Assembly (NCBI GenBank): GCA_035221665.1
Contig: CM069147.1
Coordinates: forward strand, 47,120,001 to 47,184,000
DNA length: 64,000 bases
Reading direction: 5' to 3'
Origin: Okamejei kenojei
Lineage: Eukaryota
Shown in pieces: positions 1 to 64,000 of the stretch (positions are counted from its first letter, which is position 1; each line of letters opens with the position of its first letter). The notes under the pieces were generated by a model. That model was not told where the DNA came from and did no database searches. It saw only the letters and a program-made list of their open reading frames with translations. Made by a program: the position numbers and the translations under genes.

Positions 1-1069
1 CTTTAAGGAGCGATCTTTAAAATAAGCAGTTGGGTGTTAACACTTTCATATTTGTGACCATGCTGTTTGCAACATAGATATCAGCTGTCAGAAGAACCTT
101 ACATGGCATATTGTTAAAGTTTTAAATGTTAAGGGAGAGTCTAGAAATGTTTATGTGCATAGAATGTCCCCTTCAGTGAGAATAGGAACTTCCTACACCC
201 AGTACCTTCAGTGGAAAAGCCCAGATTTAACTTTATCTAGCCCAAATTCTGTTAATAGCAATGGGAATCAGTATTTGAGTCTTCAATTTGGTTCAGTTAA
301 ATTTACCTAGAATCTCAGAATTGAGGGTGAAACATTATTCTTCAGAGCACAAGAGCCATCGTAATACAAACTAAATGGCAATAACAGTTCATGGAACTGT
401 GTCAAACATTTGGCAAAACTAAGGAAAATAATAAAATCCATTATGAAAATAAATTGTTAACTTGACAGTCAGACTGTACCATTGTACTTTTTTAGTGCAA
501 AACAAAATGACATGCAAATTCTAATTGAAACATACATGCATATAAACATAATCGCTGGATGTTGTTTTCTGATTAAAATAAGTTGGTAATAACCATGATA
601 TTGGCTGCGAAATTTGATGGTGACAGCATAATTTGTCAATTATCAAATGCCATGTTAAGTCTGATGGCCATAATTGTAAAGTCCATAAGATTGAAAATGG
701 ACTGTGAATCTTGTATTAGAAAGAAAAGGGCAATGCTTTTAGCTTATAATCCAAGCACATAACAAATATGAAGTGGTTAACTGAGATTTTCTTAATCAAC
801 GATAAATGACAAACATGCAGCCAATAAAGTGGCCAAAGCAGATTCAAGCAGACTTTGACTGTTCTCGCCAAGAATGAATGATAACATGTAAAGATCTGAT
901 GACAAGGGTTACAAATGTACACATTCATCGACACTGGATGGAATATTTGTGTCATTTTATGAAAGATTTGAACAATTGATTTTGCTATCTCTTTACTGCC
1001 CCGCCCCAGATTAAAACTATAATTTCACTTAAAGTTAATTTAGGGTAAAGACATCCCAATGTAAAATTA

Positions 1070-1955
1070 AAACATGGAACAGTACAGCACAAGAACAGGC
1101 ACTTCGGCCCACTTTGGCCGAACATGATGCCAAGACCATCTCTTATCTACCTGCGCATAATCCATATCCCTCCATTCCTTGCATATCCATATGCCTATCC
1201 AAAAGCCTCTCAAATGCCACCATCATATCTGCCTCAAACCAGCAACACTGGCAACATGATCCAGGCACTCACCACCCTCTGTGTAAAAATAAATTGCACC
1301 GTACATCTCCTTTAAACTTTGCTTCTCACGCCTTAAAGCCATGCACTCTAGTATTTGATTTTTTTTCCTTGGGGGGGGAAAAAAGGTCTGACTATCTACC
1401 CTATCTATGCCTCTTTTGATTTTATATACACCTATCAGGTTTCCTGCAACCTCCAGCATTTGAGAGATAACAATATATGTCTGTCCAATCTCCCTCTAAT
1501 ATCCCCTAATCCAGGCAGCATTCTAGTAAACCTCCTCTGCACCATTTCCAAATCCTCCACATCCGACCTACAAAGGGCGACCAGAACCACACACAATAGC
1601 CCTGTCGAGCTGCAACATGACATCCTGAATCTTGCACTCGGTGCCCCAATTTATGAAGGCAAGCATACCATATGTCTTCTTTACCATTCTGTGTGTTGCC
1701 ATTTTTTGGGAGCTATGGACTTGGACCCCAAGATTACCTCTGTACATCAATGCTGTTGTAGGTTCTGCCATGAATTGTATAATTCCCCTTACATTTGACC
1801 TCCCTACGTGCAGCACCTCGTTCAAGCCTGGATTAACTCCAGCTGCTATATCTCCACCCATTTCTGTAGCTGATCTATATCCTGCTGTTTACCTTGACAG
1901 CCTTCCTCGCAAACCCCAGCAATCTTTGTCATCTGCAAACTTACTAACCAATTTG
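1070..1955 (-). mobile_element. Degenerate CR1 LINE 3' portion
   Basis: Frameshifted ORF2 pieces: NLGVQVHSSQKMATH, YGMLAFINWG, LEMVQRRFTRMLPGL, SLQMTKIAGV. Confidence 0.88.
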
Positions 1956-3299
1956 TTTTGCTTTTGTAGTTTCTGCAACTATACATCTCGGAAATGTATA
2001 ATGTATGCATCTCTGAAATGGATATTTTTTTCCTTATTCTTATAACGTGTAGCATAATCTAACCATGATTATTTGTTGTTATCATTCACTTATTGCCATT
2101 TTTTAATGAGTGTGAACTAATTAATGTATTATTGAATGTATATTTCACTTTTTTAAATAATGAGTATATCTTTAATAAATAAATATAAATTGTGCAAATG
2201 GAATAAACGCTAACACTGTGAAGGTGCACAGTATTGCATGTGATACTTTGGTACCAATGACACTGAGAGAAAAAGGGATGGGGTGCAGCAGGCACATTTG
2301 AAGAGGTTAGCAAAACGTTTTAGGACCATGAGCTCAAACATACAGTAGTAATTTCTAGATTGCTCCCAATGCCGTATGCAAGCAACTATAGAGATGAGAG
2401 GCTATTGTGAATGGAAGCATAACTGAGAGGATGGTGAAGGAAGGAGGGGCTTGATTCATGGGACCTGATCTGATTACGTGGACTTGTACAAACCAGATCC
2501 ATTGCATCACAACAAAATTGGAAACAGTGCTTGTTCTATTTTGGGAGAATTGAATTGTAGACTGGCAATGGAGGAAGGCTGAAATAAATTTGGTAGGGTT
2601 GCAAGCTGAACTGTAACCTTGAAAAATAAAGAGAAAAAGGTGCACAAAGGATTAGGGTAAGAGTGCCAGAGCAAGAAATAGTGCCGTTTTATCCTAACAT
2701 AAAATAGTACGGTAATTATATGTGGGTAAGTGAGCTGAGAGATGACTAATGGGGTTTAATTCAGATAAGAGTTAAATGCTGCGTTTTGGGAAATCAAGCC
2801 AATGCAGGACATTCACCGTGAACAGTAAGGCCCAGGGGAATGTTGCAGAACAGTGGGATCGAGGAATACATGTAATCCCTTGTTTTAATGGACTCCATTA
2901 TAACAAATTTTGGTTGTAGCGGATGGACCTGCTGACGCCATCCCGGCTCGCATGGCCTCCCCAGTCCCAGCTTCCGATACCACCCCCGATTCTCAAGGTG
3001 CACCAGTGAGCCCTTCTTCACCCACTGCAAAGTCCGTTTGATGTGGCTGTTGTTGTGGCTCAAATTGCAGCCCAAGATTCCAATTCCAAGATTTAATTGG
3101 AACCTTTGGATTAACTTTTTACACAGAGTGTGCACGGAATGATCCGCTAGAGGAAGTTGTTGTACAATTACAACACTTAAACAAACATTTGGACAGGTAC
3201 ATGAATAGGAATTATTTAGAGGGATTTGAGGCATCTCAATCAGCATAGACAAGCTTTACTGATGGAGGTATAAAGTGTGAAAAGGTATTAAGCGAGTAC

Positions 3300-4465
3300 T
3301 TTATCAGCCAATACTGAGGAAGTTGATGTTGCTGGATTCACAGCAAAATAAAAATTGTTCAGATACTGGATGGACTAAAATTTGATAAAGAAGAGATACT
3401 AGAAGGGTTGGTATGCATAAAATGAATAAAATATCCAATTTGGATGGGATGCATCTTATGTTGGAGGAAGCGAATTTGAGAGAATTGACTAATAATTAAA
3501 ACATGCAAATAAATGGGTAAGTGTCTAAGGAATGCAGATCTGCAAATCCTGTAGGCCTGTGCATAAAATGAATGTAAGGCAAACCTAGCATCCATAAATC
3601 AGTCAGTTTAACCTCAATGGTGAGAAAATATTTAGAAACAATAATAAGCGACGGTTATCAGTCACGCGAACCACGATGGATTGGCAAGGGAAAACCAGTC
3701 AGCATTTATTGAGGACAAATCACATTTATCTAATTTATGATTATTGATGAGGTCATATCAAAAGGCGAATGAAGAAAATGTGTTACATCTGGACTTTTAA
3801 AAGGCACTGATAAACTGCTGCATAATAGTCTTATCATAAAGATGAATGCCTATGGAATATAAGTAGCAGTGGAAGAATGTTAGAAAAATTGACTAAATGA
3901 CGAAACAATAAGTGGTAGTGATTTTTTTTGGTTTGGAGGAATATACTGTAGTGTTCCTCAGGGATCAGTACCAGGATCAGTAGTTTTCTGAACATAAATT
4001 AATAATTTGGTCTTAGGAGTTCACGACACCACTTTTCAGAAAAGTCCAAGTGTAACAGGAAGCGTAAGGAGAGGTATTTGTGCATAGTTCAAGGAAAATG
4101 GCAGTGATTAAGAAAGTGGTTTAAAAAAATAATTGGGGTCTTTGGGTTTACAAATAGATATGTAATGAGAGCAAGGAAAAGGTGATGAAGCTTTATAAGG
4201 CATTAGATAAAACTTTATCACCCAGAGAGTTGTGAATCTGTGGAATTCTCTGCCACAGAATGCAGTGTAGGTCAATTCACTGGATGTATTCAATAGAGTG
4301 AGATGTAGCTCTGAGGGCAAACAGAATCAAGGGACATGGGGAAAAAAAAACAGGAACAGGGTACTGATTCTGGATGATTAGCTATGATCATATTGAATGA
4401 TGGTGTTGGCATGAAGGGCCGAATGGCCTTCTCCTGCACCTACTTTCTATGTTTCTATATTCTAT
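3300..4465 (+). mobile_element. Old CR1 RT remnants with a younger CR1 3' end at 4215-4465
   Basis: Decayed RT motifs (SVSLTS near 3600, LDF.KA near 3790, VPQGSV near 3952). 4215-4465 matches the CR1 3'UTR and ends TTTCTATGTTTCTATATTCTAT. Confidence 0.75.
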
Positions 4466-7287
4466 CAACTAGATTTTAGAAAAGATGTGAAAGCTGTAGA
4501 CATCTGTAGGCATCTTTTAGGACTTCTTGGAAAAGGGGTAATAGAAACTGGATCTGATTAAGGTATTTAAAAACGTGAAGATTCTAAAGAGTAAGTAGAT
4601 GGAGAGAAGATACTGTCATTAGTGGAAGGGTCATGAACCTGAGGACAAAGAAGGAAATTACAAAAGAACCAGAAGTGACATGAAGAAAAACTTGTTTACA
4701 GAAGCAGTTAGGATCTAAACTGTGCTGCTGGAGGAAACGGATGGATACCAATTGTGACATTTAAAAAGGAACTGGATAACTATGAGAAAGAAAATAGTAC
4801 ATTTTTATATCCTATGTTCTCAACATTCATGTATATTTAACAGACAAGCAGTATTTTATTTTAATAAAACTTACTGAACAGTTAAAACAAACTTTTGCAG
4901 CAATGCTTCAAATCTCTTCTTTGTTTATTCAAATCTCTGTTAAATTAAACCATATATTTTCCATCTTGAATGGCAAAATTGTCAGTATGCACAAATAAAT
5001 AGAAGGTGTATCTTCGCAGAATTAGATAATGGATATTTAAATGGAGCGGGCAAAACATGGAAGGTGTGGCAGGAAGATTGGAGCAGGGAATCAATTCCAA
5101 GAAGGCATTTACAAAGTTATACAGGTAAATAGTAAATAAATTGCAGCACATTAATTTTTTTGTAAGTAAGCTAGAGTTCACATTAGTTGAAAAAAAATAA
5201 AGGTGTGAATGAAGAAGGTGAATAGAGGAATCTGACAATACAAATACACATCGCCAAGAATTGCCACGGGAATAATACTCAAATAAAAGTTAACTAAGAA
5301 ATCAGGATTTAGTACAAGGCAGATCAAATTGAAAATTAGGGAGTTTTCTTTCTGATCTTGGAGGGCTCAAATTTGTATAGAGTATTGAGACCTGTATACC
5401 ATTCTGGTAGCAAGATACATATGATACCAGAAGGAAGGGATTTCCATATCAGAAAAAGATTAATAATCTCAGTATTTTTTTCTATTGGAAATAAGCAGTC
5501 TGCGGCGAGACCTAATAGATATCTATAAAATTATATTATTGAGATTTGGAGTACAATAAGATGTAAAAACCGAAATTACTGGAAGCACTTAGCAGGTTTG
5601 GCAGCATCTGTTTAAAGAAATAACAGTGTCAGTATTTCAGGTTAAAGATCCTTCATCAAGACTGACTTGAAACGTTAACTCTATTCCATTTTCTACAGAT
5701 GTTGCCTGACTTGCTGACTGTTTCATTGTGAATTTCAGAAGCAATTCAATCTGGAATTCTGAACAAAATTCTTTTTTACACTGTAACTCAGTTGAAATAA
5801 TAGAAACCTTAATGGGAAAGTTCGCTAAGTACATGAGGGGGTAAGGAAATTAAGCGCTATATTATAGTGATAACAAGGGAAGGTTGAGGAGAGGACAAAT
5901 GCTTTTATGGATTAATTGGGCTAAATGGATGGGTTTCAGTGCTGTATGTACCATGTATTTCTAGTTCAACATAATCACCATTAGGCACATACGCATTAAA
6001 AAAAAAACCATATGCTGAATATAGTTTCCATCCAATCTTTGACTCAATTCAAACAAGCATGCTCTTTTGCACCAATGAGTATTTTTCCATACTCTTTTTC
6101 TTGTGGCATCATTTAGTGAATGACTAACATCAATTTAGAGACACACATGGTGCAGTTTTATCTTGCAATCATACATTCATAATTCATGAATAGTTTGTAT
6201 ATATTTAATAATTTGTCATAAATTTGATATGAATTGTTTTTACAAACCCAACAATTAAGTATTTTCTAAAACTGCAATTTAATATGCCTCATCTTTTTCA
6301 AATTGCCTTGGATACAAAGCAGCCTCATTTTTGCTATTTTTACTGCAAAAGAAGACGACAAAGCACAAAACGTTTCACTAAAAATAGAATTGGTAAAGAT
6401 CTGAATTGTTGATTTGCAGCCATTTTCTTAATTTTCTTAGTCAAAATAAAATATTCTATCATATTTGAGAGCCATAGGTGTCAAGCCATAGATGTCAATT
6501 ATTGTTATTCAGAAATATTTATATTAAAATTAATCACTTTTCTAATTATTGTTATTCTATTGTCCCCATTTCAGCTTGTATTTCTTCAGGATTTGTCTTG
6601 TGATTCACAGTTGAATTTTGAACCCAGCCTGTGCATTCATGCTTAAATTATGTACTTGCAGCATAAATTCTAATTTAGAAAAAATAACATAATTGATAGT
6701 GAGCTCAGAGAGAGAAAGTAAACAGCAGTATCTGATGTTGCAGCAAGGATTGTTGCTATGGCGTGGCCAGTAGAAAACTCAAAGATGAGGGCAGTAGACC
6801 ATTTTGAAAGAGTGCTATAAATGGGTGGACAGGGAGACCCATCTGTCAAGTTTGATTCAGCATTAGAGTGGTTACAAATGTTCATGAGAGCTACTGTGGT
6901 ATGTTATACAGAATTGGGTAGTCATTTAGTAGAAGCATCCATTGGGGAGTGGGGTGTGCATAGTTGTAGAAGTAATCAAAGGATAATATAGATAAATTTA
7001 AGGTTTTTTTTGAGTCATTGAATATTTTCTATCTTGATTAATGATGGTTGCTTAGAGGTTCTTCATGATTTCATTAGATCCAAATGGACTCTCATTATGG
7101 CCTCATTAAGAATTTGAACAAGTGGCCTTGAGTTAAGTCGAAAATCAGTCATGATTTTCAATTCTGATAATTATCCAGTGAACTCTTTCACAATCCTTGT
7201 GGATGTCAAGGAAAGATCAGATCAAGCTATGGTGTGCTGCCTTTTCTTCTCTGAAACTGGGCCACTATAAAAGTGAACAGTCCTTGA

Positions 7288-7690
7288 TAGAAACATAGAA
7301 AATAGGTGCAGGAAAAGGCCATTCGGCCCTTCAAGCCAGCACCGCCATTCATTGTGATCATGGCTGATCATCCCCAATCAATAACCCATGCCTGCCTCTC
7401 CCCTTATCCCTTGACTCCACCAGCCCCTAGAGCTCTATCTAACTCTCTCTTAAAGCCATCCAGTGATTTGGCCTCCACTGCCCTCTGTGGCAGGGAATTC
7501 CACAAATTCACAACTCTCTGGGTGACAAAGTTTTTTTCTCACCTCAGTCTTAAATGGCCTCCCCTTTATTCAAAGACTGTGGCCCCTGGTTCTGGACTCG
7601 CCCAACATTGGGGAATTTTTTTCCTGCATCTAGCTTGTCCAGTCCTTTTATAATTTCATGTGTCTCTATAAGATATCCCCTCATCCTTCT
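7288..7690 (-). mobile_element. CR1 LINE 3' fragment with target site duplication
   Basis: Same 3'UTR and tail as the 14272 copy; RMRGYLIETHEIIKGLDKLDAGK. CTTGATAGA flanks both ends (7283-7291, 7689-7697). Confidence 0.92.
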
Positions 7691-9127
7691 TGATAGAGGA
7701 GAAAATTGAAAGAACAATGCACTGTAATGTACACCAAGTGCCATTAAGCATTGAATGTAGAGGAGGTTGCACTGCACTTAGTCTACATTACAGTGCATAG
7801 TTCTTCCAATTATCCAGTTATTTCAGTAATTGGATAATTTAGTATTTTAGCTCTGATCCCTATCTCTATGCTACTAATGTTGTTTAAGCTAAATTATTGA
7901 ATAATATAAATATTCAGTAGCCAATTGTTTAATGGTAATTAATTGTATATTTTTACAGCATTATAATTGTGATATGTTTATAATTCAGCATGAACATTTT
8001 ATAGGCCATAAAAGTGCTTTGAATTGCCTTAATTAATAATATTAAAATTCTGTCATGACAGTGTTTATTTTCCACGAGGAGTAGAATTATATTTCTGAAA
8101 TGAATTGGAATTGTTACTAATTACAAATTGTGTGTGAAAGTTATTTTCTTCAGTAGCAAATATTTCCACATTTTATTTATGCCGTGTTGCCACTTTTTTT
8201 GTTGCCACTATCTTCCCAAATCAATTAATTTGTTGCAAATTTTATGGTGATAAATATTTAACTTTGAATCAACAAAAAAAAATTGATTTTTTCTTGCTTT
8301 CAGAAAGAGTGGCACATTGCAGTTAATAGTTTCAAGAAATGATGGAAAAATAATCCTGAGCAGATCCTATTTATTAAATAAATACCCTTCCAATAATAGC
8401 TGATTTCAAAATACATTATAATTGAATCCAGGTAATGGGAAAAATAGGCATCTGATAACTGAGCCAACAAAACATAGAAGATACAAATCATAAGAGAATT
8501 CTCCAGTGGTTTCTCAATGCATCATAATAATATATAACACATACAATAAGGCAGTTCTTCAACTGTTAAGTATGGGAATCAGATCTAGAAGTTAAAATGA
8601 TGAAAAATGAAATGTGAAGACTTAGTGAGAGTGGGAAAAAATATCAAAGTTGTAGCATGCATCATGTGACGTAGATAAAGAGAGGCCATTTGAGTGAGGT
8701 ATCATAAGATTGGCAGTCAGGGAATTAAGCTGTACAGTATTGTACTGTGTTATTATAGTCCACTAACACTCTAAAATATTGAATTTTTGATTTGGATACT
8801 CTAATTTGCTTCTAAGATTTGACCAGAAATTTTCATGTTCCGATTTTGTTCATATGATCAATAGGTTGTAAACGTCTCCTTAAAAGTAGAGTACTGTTTT
8901 ACACTACATTTTGTATTTTTATTTTAGAGTTATTGTATATTTCAATCACAGATTTATTTTAATGGCCTGCTTGTACTGGGAACAATGTTAAAGTAATTTC
9001 AATTGGAAATATGGGATTGTGTCTTTTAATAATCGTTCTGATTAGATTAATGTATTATTCACGGGGGGGGGGGGGCATTCCCTTTCCAAGGAAAAGAAGG
9101 ACATAGATTGACATTGTATCATCAATA

Positions 9128-9310
9128 TGTTTTTGGAGATATAGCATGGAAACAGGCCCTTCCGCCCACCAAGTCTATGCCAACCATCGATCACACATAC
9201 ACACTTGTTCTATGTTATCCCATTTTTGCATCCACTCGCTGCATACTAGGCAATTTACAGCAGCCAATTAATTCACAAACCCACATGTCTTTGGGATGTG
9301 GGAGGAAATC
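9128..9310 (-). mobile_element. V-SINE (HE1-like) 3' half
   Basis: GGAAACAGGCCCTTC...GTCTTTGGGATGTGGGAGGAAA, collinear with the 25418 copy. Confidence 0.8.
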
Positions 9311-10350
9311 ACTATCAAGAATTTACAAAGAGCTTTTTGTTCTTCTGGAAGCAAAGACTCCTGGATGGAGTCCAGAACCAGGGAACATAAAGATCCACTC
9401 ATCAAATAAGAAGGCAATGTTTATTATTAATTCCACAAACTGAAATACTGCACCACAACTGGATGTAGCTCCAATGTCCTTGAACCACTAATATGATATA
9501 TGTATTCCAAACAAATAACATTCAGCAGCTACTTGAAAATCTGTAATAGCTAAGAAGTTTGTTGTATGTTCTGGAGGACTTGGCAAAGCAGGTTCAATGA
9601 CCTTGCATTACAATAGTGACTGCATTTTAGACATTTTAACTGTTGCGAAGGTGGGGTTGGGTGGTTAGAAATAAATGAGGAATTTTTAAAAAATGTGTTT
9701 AAGATCATGGTCCAATAAAGTGGCTTCAAATAATGCATTTTGTATTCAAAACTAAATGGGGAAAAAACGGAAAATGCTGTTTTTCAAGTGGCTATTAAAA
9801 ATTATGACAATTTGATTATTTTATTGATTTATCAGATATCAACTTTTTTTTGCAATAGAGGAGGATGGGCATAGGCTAAGTTAAACATTTGGCATCTGCC
9901 CAATATATCTGCTATACTTTAGGTAAAATGCTGTTATAAATAAAGTTGTTCATTTACCATAATGTGCAACACACTTAGAGCTGTTTTGCTTTCAGTACAG
10001 GCAGATACTTTATCTGCTTTGCGCTGTCTTTGAAGCCTGTTTTCAGATCAAATAATTTTATCACATTTCCTTGTATAAATATATTTATGATAATTTGGTG
10101 ACCTCTGCCGAATGGAAACCAATTGTAGATCAAGTGAAGTATAGTTTGGGTCACAATAATTCTCCATATGGTTTTTGATAGTCCCTTGTCAGCTGTATCA
10201 TAGAGAAGTGCATGCGTCTACTCCTGTTATGTTTATCATACACCTATTCAGTTGATTAGTATTTATATCATCTTTTTAATTGACTTTTAAGAATGCATAG
10301 AAATTATAATTTCAAGATTAGCTTAATTATATTTTTTATTTTAGTTTCAG

Positions 10351-10407
10351 GAACCTGCCTGTCAAGCTGAGGATTTGCAATTCAATTTGCAGTTCTTTGC
10401 TTTGTAG
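10351..10407 (+). other. Candidate stop-containing cassette (poison) exon of NFAT5
   Basis: T-rich tract + TAG/TTTCAG acceptor, TAG|GTCAGA donor, TGA at 10368-10370 in the incoming phase-1 frame. Resembles, from recall, the small stop-containing alternative exon at the same position in mammalian NFAT5. Confidence 0.6.
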
Positions 10408-10666
10408 GTCAGAAGATTATTTAAATTTTCGCTGTTTGGTTATGAACAACCCCAAGTAAATAATAACATACCAACATTTTTTTTCCCTTTATTCTGACTG
10501 GTATCCAAGTATTTGAAATAAACTAAGCATAATTTTATATAATTTTATTTCTTAGAACTTTATACATTGAATTGAAGCTTTGTGAACAATTAAACAAAAC
10601 ACGACAACAATGCTAGCTAACTCGCATTTAAACTATATATTTACATGTGGATTGTACATACCACAG

Positions 10667-11210
10667 ATGTCTCCTCCAGCGGTGGTCAAAGCAACACCTT
10701 CACCCCATCTTCCAAACCTAGCATGCATTCTACCTCAGTAACTGACAACACATCTATGCAAGTAGATAGCTGCACTCCAGAACAGGGGGTAAGTGCTCAT
10801 GGGGTAAGTGAATTACTGAGCTATGAAAACCAGTTAAGTAATGCCCCACAGCTACAGTCCACCCCCAAAAGGAGAACAGTCCTCAACATCTCTCCACCAC
10901 CTGAAGATTTGCTGGATGACAGCAGGATGTCTTGTCAGGATGATGCAGGTGACTCGGAACAGAGCAATAATATTTGGATGGATGAATCAGGCTCTAACTA
11001 CAGCATCATGAGTTCTAGTTCCTATAACGACAACACAACAGTACCAAGGAAATCACGAAAACGTTCACCTAAACAACGGCCTGGATTTGTGCGTGTGGAC
11101 GATGAAGAGTCAAATATGGATGTCTTTGATGCAGACAGTGCAAAAGGACCCCATTATGTACTTTCTCAACTCGTCTCAGAAGGCAAAAACAGCTCAAAGG
11201 GAATCAATGG
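10667..11210 (+). CDS. NFAT5: NFAT5 coding exon (first in window): auxiliary export domain and NLS region
   Basis: Acceptor CACAG|AT at 10666/7, donor GG|GTTGGT at 11210. Encodes [35 protein letters not shown] and [19 protein letters not shown], recognisable NFAT5 motifs. Phase 1 in, phase 2 out. Confidence 0.96.
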
Positions 11211-11565
11211 GTTGGTATAGCTTTTTAAAAATTTTATATGAACTTTTAAGGTAGTATTTGGATAAACCCACACAATATATACTGAAATTTACAAATGCAT
11301 TTTTTCCTTTTCCAAATCGATAGAATTTTCTTTCTATCTCATCTATTCAATTAGCAACATATTCTGAAAAAAGAAATTAAATTATCTTTGGAAGAATATA
11401 TCTAAAAGGTTTTTTTCTTATCTTTATAGCTAAAGATAATATCCATTTGTAGCCCCCAAAAAAACTGTTTAATCCGACCTCCTTGGGTATATATGTCCCT
11501 CTTTTACCTTATTTCCCATTCTGCTAATTATTTTGTGCTTTCCTCTAAAATATATATATACTTCT

Positions 11566-11568
<3 letters not shown>

Positions 11569-11606
<38 letters not shown>
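11569..11606. repeat. (TA)19 microsatellite
   Basis: Perfect TA run, with a shorter TA run at 11551-11560. Confidence 0.97.
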
Positions 11607-11611
<5 letters not shown>

Positions 11612-14271
11612 GACGGTAACTTCTGATTATACAAATTATGATAATAGACATTCTTAGATAATTCTGGACTCAGTCTTTACACTTTAAAATGGAAAACCCT
11701 TTAGCATATATTTCTTAGGAAGCCAGTGTCCCTGTAATATATCATTTAAACCGGCATTCTTAAATCAAGACCTATGATAGTCAAAATAAACAGGCAATTT
11801 TATGAAATGATGTTGGGTGTAGCCTGGGGAAGTCATACCCAATTCTCTCCTCTCTCTATATCCACAGAACAATTTACAAAATGGATCATTCACGTTTCCA
11901 GGAGATAGATCTCTGATCAGTTTTTTCACAACATATTTACCTACTTATTTCCTTTGTTTATCCCAGGGGCAGCGAAGCCAACTGTGGCATTCTACTGCTG
12001 CCAAGTGAGATCTCCCATCTCATTAAAAACGAGGGATCTTCCTGGGCTGTGTGGTTCAGTGCCAAACTAATGATACACAGAGTAAGGTCCAAAGTTTTTT
12101 GAACTTTGGATAACTACATTGAAAACCATCTATTGTTGAGGTAAATTAAGTTTTATAGATAGATGAAGCAAGTGTCCTGACTATGAAGGAATTGCATGCT
12201 TTTATGTCATCCATAAGGTTAGTGGTGCTGTTAATAGAAGATAAAGGCTGGTGCAGTTTGAGAGTTTAAAATCCCCATTCACCTGCCATGTGTTTTAAAA
12301 AGAGGCACCTTCATTATATTGATACTGTTCTTAGATATAATGTTGCTTGTCTCGTTATTTATTTTAAACCTGTGTTGAAACTTTTTTTAGTTGAACTTGA
12401 GAATTGAGATACATCCGTTTGGTATATTTATACCAGCTTTAAATCGCCTGGTATCAAGTGTTGCAAACTTGGATTTGAATTTGAAAATGATTGCTATATT
12501 TCTTGTAAGTTGTATTCACAGACAAAATCTATCATTTGAAAACAAGAACAAACCAATTCTAATGTTCAACAATGCAATGTCATCCACATTAGTCATATTA
12601 GATCCTGGAGACAAACTCATAAAAGTACACATTTCACTCCTTTAAACTTGTCTGAAACTTGCAAAGCGAATCATGTGAGCTGCTGTAGACCTTGTTTATC
12701 CATTTTGTGTTGCTAGATGTAATTAGTTAACCTTCCTTAGCTCAGCTCCCAAAAATATTCAAAAGTCCTGAGAAATATAACATCTTACAGGACTAAAAAG
12801 GATCTTTTTCATCCATCAACTCGTTTATAAAAGTCAGAGGCTTTACTTTTTTCATACTGTCAGCAGTTCTTTCAGGTAAAAATTGTAATAATTGTCACTG
12901 CTTCTCCACGTTTCCAACTAAATTACATGTCTGTTATGTAAGCTAACATTTTTTGTGCTGGATTTGTATTGGAATTAAGCATGTTTGTGAAGCCCATTTT
13001 TCATTATTAAGATCTTAAATATTTAAATGCTATCACATCAAAGTTTTTCTTTTCCAATTCAACTATTTCTAATGTCCATAAATTTGCAGAGTGAAGGTAC
13101 CTAAGCCCATGTAATAATTTCAATGCTGTTTACCCTTTGGATTCCCTCCAACCCCACAGTTTCCACAGTAATGTTATGCTCAGAAATGTATATAATATTC
13201 AAAATTGGGAGTCTATTTCTAAAAGCAAGCTAATGATTATTTCCTCAACTTGTTCAATTCCTGAAAACCCAGTTATATTTTCAGCAACACTAACAATATC
13301 ATATGCAGCATCCCCAGATCGTAATGCTGTGATATTCATCTTTGAGACATTTAATTCTCATTTATTTCACATTTCCATTTTTTTCTTGCCACAGCCTTAC
13401 AACTCAGGATTTCTTAACATTAACTAACAGTCCTCATCTTGTTGACCCTCTATCGAACCCTATCCATGTGGCCTTTCTTACTATTGGTGACTAATCCTGA
13501 TTAAGAGGTCGGAGAGGTTTTTTAATTATCTCTTCTGTCATATGTTTAATATACACCTATAACAGCAATGATTGCAGGAATTATTATTCCAGGATCACAA
13601 TCGCATCTTCATTGTTAATTCATTAAAATTATCTTTGCATTCTTGGTGCCATCAAGTTAGTTATTCATTTGCTTGTCAGTCTATGCCTGTTCACCTGTGA
13701 TAGAATCTTAGAGTGATACAGCATGGAAACAGACTTTTAGCGTACTATGTCCATGTTGGCATTAGGCTCCTTTCTGCATTAATACCATTTTCTGACGCTC
13801 AACCTGTAGACTTTCATACCGGCATTTAATCTCTATAATTCTTAAATCTATGAGAACACCTGCTTCCACCAACCCTTCAGGCAGTGTGGTTCACATTTTA
13901 GCCTCTCCCCTGGTAAAAAAACTCTTCGACAAGTCCCTTATGAATTTACTACCCCATAATCTTCTGTGCAGTTGCACTGAGACTAAGTAGTTACTTATTA
14001 ATTTGTAACATTTCCAGTAATAAGTTACTGAAATATTCATTTATATTTGTGTCACTTTATCTTATGTGTTTGTGTTTTCAAGTAATATTTTCCTTTGTTG
14101 TATATTTGCTATAGTGCAATGTTACCGTTATTAATGGGTTAATTTTATGAATTTAAGTTTGAGAAGTTTACATATTTCCAGACCCTCATCAAGTATAGCA
14201 TCAATTAAGAATTTGTGCTGAATTTATAATTTAGAATAAAATAATAGATATCACAATAAAATGTAAGTATC

Positions 14272-15029
14272 TAGAAACATAGAAACATAGAAATTAGGTG
14301 CAGGAGTAGGCCATTCAGCCCTTCGAGCCTGCACCGCCATTCAATATGATCATGGCTGATCATCAACTCAGTATCCCGTACCGGCCTTCTCTCCATACCC
14401 TCTGATCCCCTTAGCCACAAGGGCCACATCCAACTCACTCTTAAATATAGCCAATGAACTGGCCTCAACTACCCTCTGTGGCAGAGAGTTCCAGAGACTC
14501 ACCACTCTCTGTGTGAAAAAAGTCTTTCTCATCTCGGTCTTAAAGGATTTCCCCCTTATCCTTAAGCTGTGACCCCTTGTCCTGGACTTCCCCAACATCG
14601 GGAACAATCTTCCTGCATCTAGCCTGTCCAACCCCTTAAGAATTTTGTAAGTTTCTATAAGATCCCCTCTCAATCTCCTAAATTCCAGAGAGTATAAACC
14701 GAGTCTATCCAGTCTTTCTTCATAAGACAGTCCTGACATCCCAGGAATCAGTCTGGTGAACCTTCTCTGCACTCCCTCTATGGCAATAATGTCCTTCCTC
14801 AGATTTGGAGACCAAAACTGTACGCAATACTCCAGGTGTGGTCTCACCAAGACCCTGTACAACTGAAGTAGAACCTCCCTGCTCCTGTACTCAAATCCTT
14901 TTGCTATGAAAGCTAACATACCATTCGCTTTTTTCACTGCCTGCTGCACCTGCATGCCTACTTTCAATGACTGGTGTACCATGACACCCAGGTCTCGCTG
15001 CATCTCCCCTTTTCCTAATCGGCCACCAT
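14272..15029 (-). mobile_element. Young 5'-truncated CR1 LINE
   Basis: Uninterrupted 211-aa ORF2 C-terminus (LYRVLVRPHLEYCVQFWSP, FFTQRVVSLWNSLP). (TTTCTATG)n tail. ATCTA at both junctions (14269, 15028). Confidence 0.96.
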
Positions 15030-17739
15030 CTAAGCAGACACATGATTGAAGTTTTCATAAATCAACTAAGCTGAAACCAAGAGTACCCTCAAAGGCTGGA
15101 GATAAATATTCTGCTTAGTACCATGAGCATAATCTGGACATTTTAGCTACATTTATGATAATGGGAACCTCATTGTTGGAATGGAGTTTCCATTACCATA
15201 AATGGTGCTAAACGTATATTTTATAATGATCACAAAAATTTATCGTTAAACATTTGGATTGGTTATGGTTGGAATATGAAGCAAAATAAAAAACTTTTAA
15301 ATACTTATACCTTTGGTTAATCTGAAAGGACACTTACATTGTAGAGTATTGCTGTAAGCTTCACTGTTAGCATTTACCACAAGTGCAATCAATTTTTTTT
15401 TACACATTTAATGAACTGCAAATTAGCTTGATTTTTTTAAATGGATGTTGATATTAGTATGCAGTTTTAAGTCCCAATTAGAAAATAATGGCAGTAGAAA
15501 TATTAGGATATGGTTGGATCAATACAAAACAATTGAAAACTAGTTATGTACACATAAATTGTGCACTTTACAATACAGGTCGGTGTTTGGAATTTGATAG
15601 GTGAATAAAAATTAGATTAGAATTGTTTGCTGCTGCATTTATGTTAGAAGTAGTAGGGATGTTTGTTGCATGCACTGTCATTGTGTTTTCACGATAAACA
15701 GTGGTAGCCACTACTTTGGGTATAGTTAAAACCAGTGATGAGTTTCCGAGTTATTTCTTTGGTCTTTAAAAGCAATTTGGTGTAGAATTAAAATCGTCTC
15801 AGGAAGTTAACAATGAACTCAAAATTAATTAGCAGTAAAAAGTTGTGGAAAAAAAATGTTTTGTATAAAAGTGGAAAAATGAGTTCAAAAATATTTTATC
15901 ATTTATCTTCAAACTTATTTTGAAGCATCTCAAGGATAAAATTAAAAATTGTAGCTTTTTGTACTGCAGGGAGGAAAACAGTTCCGTGACTTCAATGATG
16001 ATTTTATGATTTTCTCATACGTTTTTACATAAGTAAAATAAATCCCATTGGTCACAATGGCGCAATTGTAAAGTGCAATATCACTTCTGGCCCATTCTTG
16101 AAAACAGACAATGAATGTCAACCATCCATTTGGTAGGACACACGCACTGAGAAAAAGATTGCACTGAACAAAGCTTACCATCATTTCGGAGGTCTGCTAT
16201 GTTACAGTCTTCCAATATATTCAAGGCTCCCATATTCAATTTCCCGACAAATTCAGTTTAAGCTGAATGGCAAAAGGCTCTTAAGTGCCTCCCCATGTCC
16301 CATCTGAATTTTGTCATGATTGAAGTTGAAAGTTCCGTTGGATATCACTTTCGTCTCAACGTAAATCATTTAATTAATTCCAAAAGGATAGTTTCAGGGG
16401 TCTTGGGAGAACAGGGAGAGGGCAGAGTAACAAGCTTGGCTTCTTAAAAGAAAAAGAAACTGACATTCATATCATACAGAAATATACCTGTAGAAAATGT
16501 TTTCAAGAAAGTAATGTCTTAACAATCAGTCGGTATAATTAAATTGTCTAAAATTTGCAGTTAGAGCGTATAATGTCATTAACATTACATGATCTGCCAC
16601 TACTGAGGTTTCTGTATTTGATACTTTACAACTCTGAGTTTTATTATATGAAGAAAAACATTGGGCCAAATAACGTAACTGTTTACAATAAAAAAGTAAT
16701 CTTACATTTAGCTATTACCCCATTCGTACTGCCAGTGTAATTCCATTGTGAGAGCTTTTATCAGTTTAGTATGATAAATAAAAATGATCCTCAATTCAAA
16801 ATAATGATCTTAGAAAGCTCAACGGATACTTCAGTTTTATATATGTAGTTTTCAAAAATTTGCTTTTATTTCTATTGCGCTAAATTGGTCAGACTACATT
16901 ATACAGCTTACCTTAAACTTTTAATGGCATCCATTGATTTATATGATTGCAGATTAGCCATTTTACCAATATACATAAACAGACCATTATATGGTTGAAC
17001 ATTTCATTGTGTAAGTGGGATATGGAATTAAGTAAGTGTTCACTACAGAATGGCCAATGGCATGTTCTTGTCCAGGATGCTCTAGGTGTTAATTATCAAT
17101 AATACTAATAATGTGATGTTGTGAAGTCTCCTGATTGATTACAATGAACATCCTAGTGAGATTGATCAGCCAGTTTGATTGAGGTCAAGGAGTAGATAAG
17201 TCATACCGTGCAAAGGAAGATAAAGCATGCACAAAAATATTGTCAAATATTGTTAACAATTGTTATTTGGATCTTCCTCACATAGAACGTTAGGTTGATA
17301 TACAATTAACTGGTAAGGTTATGAGCCAAAATGTAGGTGGACAAATTAAATAAACCACAGGGCTCTGCTCTGCATTTTAAGAGGTACCCCTTGAGTTTGT
17401 GTAGAACCTTTTGCATTGCCTTTCATTCTGCAGCATAAATGGACCTATAAGCTTTCTGTGTAGATCTATGTTACCAAATCTCCACCTGTTTTCTGTCATG
17501 TTATGCGTTTGGCAGATAAATCATTCCTGGTATTTAACAAATTTGCAGATCTAGGGTGAAGGAATATTTTATGCTTTGCTTCCTATTCTTGGTCAGAGAA
17601 ATGTCCTAGCAAAATAGAAGATAAATTGAAAATTGAGAAGTTTAAAAGAAATTTCATAAAAAGCATTATATACCTGGTTATAAGACGCATTTTATTTCAA
17701 TCAAGTAATTTTGTGATGGGTATTTTTGATGTTTCACAG

Positions 17740-17929
17740 AACAACAGAACCACCAAAATCTTCTTTAAAGAAGTGCCCAACACTATGTGCTCACTATCCT
17801 GGTAAAGTTGAGGGCAAAGAACTGAAAGTACTGGTACAACCTGAGACACAACACAGGGCACGGTACTTGACGGAAGGTAGCCGTGGCTCTGTGAAAGATC
17901 GGACACAGCAAGGCTTTCCAACAGTGAAG
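17740..17929 (+). CDS. NFAT5: NFAT5 coding exon: start of Rel homology domain with DNA recognition loop
   Basis: TTTCACAG|A acceptor, AAG|GTAATA donor. Encodes [39 protein letters not shown], the NFAT5 signature. Phase matches the previous exon (GG+A=Gly). Confidence 0.98.
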
Positions 17930-19609
17930 GTAATAGTTTTCCCTGACTTTGAAAGAAATTGCTATAAGTAAACAAAAACAAATTGTTTATACATGATGCA
18001 AAAGCTGAACAGTATTCAGGACAATTAGTCTGTTTGATTGGTACTTATCGATAGCTTAAACATTCACTTCCTCATCACCACCACATATTTTGATAGCTGT
18101 ATGTATCATCTACTGAATCAACCAGAGGCCTCCACCATCTGCAAAGACAAGGGCATGGCAATATCCACAATAAAAACAGAAAGTAAGAAACTTTTCAAAG
18201 CTATGACCTTTCATTTCGTATCATAAGCATTTGTTTTTAATTTTTGATTAATCCAGTATCCAGCATCTTCATTTGTTTTTTTCCTTTTCAATAATTTCCA
18301 AATTACATACTCACCCATCTTGAACTTGTAGCGTTAATCCTGCATCACCATCCATTCATTATTGTTGACTCATATTTAGAAACTTACTATTTAATTGAAT
18401 GGTGGGAGTATCTTCACCAGGTAGATTGCAGTGATTTAAGAAACAGACACCATCTTAAAGAACATGTTTGGGGAGGTGCTCTGGTGGATGTTGACCAGTA
18501 GAGAAGAGAACTACTGGGATTTAAAAAGGAAAATAAATAACATTGTTTGTTAAGGTTATCTATTTTCTAAGGCACAAAGGTTGATTTCAAAATCTTAAAA
18601 TGCTGTGAAATCACATGGATGCAGATTTAATTTGAAAAAGTTAAATTTGATTATTTATGCTCAAGCATACCGCTTTCACACTTTTTCTTTAAGTTTTTGC
18701 CCAATCCTCTACTGAAAGTTTTAACTGGTTCAAAAATCCTCTCAACGATAACTTTCCAGATCTTGCTTCACTATACCTGAAGTTCTTCTGCATGTTAATA
18801 AACATGCCCTCTGGTCGCTAACCTTACTGGTACAAGAATAATTGTTCTCCTTTTTCTCCACTAAAATTCATTGTGAATTAGAATATTACCATTAAATATC
18901 CTCTCGATCCATTATCTATCTTAACTCTAAAGCGAACAACCCTCTGTTTTCTAGTGTTGCCACAATAGCTTTGACTTTCCTCTCTGGTTATTTGAATGAA
19001 CTATTCAAATAAAACTTCCTAAAGTGGCATGTCCACAAACCCTTTACTAGGATCCTACTAATGATTGTTAAAGGTTGAGTGTAACTTTAGTGTAACTTCT
19101 TAGTTTTTTGTACTGTTTCAAAACCAACCATGTTCTTTAAAAAGCCTTCTCAAATAGTCCTGTACATGTATCTGTGGGTTATGTGTCCTCTTTAAAATGT
19201 GCCGTTCAATTTGCATTTAGGTAACGCGATCTTCCAAAAACTCTTGTACAAAGATGTATCACAATATCTTCATTAAATTTCATTTAATGTGTCTGTCTAT
19301 TTCAAACGGTTTGACTTTTTGAATTTCAGTTCTTCTCCTTAGGCACTTCTTTATGACTGAGGATGACTTGCTTCCACTCTGATTTTGTGGGTTCTCGGGT
19401 TTAATAAAGCCAGTGTAGTAAATGAAGATCTTTTCAGAGATGGGGCAGGAGATAGCCAATAGCTTGGCCTAGAGGGGTAGATGTGAGATTCCAGTTCTTC
19501 TTCCACTCACGCAGGTTTCTTCCTGTTAATACATAGATAACATTGATTATTATATTTCTGAATTTCAATATTTGAAATTAGTTTAGTTTAGAAATACAGC
19601 ACGGATAAA

Positions 19610-20560
19610 GGTTTTGTACAATGGAAAAAATATGGAATTAAAAAGGTGAGACATCTTTATAGAAAAGGTATTTTTCTTTCATTTCAGGAGTTACAATAGA
19701 ATGATGGATTACATTCAAATACTTTTAGATATTTACAACTTAGAGATTATGTTAAATTACATACACAAGACCACAGAACTAGAGAGCCAGAGATTCTTGA
19801 TGAATGTTTGAATAAACATCCTAATACAGTTAAATTAATATCTTACATTTATAATACTCTTTTAGGTAGTGAGATCCCGTCGACGGAATTATATAGACAA
19901 GCATGGGAAAATGAATTAGCTCAACCTATAACGAAAGATATTTGGGATGAAAGTCTATAACACATACATTAATGCTCGTTAAATGCCAGACATTCTTTAA
20001 TACAATTTAAAGTACTACATAGATTGCATTATTCTAAAACAAAATTAAATAGAATTTTTCCTAATATCTCCCCTAAATGTGACAAATGTCAATATGCAGT
20101 GGCTAATTTAATCTATACTTTTGTAAATTGTAGAAAAATAAAACATTTCTGGATGGATATTTTTAAAATTATTTCCGAAGTTGTTAATATCCAACTGGGT
20201 CCGTAAACTAATAATATTGGGAATATCAGAACAATGCCTAAAACTTACAAAAAGCCAAAGAAATGTCTTTGATTATAGTATAATAATTGGGAAAAAATTA
20301 ATATTAAAATTTTGGGAAAACCCAACCCCCACAATTAAAATGTGGATTATGGAGATAGCGGAGACCGTACATTTGGAAAAAATTACACTCGTCTTAATTG
20401 ACAAACCAGAATTTTTTGCTAGAACATTGATTCCATTTATAGATCAATGGAAGGGGTAGATTGGTCCTGCACGGGAGCCTGACTGAAGCTTGAATCCAGG
20501 ATTAGATGAACAGTTACGTTTTATAACTTAGATGAATAGTTACGTTTTGTACTTAAGGTT
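19610..20560 (+). mobile_element. L1-clade LINE ORF2 C-terminal fragment
   Basis: Translation FRYLQLRDYVK...AWENEL...SLNARHSLIQFKVLHRLHYSKTKLNRIFP..CDKC.....TFVNC....FW..IF, typical of fish/amphibian L1 with a decayed zinc knuckle. Stops and frameshift present. Confidence 0.88.
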
Positions 20561-20645
20561 TATTAATGGTTAAAATTCTACTTATGTTAGAACTTCCACG
20601 TATTAGAGAGAAAATTACATATTCTAAGCTCTTATCTTGTTTTAG

Positions 20646-20836
20646 TTGGAAGGCTACAATGAACCGGCAGTCCTACAGATTTTTGTTGGTAATGATTCTG
20701 GCCGAATCAAACCTCATGGTTTTTACCAAGCATGCAAAGTCACTGGGCGAAATACTACTCCTTGCAAGGAGGTGGATATTGAAGGAACAACTGTGATTGA
20801 GGTCAACTTGGATCCTGGAAGTAACATGACATTAGC
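20646..20836 (+). CDS. NFAT5: NFAT5 coding exon: Rel homology domain
   Basis: TTTTAG|TTG acceptor, GC|GTGAGT donor. [53 protein letters not shown]...MTLA. Confidence 0.98.
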
Positions 20837-21259
20837 GTGAGTATTTATTAAAATCTGCTGGTGACTCTTTTCTGAAAAATGAATGGAACATACGGAAACT
20901 TTATCATATTAAACATAAGACTGTCTGAATATTGAGTTTAGATATTGTGTTGCTTATTAACTGAGGTGGAAAAACAAAGCTATCGAGCAATAGAATCAGA
21001 GAATATCCGGAGTTTGATCTCTACATTGTGCTGATTGAGTTTACCTCATACATTAAGTAGGAAAAGGATTTGTAAGCCAGAATTGCAGTTGGTAATGATG
21101 TTGGAGAAGAAATTGCTTATGACACTCTACTATTGGGTGGTGTCTGATTTCCACCGTAAGTTATTTTACAACGAATGATAACTTGTAAATTTCATCATGA
21201 AATAGATTTACTTATAACTGACTTAAAAACAAACTATCTACAAAGTCTAGGCTAGTTGG

Positions 21260-22415
21260 AACATGATACATTGTTGACTTGGTAGATTAGATTCAAAACG
21301 GGCTTGGCCATAGATATTGAAATTAGAATTGAAAACAGATACTGGGATCTTGGTATTTCTGTGACTGGTGGTCTGTGATCAATGGTGTTCCACAGGGAAC
21401 AATGCTGGAACTTCTATTATTTGTGCTAAATATAAATGACTTGGACAAACATGTAGAGAATCAGATTTGTATATTTGCAAGAAAATGTTGTCAAATTATA
21501 CAGTAGGATATAGATTAGTTTTAATGATAGCAGATGGAGTTTAATCCAGACGAGGTGTTGCACTTTGGGATATCAAGCATGAGAACAAAGTGTGCAGTAA
21601 ATGACAGGAACCTCACGAGCGTTTATGTACAGATCGATCATGGGATGGAAATTCATATCTCCCTGAAAGTGAGATGAAACACAAGGTGATAGGATGGTTA
21701 AAAAAAGGTGTACACATGCTTGCATTTCTCAGCTGGGGCGTTGACTATAAAAGTCAGGAAGTCAAGTTGCAGCTGTATAGAACTGTGGTGTTCAGAAATG
21801 TGATCATTTGAGTGCTCTTCTGGTCACCGCATTACAAGAAGGAGGTGGAGACTTTAAAGAAGGTCATCCAGAGGTTTTCCAATTGGAGAGTATTAGTTAT
21901 AAGGAGAAGTTGGACAAATTTGGAATGTTTACTATGGAGAGGCAGCGGTTGAGGGGAGACCAGATAGATGTTTATACAATTATGAGAGGCATAGATTGGG
22001 TAAATAGTCAGACACTTTTTCCAGGGTAAGAATTACAAATACTAGAGAACATAGCTTTATGGGCTTGTCCCATTTATGCAACGGCGACTACCAGCACCCG
22101 TCATAGATTGCCGAAAATTTTCAACATGTTGAAAATTCAGCGGCGACCAGAAAGACACTACGACCCTTTGGGCGACTGAAGAGGTTGCTCACGACCATAC
22201 AGGCGACATGTCGCGGGGTGAAACCTGTATGGTCGTGAGTAGTCGCCCAAAGAATCGTACCTTGTTCTGGTCACCGCTGGATTTTCAACGTTGAAACTTT
22301 TCAGAGACCTGCTGCGACTATCTTGGGTGCCGGCAAGTCGCCGAATAAATCTCGTAAGTGGGTCAGGCCCATTAAGGTGAGAGGGAGAAATTTTAAAGGA
22401 GATGTGCAAGGTAAG
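21260..22415 (+). mobile_element. Degenerate CR1 LINE interrupted by a MITE
   Basis: GVPQGTMLE...INDLD and YKEKLDKFGMFTMERQRLRGDQIDVYTIMRGID. The sequence reads GCTTTAAGGTGAGAGGG across the MITE. Confidence 0.85.
22060..22371. mobile_element. PIF/Harbinger-type MITE, 312 bp
   Basis: Imperfect 19-bp TIRs TGGGCTTGTCCCATTTATG / CGTAAGTGGGTCAGGCCCA, TTA duplication (22057-22059, 22372-22374), CpG-rich, internally palindromic. Confidence 0.85.
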
Positions 22416-22649
22416 TGGAACATGTTGGCGGGGAGGTGGTCGAAACGGGTAGAATAGTGATCCCATTCACCAACTCATTTTCCCAGTGACCCAACATCCC
22501 CATCAACTGTCCCAGATTCTACTGCTCATCCAGCTGCAATTTACAGTTGCCATTTAATTTACTGGTCAACTGCTGTTTGCATATCCAGATGAATCAACTG
22601 TAAAAATCCCAGTCACAAAGAATAAAACATCAGAAAAATGGACAGAACC

Positions 22650-23505
22650 AATTGCGGACATATAGTGAGTCCTGATGCAGCCGAGGATTTTAAAGCAAGT
22701 GGCTACAGGGATGATTCCATAATTTCAAAGCTCACTGCATTCTGTAAGGATACCAGAAGATCGTAAAACAGCCAACATGACTTTCTTGTTCAAAAAGGAG
22801 GACAAAAGGTGGGGTGCTTTTGGCCCGTTAAGTTAACATCAATTGTTGGCAAGAGGCTAGAATCAATAATTAAAGAGGGAAACGCTAATCATTTGGAAAA
22901 GCTGAGTATAATCAAATCTAATATTGACAAAAGATAATCATGTGTAGGAAGGAACTGCAGATGTTAGTTTACACTGAAGATAGACACAAAATGCTGGAGT
23001 AACGCAGCGGGTCAGGCAGCATCTCTGGAGAAAAGGGTTGAGACCCTTCTTCCGACATATCATGTTTTCAGATAAATCATGTTTGACAAATTTGTTCATT
23101 GAGGATGTGACAGAAATGGTTGATAGAGAGAGACATGTAAATATGTATTTGGAATTCTGAAAGCGTTTTAACAAAATGGCATGTAAGAGGCTGTTGCATA
23201 AATTAAGGGCCCAAGGTGTTGGAGTATAGGAGGATCCTAAGAGGTTTTGATAGGGTAGATGTTAAGATGTCTTCACAACTCGGAGAGTCGCGAATAAGGA
23301 GCCGGTCATTAAAATGGATATGCATAGAAATTATTTATTTCAGAAGATAGTGAATCTGTGCCTAAGGATGGTGAAGTCTAGATCATTAGATATGTCAAAG
23401 GTGGATGCAGATAACTATTTGAAAGATTGAGGAATTGAGCTCAATAGGGACCCGACACAGAAGAGGAGTTGAGGCCAGTATAAATCAGCCGTGATCATAT
23501 TGAGA
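22650..23505 (+). mobile_element. Old CR1 remnant interrupted by a Penelope-derived cassette (22941-23056)
   Basis: Decayed ANMTFLFKKGG, PVKLTSIVGKRLESIIK, KSCLTNL motifs and a CR1-like 3'UTR near 23330-23500. Confidence 0.7.
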
Positions 23506-24207
23506 ACAAAATGAAGAATGCTGGAAATGCTGGAAGTGGGACTGAGAGGAGAATTGAAGTAACAAGTGGCTGGAAGATTAAGATAGTCACTGCAGACAGC
23601 AATATTAAGTACGCATATTACTTTGCTACAATATTAGGTAATTTACTTTTTCTGTTTGTATAGGAACAAGCTATTTCTGCTGTTCATAGGTAATATTAAC
23701 TTTATTTTTCTCTCTGCGGGAATACTACCTAATCTTCAGAGCCTTTCGAGAAGTGAGAAGAGGCTTCAGATCTCAGCAACAATTCTATCGTTGTTTTAAC
23801 AGCTTTTACGTGTCCCTCTATTTGTGTTGTTTCTAACCGGCCTCATTGACCAGTCTACTTCATGAACTGTGGAATCACTTTGGCAAAGCTGGTATTTCCT
23901 TTAATCTATCCATACCACCCCAACTCTTTCTGCAACTTCAAACTGCCCTGTTTTCCCAGGGAAAGGTAACTGTTTCTCATTCCACAGATGCAGTCGGAAC
24001 TCCTGAATGTTTTTGTAATTTCCTGTTTTAATTTGTTTTTCCAATACCATTTATTAAATGATTTAGAACATGGTGTAAGGGACTTGCATACATACAAAAT
24101 GGCTGTTGATTAAAGAAAAAATGAATGGCTTTGAATGGGAAGACATGTAAATTATTATGAGATTGAGCAGAATCGCTATAAATGATGTAACTGTTTGTTG
24201 CTTGCAG

Positions 24208-24380
24208 AGTTGACTGTGTAGGAATATTAAAGCTCAGGAATGCTGATGTTGAAGCACGCATTGGCATTGCAGGATCCAAAAAGAAAAGCACTCGTGCACG
24301 ATTGGCGTTCCGAGTAAATATTGTTCGTGCAGATGGGTCTATTTTAACTCTGCAGACGTCTTCTTCATCCATCCTCTGCA
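24208..24380 (+). CDS. NFAT5: NFAT5 coding exon: Rel homology domain (not in the ORF track)
   Basis: TTGCAG|A acceptor, A|GTGAGT donor. Manual translation [57 protein letters not shown]. Confidence 0.98.
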
Positions 24381-25417
24381 GTGAGTGATTTTTTTTCCTT
24401 TTAACTGCTGTGTTCTTTTTTGGACATCTAATTGCCTGCCACAAAATGGATGCTAACATCTTTGAATGCCCAAAATATTTTTCAGATCACTATTCTAAAA
24501 ACAATTATTCAGAATCATCCAATATTTGGCAGCTTTTTATTATATGCACCTTATTGCAAGATGCTGCAATTGCTGTCTCACTGGTCATCATATACCTCAA
24601 GGCTTTTGGAGATCGATGTACACACTAATGATGGCCATAATGCTCTTCCACTGAAACGTCCTTGGAGATGGCCTGTGGCTGCCATGTAGAGAGATCCTGA
24701 GCGGTCTAACCATCTGACCTGTGATCAGCGATGCATTGACTAAGCTTTTCATACATTTTCCAGGGAAACATGTAATTGTAGACTCGCCACACCATTCACA
24801 GTAACAAATAAAACATTGTACCTCAAAGAACTTCATATTCACTTAAACGTTTATTTGTGGAGGCCAGATTTGGCTCCATTGTTGCATACAACATTATTTT
24901 GATGCACCTAAATGGGTCCAATATAATTTCTGGGCACGTATTATCCTGGATCGAGAGAACTTGTATTGTTCATTAATTCTGAAGAATGTGCAAATCTTCT
25001 ATCTATAGAATAATGGCATTGTGTCAATCAATTACAATTAGACTGCTTACTAATAGACTACTATTTAAAATTAATTAAAAGTATGAAGGTGCCAAAATAT
25101 AATTTTAGAATGGTGGTAACACTGCATAATTGGAGTAAATAATGATGGTAATAAAAATAATGTTGGTTAAGTTGGAATCATTTGTTAAGTAGCTTATTAA
25201 ATTGTGACTGAAGAGTGGAAATATAATTTTCAGAACTCATGTATGAAGGAAATTGATACCAGTCTAATGTTGTGTGTTTCCTATGGCCCTGCCTGCTTTC
25301 CAACATGATCTCAATCATGCAATATATGACCCCTTCCTGTGTCTCCATCCCAATACTGTCTGCTCTTTTGCATGTTAAATTACTGTTATGTACTGAAGAC
25401 TATATGGAAGACATATT

Positions 25418-25698
25418 TTGTTTAGTTAAGAAACAGCGTGGAAACAGGCCCTTCAACCCACAGAGTTCATGCCAATCGATGATATGTTGATACCAGTTCT
25501 ATGTTATCCCACTTTCTCATCCACTTCATGCATACCAGGGCCAATTAACCTACAGACCTCAATGTCTTTGGGATGTGGGAGGAAACTGCAGAACCCAGAG
25601 GAAACTCATGTGTGCTCGCACATAGATAGCACCCAACATCGGGATCGAACCTGGGTCTCTGGCACTGTGAGGAAGCAGCTCTACCAGCTGCGCCATGT
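25418..25698 (-). mobile_element. V-SINE (HE1-like)
   Basis: Reverse complement of the 35382 family, with GGGATCGAACC B box and GGAAACAGGCCC tail. Confidence 0.85.
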
Positions 25699-28039
25699 GT
25701 TGTATGTTACTGAATGGCGTACTTAATGGAAGATACACCTAACATGTGAGAGAGGCAAATGCATGTGATGGCAGTGGATAATTGGATACAAACAAATCTG
25801 GATTATTGTTATCGAGTATAGGTTTATTCTGGGCTTTGCAGGAAAAAACGTCAGTTAAATTAATAAAGTGATTAAAGTTGTGCTCGAGCAGCTACAAGAA
25901 AGTGCCGGAGGTAGGTGAATAATAAAGGTACCCGAGTTGAGTGTAAATAAGAGGAGTTGAAAGAAATGTGAAATTAATGGACCGGAAAAAACGAACTTTG
26001 AATGCAGGAATTATGAGATGCAAGGCTCTGACGGGTTAGAGCAGAATTATGAAGGAAAATTAAAGCATCAGGTAATTACCTTGGCAGGATGAATGGAGCC
26101 ACTCTGCAAAAAACACTAAGAGAACATTGTGGGTATTGAACACATTGAATTAAATTGGAAGAAATGCAATAGTTGCTTGATCTGGAAAGTGTTTGTGTCC
26201 CTGGAGAGCAGAAAGCGAGGAGATAAAAGAGCAAATATTGCATTTTCTTGAAGTTGTGCAGAGGTTAAAAAATTGCAGTCCTTACAGGAAGCAGGGTAGA
26301 GGAAATGTAGAATATTAACTGGGAGTCTGTGGATCTCAATTGCTAACCTATCCCCAAAAAAGCAACATTCCCTTTCAGTTGGTGTATCCAACACTTGTTA
26401 CAAACAGTGGTTTACAAACTACCATATAATCCATTTACCTATGGGGGGGGAAATAATCCATAGGAATAGCAGTTTTTTATTTGCATGGGGAAAATGAGAT
26501 TTTATATAATTTATAGTGTGGTAAATAATTCTGCTAGAGAATTCCTTATTTTTGAATTAGTTGCTGACCAATTATCTAAATAGTCAACAAATTCAGCAGC
26601 ATTTTCAAGTTCAAAGTTCTGATGCACGGTGAAAACAGACAATAGTAATATCAAATTCCTTGGAAGGTCAAACATTATTATAATTAAGTGGATTGAAACT
26701 AATGAAAAGGAAATTATTTAATTATTCATTGTTAACTCACTATAACTATTTCTTTAAAGATGTTGCTTTTCATATAATGACACAATACATGGACCTGGAT
26801 TTAACATTTGAAGTGAAATCTGTAGTATTTATTGTCTATTAAATGTTAACTAAGTAATAATATTTCCTGTGCATCGTACCTAGAATAAAACACATGGTGC
26901 ATGCCTTTGGAATTTAAATAGTTTAATTAATGCCTGTAAGTTTTACCATTCATTTATAGTGGAAAGAAAAATAGTTTCATGACGGCTATTTGCATTTAGT
27001 ATTTGCAGCTCAATGCTCAAGAATAGTATTGAAGTTTAATCATCCATCCCCATGACCAGATTAATTCTCCCAATAACCAAGATACAGAATAAAATAGTGT
27101 TGTTTCGGCTGGGCAATGAGCCATCATAGCTCTCTTTCAGTTTTAAGAACTGACTTTCAATGAACAGCCATCCAGTTTGTTCTGTTTTTTACTATGGTGT
27201 TACTGTGAATCAAGGACTTGCCTTCCTTACTTTCATAAGTACTTTTAAGATGCATGTGATATATTCTCGAATTGTAATATGAGAAAAGTAGCTTAATATA
27301 TTGTATATTTATTTGACTTTGCAAATATTCAAACAATTTACAGATGTGGAGTTCTATCATGAAGTGCTTGCAAGATTTACATTATTTACTTAGTTACACT
27401 CTTATGTGCACAGCCTTGCTCACAACTGAGTTTATATTGACTCAAATCATTATTTACACATGCTTACACAGATCTGTACCATTTACCTATCGAGAAAATA
27501 TTGTCGGTCAGTTTTTTCCCTCCCATGCTCAAAATATTCCATGCAACATACTTTTTCCTCTTTCAAAAGATTTTGACGTAGCATAAAACCTCCCTACAAT
27601 TATTTAAATTTGGACTTTTTTTAATCGAGTATGCTTTTCTGTGTGGTACCTATGCTCAGTAAATTGATGAATCTGGGTACTTTTGTTATCATTGTCCATT
27701 CTATTTACTTAGATGGTTGCAGAGCATGGCCTTGAGCCACAGTTTGTTTGTCTCATTATTCTCAAGCTCCTAATTCTGCTGCTATTCAATTTTGAGTTCC
27801 ACTGATGCACTCTAGATTCTCAAATGGAGGTTTTTAGAAAAATGCTATCAAAGGAATTCAATTCCAAACATGTCAGAAAATAGGCAGAACATATTTAGCA
27901 GGATCTTCTGCTGGTTTGAAGTAAGTGACTAAATTATCTGTCTGTGCATTGTTATTTAAAGGATACATTTGACCAGTGTCAGAAGAATTTCCTTTCTTTA
28001 TTTGTAATGTTATTCTTTACAAGAAAATATGATAGAGTA

Positions 28040-28200
28040 GAATTTTCTCAGTTGAATCTCAGATTTGAAAATTGACTCATCCAATGTTAAGCACTCTCTC
28101 AATACTGCATTGAAATGTAAATTTAGATTATGGTTTTGGAGTGTGGCATAAAATCATACTTTTATTCAGAGGCAAGAGTGCTGCTACAGTTCTCAAGTAG
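28040..28200 (-). mobile_element. Ancient DeuSINE-like fragment
   Basis: AGCACTCTCTCAATACTGCATTGAAATGT...TGGAGTGTGGC...TCAGAGGCAAGAGTGCT resembles from recall the reverse of AmnSINE1/SacSINE1-type elements. Confidence 0.45.
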
Positions 28201-28968
28201 ACTAAATATGTCCTTCCGTGAACTACTGTTAAGCTAACATAAGCGTGTTTTTAAAAAAAATCATAACTAGTTCCTGAGAGGAAATATTATTTCTACACCT
28301 TTTAAAATTTAGATTTGGTAGAATAAGGAATTAAATTTGTTCGCAATATCATACTTGTTTCATTTCTCCCCTTGGTTCATGGTCAGTAAAATCATTTTTA
28401 AAAACCTAAAGCCATTTAATGTTTCCTGAAGATTAAACCCAAAGTGCTGGAGTAACTATAAGTAATAGGCAGCATCTCTGGAGAGAAGGAATGGGTGATG
28501 TTTTGGGTCGAACAATGTTTGCCTACTTTGATTTACACACCTTATAAAACACACTAATAATTTAAAATTGAAGCCATTTTAATGTATTCATCTTAATCCT
28601 TGATAATCAGTAATTAGCCTAAGAAAAAATAACTATTGCCATTTTAAGTTTAATCACAGTGCATACTTTCAAGATGATGCATCGTGCTAAGAAATTGAGC
28701 ATGAAAATCCTAAGAAACAATATGTGAGGTGCCTATATGATCTACTTGGTTTATATATAAAGTTAAAATGTAATAATTTGCTTTTTTTTTTGTAATAAAT
28801 TTCTCATTTAGAAATAATTGAATATTTTAAGCACAAAATAATGTTATTCCCATTTTGTACTGCAATTTGCAAAATCCTTCGGAATTTTCATTTTGTCTCA
28901 AAGTTCGTGTACACATGTACACATTTCATAGATTAGAAACTGATTTTGTGTTTCTTTTTTCATTAAAG

Positions 28969-29103
28969 CTCAACCAGCAGGAGCACCTGAGATATTGAAA
29001 AAAAGCCTACATACTTGCTCAGTGAAAGGAGGTGAAGATTTATTTCTGATTGGGAAAAACTTTTTGAAAGGCACAAAAGTTATTTTTCAGGAAAACAATT
29101 CAG
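28969..29103 (+). CDS. NFAT5: NFAT5 coding exon: IPT/dimerisation domain (not in the ORF track)
   Basis: Pyrimidine tract then AAAG|CT acceptor, CAG|GTGAAT donor. [45 protein letters not shown]. Confidence 0.97.
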
Positions 29104-31877
29104 GTGAATTAATTATTTGAGTGGCATTACAAGAAACCATCAAAACTGTATATGCATAATGTGAATGGGATTAGTGGTTAGCTCCATTTCATGTTAAGTG
29201 GTTCAACCATTATTTCAAACAAACAGCTACCACCAGGCATATTAGTTTTTTTATAATGGTGTCGGCAACTGCAGATTGCATGTTACACCATGCTCCAATA
29301 TGATTTCAAACTGCCCAGTGCAACAACGTATATACGCATAATACAGCATAATACTAATTATATAAGTTGTATAATGGGACACCACAGAAAACAAGCCACC
29401 AGTTGACTGAGCCTGTGTATTTGGCTTCAGAATAGTGAGTATCATGTCTTTGCTTATTTTGCAGTAAAACTTGAATTCAGGTGTGTAATCACTACAATAT
29501 TTAGACTCATAAATTGGCAGTTTCTAGTTCTATTCTACTTCATGTTGAAAATGAAGAATACAAACAAAGAATAAATCATTTAAAATCTCTTCAAATTCAA
29601 ATTATGGAAATTTTCTTCTCAAAAGGTATTGTATACATTTATTAAAACTACATATGGCAGTTAAAATAATAAACTACCATACAACATCAATATGTTTTTA
29701 ACAAAAATTTAACTTGAATTGTAAGTTGTCTTTGTAAATCTGTGGAAATACTTAAAATTCAGTTGATTTAAATCAAGTCATTTTTAAAAGGAGTAGGCAA
29801 TTAATGAATCCAATCTAGAACTACTTTTGCAGAATATGAGCTTCATTTGTTTACCATTTCCAATAAATTACCTCTCCCTAACAAATGCTACACTCACGTG
29901 TGGTATGGAAAGAGTTGAATAATTGAATTATGGCTGCTTTCTATATATCTGGTCAAATATTCAAAGATTTTTCTTATAAATTATTCTGATTTATAATGCT
30001 TTCAAAGGCAAAAGTTTCATATGTTCTTGTGAAGTAAATTAAAATCGTAAGATTTTAGCTCCAGGTTATACTAAAACAGGTTTATAAGCAGTTTGCATTT
30101 GAATGAACAATAAATTATGAATAAAACAATGCAAGGTCATTTGTAACTTGCGTTTAAGGGTTGAAATAGTTAATGTTATATTTAACTAAGAGTTTCCAGA
30201 AAAGTCCCCCATATTTTCTTCAGTGATATTTATATAGCATTTTATCAGACTGCCACATCTCAGTGCACACTTTTTTTCTGAGGTACAACGCCTGTTGCTC
30301 ACATAGACAAACATAGTAAGGACTCCATGCCTGCAAGATCCAGTAAACAGCAATACACAATCTGTTGTGTGATTTTGATGAAAAAAGGCAAACTGATTTC
30401 CTTTAAACAGTAATCATAGGATCTTAATATACTTGATAAACTGGAGCAAATGATTTTTCTCAATTTAATATTTAATTTAAAGGATGACATTTCAATAATT
30501 TATCACTCACTGAAGTTGATGTGATACAATTCTGCAATATTATTAACTGGAAGATACTGAACTGAGACATCCTAATATACTGGATCGTCTTAGTCATGGT
30601 ATTGTGAGCAAACATCTGAGGGAAATGGGTGAGGTGGAGAGAGATGGCGAAAAATAGTTAACTATTTGCTGTCCTGTAGTTCCAGAAAGGGTGAATTAAT
30701 AGCAAAATAAACTGTAGATGAAAAAATCTCAGCTGGTCAAACAACATCAATCAAGAATCAAAGTTAATGTTTGAACTAGGCAAGGGGCATCTAGAAAACA
30801 AGCCATGTTTTAGGAGAAGACACAAGGAACTGCAGATGTTGGAACCTTGAGCAAAACACAAAGTGCTGGAGTAACTTAGCGGGTCAGGCAGCAGCTGTGG
30901 AGGGAATTGATAGGCGACGTTTCAGGTTGGAACCCTCCTTCAGACTGTTTTAAGTTGCTGAGAGTGGGAGGGATTGGGAGAACAAATAGAATGTCAGTGT
31001 TAGAGTAGGCACTGAGAGAGATGGCGCTGAAGATGGTGCTGCTGGAGAGGGTTTGCTAATTGCAGGGGAAGAGATAAAATGGTGATTGAGAACAGAAAAT
31101 AAGATAAACAAAATATATTGTTTGTATAAGATGCAAACAAGTTCTCCTGACACTCAATGCCCACCAAATAGCAATAGGTAGCAATCCACATGTTCAGAAT
31201 TACACTTGCATCTTTGTGGAAAGCATAGAAATGCCCATGTTTCAGCCCTACAGTGGCCCCCTCTTCACCTCTTTTATCAGTATATTGATCTCTCTATTGG
31301 AATTGCTAGTTGCTCGTATAAAATCCAAAAGATATCTGCCAATTTCCATCCTATTTTCACTTCTGAAACGACTTTCAGCTGCATCTGATTTACTTCCAAC
31401 TCTGCTGCTTTCTCCTCATGCAAACTACCCTCAGCCCCACCAATGTCCATATCAGACAGAACATTTTCTGATTCACACCAGTTTCAGTGTTACCCCACTA
31501 CCTCACGCGGCCATGCATCTCCCCCCTTTCATTTTAATTCTTGATCCAACTCTCCCTCTCACCTGGTCCCCTTAAACTATTCCACAGAAGCTCAAAAAAC
31601 GCATGGAGTAAGAAAAAGTTCTATGGGAACTCAGTTGGTCAGTGTTCATACTATTGGGCTGTAAGCTACCCAACATTAATTTATTCAACTTAGTGCCACC
31701 ATCTCCCACCAACCAAGTTACCCTTCTTCTTTCCCCTCCTCTGCATGCACATCTCCCATTCTGTCCCTGTCACCTTTATCCCTCCCTCGGGCTTTACATT
31801 TCACTCCTCTTCTTTCCTTATCTCACACGCTTTTGTCTCCTTTGCATCTTTAGCCTTTGTCACATACTCCACCCATA

Positions 31878-32106
31878 TCGTAGTGGCTTGTACGAGTAAA
31901 TTTTTTTCATCACGAGTTTTTTTACTCGTGGACATTTTTCAGTGTTGAAAAAACGTCACGAGTTTACCGGATTTCCCAAGTACCTACCGTTACTCGTACG
32001 AGACATCCACGAACTCCTATGGACCCGCTATGGACATTCTCCGAGTTCGAATCAGTGGAAAACTCGGGAGAACTCTTGAATTACTTCGTACAGTGGGATA
32101 GGCCCT
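31878..32106. mobile_element. Truncated Harbinger-type MITE (right end only)
   Basis: Ends CAGTGGGATAGGCCCT then TAA; terminus related to the 22060 element; many ACGAG/CTCGT inverted motifs; left TIR not found. Confidence 0.7.
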
Positions 32107-32202
32107 TAACTCTACCTCTCATTTCCAACTTTCTCCTCACTGCTCCACTCAATCTGAGGCAGTCTTGACCCAAAGTGTCATGTCCATTCCTTCCACAAAT
32201 GC

Positions 32203-33630
32203 TGGGAACTATAGACCAGTAAGCCTAACATCTCTTGTTCAAAAATTAGTGGAGAGGATTCTGAGGGGTAAAATATATTTGGAAAGATGGGCTGAATAGG
32301 GATAGTCAGCTTGGTTTAGTGTGTGGCAGATTATGTCTCTCTCAAATTTGATTCTGTTTTTTAAAATTAACAATGACATTTGACAAGGGCAGGACTGTAG
32401 GCGTAGTTTATGTGGACTTCGGAAAGGCCTTTGATAAAGTTCTACACGATAGGCTGCACAGAAAGGTTAGATTGCATAGGACCCAGAGATAGCATGCTAA
32501 CTGGATACATAATTGGCTTCATAGTAGAAAGCATGTGTGGTGATGGAAGATAGTTTTCCAGAAGTGGCAAGTAGCTCGTGGTATGCCTCAGGGATCAGAG
32601 CTGGGCCTATTGCTGTTTGTCATCATTGTCAATGATTTGGATGAGAATGTGGAGGGGTGTTTAGTAAATTGTCAGTTGACATTAAAATTGTTGGAATTGT
32701 AAACATTGAAATTGGTTATTGTAAATTAGAGTGGTGTCCTTTCATTGGGCAAATGAGCTGAGGAATGGCAAATTGAATTTAATTGGATTAAGTGCAAGAT
32801 GTTGTATTTTGGTAAGTCAAATCATGGCATGACTTTCACAATAAAAGGCAGGGCCCTGGGGAGTATTGTAGAGCAGAGGTATCTTAAAATACAAGTACAT
32901 AGTTCCCTGAAAGTGGTATCAATGGTGGATTGGGTAGTGAAGATGCTTTTGGCATGCTGACCTCCACCAGTCAGGGAATTGAGTACAGAGGTTGGGATGT
33001 TATGTTACTGTTGTACAATATGTTGGTGAGGCCACACTTGGAATATTATGTTCAGTTTTGGTCACCCTGCTATAGTAAAGATTCAATTCAGATCAAAGGC
33101 ATTGAGAGATGTTTTACGAGGTTGTTGCTAGGACTCTGAGGTCTGCGTTTTCGGGAAAGATTGGCAGGCTAGGACTTTATTCCTTGGAGCACAGGAGGCT
33201 GAGGGGTGGTCTTAAAGAAATGTGTGTAAAATCAGAGAGGAGAATAGATAGGGTGAATGAACATAATTTGTATTTAGTTAGGAGTAGGGGATTTGGGAAC
33301 CAGAGGCCATAGGATGAATGAACATAATTTGTATTTAGTTAGGAGTAGGGGATTCGGGAACCAGAGGCCATAGTTTTAAGGTTTAATAGGAATAATAGGA
33401 ATCTGCGAGGCACACTTTTCACATGGTGGGATTGTAGAATGAGCCACCGGAGGAGGTAGTTGAGGCAGGTACCATAACAGAATTTTAAAGATATGTGGAC
33501 CAGTGCATGGATATTAAAGGTTTGGAGGGATATGGACCGAACATGGGCAAATGGGATTAGCTTAATTGGGACATCTTGATTGTTATAGATGTATTTGGCC
33601 GAAGGGCCTCTTCTATGATGTTAAATTCTG
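32203..33630 (+). mobile_element. Degenerate CR1 LINE, about 1.4 kb of ORF2 plus 3'UTR
   Basis: GNYRPVSLTS, VYVDFGKAFDKV, GMPQGSELG, LYNMLVRPHLEYYVQFWSPCY motifs in order. Confidence 0.9.
33254..33373. repeat. 61-bp tandem duplication inside CR1
   Basis: TGAATGAACATAATTTGTATTTAGTTAGGAGTAGGGGATTYGGGAACCAGAGGCCATAG at 33254 and 33315, one mismatch. Confidence 0.95.
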
Positions 33631-33746
33631 AGAGTCAGCATGGATTTATGAAAGGAAAATAATAAATGCTATCAAATCAACATACCAGAAAAACAAACTA
33701 CTGTTAGATCCTATATTAACATTTTCATATTTTTGATTTTATGTAG

Positions 33747-33802
33747 ATGACAAAAACTCTTGGAACTCAGAAGCTGAAATTGACATGGAACTTTTTCATC
33801 AG
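33747..33802 (+). CDS. NFAT5: NFAT5 56-nt coding exon: IPT domain
   Basis: GTAG|AT acceptor, CAG|GTGAGC donor. DDKNSWNSEAEIDMELFHQ; phase 1 in, phase 0 out. Confidence 0.96.
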
Positions 33803-34287
33803 GTGAGCTTAAAGAGTTAAAAGCATTTTTTCATGAAAAAAGTGTGTTAAAATTCAAATTTACTCTGCCTTTGTTCTATAAATACTGATCTTTCTTAACA
33901 CTTTGTGGTTTTGCACATTTCCATCCTGTCATTTCGATAAAGTTGTGTGCAAAATGTTTATCAAACCATATAATATATTTAATTTTGATTTCTTGATTGC
34001 AAACTTAATCTTCAGTTTAGGTGGCATGGTGCCCTTGATTTTGTCAGTAGAGATTTACAAAGTAGAAGACATCTAGGCTGACAATGGATGATGATAATAG
34101 TTAACATCAACCCTGGCTTCCAGTCTTCACTGCACTAAGAGATTATTAGCTAAATTGGAAAATAATGCATTTTTATCTTGGCAGCAAATTAGTGTTTAGA
34201 AATTGGACCTATATGCATTAGTTGGATTACACCAATGATCATGACTGGGCACCCCTCAGAAAATGGAACTGGATATTTACAGCTGCA

Positions 34288-34920
34288 GATGGACACGAAA
34301 CGCTGTAGTAACTCAGAAGGACACGCAGCATCTCTGGAGAGAAGGAATGGGTGATGTTTTGGATTGTGACCCTTCCTCAGATTGAGAGTCATGGCAGAGG
34401 GAGATACTGAGATAAGGAAGGGTACGTTGTGAACAGGGAACTAGGATCAAGGAAAATGTAGAATAGATCATTGTGAGCTAGGAGAAGGTGACTACAAAGC
34501 AAAGAGATAAAGTGGAATTGGGGAGTCAGGTTGATGGGAGCACTGGTAAGGGGGATGGATGGGGAGAGAGGGAAAGCAAGGGTTACTTGACGTTAGAGAA
34601 GTCAAATTCATACCGCTGGGGTGTAAGCTGCCCAAGCAAAATATGAGGTGCTGTTCCTCCAATTTGCGCTGGGCCTCACTCTGACAATGGAGGAGGCCCA
34701 GGTCAGTGTGGGAATGGGAGGGGGAGTTAAAGTGTTTAGCAACCGGCAGATCAGGTAGGTTTAGGCAGACTGAGCGGTGTTCAGTGAAACGATTGGCGAG
34801 CCCTTGGTCTCGCCGATAATAATAGTCCACACCTGGAACAGCAGATACGGTAGATGACGTTGGAGGATGTGCAAGTGATCTCTGCCTCACCAGAAAAGAC
34901 TATCGCGGTCCTTGGATAGA
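34288..34920 (-). mobile_element. Penelope-like element 3' part: GIY-YIG endonuclease plus terminal hammerhead-bearing repeat
   Basis: Minus-strand RFTEH..V....DLPVAKHFNSPSHS...QRKLEEQHLIFCLGSLHPSGMN, followed by the terminal repeat at 34288-34390 that is dispersed through the window. Confidence 0.88.
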
Positions 34921-35381
34921 ATCCCAAGTGAATTTGAGTGCAGGATGAAAATTAATAGTGAAGTTAATGAAGTCTGTGTGTTTTACATGTTGCAGGACGT
35001 AGCCCTGATGCAGTCGTCAATGCTATTCACTTAAACTATTATGATGTTTCCTAACTACAATTATGACATGCTCTGTTTTTCACAAATTTTATATTCTACT
35101 GATTGTGTTCTCATTCACTAACTCCCCTGATTTCACGGTTTTTAAGTGCTTTTTTCTAGATTCCTTCTGTCTAACAGCTAACCGGATGACCACATTGACA
35201 GGTTATTTCCACAGAATCCTTGGCCTCATTCTATCAGGGTTATTCCCTTTGTCAATAGCCATACAGTAGCTTCACATTGAGAGAATTATATCCCTTTTGG
35301 TACTGATTTTATCTGGAGTTGAGAACTAGCAGTGCTTTCGTCACTTGTCGCCACTCCCTCCAAAGTTCAACACTTTGAAGA

Positions 35382-35665
35382 GGGCGGCACGGTGGCGTAG
35401 AGTTGGTAGAATTGCTGCCTCACAGCTCCAGCTCCGGGTTTGATCCTGACTACGGGTACTGTCTGTATGGAGTTTGTACATTCTCCCTGTGACCGAGCAG
35501 GTTTTCTCCCATACTCCAAAGACGTACAGGTTTGTTGGTTTATTGGCTTTGGTAAATATTGTCCCTAGTGTGTAGGACAGTGTTTGTGTACGGGGATCGC
35601 ACGTCGGCGCAGACTCAGTAGGCCGAAGGGCCTGTTTCCGCGCTGTATCTCTACACTAAACTAAA
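35382..35665 (+). mobile_element. tRNA-derived V-SINE (HE1-like), near full length
   Basis: Head GGGCGGCACGGTGGCG..GGTAGA (A box) and GGTTTGATCC (B box), V-domain GGAGTTTGTACATTCTCCC, CR1-type tail GGCCGAAGGGCCTGTTTCC and (CTAAA)n end. Confidence 0.9.
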
Positions 35666-36097
35666 GATAATGAAGGCACGAAGCACGTACAGTTGTAGCA
35701 ATAGGTGGTGGCGATCAATCAACAAGTAACTTGAATGTTCTTGATGATTCTTTTAATTCCTCCATTTGAGAAAGATGGGGTTATTCAATCCTGTTACCCG
35801 TTACATGTTCAATCATGCATGATTAAGAATGGAGATTAACTGTGCATTAGGATCCAAAATTTCGGTCCTCATTTGCATCATGATATCTCTACTATCTGCC
35901 TGTCTGCTTTGCTTTAGCAACATGTCCACTAATAACTTCATCAAAACTGTGTGAGGTAAATTGGAATGATTTGTTTCCCTTTAATTGGGAGATCAACAGA
36001 TATGGGCATATCCAGAAATTAATTACTAGATGGATTAGAGGAGAGTTGAGGAAAACCTTTAACAATAAAGAGTGCTGGGCTCTGGAACACACTGCCT

Positions 36098-36252
36098 GCA
36101 TAGAAACGTAGAAAATAGGTGCCGGTGTAGGCCATTTGGCCCTTCGAGCCAGAAACGCCATTCAGTATGATCATTGCTGATCATCCAAAATCAGTACTCC
36201 GTTCCTGCTTTCTCCCCATATCCCTTGATTCCGTTAGCCCTAAAAGCTATAT
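36098..36252 (-). mobile_element. CR1 extreme 3' end
   Basis: CATAGAAACGTAGAAAATAGGTGCCGG..., collinear with the 14272 and 51677 copies. Confidence 0.85.
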
Positions 36253-37061
36253 CTAGATCAGCTATAAAAGCTATAAAAGCTAGATCATAAAATTGATCTT
36301 ATTCTATGAGATCCAATGAGTGCTATGCCAAAGAGATCTGTGCTGGGGCCTCTAAATGTTTACAGGTTATTTGATGTCGATGGAGGTACTGAAGATAAAT
36401 TTGCTGTTGGTACAAAGCAAATGTATGTTTCAATTTGGTACACACAGGTGGGATTCCTGGCTAACATCTGTATGTCTTGCGACTAAAAAAAATATTTTCA
36501 TTTGTGCTAGCCATATTTACAGAGCCTTGCATGTTGGTTACATATCCATTTTGAGATTCACTGCTATTTCCAGTTATCAGAAAGAAGTTCATCTGGGCGA
36601 TTGAGCTGGCTCCTTTTCAGAATAAATTTGGTCAACCCCATTTGCCTATTCTTGCCCCAAAGATGTGCATATTATTCTCTCTTAAATTATATTGTATCCT
36701 TTTGATGACATTGATTGATCTACATCCATCATCACTGCAGACAGCAAATTCCAAATCAGAACGACTTTGAGTCAAAAACTAAATTCTCTCCTCAATTTAC
36801 CTTGTTCTAAGGAGAATAATCCAACATTTTTCAATCAGGTGTATTAGTTAAAATTACTCATGCATAGAACCATTTCTATCAATCTTCTCTGCATTCTTTG
36901 TAGGATCATTCATCCTTATTCAGATTACTTGAGTAGAATTGTATATGATACTTAAAGCCTTAAATTAGTGTTTTAATAATTAAAGCTTAAAAGCTCTTGA
37001 ACTTTTTGTTTGACTGTAATCATCAGTCATGTGATTTTGTTTTCTTATCTTCTTTTCAAAG

Positions 37062-37194
37062 AATCACCTTATTGTGAAAGTTCCTCCGTACCATAATCAG
37101 CTTATAACAACACCAGTTTCAGTTGGCATATATGTCATAACCAATGCTGGAAGATCACATGAAGTACAGCCTTTTACCTTCACTCCAGATCTGG
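37062..37194 (+). CDS. NFAT5: NFAT5 coding exon: end of IPT domain
   Basis: TTTTCAAAG|AAT acceptor, G|GTGGGT donor. [44 protein letters not shown]. Confidence 0.97.
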
Positions 37195-38160
37195 GTGGGT
37201 TGTTCAATAAATGTTTGCTTCTTTTTCTAACTAATCTTTTATCTTAAAGGACAAAAAAAAAAAGATCAGTTATCATTACCAGAGACATATGTTTTATTAA
37301 ATTTCATAACTTTGCTGAAAGTCACTGTACAGACCAGATGTTAATCAGTCATTCAAAGAATTGATTCCCAGCTGAAAAATGAGCTGGAGTGGAAAGGTTA
37401 TTAGCTTCACACAATGTTATGCTATAACTAAATTAATTTACAATTTTTTTGATCTGATTCCAATATTCCCTTTCCAAACACATCAATCTTAAAACAGATG
37501 TTACTGTTTTGGGATTAACCAAAACCTACATATGTGTCATTGTTTTCTTATAGTTGGCTCTATCCAGGCTCCCACAGCATTGGCATTTCCATTCTATTTA
37601 TTTAGGATTATTTTGCATGTTAATTTGTCTAGGTTGATTTAATTTTAGTGGGCCTCTGCATCTTTTAAATGTAGTTGCTTTTGTCTGCAAGTTAATGCAT
37701 AGAGCAGTACAGTACAGGAACAAGCCCTTTGGCCCACAATGACTGTGTCAAACATGATGCCAAGTTAAACTAATCTCCTGTGCCTGCACGCGATCCATGT
37801 CCCTCCATTTCCTACATATCTATATGCCTTTCCAAAAGAAGGTAAGAGTATTGATTTTTTTAATATGTTCCTTGAGGTCCAATGCATCTTCGTCAAGGCA
37901 CATAACAAAGAGATTTGTGATTTTCTGTGTTCATGGATTCCGTTTATTACATTTGATTATTTTAAAGCAACATTCCTAATTACAAATATTTATAGTAAAA
38001 GTTTTAATATTGTATGCGATAACTTAATCTTCATGATTTACTTACCGATCTGAAAAATTAGATGAGGAATCTTTATAGTTAAATCTTGAAATGTTTGACG
38101 AAAGAAAGCCAAACAAAAGGTGAAAATTTTAAAAATCGATGTGTTTTGTTTACGCTTTAG

Positions 38161-38232
38161 CAAACTCATCAGATATCATTGTGAAGAAAGAAATTGGTGT
38201 ACAACCATGTTCCATTGACGAAGCAATGAAAG
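38161..38232 (+). CDS. NFAT5: NFAT5 72-nt coding exon
   Basis: CTTTAG|CA acceptor, AAG|GTATAA donor. ANSSDIIVKKEIGVQPCSIDEAMK, matching the VKKEI...PCS.EEAMK segment of NFAT5. Confidence 0.93.
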
Positions 38233-39169
38233 GTATAATGAGTTTTTTTATACATAAAAATGCAGTAAAATTGCCTGTGCAGTTAGGGCTCTGGTTTCCC
38301 ATTACTGACTGTCAAATTTAAAAGTGTAGGTCAAAAACTTAAAAATGCAAAGAAGTAACTTTTTGGCACTAGCACTGTGCAAAAGCAACAGAACATTGAT
38401 GATTAACTAAGGGGCTCCTTGGCCCCCTTCACTCTCGTTACAGGTTTCTTCTTTGTATCACGCTTTACCGGTTAACCACAAATTTGAACATAGACCATTT
38501 CAGTATAAGAACGCTGACTTTATTTCACAGAGAGATTATAACAGTTTCTGCACTTGTCCATATATACTCTCTAGAAGCACTTAATAAAGGGAGAAAATAT
38601 ACTAAAAGAAGTTTTAAGTAGGATGCATTTATTTATTTTATCTGGGTAAAGAGAATTCAGTTGTGGAAGGTTTGCCCTAAAGCATTAGTTTGTCAGTAGT
38701 TTATATTCAAATAACATCATTATGGCTACTGCAGTTTGAATAAATGAATTGTCATTGGCACTAGTTCAAGGTCAAACTTCATAAACTGCTTTTGAATATC
38801 TGATGTGGAAACAATAATACGTTTAATCAATTCTTTATTTTCTTTATTTTTCTTCTTTATTTTTAATCAATTCTTCACGTTCCATTTTTTGCTGCCCATT
38901 CTGCAATCATAGTATAAATATAGTTAAGATTACTGCAGGCGATTATTTAATACTGGTTTTCAAACAAAACAAATTTTGAAAGTACTGATTTGTTTACCTT
39001 TGTTTCCAAAGCCATGTCATCTGCACATGATTCAAGAATAGCGAGTTGGAAAGAAACTAATTTTGTCCTTTTTTTTCACACAAATTTTGTATCTGTATCC
39101 CTGATTTCTTTGGTATCAATTTGTGGATTTCGTAAAGGCAAATTTCCATTACCCAAATGATTGTAACAC

Positions 39170-39890
39170 GAGGCTCACCTGTACATAGTAAATGGCAGGT
39201 CCCTCGGGAATATTACTGTACAGAGGGACCTTAGGTTGCAAATCTAACACTCCCTGAAGGCGACAATAATAGCAGAGAGGATGGTTAAAAAGGTGTACGG
39301 CCTGCTTGCCTTCAATGGTCGGGGTATGGAGTATACAAAATTGGGACGTTATGTTTCTAACTGTTTAAAACTTTGGTTAGGCCACGATTAAAGTATTGTG
39401 TGCTGTTTTGTTCGCCACATTTATTGGAGGGATATGAAGTCTTTGGAGCGAGTGCAGAAGAGATTCACCATGATGCTGCTTGGATTGGCATGTATTAACT
39501 ATAAGGAGGCCTTTGATCGTTTTCTCTGGAAAATCAGAGACTAAGGGAGAACCTACCATAAAATGATGAGTGGTACAGATCGAATAGGTACTCCGAGGTA
39601 CCTCGGGGTGGTATTGTCAAAGACTAGAGTGCATTGGTTTAAGGTGAAATGTGGAAGCTATAACAGCGATTTGCAAGGTAAGATTGTTTTTACACAGAAT
39701 GTGCCACACAGGCACAGGTATAGAGGTGCCTGGAACACACTGCTAGGGGAGAGTAGAAACAGGCATGAGGACAATGTTTGAGAGGCATTTAGACATGAAC
39801 AGGCAAGGTATAGTGGGGTATCGACCCTATGCAGGTACGTAGGATTTGTTTAGATTGTCACCATGATTGTCACAGACATGCAGGATCATT
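39170..39890 (+). mobile_element. Degenerate CR1 LINE
   Basis: VQRDLRLQI, YGLLAF, LERVQKRFTMMLLGL motifs and a CR1-like 3'UTR. Confidence 0.8.
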
Positions 39891-41577
39891 CTATGATGGG
39901 CAGGTGAATTCTTTAATAAGCACCAAACTAAATAAAATGACTTGAAGGCAATTTAACAGAAAAATAAGTCTAGCAAAAGAAGTATGAGAACAGAGTGACA
40001 CTGAATAAAGATTTTGGTATTTCTATAGGCCAGACCCAATAAGCTTGGTAAATTTCCTCTCCTGAAGAGTACTAGTAAAACGGATGGGTTTTAACAACAA
40101 TCTGCTAATTTTGTATTCATAATTTTTAATGACGCTTATTTTTCTTAGTTTCCAATTATTAAATAAAGCTCCATTTCACATGTATCATGATAAGATTTGA
40201 AAGATATCTGGATTATGGATATCTGGACCAGTAATTTAAACACTCTATGCACGATATACCCATTCATGATTGCTCTCTCAATATGGCCTTCCACCTTCAA
40301 AGATCGTAGCACATAATCATTCAGGTTTTTCTCTTGAGTAAAACACAAAGTGCTTGAGGAACTCGGCTAATCAGGCAGTTTCTGGGGAGAGAATGGACAG
40401 GCGAAGCCCTTCTTCAGACTGATCGGAGCCGCTGAGTTCCTGTTATGTATACACCCAGAGGGATGTGGGTTGAATGCAGGCAAATGGGACTAGGTTAGAT
40501 GGGGTATCTTGATCGGCATGGACAAGTTGGGCCTGAGGGCCTGTTTTCGTTCTGTATACACTATCTCAACAAAATAAGAATACAACTAAAAAGTTGACCT
40601 GTTGGACAACAGCTATTAAGACTCTCTGGAATTTCTACGCCAACAATCCTTCCTGACAACTTAAATTTTGTCATGCCTACTGAATATCTTGAGCGTACCT
40701 GGAAGGGAAAGTTCATCGAGGATCTTCAACTTCAAGCAAACGTTTTTTTTCAAGGAAATCAAGGCAGGCACTCCGGTGCTGAAATGAAGAATTATTACAT
40801 TGTTAAAGATGCCATCTTTCGGATAAGGTATTAAACTTAAGGTGTATAACGCAAAGTTCTGGAGTGACTCAGCGGACCAGGCTGCATCTCTGAAGGGCAT
40901 GGATAGGCGATATTTCACTCTTGGGTCTCTTTAGAGCATTCAGCTTGAGGGCCAGCCAACTGTACCATGTGGGCATGTAAGATCTTGAATCTCTCCTTTG
41001 CAGTAAGCAGGGGAGTTCTCCCTAGTGTCCCTCTTTCAACATTCCTAAAATCTTGTCTGATGATTAACACATTGGAGACACAAAGAACTGCAGATGCTGG
41101 TTTACAACAAAAGACACAAAGTGCTGGAGTTTTGGTGAGGTCTCCTAGAAGGTATTTCAAATGGATATTTTATTCATTTGACTGTTTTTTCATAAGAATT
41201 AGGAGTAGATAAGGTGGCCCTTTGTCTGCTCTGCCATTGATCAAGATCATGGGTGATCTACTACAGTATAATTTTTCTGCAATCCTTCCAAATCCCTTGA
41301 TTCGCTGGAAATTCAGAAATCCCTTGACCGCTGTTTTGAATTAACTCAATAACTCGGCCTCCCCAATTCTCCAAAGATTCACCATCAGCTTAGGGAAGAA
41401 ATCTCCCTCAATTTCAGGTCCAAATGGCTTCCCCTGACTTTGCGACTGTGACCCTAGCAGCTCTCTCCTTCAGATAAGGATAGCAAAACTATACAGGTGT
41501 AGGCTCACTAAAGCTGAGTATACTCAAGTCCCCTTACAGTAAAGGCCAACAAAACATTTGATTTCTAAGTATACCCA

Positions 41578-42170
41578 TGTCAAAAGTCAAAGTATCCTTT
41601 ATCGTCATTCAGACCTTTCGGTCTGAACGAAATTTTCGTTGCCTTGCAGGCATACATATAATAAAAAACAAAACACACAATAAACACATATTTAACATCC
41701 ACCACAGTGAGTTCACCAGGCACCTCCTCACTGTGATGGAAGGCAAAAGTCTTAAAGTCTTTGTCTTCTTCCCTCCTTGTTCTCCCTCTGCACTGAGGCG
41801 ATCCAGGCCTCCGATGTTGTCGTCCACTGAGCCCGCGGCCGAGCCTCCGAAGCCGGGCCGCCGCCACCACGAACACTGGAACACCGTCACAGCACTGAAG
41901 CCGGGTCCGCCGCCGGATTGCTGGAATGCCGCCACAGGAACGCCGGAACACCGCCACAGCTCTGAAGCCGGGCTGCCGCTGGAACGCCGGAACACCGCCA
42001 CAGCTCTGAAGCCGGGTCCGCCACCGTCGCCAGAACGCTGGAACATCCTCACAGCCCCGAGGCAGCCTGCTCCGCCATTAGGCCTCAGCACAGACGGAGA
42101 CGGACACGGGGGGGTACGACAAGAAAAAGTTGCATCCCCCAAAGGGAGAGACTTCGTCCCTTTGAAGATG
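41578..42170 (-). mobile_element. GC-rich non-coding retroposed element with LINE-type 3' end and internal tandem repeats
   Basis: Minus-strand end ...TTCAGACCGAAAGGTCTGAATGACGATAAAGGATACTTTGACTTTTGAC; 3-4 copies of GAACRCYGGAACACCGYCACAGCWCTGAAGCCGGG at 41871-42056; CpGs retained. Confidence 0.55.
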
Positions 42171-43056
42171 CCAATCTTTCCCACTGTTTGTGCCGATTGT
42201 TCCATTTGAACATACAAATGCTTACACTAGCAGATTTTATGTTAATTAAAGGAACATGGATTTTTTTAAACTGTAAATTTAGCCCGCAGTGCCCTATGAA
42301 GACAAATAATCAGGCTGCCTCTTAATTGCCATTCTGATAAATGTTGATGCTTCTGTTAGTGGGCTCTGGCATCTTTCAGTAACTGAAAAGTATACTGGTC
42401 AAAAGTTTTTTTTTTCATGGTTAGTTATACGTGTTTGACAAATATAAGAGGCTTTTGCTGCTAGCAACTCAAATTTTTTAAAAAAACATACAACGTATTA
42501 TTATGTCCTTGAGCTAGATACCATCTGTGATTACCTGGAAAGCCATGATGCATATAGAAATTAATTGTTTGCCCGTGTAGGTCAGTTGATTATTATTTCT
42601 GAATATAATCAACAGGAAATGGAAGAGGTTATTAGCCAATAACATTATTACGGGAGTAACTTATCTCTGTAGCAGAGGTTCTTATACTTTGCTATGTTGT
42701 AGGCCTGAGTCAATAGAATATTGCTTTCTTATAGTTTTTCAATTGTATTCTTGGGGACTCACTTCATCAACTGATGTATAAATATAGTAAATTCTGGAAA
42801 TTATATGTAAAGACAGCAATCCAATCAAGTTTCAAAATGATAACCTTTCATCAGAAACACTCTCCTCTCTCCACTCTTTTTCCTTCCCACTCTCTTTTTC
42901 TTTCCTCCCTCCCAGATTTCCCACTCTCTCGATTATCATTCCCATGCTTCACTTAAATGGAGAGCCCAAGATGGAGAAACAGGATCTGGATAAGTTTTTT
43001 AAAAACAATCATATTTTAGATTGCAGAGAACAGGGTGCAAGGATGCAAAGAGATAC

Positions 43057-43178
43057 ATGTATAGGAAGAAACTGCAGATGCTGGTTTAAACCGAAAATAG
43101 ACACAAAAAGCTGGAGTAACTCGGCGGTTCTGGCAAAAAGGAATTGGTGATGTTTTGGGTCAAGACCCTTCTTCAGAC
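43057..43178 (-). mobile_element. Short Penelope-derived terminal cassette
   Basis: Same consensus, ending GACCCTTCTTCAGAC. Further copies near 22941, 28432, 30818, 40340, 40845, 41075, 45320, 50897 (same orientation) and 58265 (opposite). Confidence 0.8.
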
Positions 43179-43699
43179 ATAGACAGATAAAGTGCATGGG
43201 CAATGGCATGGCAAATGGAGTATAATGTGTAAAGTTTGCTAGGTGGAAAAAAATAAGAGGGCGGAACACTTATTAAGTGGGGATTGTTTGAAAGGTGGTT
43301 GGTATTCACACGAACATTGGTTTCCGTGTACACATCATTGAAGGAAGCATGAAGTCAAGCTGAAAAAAAATCATCAGACTTGGCTCACTGATCTTAATAA
43401 AAATGATTAATACCAGACAAAATCTGGTTAATGTCAATAGTGTTAATGATTAAGATGATGGTCTCATTTTCAGCATCAAAAGTAAAATATTTTCTGTAAT
43501 CAAATATAATGTTTTGTTGTGAGTGTACACAGGAAATGTAAGGTCGATTTACAGTCAATACACTTAATGTGTACAAAACTTTGGAAATATGTTAGAGCAC
43601 AAATAACAGATTTATTCACTTTTCCTTACGTTTATGTGTTAATTTTGATCAGTACAGGGTTTTTGTGGCAAAAGTTTGACAACGTTGCTTTTTTTTTAG

Positions 43700-43851
43700 C
43701 TGCAGTAGCGAAAGTCACAGGCTGTAATCCAGATGAGCCAAATCTTCCCAGTGCCTTGTTGTCGCCACTTCTGCCACCTGTCGTGGTGAAGATTGAAGAA
43801 ACCATTTCAATGGACATGATATCGAATCAGACACCATCTACAGTCTTTAAA
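43700..43851 (+). CDS. NFAT5: NFAT5 coding exon (alternative in-frame starts at 43706 and 43709)
   Basis: Poly-T then TAG|CTGCAG|TAG| acceptors. (AA)VAKVTGCNPDEPNLPSALLSPLLPPVVVKIEETISMDMISNQTPSTVFK. Donor AAA|GTACTA is weak but gives the phase 0 needed by the next exon. Confidence 0.88.
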
Positions 43852-44834
43852 GTACTATCTTTTATTTCAACAGTTAGAAATGCATTTTGGGGGTATTTTT
43901 CATAAACAAACAGGCTGTGCAGCTTTATATCCTTACTGTATATACTGCCTGTTCTTGCAATTTTCCATGTTATCACCTCTAATGATACTAGTTTATGTTA
44001 TTTTTGACTTGATAATCATACATATAATGATTTGTATAATCTTCCATATTTTTTTTTTTTAATTTGTATTTTTGAATCTTAACAATAGGTTCACATTTTA
44101 GAGAAGTTTTTTTTCATTTTTGTGGCAAGTTTGCCATTGTATGGTTAAAATCATCATCAGTTAATTTTGATATCTGGCTTCATATGAAGATGTTTTGTCT
44201 TCTGACAGCACTGAATCAGAAACAAAGCAATGAAAGTTGGCCATTTAACACCTTGTTTGTTATGCCATTAAGTGAAGTTATGGTTTATCTGTTGTCTTAG
44301 TCTGTCTTTGCCCATATGATTTATTACCTCTGGTTACAAAATTTTTCAAATCTTAGATTTAAGATTAGCGACACAACTTGAATCATTTACCATTCATGAG
44401 AAGTTTCAAACTGTTACCATGATTTGACATGTATAAATGTTTCCTAACCATTCCTAAAAATAATGATATCCCCCTTGAACCTAACCAGTAGATTGCCACC
44501 CAGCAAAGATAACGTTTGTCAATCAATCTTATGTCAGCTCCTCAAAATGGGTTTGAAAACTGCAAAAACATCACTCCTTAACCTTCTAAAATGAAATGAA
44601 TACAGCTTTGGTATGTCCAATTTGACTTCACTTTGCTTTGGTATCATTCAATTAAATCTATGCTACACAACCAAAACCAATACATCTTCCTAAGATGTGG
44701 TATCCTGAACTGTGCATAACACTTCAAATATGGTCTGATCGGGTCTTATTAAGAGGCAGAATTTCTATCCCCTTGCATTCAAGTTCAGAAATATAGAATC
44801 TAGTAATCCAACAGGATTCAAAATAAATAATGCA

Positions 44835-44925
44835 TAGATACAAAATGCTGGAGTTGCTCTGCGGGACAGGCAGCATTTCTGAAGCGAAGGAATTGGTGAC
44901 GTTTCGGGTCGATACCCTTTCTCTT
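44835..44925 (-). mobile_element. Short Penelope-derived terminal cassette
   Basis: Matches GACACAAAATGCTGGAGTAACTCAGCGGGACAGGCAGCATCTCTGGAG consensus; TTCAAAATAAATAATG duplicated at 44817 and 44924. Confidence 0.8.
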
Positions 44926-46930
44926 CAAAATAAATAATGATGCATATTTGTTACTTTGTAGCGGGGACAACGTTCTTGTTTTCACTGAAAATATCTTAAT
45001 TAACAGTTTTTCATCAGTCCCCCGTTATTCCTTAGTTATTTTGCAAATAAAACTAAAACCTGATGGATTTAGATATTATGCTTCCAATTTCCTATTTATA
45101 GCTTGTAGAGTTTTTTGTTTTTTGTATCCCATCTTCTGGACTAGCCTCCATCTTCTCGATCTCATCTTCTGGACTAGCCTCCCTTGCGGGACTTATCAAA
45201 AACTTTGATGATCCCAACCGCCCTGTCCTAACTAATTATCTTGGTCACCTCTTCAAAAAAAAAGTCCATCAACCTAGTGAGACCAATTTCCCACATACAA
45301 AACCATGCAGACAATCCCTGGATAGGCACAAAATGCAGGAGTAACTCAGCAGGACAGGCTGCATCTCTGGATAGAAGGAATGGGTGACCCTTCTTCAGAC
45401 GATCCCTAATCAGTCTTGCCTTTCCAAATGAAGATAAATTCTATCTCAGAAACATTTTCACAACTGATGTTAGGCTCATTGGTCTATTGTTCCTTGGCTT
45501 GCCTTTGCAGCCCTTAAATAAATGCACCACGATAGCTACACTACAATCTTCTAGTACTGCATTATAGATGAGGAAGATACAAACATTCCTGCCAAGGCCA
45601 CGTTACTTTGATTCTTCGTGAGCATCTTGTTTCAGAAAACTATTCTGGAATCAATGAAGAAATTTCCTGTTTTACTGACGGGGCCATTAAATCTTAAATT
45701 CATTTATATTTCTTAATTCTACCATTAATCTGCACTCTCTGCTAATATGTGCTTTATATATTTTATTCACCAAGCATACTTCTTGTATTTCCTGGCATTC
45801 ATTCACCACCGCTTCCCCTCGCTTTAGAACTTAGCTGCAAGACAATTAGGACTGCGAGCTAAATTTCAGTAATAGCTTTTGTTTATCCCCCAAATCGAAT
45901 TTGCATCTGCAATTTTTTGATTTTTTTCCCCTTTTTGAATATAGAATGTTTAAATGGCCCATAAACCTCTGTTTTAATGTTTTTTTCAGACGTTTATTAT
46001 TTCTCATGGTTTAATTACTCTTACATATTTTAGCTTTCCTTTAATCAGCAATAAAGGGAAATGGTTTTTTATTTACCTGCAATAAGGAAATACCTGATTT
46101 CATCTTGTTCCTAGGATTTTTTATTTGTTTGACGAGGCATTCTATCCATGTCACACCTTATTTTATAATGGAGTCTGAAGTTCTCCACAGTTACCACATT
46201 GTCCCTCCCTATATCCCAATTCTTCTGAGCAGTCTCTAGAAAAAGCTGTTTCACAGTTTAATATGTTGTATCTTCCACCTATATAAAACTCACCATGGTC
46301 ATCATGTTATGATTCCTCTCGTCGTGCCCCTTTGAGATTTTAGTGATCTTTCTGACCGCATTTATTCCAATTGCTATATCAGTTGTACTCAATGCTTAGC
46401 TAAAGTTTCGTGGATCCATCTTCTGATCCCTTAGTCTACACTATCTGCCAAATCATCCTGTTTATTATTCTGGGGAAAATTGTCGAGATATTTGTTTAAG
46501 TACAGCAGCAACACTGCCTACTCATCTTCCAACCCCACCCAATTTTTCATGCGCACATTCTAACTCAATAATTGAGCCAAAGAGGGATAATCTACTGCGT
46601 ATGTATTTGATCAGTACATTCATACGGGGTTTATGGGCCATTTAAACATTCTATATTCGAAAAGGGGAAAAAAATCCAAAAAATTGGGGGTTCATAGGCT
46701 TCCATTTACTGTATTTAATTCACACAATGTGTTTTACCATTTCCAAATCTGTGATTGCAAGCTTTTTTCATGGTTTCAATTTATTTTTGCATGTTGGCAT
46801 GCATTAAATGTCAATAATATGAAGGCCTTCCAATTCTTTATAAAACAGTACACAAGCAGTATACGTAAGGTATGGTTATAACCTTAATATTGCTTTGTTT
46901 TAGTTTCTTGTTTTCATTTATTTTATTTAG

Positions 46931-49379
46931 AACCAAGAGATGGGAGCTGGACAGCAGTCTTTAGAAATCTCTTCAAACATCACAACCGGGGCTTCATTCT
47001 CTGGATCTGCCTCAAGGCAAGGAGGAGACAGTGATCAGCACCAACAAATTGAATCAAATGTGTTTCCAAGCACAGATGACTTATCTGCCGTACGGAAGCA
47101 AGACATTTCTCAGCCATGTACATTTCAAGCATCAAAATGTACCACCCAGGTTCAGAATAATGAAGGCTTGCTTCAGCAAACACCCCAGTTTCACAATCCT
47201 GGTTTATTGTTAGATTCAAGAGAAGTACAACCAAGAGACATTTTGCAGTCAGATGTATCCTTATCCCAAATGCCTGAGTCATCACTGCAACAGCAACAGA
47301 AGCAACAGCAGTCACAGACCCAGGCACTCCAAGAACATTCACCCAATATTTTCCAACAGAGCAGCAATGCATCACAGTTGCAAAATGCTTTGCAGTCTAT
47401 GCAATCAGGAAACTTTCAGACAAATTCTGAAAATGCCTTAAGTGGCAATGTAAGTCTTGTTCAACGGACTTTGGAGGCGACTCAGCAACAGTTGGCCTCC
47501 GTTTTATTTACTGGATCCAGCCCGTCTGAGACAATGCAGCAACCTGTGGAACAGGTGCAAGAGCAAATGAACGCAGGGATGTTCCACCAAGTAAGTGCAA
47601 TGCAGAGCAATCTCCCTCGAGATCTGTTCTCAAATTCAGATAACTCATCTCTCCCTAGATCTGACAATGTTCTTTCTGGACCTGAGAATTCATTATCAAA
47701 TCAACAAGTGTTGGAATCCTCAACAAACATGATGTTGGGAATGCAACAGAACATTTGTCAAGGATCAGGACAACTGCAGTCAGATTTGTACCAATCCACT
47801 TTAAATGGAAGCCTCCAACAATCTGATATCTTTCAGCAAACTTCTCATGTTCTGTCTATTCAAACCAGTGATGGAAACCAACATCAGATACCGCACAGCA
47901 GATTGTTTTCACCCACTACAACAGTAGCTGGGAATGAAAATGCAGGAAATCCACAGCAGCAAACATCTTCATCAGGTATCTTTCAGTGCTCTAATTCTAT
48001 GGTTGCTGTGGAGGACACGTCAGTGCAGCCTAATCAGAGGCAAACGGATATGTTTGAATCTATTGTGCAGTTGCAGCAGAGTGGAGAGAATCAGCCTCAA
48101 GTAACTTTATTTTCAAATGCAGATGGCATTATCCATGTTGAAACTGGTGGCTCCTCACAACCAACTGGGATTTTTCAGCAGAGTGGAGAAATGATGTCCA
48201 GTCAATCTGGAAGCTTCCTTCAGCAATCCCATCCATCGTCAGAACTATTCCATCCACAAAATTCCCTAAATCAAGTACAAAGTGCAGCTCATTCACAGTC
48301 TGGGCTTTTCCACTGCCCGAACACTGTTCTGCAACATCAGAATACTGCAGCTTCCCAAGACCAAGTACAATCAGCATTATTTCATTCTCAAGGCTCTTTG
48401 GCAGTTCTCCAAGGCTCGTCAATCGCCCAAGATCAGCAACAGGGAACGCTTTTTCTTTCCCCAAACTCTTTGCCTTCTCTTCAAAATAACAACATTTCAC
48501 AAGAAAAACAAGTCAGCTTTTATTCACCACAGAGCACAATTCCAACACTCCAGAGTTCAGGAAACCCAGAGCAACAATCTGTGAATGTCTTTCAGACCCA
48601 GGCACAAATATCTCAGATTCAGAATAACATGATTGCTCAAGAACAGCAACAGCAGCAGCAGAACCTTTTTCAACATCAAGTGGCCTTATCCTCTTCCCAA
48701 ACTAACACTTCCCCCCAAAATCAGCAAGCATCTATCTACCAGACCCAACATTCAATAGCTGCACTTCACAACAACCCTTCACCTCAAGACCAACCTCAGA
48801 ATGTTCTTTTTAATTCTCAGAATTCAATAAATAACAGCTTAGCTTCCCAGGAACAACAGCAGAACATCCTTTTCAACTCTCAGAATTCCATGCCTGCAAT
48901 GAATACCAATTTAACTTCCCAAGAGCAACAGAACCAAACACTTTTTCATACTCAGCCTAATATGGTGTCAGTTAATCAAGAACAGCAATCATCCATACAA
49001 TTCCAAAGCCAGACTACGGTTTCTTCACTTCAGAATAATGGGACGTCTCAGGGAGATCCGAAACAGTCGTCAGTTTTTCATGGTCAGCCTCAAATGCAGC
49101 TTGTTCAAAGTTCAGGAGGCACCCAAAATCAGCAAGTGACACTGTTCATATCTCAAAGTTCAATGTCTGCATTACAGAATAACATGAATCAACAAGATAT
49201 ACAGCAGTCTAATGTGTTTAATCCTCAAAATAATGTCCCCATACTTCAAAACAACACATCTGTATCAGGCCAGCAACAAAATACACTTTTTCACCCCCAT
49301 GGGACCATGAACCAGCTTCAGAATTCACCTACGTCAGCACAACAACCAACAGGCTTATATTTGTTTGAAATTCAAAATG
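46931..49379 (+). CDS. NFAT5: NFAT5 giant (2449 nt) exon: Q/S/N-rich transactivation / prion-like region
   Basis: TTTAG|AAC acceptor, ATG|GTAAGT donor. Contains the 820-aa ORF with QDISQP, QPQVTLFS, ELFHPQN, QFQSQTTVSSLQN, QVTLFIS, GTMNQLQNSP, LYLFEIQN. Confidence 0.97.
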
Positions 49380-49478
49380 GTAAGTGTAACTTAAATACAT
49401 GAGTGAATTTAAACTATTTGGCTGCCCAAATTAAATTTTAAAATGTATATTTTACCCAACCCAATTTCAGAAAGATAA

Positions 49479-49701
49479 TGTGTAGGAAGGAACTGCAGAT
49501 GCAGGTTTCAACCAAAGATAGACACAAAAAACTGGAATAACTCAGTGGGACAGACAGCATCTCTGGAGAGAAGAAATGGGTGATGTTTTTGTTCGAGACC
49601 CTTCGAGACTTTCCCATGACTTTCAGTCTGAAGAAGGGTCTCGACTTGAAACGTCACCCATTCCTTCTCTCCAGAGATGCAGTGTGTCCCGCTGAGTTAC
49701 C
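49479..49701. mobile_element. Penelope-derived inverted terminal cassette
   Basis: Two head-to-head copies of the terminal repeat (arms about 49538-49604 and 49633-49699), flanked by TCAGAAAGATAA / TCAGAAACATAA (49467, 49702). Confidence 0.85.
49624..49660 (+). ncRNA. Minimal type I hammerhead ribozyme motif of a Penelope-like element
   Basis: CAGT-CTGAAGA-A-GGGTC-TC-GACTT-GAAA-CGTC-AC: CUGANGA core 49628-49634, helix II with two G-U pairs, GAAA 49648-49651, palindromic ACGT helix III, GUC site ending at 49655. Confidence 0.7.
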
Positions 49702-51676
49702 TCAGAAACATAACTCTTGAAAATGTAATGTGTTTTCTTTATCTTTCCTTTTTCCCTCAAGTTGCTGACTTTTGCAGGTATTGCTGACCCTCCGTTAGGT
49801 TTTCCCAGTGGTTCTTCATCTAGCAGTAAAAATACTCTTTGGTACAACATTACTCTCGAGCTCCATCAGTTCAAAATGAACAGTTTTATTTTGTTGACGT
49901 TGTTCTCTTCCTTGTCCACTTCCCAAATCCTATAGAATGATTTACAACCACCAGCTGGCTGTAACATCTGACCAAGGCAGACAAACTGCCCTGAAGAAAG
50001 TTGCAGAAAAGTGTACAAATAATGGACTTGCTTATTTCTCAAATTCATTCATCCACTGGCAATATCCCTTCCATAGTCAATACTTATTGCTCATCCCACC
50101 TTGAATTGAACTTTCCTTGAACTTTCGGCCATATTGGAGGGAAGTCAGAAATTGATCACTTGATATGGGCCAAAGGTTGCACATAGGACAGACCAAATAA
50201 GGAAGGGAGATGTCCTCCCTGAGGACTTAAATTGTGTTGTACAACAATCCAGTTGTTTCAGGCCATTCATTACTGACACCTGCTTTTTGATTTCGGATTG
50301 ATTGATTAAACAATTGCAGTCGTGTAACTTGGACTCGTGTCTCCAGATTGTTAATTCAATCCACCAGACCACCAATCCAGTAAAATAATCACTGATTACC
50401 AAAATTAGGAATGTACTTTTTTAATAACTAAGAAAAAATCCTCTCCACTCTGTTTCAAAATGTTCTTATCTACACTGATGAGTGTGTAGGATGATTTACT
50501 GAGATTAGAATCATTCCAGCATTCGCAAGGACATCATCGTCACCGACCAGCATAAAGCATATTGAAACATTAGTGATCAGGTTGATGCAAGAACTTCTAT
50601 AATAGCTGTGCATCTCCAAAGCTCAGCCTTGGTATCATCCCTCACATATTCAACTCATCCAATCATTGAAAGATATGGTCAGGTGATAAGAGTATAATAT
50701 TGCTCCTTTTTTGTGCTGTAATCATGGAGAGTATAGTAGGATCCTCAGGCAGCAGGAGAAACCAGCTGATGTTACTCGGTCTTTCACCTGATGTTACTCG
50801 GTCTTTACAGTCCAAAATAAAGTCCTTCATCCTGAGAAATACAAATACTAAACTTGAAGAAAGAATCCTGGATTGAACAAAATATCTAAGTGTTTATAGG
50901 TAGACAAAAATGCTGGAGAAATTCAACGGGTGAGGCAGCATCTATGGAGCGAAGGAAAGAGGCGATGTTTCGGGACAAAACCCTTCTTCAGTGGTTTATG
51001 TTTGTGCTCAGTTACAGAATTATAGGTTTTGCACTTGCAACTGATAGAAAATTGCTTGAACTTCCAGAGTCTCTGATAAGGAAAGGCTTTGCATGTAGTA
51101 ATTTGTATTTCTGCAAAAAAAAGTATTCTGTTTTAGAACCCCCAGTAGCAGTCCTAAATCCAGTCAGACCATTGCTTATAAATACTCTCACTCTTGGAAC
51201 AATCTGCCGTAGAATTTCTTGCTACTTTCAAAGTGCATGTGAATGAGAAAGAGAGAGTCATTATTGCCGATTTTCAATATCCTCATAAAATTTAAAAAAA
51301 TCCCACAGTTATTGGAAATCCGAACTCCAGAAATTACTAGAGACACTCAACAAATCAGGCAGCACTGATGGAAAGAAAAACAACGGGAGTTACTGTTACA
51401 GATTGATACCTGTCATCAGATCTAATTCTGTAGCAAACTGGAAAGACTGATGAATACCCTCTCAGCCAGCACCATCATCACTTGTCACTTTCTCTCTCCC
51501 TGTCACGGACGTTATCTTTTTTCTCTCTATGATTAACCCATCTTTGCAACTTTGATTTCTGACTTTTCCTTGTTCCAAAGAGAGGTCATCAACTTGAATT
51601 GTTAACTCCCTCACTGCCTTCACAGGTGCTGCTTGACCTACCAGGTATTCCCAGTATTTTCTGTTTGTGTTTGTAG

Positions 51677-53080
51677 ACATAGAAACATAGAAAATAAGTG
51701 CAGGAGTAGACCATTTGGCCCTTCGAGCCAGCCCCGCCATTCAATATGATCATGGCTGATCATCCAAAATCAGTACCGCGTCCCTGCTTTCTCCCCATAT
51801 CCCTTGAATCCGTTAGCCCTAAGAGCTATATCTAACTCTCTCTTGAAAACATCCAGTGACTGGCAAAGTCTATAGCAATATTGGGAAAATCAAGACACAT
51901 TCTGGACCACAAATCAATTCATACTCTGTATAATACACTCATATAGCCATATCTGAGTTACTGTGTGGAGATATGGGGTAACACCTACAAAACCAACCTA
52001 CAGCCGTTATGCACATTACAAAAAAGAGCAATAAGAATTATCAATAACGTTGGATATCTTGAACATACCAATTTATTATTCTTAAAGTCACATACACTGA
52101 AGTTCACCGATCTGGTTAAATTTAAGAATGCACAAATCATGTACAAAGCAAGAAATAATTTACTTCCAGGAAATATACAAAAACTGTTTATGGAAAGACA
52201 GGGTGGGTATAATTTGAGAGGGGAACATAATTTAAAAAAAACTCAATGTCAGTACAACTCTTAAAAGTATGTGCATAGCAATCTGTGGGGTGAATTTGTG
52301 GAATGGTCTGGAACAGAAGATAAAACTTAGCACAAACATAAATCAGTTTAAAAAGATGTACAAAAACACTTTTTTTAAAGGATATTGGGATGAGGATTGT
52401 GAGTGGGATATTTGTTATACTGATTGTATTGGGAAGGGTGATTATAGGGTGATGGGTTGGATATATGACTAAGAGATACTGTATAGTATATGAGGGTTTT
52501 TTCTTTTCTTTTTTCTTTTTTTCTCTCTTTTGTATGGCTTTGTAAATATTTGATTAGTGTATAAATGTAAATAATTTGGTGTACATATAGCTGCTGGTGT
52601 ACATATGGTGTACATATAGCTGCTAAATCTGTATAAGATAATTTTAAGCAGTTGAATAAGGGGTGGGAATTAATAAGCTTTGGCTTCTGCTCCTTTTCGG
52701 ACACATACGATTTCATTTATTTATAGATACTGTTTATGACGCTATAAATATTCTTGTTTTGTTTTTGTATGCTGTTTCACATTTGCTTATTCTTTTATTC
52801 TGTTCGAAATAAAGAATTAAATAAATAAATAAATAAATAGATAAACAGACAAATAAATAAATAGCTAGATATGTTTGGCCTCGACTGCCTTCTGTGGCAG
52901 AGAATTCCACAGATTCACAACTCCCTATGTGAAAACGTGTTTCCTCATCTGAGTCTGAAATGGCTTGCCCCTTATTCTTAAACTGTGACCCTTGGTTCTG
53001 GACTCCCCCAACATCAGGAACATTTTTCCTGCATATAGCCTGTCCAATCCCTTAAGAATGTTATGTGTTTCTATAAGATC
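51677..53080 (-). mobile_element. CR1 3' fragment split by a nested LINE
   Basis: 51677-51864 and 52875-53080 join into the same CR1 3' sequence seen at 7288 and 14272. Confidence 0.88.
51865..52872 (+). mobile_element. Crack/L2-group LINE 3' fragment nested in CR1
   Basis: PYLSYCVEIWGNTYKTNLQPLCTLQKRAIRII...EHTNLLF...GVNLWNGL...INQFKKMYK, then a 3'UTR with AATAAA and a (TAAA)n tail at about 52819-52862. Confidence 0.82.
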
Positions 53081-53332
53081 AATAGAGTTTTGGATCCCGG
53101 GGAAGCCAGGAAATTAGTTGGGAATATTTAGTTGAAGAAGATCAGCTATGATCTTTTCAAATTGCAGAACAGACTCAAAAGCCCTTTTGGCTTATCCTTG
53201 CTCCTATTTCGTATGTAATAATAATACGGTTCTTCTTTTGGAAATGTTTTCAGATCCTAAAGTGCGGAAATGTAACAATAGAATTTATTACACAAAGAAG
53301 TAAATTCAGGTTTTTGTGTTTTTTAAATACAG

Positions 53333-53598
53333 ATTGCGGACAATTGATGAGCATAACAAATGTGTCTCAGCAATGCTCAACTGGACCATCTTTGTCTGAT
53401 CAGCTGCTTGTGATAAACCAGTCGGGGCAAGCGCAGGCAGAAGGACAAGCCGTTTCTCCACTTCTCTCACAGCAGATGGCTGACACAAGGCAACTATCAT
53501 CTACCATTCCTGTTGAACAGAACATGGAAAAAATTGATGACATCCTTGTCTCATTACAGAACCAGGGAAGAAACATCAGCAGCTCTTTTAACCCATAG
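53333..53598 (+). CDS. NFAT5: NFAT5 last coding exon
   Basis: TACAG|AT acceptor. DCGQLM...LSDQLL...LLSQQM...QNMEKIDDILVSLQNQGRNISSSFNP*. Stop TAG 53596-53598 is directly followed by GTAGGA, a plausible donor. Confidence 0.96.
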
Positions 53599-53949
53599 GT
53601 AGGACAAATTTGGATACTGTATAAAGGCACTTTGCATGACCTGGTCATGAATAAATAAAAGCTTTAATTTAGCCTCAGCCTTGAATTATAAATCAGGTAT
53701 GTACTTGCATGTATAACATTTCACCTTTCCTGATTGCCTATTTTCATGACTTAAATGAACAGAGAGTTCCAGATCATGACCAGTTTTGTACTAAAAAACA
53801 GATTTTCTTGTTTATACCCTGTCCTTCATTACGATTGATTTTTGCTGCTCTTTATTGATTATTGGTTTCATCCAAACTAATTCTACTTGATTTACTCAGC
53901 TGAGTTCCTTACTTTATCTATTGCCATTATCTCATTTTCTTTCAATATA

Positions 53950-55520
53950 CAGGGCATTCAGAAAGTATTCAGACCCCTTCACTTTTCCCATATTTTATTA
54001 CATTACAGCCTCATTTTTAAATGGATTAAATTCTTTTTTTTATTATCAATCTACACACAATACCCCAGAATGAAGAAGCAAAAACAGGTGTTTAGAAATG
54101 TTTGCAAAGTCATTAAAAAGAAATAGCTGAAATATATCACATTTACATAAGTATTCACACCCTTTGCTATGACTCAAAATTTAGCTTAGGTTCATCCTGT
54201 TCCCATTGATTATCCTTGAGACATTTCTACAACTTAATTGGAGTCCACCAGTGGTAAATTAAATTGATTGGAAAGGTCTATATAAGGTCCCACAGTTGAC
54301 AGTGCATGTCAGAGCAAAAACCAATTGATGGAGACGAAAGGATTGTCCGTAGACCTTCAAGACAGGATTGTGTCGAGACACAGATCTGGGGAAGGGTATA
54401 AAACAATTCTGCAGCATTGCAGGTCCCGAAGAGCACAGTGACCTCTGTCATTCTTAAATGGAAGAACTTTGGAACCACCAGGGCTCTTCATAGAGCAGGC
54501 CCACTGGCCAAACTGAGCAATCGGGGAGAAGGTCCTTGGTCAGGGAGGTGACCAAAAAACCCGATGGTCACTCTGACAGAGCTCCAGAGTTCCGCTGTGG
54601 AGATGGGAGAACCTTCCAGAAGGACAACTATATCTGCAGCACTCCAGCAATCAGGGCTTTATGGTAGAGTGGCCAGAAGGAAGCCACTCCTCAGTAAAAG
54701 GCACGTGGCAGCCCACTAGGAGTTTGCCAAAAGGCACCTAAAGGACTCTCCGACCATGAGAAGCAAGATTCTATGGTCTGATGAAACCAAGGTTGAATAC
54801 TTTGGCATGAATCAGGCACCGCTCATCACCTGACCAATACCATACCTACGGTGAAGCATGGTGGTGGCAGCATCATGCTGTGGGAATGTTTTTCAGCATC
54901 ACGAACTGGGAGAAAGGATCGAGAGAAAGATGAACGGAGCAAAGTACAGGGAGATATTTGATGAAAACCTGCTCCCGTGCATTCTGGACCTCAGACTGGG
55001 GCGGAGGTTTACCTTCCAACAGGACAATGACCCTAAGCACACAGCCAAGACAATGCAGGAATGGCTTTGTGACAAGTCTGTGAATGTCCTTGAGTGGCCC
55101 AGCCAGAGCCCGGACTTGAACCCGATCGAACATCTCTGGAGGGACCTGAAAATAGCTGTGCATCAACACTCCCCATCCAACCTGACAGAGCTTGAGAGGA
55201 TCTGCAGAGAAGAATGGGAGAAGTTATCCAAATACAGGTGTGTCCAGCTTGTAGTGTCATACCCAAGAAGACTTGAGGCTGTAATCGCTGCCAAAGGTGC
55301 CTCAACAAAGTACTGAATACTTATATAAATGTGATATTTCAGTTATTTCTTTTTAATTACTTTGCAAAAATGTCTAAACACCTGTTTTCGCTTTTTTATT
55401 ATGGGGTATTCTGTGTCGATTGATGATAAAACATAAAATAACAATCAATTTTAGAATAAGGCTGTAACGTAACAAAATGTGGAGAAAGTGAAGGGGTCTG
55501 AATACTTTCTGAATGCACTG
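53950..55520 (+). mobile_element. Full-length but inactivated Tc1 (DD34E) DNA transposon, IR/DR type
   Basis: TA target duplication at 53948-53949 and 55521-55522. About 210-bp TIRs starting CAG(G/T)GCATTCAGAAAGTATTCAGACCCCTTCAC. Transposase motifs WSDETK, FQQDNDPKH, WPSQSPDLNPIE with 34 residues between second D and E. Frameshifts and small deletions. Confidence 0.97.
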
Positions 55521-56472
55521 TATGGGTGACACAACTCCTTCTCCATTTTGCCTATCTCTTTAAAAAAAAATCCTGGGATATTTCATTCCTATCCTCTATT
55601 CCATTCCTATCCTTGTTTCTGTTATGGATATCAGATCATGCGTCAATTTCTATATGTGTTTAATTAATCCACCTACCTTGTTGCCATACACATTCAAATA
55701 AAACCTCTTCAATTGTATCATTTTTCCTCTGCTCTTACTCCCTTTGTTACAACATATTTCCAATTAATACAATTTAATTTTAACCTTTAAAATGAATAAT
55801 TAAAACATTTTAAAATATTATTCTTGTATGTTTCCCCTTGATAATTGCTGCATTGGGATAGAAAGAAGCTGGAAAACTGATTTTATAATTTTTATTCACA
55901 TCAACGGCCCAATCAAATTAATTGTAATGCACTCTATTTTATGCATCCATTCTTAACCTTGACTGTCCATTTTTTAAAAATAACATATTAAATGGTCATT
56001 TAGAAATGATCGTACAATCAGTGAAACAATGCATCACAGTGTAATAAAGCATTTTCTCATAAAGGGTGAAGATGGTAAACTACAGCCTACTCTAAATTTA
56101 ACCTTTTTCCTATTAATTTGAATCAAGATCATAGAACGAGAAGCTCCTCCTGTGTCTTTTTATTAGAGTTGCTTAATTCAATCTCTTTGGTGGAATAAGT
56201 ACATTAGTATAACTTCTATAATGTTTTGATTTTATGATCGTGAGAAGCACAGATTGTAGGTGGATATTAATCATTTTACTCGAGTATGTAAATTATACTG
56301 CCAAGCAATGCCACTGATGTTTTTCCGTGGATGTGAAACACTCCTGGGGGGGAAATAGTGTAACAGTAGCATGTTGAAACAGTAAATAATTTCATATACA
56401 TGCACTATATATTGTGCGATAAAATCATTTATTTCACCATATTTTCTGTTCAACCATAATGTACTGTTTTTT

Positions 56473-56539
56473 AATAACCATAATAACCATAATGATACAT
56501 AATAATAAATAAATAACCATAATAACCATAATGATACAT
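56473..56539. repeat. 28-bp direct repeat upstream of the probable last-exon acceptor
   Basis: AATAACCATAATAACCATAATGATACAT at 56473 and 56512. Confidence 0.9.
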
Positions 56540-58554
56540 GAAAAACAATAACTTCTTACTTACTTTTAGGTATTCGTATGGTACAAATTTAAGAAGACAT
56601 GAAGAAACGTCAAACCTTTATGAAACTACAATCCTGTCATATGAAGGGAAAATAGAACTGTGACTGTACTGTGAAGGGAAAGTTAAAGTATTGATATTGT
56701 TTATATCCATTTCAGCTTTCTAGCCAATCCTTTGACCTACATTTTAAATCATCGTGAAGCAAATTTGTTTTCAATTCAGTGCACTTTGAGTGCATAAATA
56801 CAGATCTTCAGTGATGACTTTTTGTTACCATTCCACTTTGGTAGGTACAACAACTAACAGAGTGCATCTCTACAGTTAGCCAACTCCCTGTAAATTAACA
56901 TATTTTGGCGTAAATGCAAATGTTATCAAAGCCAATAGGTTCGTGGTGAATAACACTCAGTAAAAAAACTAAGAATACGGACTACAAATTAAGAAACTAA
57001 AAGTTATCAGCTACTTGTGCTAAATGTCCATATATAGCAGCAGTGTGAGCTATACGCTTTTTGAAATTCAAATTCATTACATTTCAGAAGTGTTGTACAA
57101 TGTGCCATCATTTCAATGTGTCAAGAAGCCAAGAAATAGTTGATATCATGTGATCTCTTTACCAGCTGCAGCCACCAAAGTATGCAGATCCATAATATAT
57201 ATCCTCATAACATATCGCCAAGATTCAGCATAGATCAGGAGCCACAAGGGTGTACTTGCATTGGTGATATTTGGTATAGCTGTAATGAAGACATTTGGAA
57301 AACAGATGGAGGAATTTTAAATCTGTGTCTGTCCTGGAAAATTTTGCAATTAAATTGACAGCAAACTGTAGACATAAAAAGGATTTGGGAAAGATTGATA
57401 ATTTCTATATTCTTCCTCAAATGGCATGCAGAATTCATTTGCACTTGTGTGACTGGACTGATAGATGCTAGACTCAGTGATGGATTCTGACTTTTTGCCT
57501 GTGTATTTTTTCCATAATAAAAGTAGACTACTTATTCAAAGTTTTTAATCCTATTTGAAACTTCAATGACAAATTAGGTGAACAGACTCCATGAAAAGTG
57601 ACTATGGCAAAAAAAGAACTGTAACCGTGCCTTACCGAGAGGAAGAAAATAAATCAGTTCATTGACATAGATGACATGGCCTCTTCGGTATTATAAATGC
57701 ATCATTGATTTCTGGATCATTATTTTTGGTCCAACTGAATTTAGTATGACCCTTTATTATTATTACCAATCCTGTTCCAATTTCCCTCTTTGTTTATCAA
57801 GTGTGTGATGTATTTGCTCAACTGCAAAGGAAAAAGAAGTCTAATCTTTTTTAAATTATTTTTTTGGTTTATACTCATTGTCTGCAGCCTGTTTCACAAA
57901 GAGGGAAATGTTATCTTCACAACAGTTGTGTAACAGCCATCAAAGAGATGACCTTTCTACCCATTAACAGAGGACGGTCTATCAGACAGCAATTAAGTCA
58001 TCAATTTTCTCAGTTGAGTAGGTCTTTATCTTGATTAGAAAACTAGTAAATTCCCTTTTCTGTTTGCCAACTAATTTGAATGTTAAGACCATCTGTCCAC
58101 AAGGACTGTTACTAAAAAAGGAGGTACAGTTTAAAACTGTTACACCCTCTGTGTTTTGACAGCTCCACTGCAAATCTCCTCAAGGTATGCCTAATTTCAA
58201 GATGTAATCCTCCTCTTTCCAACGGGAGTTCTGTAACCCCTTCATTTACTGCTCCCCTTCTGTGTGTCTGAAGAAGGGTCCAGACCTAAAACATCACATT
58301 TGCATATTCTCCAGGGTTGCTGCCTGACCCGCTGAGTTACTCTAGCATTTTTGTCTGTCAATAAAACTTCACATCAGAACACTAATTACTGATTAGTCTA
58401 TGTTCATGTTATATTCTATGTTATTCTATGTTAATGTCAATCTCCAGGATTGACATTAAGGAATAGGATGAATACTGATATTTGTTCATAAATGGCAGGC
58501 AGAGGTAAACCCTCACGTATGTAATTTGAATAATCAGACAATCCAATAGTGAGG

Positions 58555-58763
58555 ATAGACACAAAAAATTGGAGTGACTCAATGGGACAGGCAGCATCTC
58601 TGGAGAGGAATGGGTGAAGTTTCAGTTCAAGACCCTTCTTCAGACGCGACCCAAAACGTTACCCATTCCTTCTCTCCAGAGATGCTGCCTGTTCCTCTGA
58701 GTTACTCCAGCTTTTTGTGTCTGTCTTCAATTTAAACCTGCATCTGCAGTTCCTTCCTACACA
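58555..58763. mobile_element. Penelope-derived inverted terminal cassette in the probable 3'UTR
   Basis: Arms about 58555-58628 and 58647-58725 are reverse complements; flanked by ACAATCCAATAG / ACAATCCAACAG (58538, 58761). Confidence 0.85.
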
Positions 58764-61700
58764 ATCCAACAGAGGCATATGTAATCGCCAATTATAGAAC
58801 AGTTCAATCTCTGATAGATTGTACTGCTCTATATTAATTGAGTGATCACTCCAAGACATCCTCAATAAGTTCAAGGGCACAATCTCTTTATTTGGGATTG
58901 GTAGCACTTTTTTCAACTTCTTAAATGGCATTTTCTTCATCTGCAAATTGGAAAATCATGACCAAAATCCCGAGGGCTATTCAAATCAGAGGACTACATA
59001 AGAAAGGTTTAAAGGGATATGTGGACAAATGGGACTACATTGGATGGGAATCTTGGTCGGCCAAAAAGCCAAAAGCTATTTCCTTCCTGTATGAATGTGT
59101 GCCTGTTTCACACGTGGCTCAGATATAATAATCTAATATCTTAGGTACACATGCATAATGTATGACCCTGTGGCATTCCCAGTATTTTCCATTTTTTCCT
59201 GTTAAATAGTACTACTGATAGTTGTATTTTTATCCAGTCCGTTAGTTCAATTCTGAATTATTTTTTTTTTAATGAAACTTGCAAAGTTTTCTTTTTCATA
59301 TGATAAGCAAGATGTGGTTCCTTAATTTTAGTAGTAGTCTGAACAGCAGTTTATACCAGAAAAAAATTGTACATCTGTGTGCTGAAAGATTTATAATATA
59401 AATCTAAAACAGCAACTGCTGTAATGAAAGTTTAAATCACATTGTACATGTGCTTCCCCATGACTATCTAGAAAGATGGTTGACCTAGAAGAACATGCAA
59501 TGGGCAGGTGAATGGAAACATTTTTCTACCATAAATCTAATATTGGAACTAATTTGGTGTTATAGAATAGCGACAATTTGCATTTGCTGTTAGAAATGCA
59601 AATTAAAATTGGATTTAGATATAGTATTACCTTTTTAATGTGATGAAAACCAAAGTTTGAATGTGTTCTACAGCTTTATACTTTTCTAGTTTTAAGTCAA
59701 CCTTTAATAGCTATTTAAGTATTGTGCAAACCTTATGTAAATATTGCAATTTTGGTAACATAAATATTAATTTAACATCATATTGCCAGTCAGTATTAAG
59801 TTTCAGATTCCCTTGTTACAAGGTATCCATATTAGATATCAAGGAAGAGGTGGAAAGTTGCCCCGTTGTAGATACCTGACCATTAAATCTAATCCATCTC
59901 CAATGTAAAAGAACTTACCATAAAATGTAATCACGGTTTCTCTGATTTTAACACTAAGAAATGAATAGTTATCCAACTACACCTTACGATTAAAGTAGAG
60001 AAAGTAGATATGATGCACATTGTACATAAAACAAAAAGGACAAACATATCAAATGTGAAGCAGAAATTGATGTATAACCATATTTCAGAGATCTATATAT
60101 TAACCAACATACAACCTGGCTTTTCATTTTTTACTGCACTCTGTTAGCATGTCCACTGGGATGAGCTGGATAATGTAGGCAAAGCAGCTAATTTTCCTTT
60201 GGAAAGATGAGCTTTGGTTAAAATCTAAGTAAATGTGCTCTAATAATGGAATCTCCAGCACTTTATTCAACTAATATTGTGACCATTGATTCCCTTGAAT
60301 GTGTCAGTGATGTTTTATTCCTGTCAACTGTCCAGAGTACTACTTTTAAGTATTTATGTTTATGAAAAGTCATTTAATTGTATATTTCCTTTCTGTTTAC
60401 TGTAAATATTTAAACTATTTTCTTACTGTGCACATTTTGAGCCATGCAAAAACTTTTAAGCAGCTACTTCTCTTCCTTAAGAAGCACTGAAGATGTTTCG
60501 GTGGTACGGTCTTTACTTGTTATGAAGGGAGCTTCAGCTGCCTGACCAGCTTTTAGATCAGTCATTTTAAATACAGAATTTCTATTCAAATTTGGATGGT
60601 TTATATCTAATGTATGTTTCATTTTTGGAAAGCAGCATTTTTTATATGTGTGTGTGTATAGAAGATATACATACATATATACATTCACACAGATATATAT
60701 GAAATGGCATCATATTTTGTTATTTGTACTAAGTAAGTACAATCAAATTATAAACTTTACCACATATTTCAGTGGTGGCTGACTTTGTCAAAATGAGTTT
60801 GGATTGGCACTTTTGCTACTGTTTTTGACTGATTTTAAATGTTTTAAATGCAAATCAAATATTTATGGGGCATAGTGTAAACTAGTAGGGCTAAATATCT
60901 TTTGTAAGTGTCTTTGCATGGAAATGAACATAACCAGAATATAGTGAATGAAAGCAGATGATTATTGTTTGGATTTCTGCACATCAGTGTTTCATTTTAT
61001 CATGAGGCAGAGCCAAAACATGCATTAAAGGAATATATTGCTGATGCCTTTTGAATTCACTACTTACTTTGATTCTATTAGTTATCTTGTACCATTTTTA
61101 TTTTATTACTGCTAGTACAGATGGCAGCAGTCTAAATAAAAGAAAGTGAATTTAAGTTGCTGAACAAAATCCTGACTCCATTGTGTATCACAACACACAA
61201 ACTATTTCGAGCTCTCATTTGATGCCTTATTATCTGTCTTTTATTTTGCAGTCTCCTATCCAGTTGATATTGATTATTGCAAGTTCCCAGAAGCAACTAT
61301 TTAGCTACAGCATGTTGACTCTGAACATTAAATTATTATTTTTTTTCTCTATTGAACATGTTTAACCCTATTTAATGAGCTAAATCTTTTGTCATTATTC
61401 CATGGTTTTTTTTGTTGCATCAGATTTATGAAAATATTTTCCAGAGTGGACTATCATTGTCCCCAATCCCACTCCTTCCAATGACATGCCCCACCTATAA
61501 AACAACCCAACCATTCCCTAAGGCCCTCTCTCCTTCATCTCACAACTCTGGTTCCAGACGTGCTGGTCTTTGGATGTTACTGAAACATGTAATGGCACCC
61601 CAAGCTGAAATGGTTATTGGCAGGCCACCTTAACCTTTAGATCTTTCAAAAACCTTTTTAGGTTCAGTTGTGCCAACTTTCTATATATCAGATTTTGGCC

Positions 61701-61823
61701 CTGTCACTTACATATGGTTTTATCACTTGCAATTATGATGGAGGACTTGAGCATGTATCTCCACTGTGGTTTGCTTTTCTTGCTAACCAAAGGCACACAG
61801 TTATTAGACAATAATTCAACCAT

Positions 61824-61993
61824 GGGGTGGCACAGCGGTAGAATTGTTGCCTCACAGCACCAGAGAGACCTGTGTTTGTTCCCGGCTGCAGGTGCTGTCT
61901 GTGTCGAGTTAGTACGTTCTCTTGACTACGGGTATTGTCTGTGTGGAGTTGGTAACCGGGTGGGTTTTCTCTGGGTGCTCCGGTTTTCTCCCA
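61824..61993 (+). mobile_element. V-SINE (HE1-like) 5' part
   Basis: GTGGCACAGCGGTAGAATTGTTGCCTCACAGC head plus a partly duplicated V-domain. Confidence 0.8.
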
Positions 61994-62297
61994 GGAAATG
62001 CGGACACTAGTTTTAGATGAATGATTTTGAAAGAGCAAGACTCACTTATATTTAATAACTAATAGGAAATTTGTGAAAATTTAAGCTTTCATTCAGAATA
62101 AAATTATTAATTTTAATAAAGACTTTTAATACCAGGAGTGATGAACCTGTCACGTGACAAAACAAATAAATAAATAAATAACTTGCTTGTAATATTTTAA
62201 TATTTGAATTTGAAAATATGAAACTTTACTAAAACGTCATTGTTTTTTATGATCATCATTGCTTTCTGTATAAAGCATATCTTAATCTAGTACGTCA

Positions 62298-62344
62298 TGA
62301 CCAATTTCCCTCCAGGGATGAATAAAGCTCTATCGTATCGTATG
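62298..62344 (+). mobile_element. LINE (Rex1/Babar-like) 3' stub
   Basis: AATTTCCCTCCAGGGATGAATAAAG followed by (TATCG)n tail. Confidence 0.5.
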
Positions 62345-64000
62345 AAATAGACGGTAATTGATTCAAACATTTACAAGTCATCCAACTCTCTTTCTTCAAG
62401 AAAATGAGAATGAAAATCCACTAATCTTTTACTGTGATTCCCCTATGCTAAATTATAATAGCTTGATTATGTTTGATGAATCTTGTTTCTATTTGCATTA
62501 GGGTTTTTTTTGGAAAATCAAGCACTGCTAAGATTTTATACTATTTGTAAGGTTTGTTCAGTTGAAAATTGCTTGCGTTCCACTTTCTCAGCAGAGGAAC
62601 CTGCTTGCAGATCAGAAAGCTGGCACAACAAATCCAACTTTCACATACGTCACACTCCCACATGTTGCACAAATTAATTTATCTTTATATGCTTCTAATG
62701 AAGGATTTTTTAAAGTCCTTTTGTTCCGTGTATCAAAATCAATAGTGCAAAAATAATTTAAATTAGAACACTGATTCAGTGACATCTCATAGGATATCTA
62801 GCAAGGAGTAATAAAGAAATATTCAATTTTTTTTTTAATATTGTCCTAAAATTATTATGGATGTCACACAAATATTGAACATTAAATAAAACTTTTGGGT
62901 GGCAATGAAAAGAGAAATGGCTGGAAACACTCAATATGTCAGGAAATATTAGGAGAGGGAGAAACATTTAATGTTTCAAGGCAGATCTTTCATTTGGAAA
63001 AATATATGCTAGCTTTAAATTATAGAGAGAGTGAAAGAGATTAGATAGGACAAAGGGAATATCTCCTGTAGGATGAGGCTTGGGCTTCGTTTCAGATTTC
63101 CAGCATCTGCAGATTGTTGATTGTCCTTTTGCAATAATAAATGGTTTGTATATTTTGTGAGGTCCCTGGGTTTCTAATGCAAGACAACGTTGGTTTGTGC
63201 AATGTATACGGAGCATTCTAACAGAAGGTTTTGGCTGGTAGTTTACTAACAGTGCACTTTGCTGTTTTAATCAACAATAGGAACAGCACTCGGTAGCAAA
63301 CAGTAATTCCATATATAATGAACAAATGTGAAAAAATATGCTATGTTTTAATTACATATCCAAAATCAATGTAGAAAGAATAAAATGTTGCTCCACATTA
63401 CCCTACTCCTCAGAATTACATCCCTACATCTTCCAGTGATTTTTTTTTAATGACATTTTTTGACTTCTATGAAATATTCTCCAATTTCATTAGTGTTTTT
63501 ATAACTTTATCATTGTCAAGTCAGAATTTTGTCCGTCATATTCTTTGCTAGCCCTATTAACACACTTAAAATGAAGATACATAGTATATATTTACTTTTA
63601 TAATTGTACAAGATATATGAAATGCCTCACTAATGTTTGATTTCATTTGAATTTTTTAAAGAGATGGTTCAGTGGTTCATTTTGCAATGCATAATAGAAA
63701 TGGATGAAATTTCTGAGAATTATCTTTATTTCTCAATGTAAATATGTCCAAATCCTTGATACATACATACATCTCAGAATAATGAGGAAATTGTATACTC
63801 AGATTATTTTCTTTCCTCTTTTTAAGAATTATATTTTGGTTTTCTGTGCATTAAAACACATAAAAATTACAGATATTGTTCTGTGTGTTCTTGCAGTTAG
63901 GGCACTTATGTAATAGCAGCAATGCCTTTATTTTATTTTCTTCAATCAGTTTAACTTGTACAATAACAAAGTGGACTGACAGGTTACTCTGGAATACTTA

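Follow-up and report, generated by a model that had tools for sequence, protein, structure and literature searches.

A candidate stop-containing exon of skate NFAT5 is likely an ancient counterpart of the human NFAT5 poison exon

Comparison with teleost and tetrapod sequences indicates that a 57-nt segment in an intron of the skate NFAT5 gene (10351-10407) is likely the counterpart of the human NFAT5 poison exon, and that this exon is very old. We hold it probable that the skate exon, as the counterpart of the human one, acts as an alternatively spliced brake on NFAT5, whose inclusion would stop translation at codon 73 and likely expose the message to nonsense-mediated decay (NMD). The human exon is known and its purpose is disputed, the candidates being decay, readthrough and the production of isoform a.

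Results

A stop-containing candidate exon in an NFAT5 intron

The window, that is, the whole stretch of 64,000 nt of skate DNA analysed here, holds an open reading frame (10666-11211) that belongs to NFAT5, with 481 relatives at E <= 0.001 in a protein search. Its best relative is the NFAT5 protein of the little skate, which is 100% identical over the exon beginning at 10667 and aligns to the window and the DNA upstream of it as 13 segments, mostly at 86-100%; NFAT5 occupies one locus in the skate genome. The intron under study spans about 12.7 kb between the exon at 10667, which is followed by ten more coding segments, and a 126-nt exon that ends in phase 1 and lies outside the window (G000:C17:47117811-47117936), 12,414 nt 5' of the candidate exon. 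Two further open reading frames of the window, 14368-15054 (-) and 54855-55316 (+), look like the C-terminus of a LINE reverse transcriptase and a fragment of a Tc1-type transposase, respectively. The features at the 3' end of the intron are as follows (a slash marks an exon boundary).

10323..10327, + strand: possible branch point following the YTNAY consensus, with the A at 10326, read by eye from the sequence
10331..10350, + strand: T-rich tract with two acceptors (AGs at 10343-10344 and 10349-10350)
10351..10407, + strand: candidate stop-containing cassette exon, 57 nt, CAG/GAA...TAG/GTCAGA, with teleost and human counterparts
10368..10370, + strand: TGA stop read in frame as codon 73 once the exon is included, whichever acceptor is used
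10408..10423, + strand: donor GTCAGA, which the teleost shares letter for letter; similarity extends to about 10423
10667..11210, + strand: downstream NFAT5 coding exon with a basic NLS-type cluster, 544 nt

The elements listed in the preliminary description were all present, namely a segment of 57 or 63 nt with a strong acceptor and a TAG/GTCAGA donor about 260 nt before 10667, and a TGA at 10368-10370 that is read in the phase-1 frame from either acceptor, the upstream exon ending in phase 1. Depending on the acceptor, the exon comprises 10351-10407 (57 nt) or 10345-10407 (63 nt); both lengths are multiples of three, and the TGA is the only stop in the frame used. The AG at 10349-10350 is common to skate and teleost, and the one at 10343-10344, which sets the same frame, occurs in skate only. 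A 259-nt intron separates the donor from the acceptor of the 10667 exon. The TGA stands at nt 217 of the coding sequence, 37 nt before the end of the exon and 93 nt before the first in-frame AUG (10723, encoding Met86). The segment 10351-10407 is thus bounded by AG and GT, lies between two constitutive coding exons and would introduce a premature in-frame stop upon inclusion. It has one match in its own genome, and Rfam returned no matches at E <= 1 for 10200-10700.

Splice-like signals and a stop are by themselves weak evidence for an exon: a stop in a given frame occurs in 8833 of the 12673 57-nt windows of the skate intron (70%), and a simple splice rule finds seven AG..GT pairs of 40-200 nt there, two of which are the candidate segment.

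The exon is conserved between skate and teleost as nucleotides

The candidate is raised above chance by conservation, in the form of a reciprocal best match between the skate intron and a teleost contig. Metagenome contigs were searched with a protein alignment of the neighbouring exon at 10667 only, giving 213 pattern matches, two of them confirmed: L012, a teleost-type NFAT5 contig with 2,764 nt upstream of its large exon, and L013, a second contig that matches the NFAT5 exon alignment at 52% over 25 aa. Genome contigs gave no further NFAT5 orthologues by protein and viral contigs gave none; two pattern matches in bacterial genome records were taken as chance. The DNA comparison covers one non-skate copy, that of L012, and no tetrapod DNA.

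Within the whole 12.7-kb skate intron, the top blastn match of L012 was 10388-10423 (28/36 identical, E = 0.041). The teleost counterpart, L012:2155-2217, is a 63-nt segment running from CAG/GAA to TAG/GTCAGA. In gapped local alignment the skate exon scored 49 against the teleost, as compared with a maximum of 29 among 498 other skate windows (mean 16.0, sd 2.6); in the reverse direction, 248 other teleost windows reached at most 32, so that each segment is the best match of the other. Shuffled sequences never reached the score, whether the exon was taken with its splice sites (0/5000) or as the exon body alone (0/5000). The alignment has 39 identical columns out of 63, and the middle of the exon aligns ambiguously, with three small gaps in one alignment and one 6-nt gap in another. 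Flanking intron beyond about 16 nt was not conserved between skate and teleost (82/300 and 165/300 shuffles reached the scores).

Read in the frame used, the skate exon gives the peptide GTCLSS, the teleost exon GSSL and the tetrapod exon GFASEAGSVCIKNDL, each followed by a stop. The stop thus comes at a different place in each lineage (15 residues in for tetrapods), so it is not the peptide that has been preserved. The exon is conserved as nucleotides free of protein constraint, with 39/63 columns identical and the used-frame peptides unrelated across the three lineages. From these comparisons, selection appears to keep the splice signals, the exon nucleotides and the early stop rather than the peptide. 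Selection may plausibly have acted in each lineage to maintain a stop, though the statistics do not force this conclusion, since 70% of 57-nt windows carry a stop by chance.

The teleost exon links skate to tetrapods and to the human poison exon

We searched 102 records of short NFAT5 proteins (P0161-P0262), many of which are gene models rather than transcripts. In nine of them, six belonging to named teleosts and three to public sequencing assemblies, the upstream exon is directly followed by a terminal G[SI]SL, which is the phase-1 reading of the teleost segment L012:2155-2217. Eight records, from reptiles, a bird and primates, end in FASEAGSVCIKNDL, either directly after the upstream exon (alligator, sea krait, one assembly record) or after extra residues (a chimpanzee-type record, a tinamou, three lemurs), and one, from a salmonid, ends in EVPSEAGSVCI; the majority of the other short records continue into intron sequence or close with unrelated tails. 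Read one frame over, the teleost DNA gives EVPSEAGSVCI-stop-NGL (score 43, as compared with 23 for the next of 2720 positions), and only four base changes over 14 codons lead from the teleost exon to the tetrapod tail. The direct skate-tetrapod peptide match is weak, not being in the top 4 of 12686 positions, and 52 of 12712 positions do as well as the six-codon skate-tetrapod match. Homology to the human exon therefore runs in two steps, from skate DNA to teleost DNA and from teleost DNA to tetrapod peptide. The predicted skate tail was found in none of the 102 short records, only two of which are named cartilaginous-fish records.

Four primate records (P0198, P0182, P0191 and P0244) carry about 16-20 extra residues before the stop-exon tail, which may explain why the PTC exon is numbered 5 in one paper. 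In eel, sturgeon, catfish and char (P0162, P0170, P0190 and P0192), a further conserved alternative piece that begins VPRF follows the 126-nt exon, and in char it runs on into the other frame of the stop exon. Neither the skate intron nor the window holds a match to the extra exon of eel and sturgeon.

The human NFAT5 poison exon (chr16:69646517-69646578, 62 nt) is classed as 'Unproductive' in two rows of PMC12026817 supplement file 4; its mean phyloP is 7.50, as compared with 5.02 and 4.82 in the coding neighbours, and its dN/dS is 1.53 (PMC12026817). The available text of the LeafCutter2 preprint (10.1101/2025.04.06.646893) presents it as a conserved poison exon and names mammals and chicken as the species covered. 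The human stop exon is also reported to be conserved outside the primates.

Skate and human exons share the same intron of the orthologous NFAT5 gene, where each follows a 126-nt exon and precedes the large exon by a few hundred bases (259 nt in skate, 547 nt in the teleost and 449 nt in human, the last computed from published coordinates). Both hold an in-frame stop and are conserved as nucleotides rather than protein, the sequence link between them passing through the teleost copy. They differ in that the human exon shifts the frame whereas the 57 nt of skate keep it, and in that the skate stop falls at the sixth full codon and the human stop after 15 residues; the tetrapod exon is one base shorter than the teleost exon. 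Splicing has been measured for the human exon, whereas the skate exon is known from DNA. The preliminary description had proposed a switch conserved across jawed vertebrates: a counterpart of the mammalian stop exon is indeed found in skate, teleosts and tetrapods, but the part of the proposal that made isoform a the conserved output found no support, as follows.

The isoform-a start is missing from cartilaginous fish

Inclusion of the stop exon is presumably what yields mammalian isoform a. The available sections of PMC3655004 place the NFAT5 export signal at aa 1-19 and describe an isoform a that starts with MGG and has a myristoylated Gly2; according to these and to the accessible part of PMC6115610, the mammalian protein has lipid anchors at Gly2 and Cys5. 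An MGG start was found in none of 50 cartilaginous-fish records; of 107 scored records from elsewhere, 99 have M[GA]G by the same pattern (3/110 unscored). Conversely, M[HY]STS at Met86 was present in all 50 cartilaginous-fish records, and a similar Met in 8 of the 107 others (coelacanth, lungfish, ray-finned fishes). In three RefSeq-type records from shark or chimaera (P0010, P0154 and P0158) the protein opens with M[HY]STS and is 84 aa shorter than its partner isoform. An upstream stop would have this effect, as could any other upstream piece.

Isoform a as the conserved output is thus not supported, given the absence of the MGG start in 50/50 cartilaginous-fish records; in skate, the next Met in frame beyond the stop is Met86, at 10723. 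Because the MGG start is absent in cartilaginous fish, isoform a cannot be the ancient purpose, and decay with some restart at Met86 is likelier. As in mammals, translation of the skate message could begin further down, within the large exon at Met86, and the protein would then lack the export signal; unlike mammals, skate has no MGG start with Gly2 and Cys5, nor do other cartilaginous fish. The start is patchy in bony vertebrates too, since Val replaces the isoform-a Met in coelacanth and several squamates (P0011, P0089, P0097, P0100, P0103 and P0104). The sea krait record P0196 retains the stop-exon tail. An out-of-frame ATG opens the large exon both in skate, where its frame of 24 codons overlaps Met86 as the first in-frame AUG, and in the teleost (L012:2765, 70 codons); it could intercept restarting ribosomes. 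The available text of a salmon NFAT5 paper (PMC5292104) contains no mention of a stop exon.

Transcript contigs show skipping and other cassettes

For the transcript check, eight of 24 listed runs were mapped on 10101-11300, namely seven contig sets guessed to be RNA and the raw-read run X24, from which no reads mapped. Skipping in skate and its relatives is shown by six of the seven, which join the 126-nt exon straight to 10667 (X12 does not cover the junction). The joint from 10407 to 10667 was found in none of the seven sets, which consist of contigs, a form in which rare variants are dropped and an included exon may be lost; short bubbles are often removed in sequence assembly. One contig touches the segment, an unspliced contig of run X1 (10308-10467, depth 2.1) for which pre-mRNA or DNA is possible. 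We judge it very probable that the 57-nt exon is included in skate messages.

The same run revealed another cassette.

5020..5124, + strand: 105-nt in-frame cassette encoding 35 aa without a stop; run X1 joins it to 10667

A loose end in X1 matches 5093-5122 at 29/30 letters, with a depth of 5.96 as compared with 16.2 for skipping, and we place the putative acceptor at 5020 from two contigs measuring 163 and 58 and from the AG that occupies 5018-5019. The cassette has one genome match; its peptide occurs in 0/50 cartilaginous-fish NFAT5 records, and it has no clear match in the teleost contig L012 (best score 24). Run X15, from a relative further removed, joins a different piece, some 330 nt long, to 10667 (depth 7.39 vs 64.8); this piece did not map within 110 kb of the skate locus. 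The acceptor at 10667 has a poor pyrimidine tract and seems to accept several upstream partners. A contig of run X5 extends from the NLS exon across its donor and on into intron sequence (11211-11300), through intron retention or as pre-mRNA.

A predicted hairpin over the donor

The best lead for how the exon may be controlled is a predicted hairpin that would hide the donor until opened by an RNA helicase.

10355..10412, + strand: predicted hairpin spanning the whole exon (folding prediction)

In the predicted fold, 10358-10360 pair with the donor AG/G at 10406-10408. The skate exon with six intron bases folds at -22.8 kcal/mol, with a z of -3.57 on 63 nt in a window chosen post hoc (0/200 shuffles) and of -1.43 on 111 nt; two of 1793 other skate intron windows are as stable. 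At 37 C the predicted pair probability of the skate donor is 0.69-0.98 in five contexts, and its occlusion ranks 6th of 23 donor-like sites. The same pairing register is available in skate (15/17 pairs) and teleost (14/17), with p between 0.0006 and 0.19 depending on the null model. The teleost hairpin forms when folded without flanks, and with flanks its probability is near 0 (z -0.31); a two-sequence skate-teleost consensus fold did not recover the hairpin.

Discussion

How the exon might act

According to our model, inclusion of the exon would end translation at codon 73 and most of the message would probably enter NMD, while part would escape by restart at Met86, giving a protein without the N-terminal export signal. 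Under the junction rule, NMD acts on a stop that lies over 50-55 nt 5' of some later exon junction. The skate stop falls under this rule: although its own junction is 37 nt away, ten coding segments come after the 544-nt exon. Against decay stands the position of the stop only 217 nt into the coding sequence, as NMD can be weak for stops close to the start. On balance we lean towards decay as the main outcome of inclusion.

The human exon reported as 'exon 5' by Germann et al. in 2012 is said to be a PTC exon promoted by DDX5/DDX17. In the accessible parts of two reviews (PMC12105643, PMC9382309), DDX5 and DDX17 promote inclusion of a PTC exon of NFAT5 and NMD lowers the protein. We infer that this is the 62-nt exon; numbering differs between papers, and the parts available to us describe no structure. 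The skate exon is alike in containing a stop, and a hairpin over the skate donor would fit helicase dependence. A human NFAT5 event that we likewise infer to be the 62-nt exon is NMD-sensitive in HeLa cells, whereas in the lines HCT116 and PC3 it escapes decay; ribosomes are reported past the stop, and readthrough is suggested, as far as the available text goes (bioRxiv 10.64898/2026.06.30.735642). In zebrafish, nfat5 was absent from the six supplements of a upf1 paper (PMC7354994).

A more specific form of control, which we regard as improbable, is an RNA switch common to jawed vertebrates, in which the exon fold hides the donor, DDX5/17 or low ionic strength open it, and high salt stabilises it, leading to skipping and more NFAT5. 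Were this true, it would explain the conserved exon ends as against the drifting middle, the stop position and the frame, and the unusually stable skate fold would be a version tuned in the urea-rich cartilaginous fish.

Alternative explanations

Restart after 72 codons is usually inefficient, which counts against the reading, unlikely in our view, that the exon is real and mainly an isoform switch, with a stop at codon 73 and restart at Met86 yielding NFAT5 without export signal or lipid anchor. An out-of-frame ATG at 10667 also comes first, its 24-codon frame overlapping 10723. The conservation of M[HY]STS in 50/50 cartilaginous-fish records, the three database isoforms that begin there and the start-proximal stop, 93 nt before the AUG at 10723, would all suit such a switch, but the database starts are predictions. 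It would be suited as well by the export signal at aa 1-19 (PMC3655004, available sections) and by the human event, partly NMD-evading with ribosomes past the stop (bioRxiv 10.64898/2026.06.30.735642, available text), although the human exon is an NMD target in other cells.

The observed skipping, the unspliced state of the only contig on the segment (X1) and a skate copy more diverged than teleost is from tetrapod could also be read as an intronic RNA or DNA element or a silent relic that is unspliced in skates. Conservation that is bounded by AG and GT, with both included, makes this quite improbable, as do the teleost and tetrapod records in which the counterpart is attached to the upstream exon. 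Readthrough of the UGA, by which the 57-nt exon would add 19 residues to full-length NFAT5, has been suggested for the human exon (bioRxiv 10.64898/2026.06.30.735642, in the text available) and would be compatible with the 57 nt of skate and 63 nt of teleost, which keep the frame and have one TGA each. It appears very improbable for an exon whose used-frame peptides are unrelated and whose TGA positions differ, and the 62 nt of the human exon would leave the frame shifted. Leaky UGA stops typically have C as the next base, and the base after the skate stop is G. As for chance resemblance, in which the AG..GT stretch would be cryptic and have no kinship with the exon of bony fishes, the blastn E of only 0.041 and the single comparison sequence leave it some room, yet the reciprocal best match, the alignment of both splice sites, the location at the same intron end and the 0/5000 shuffles reduce it to a negligible prospect. 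A decay-linked poison exon is the reading we retain.

Evolutionary depth and significance

New here are the evolutionary depth of the exon, its differing stops and frames, the missing isoform-a start and the hairpin lead. Such depth of the NFAT5 exon was not found in the literature searched, subscription papers and genome-browser tracks lying outside the search; the high 100-vertebrate phyloP suggests that it may already be visible in genome-browser tracks. Since a skate and teleosts both carry the exon, its origin goes back to the common ancestor of jawed vertebrates. Its persistence in animals that lack the isoform-a start, and with a different stop and frame, narrows its ancient job to cutting or redirecting translation. 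The lineages that carry it offer natural variants for testing the control of a master salt-stress factor across animals with very different body fluids.
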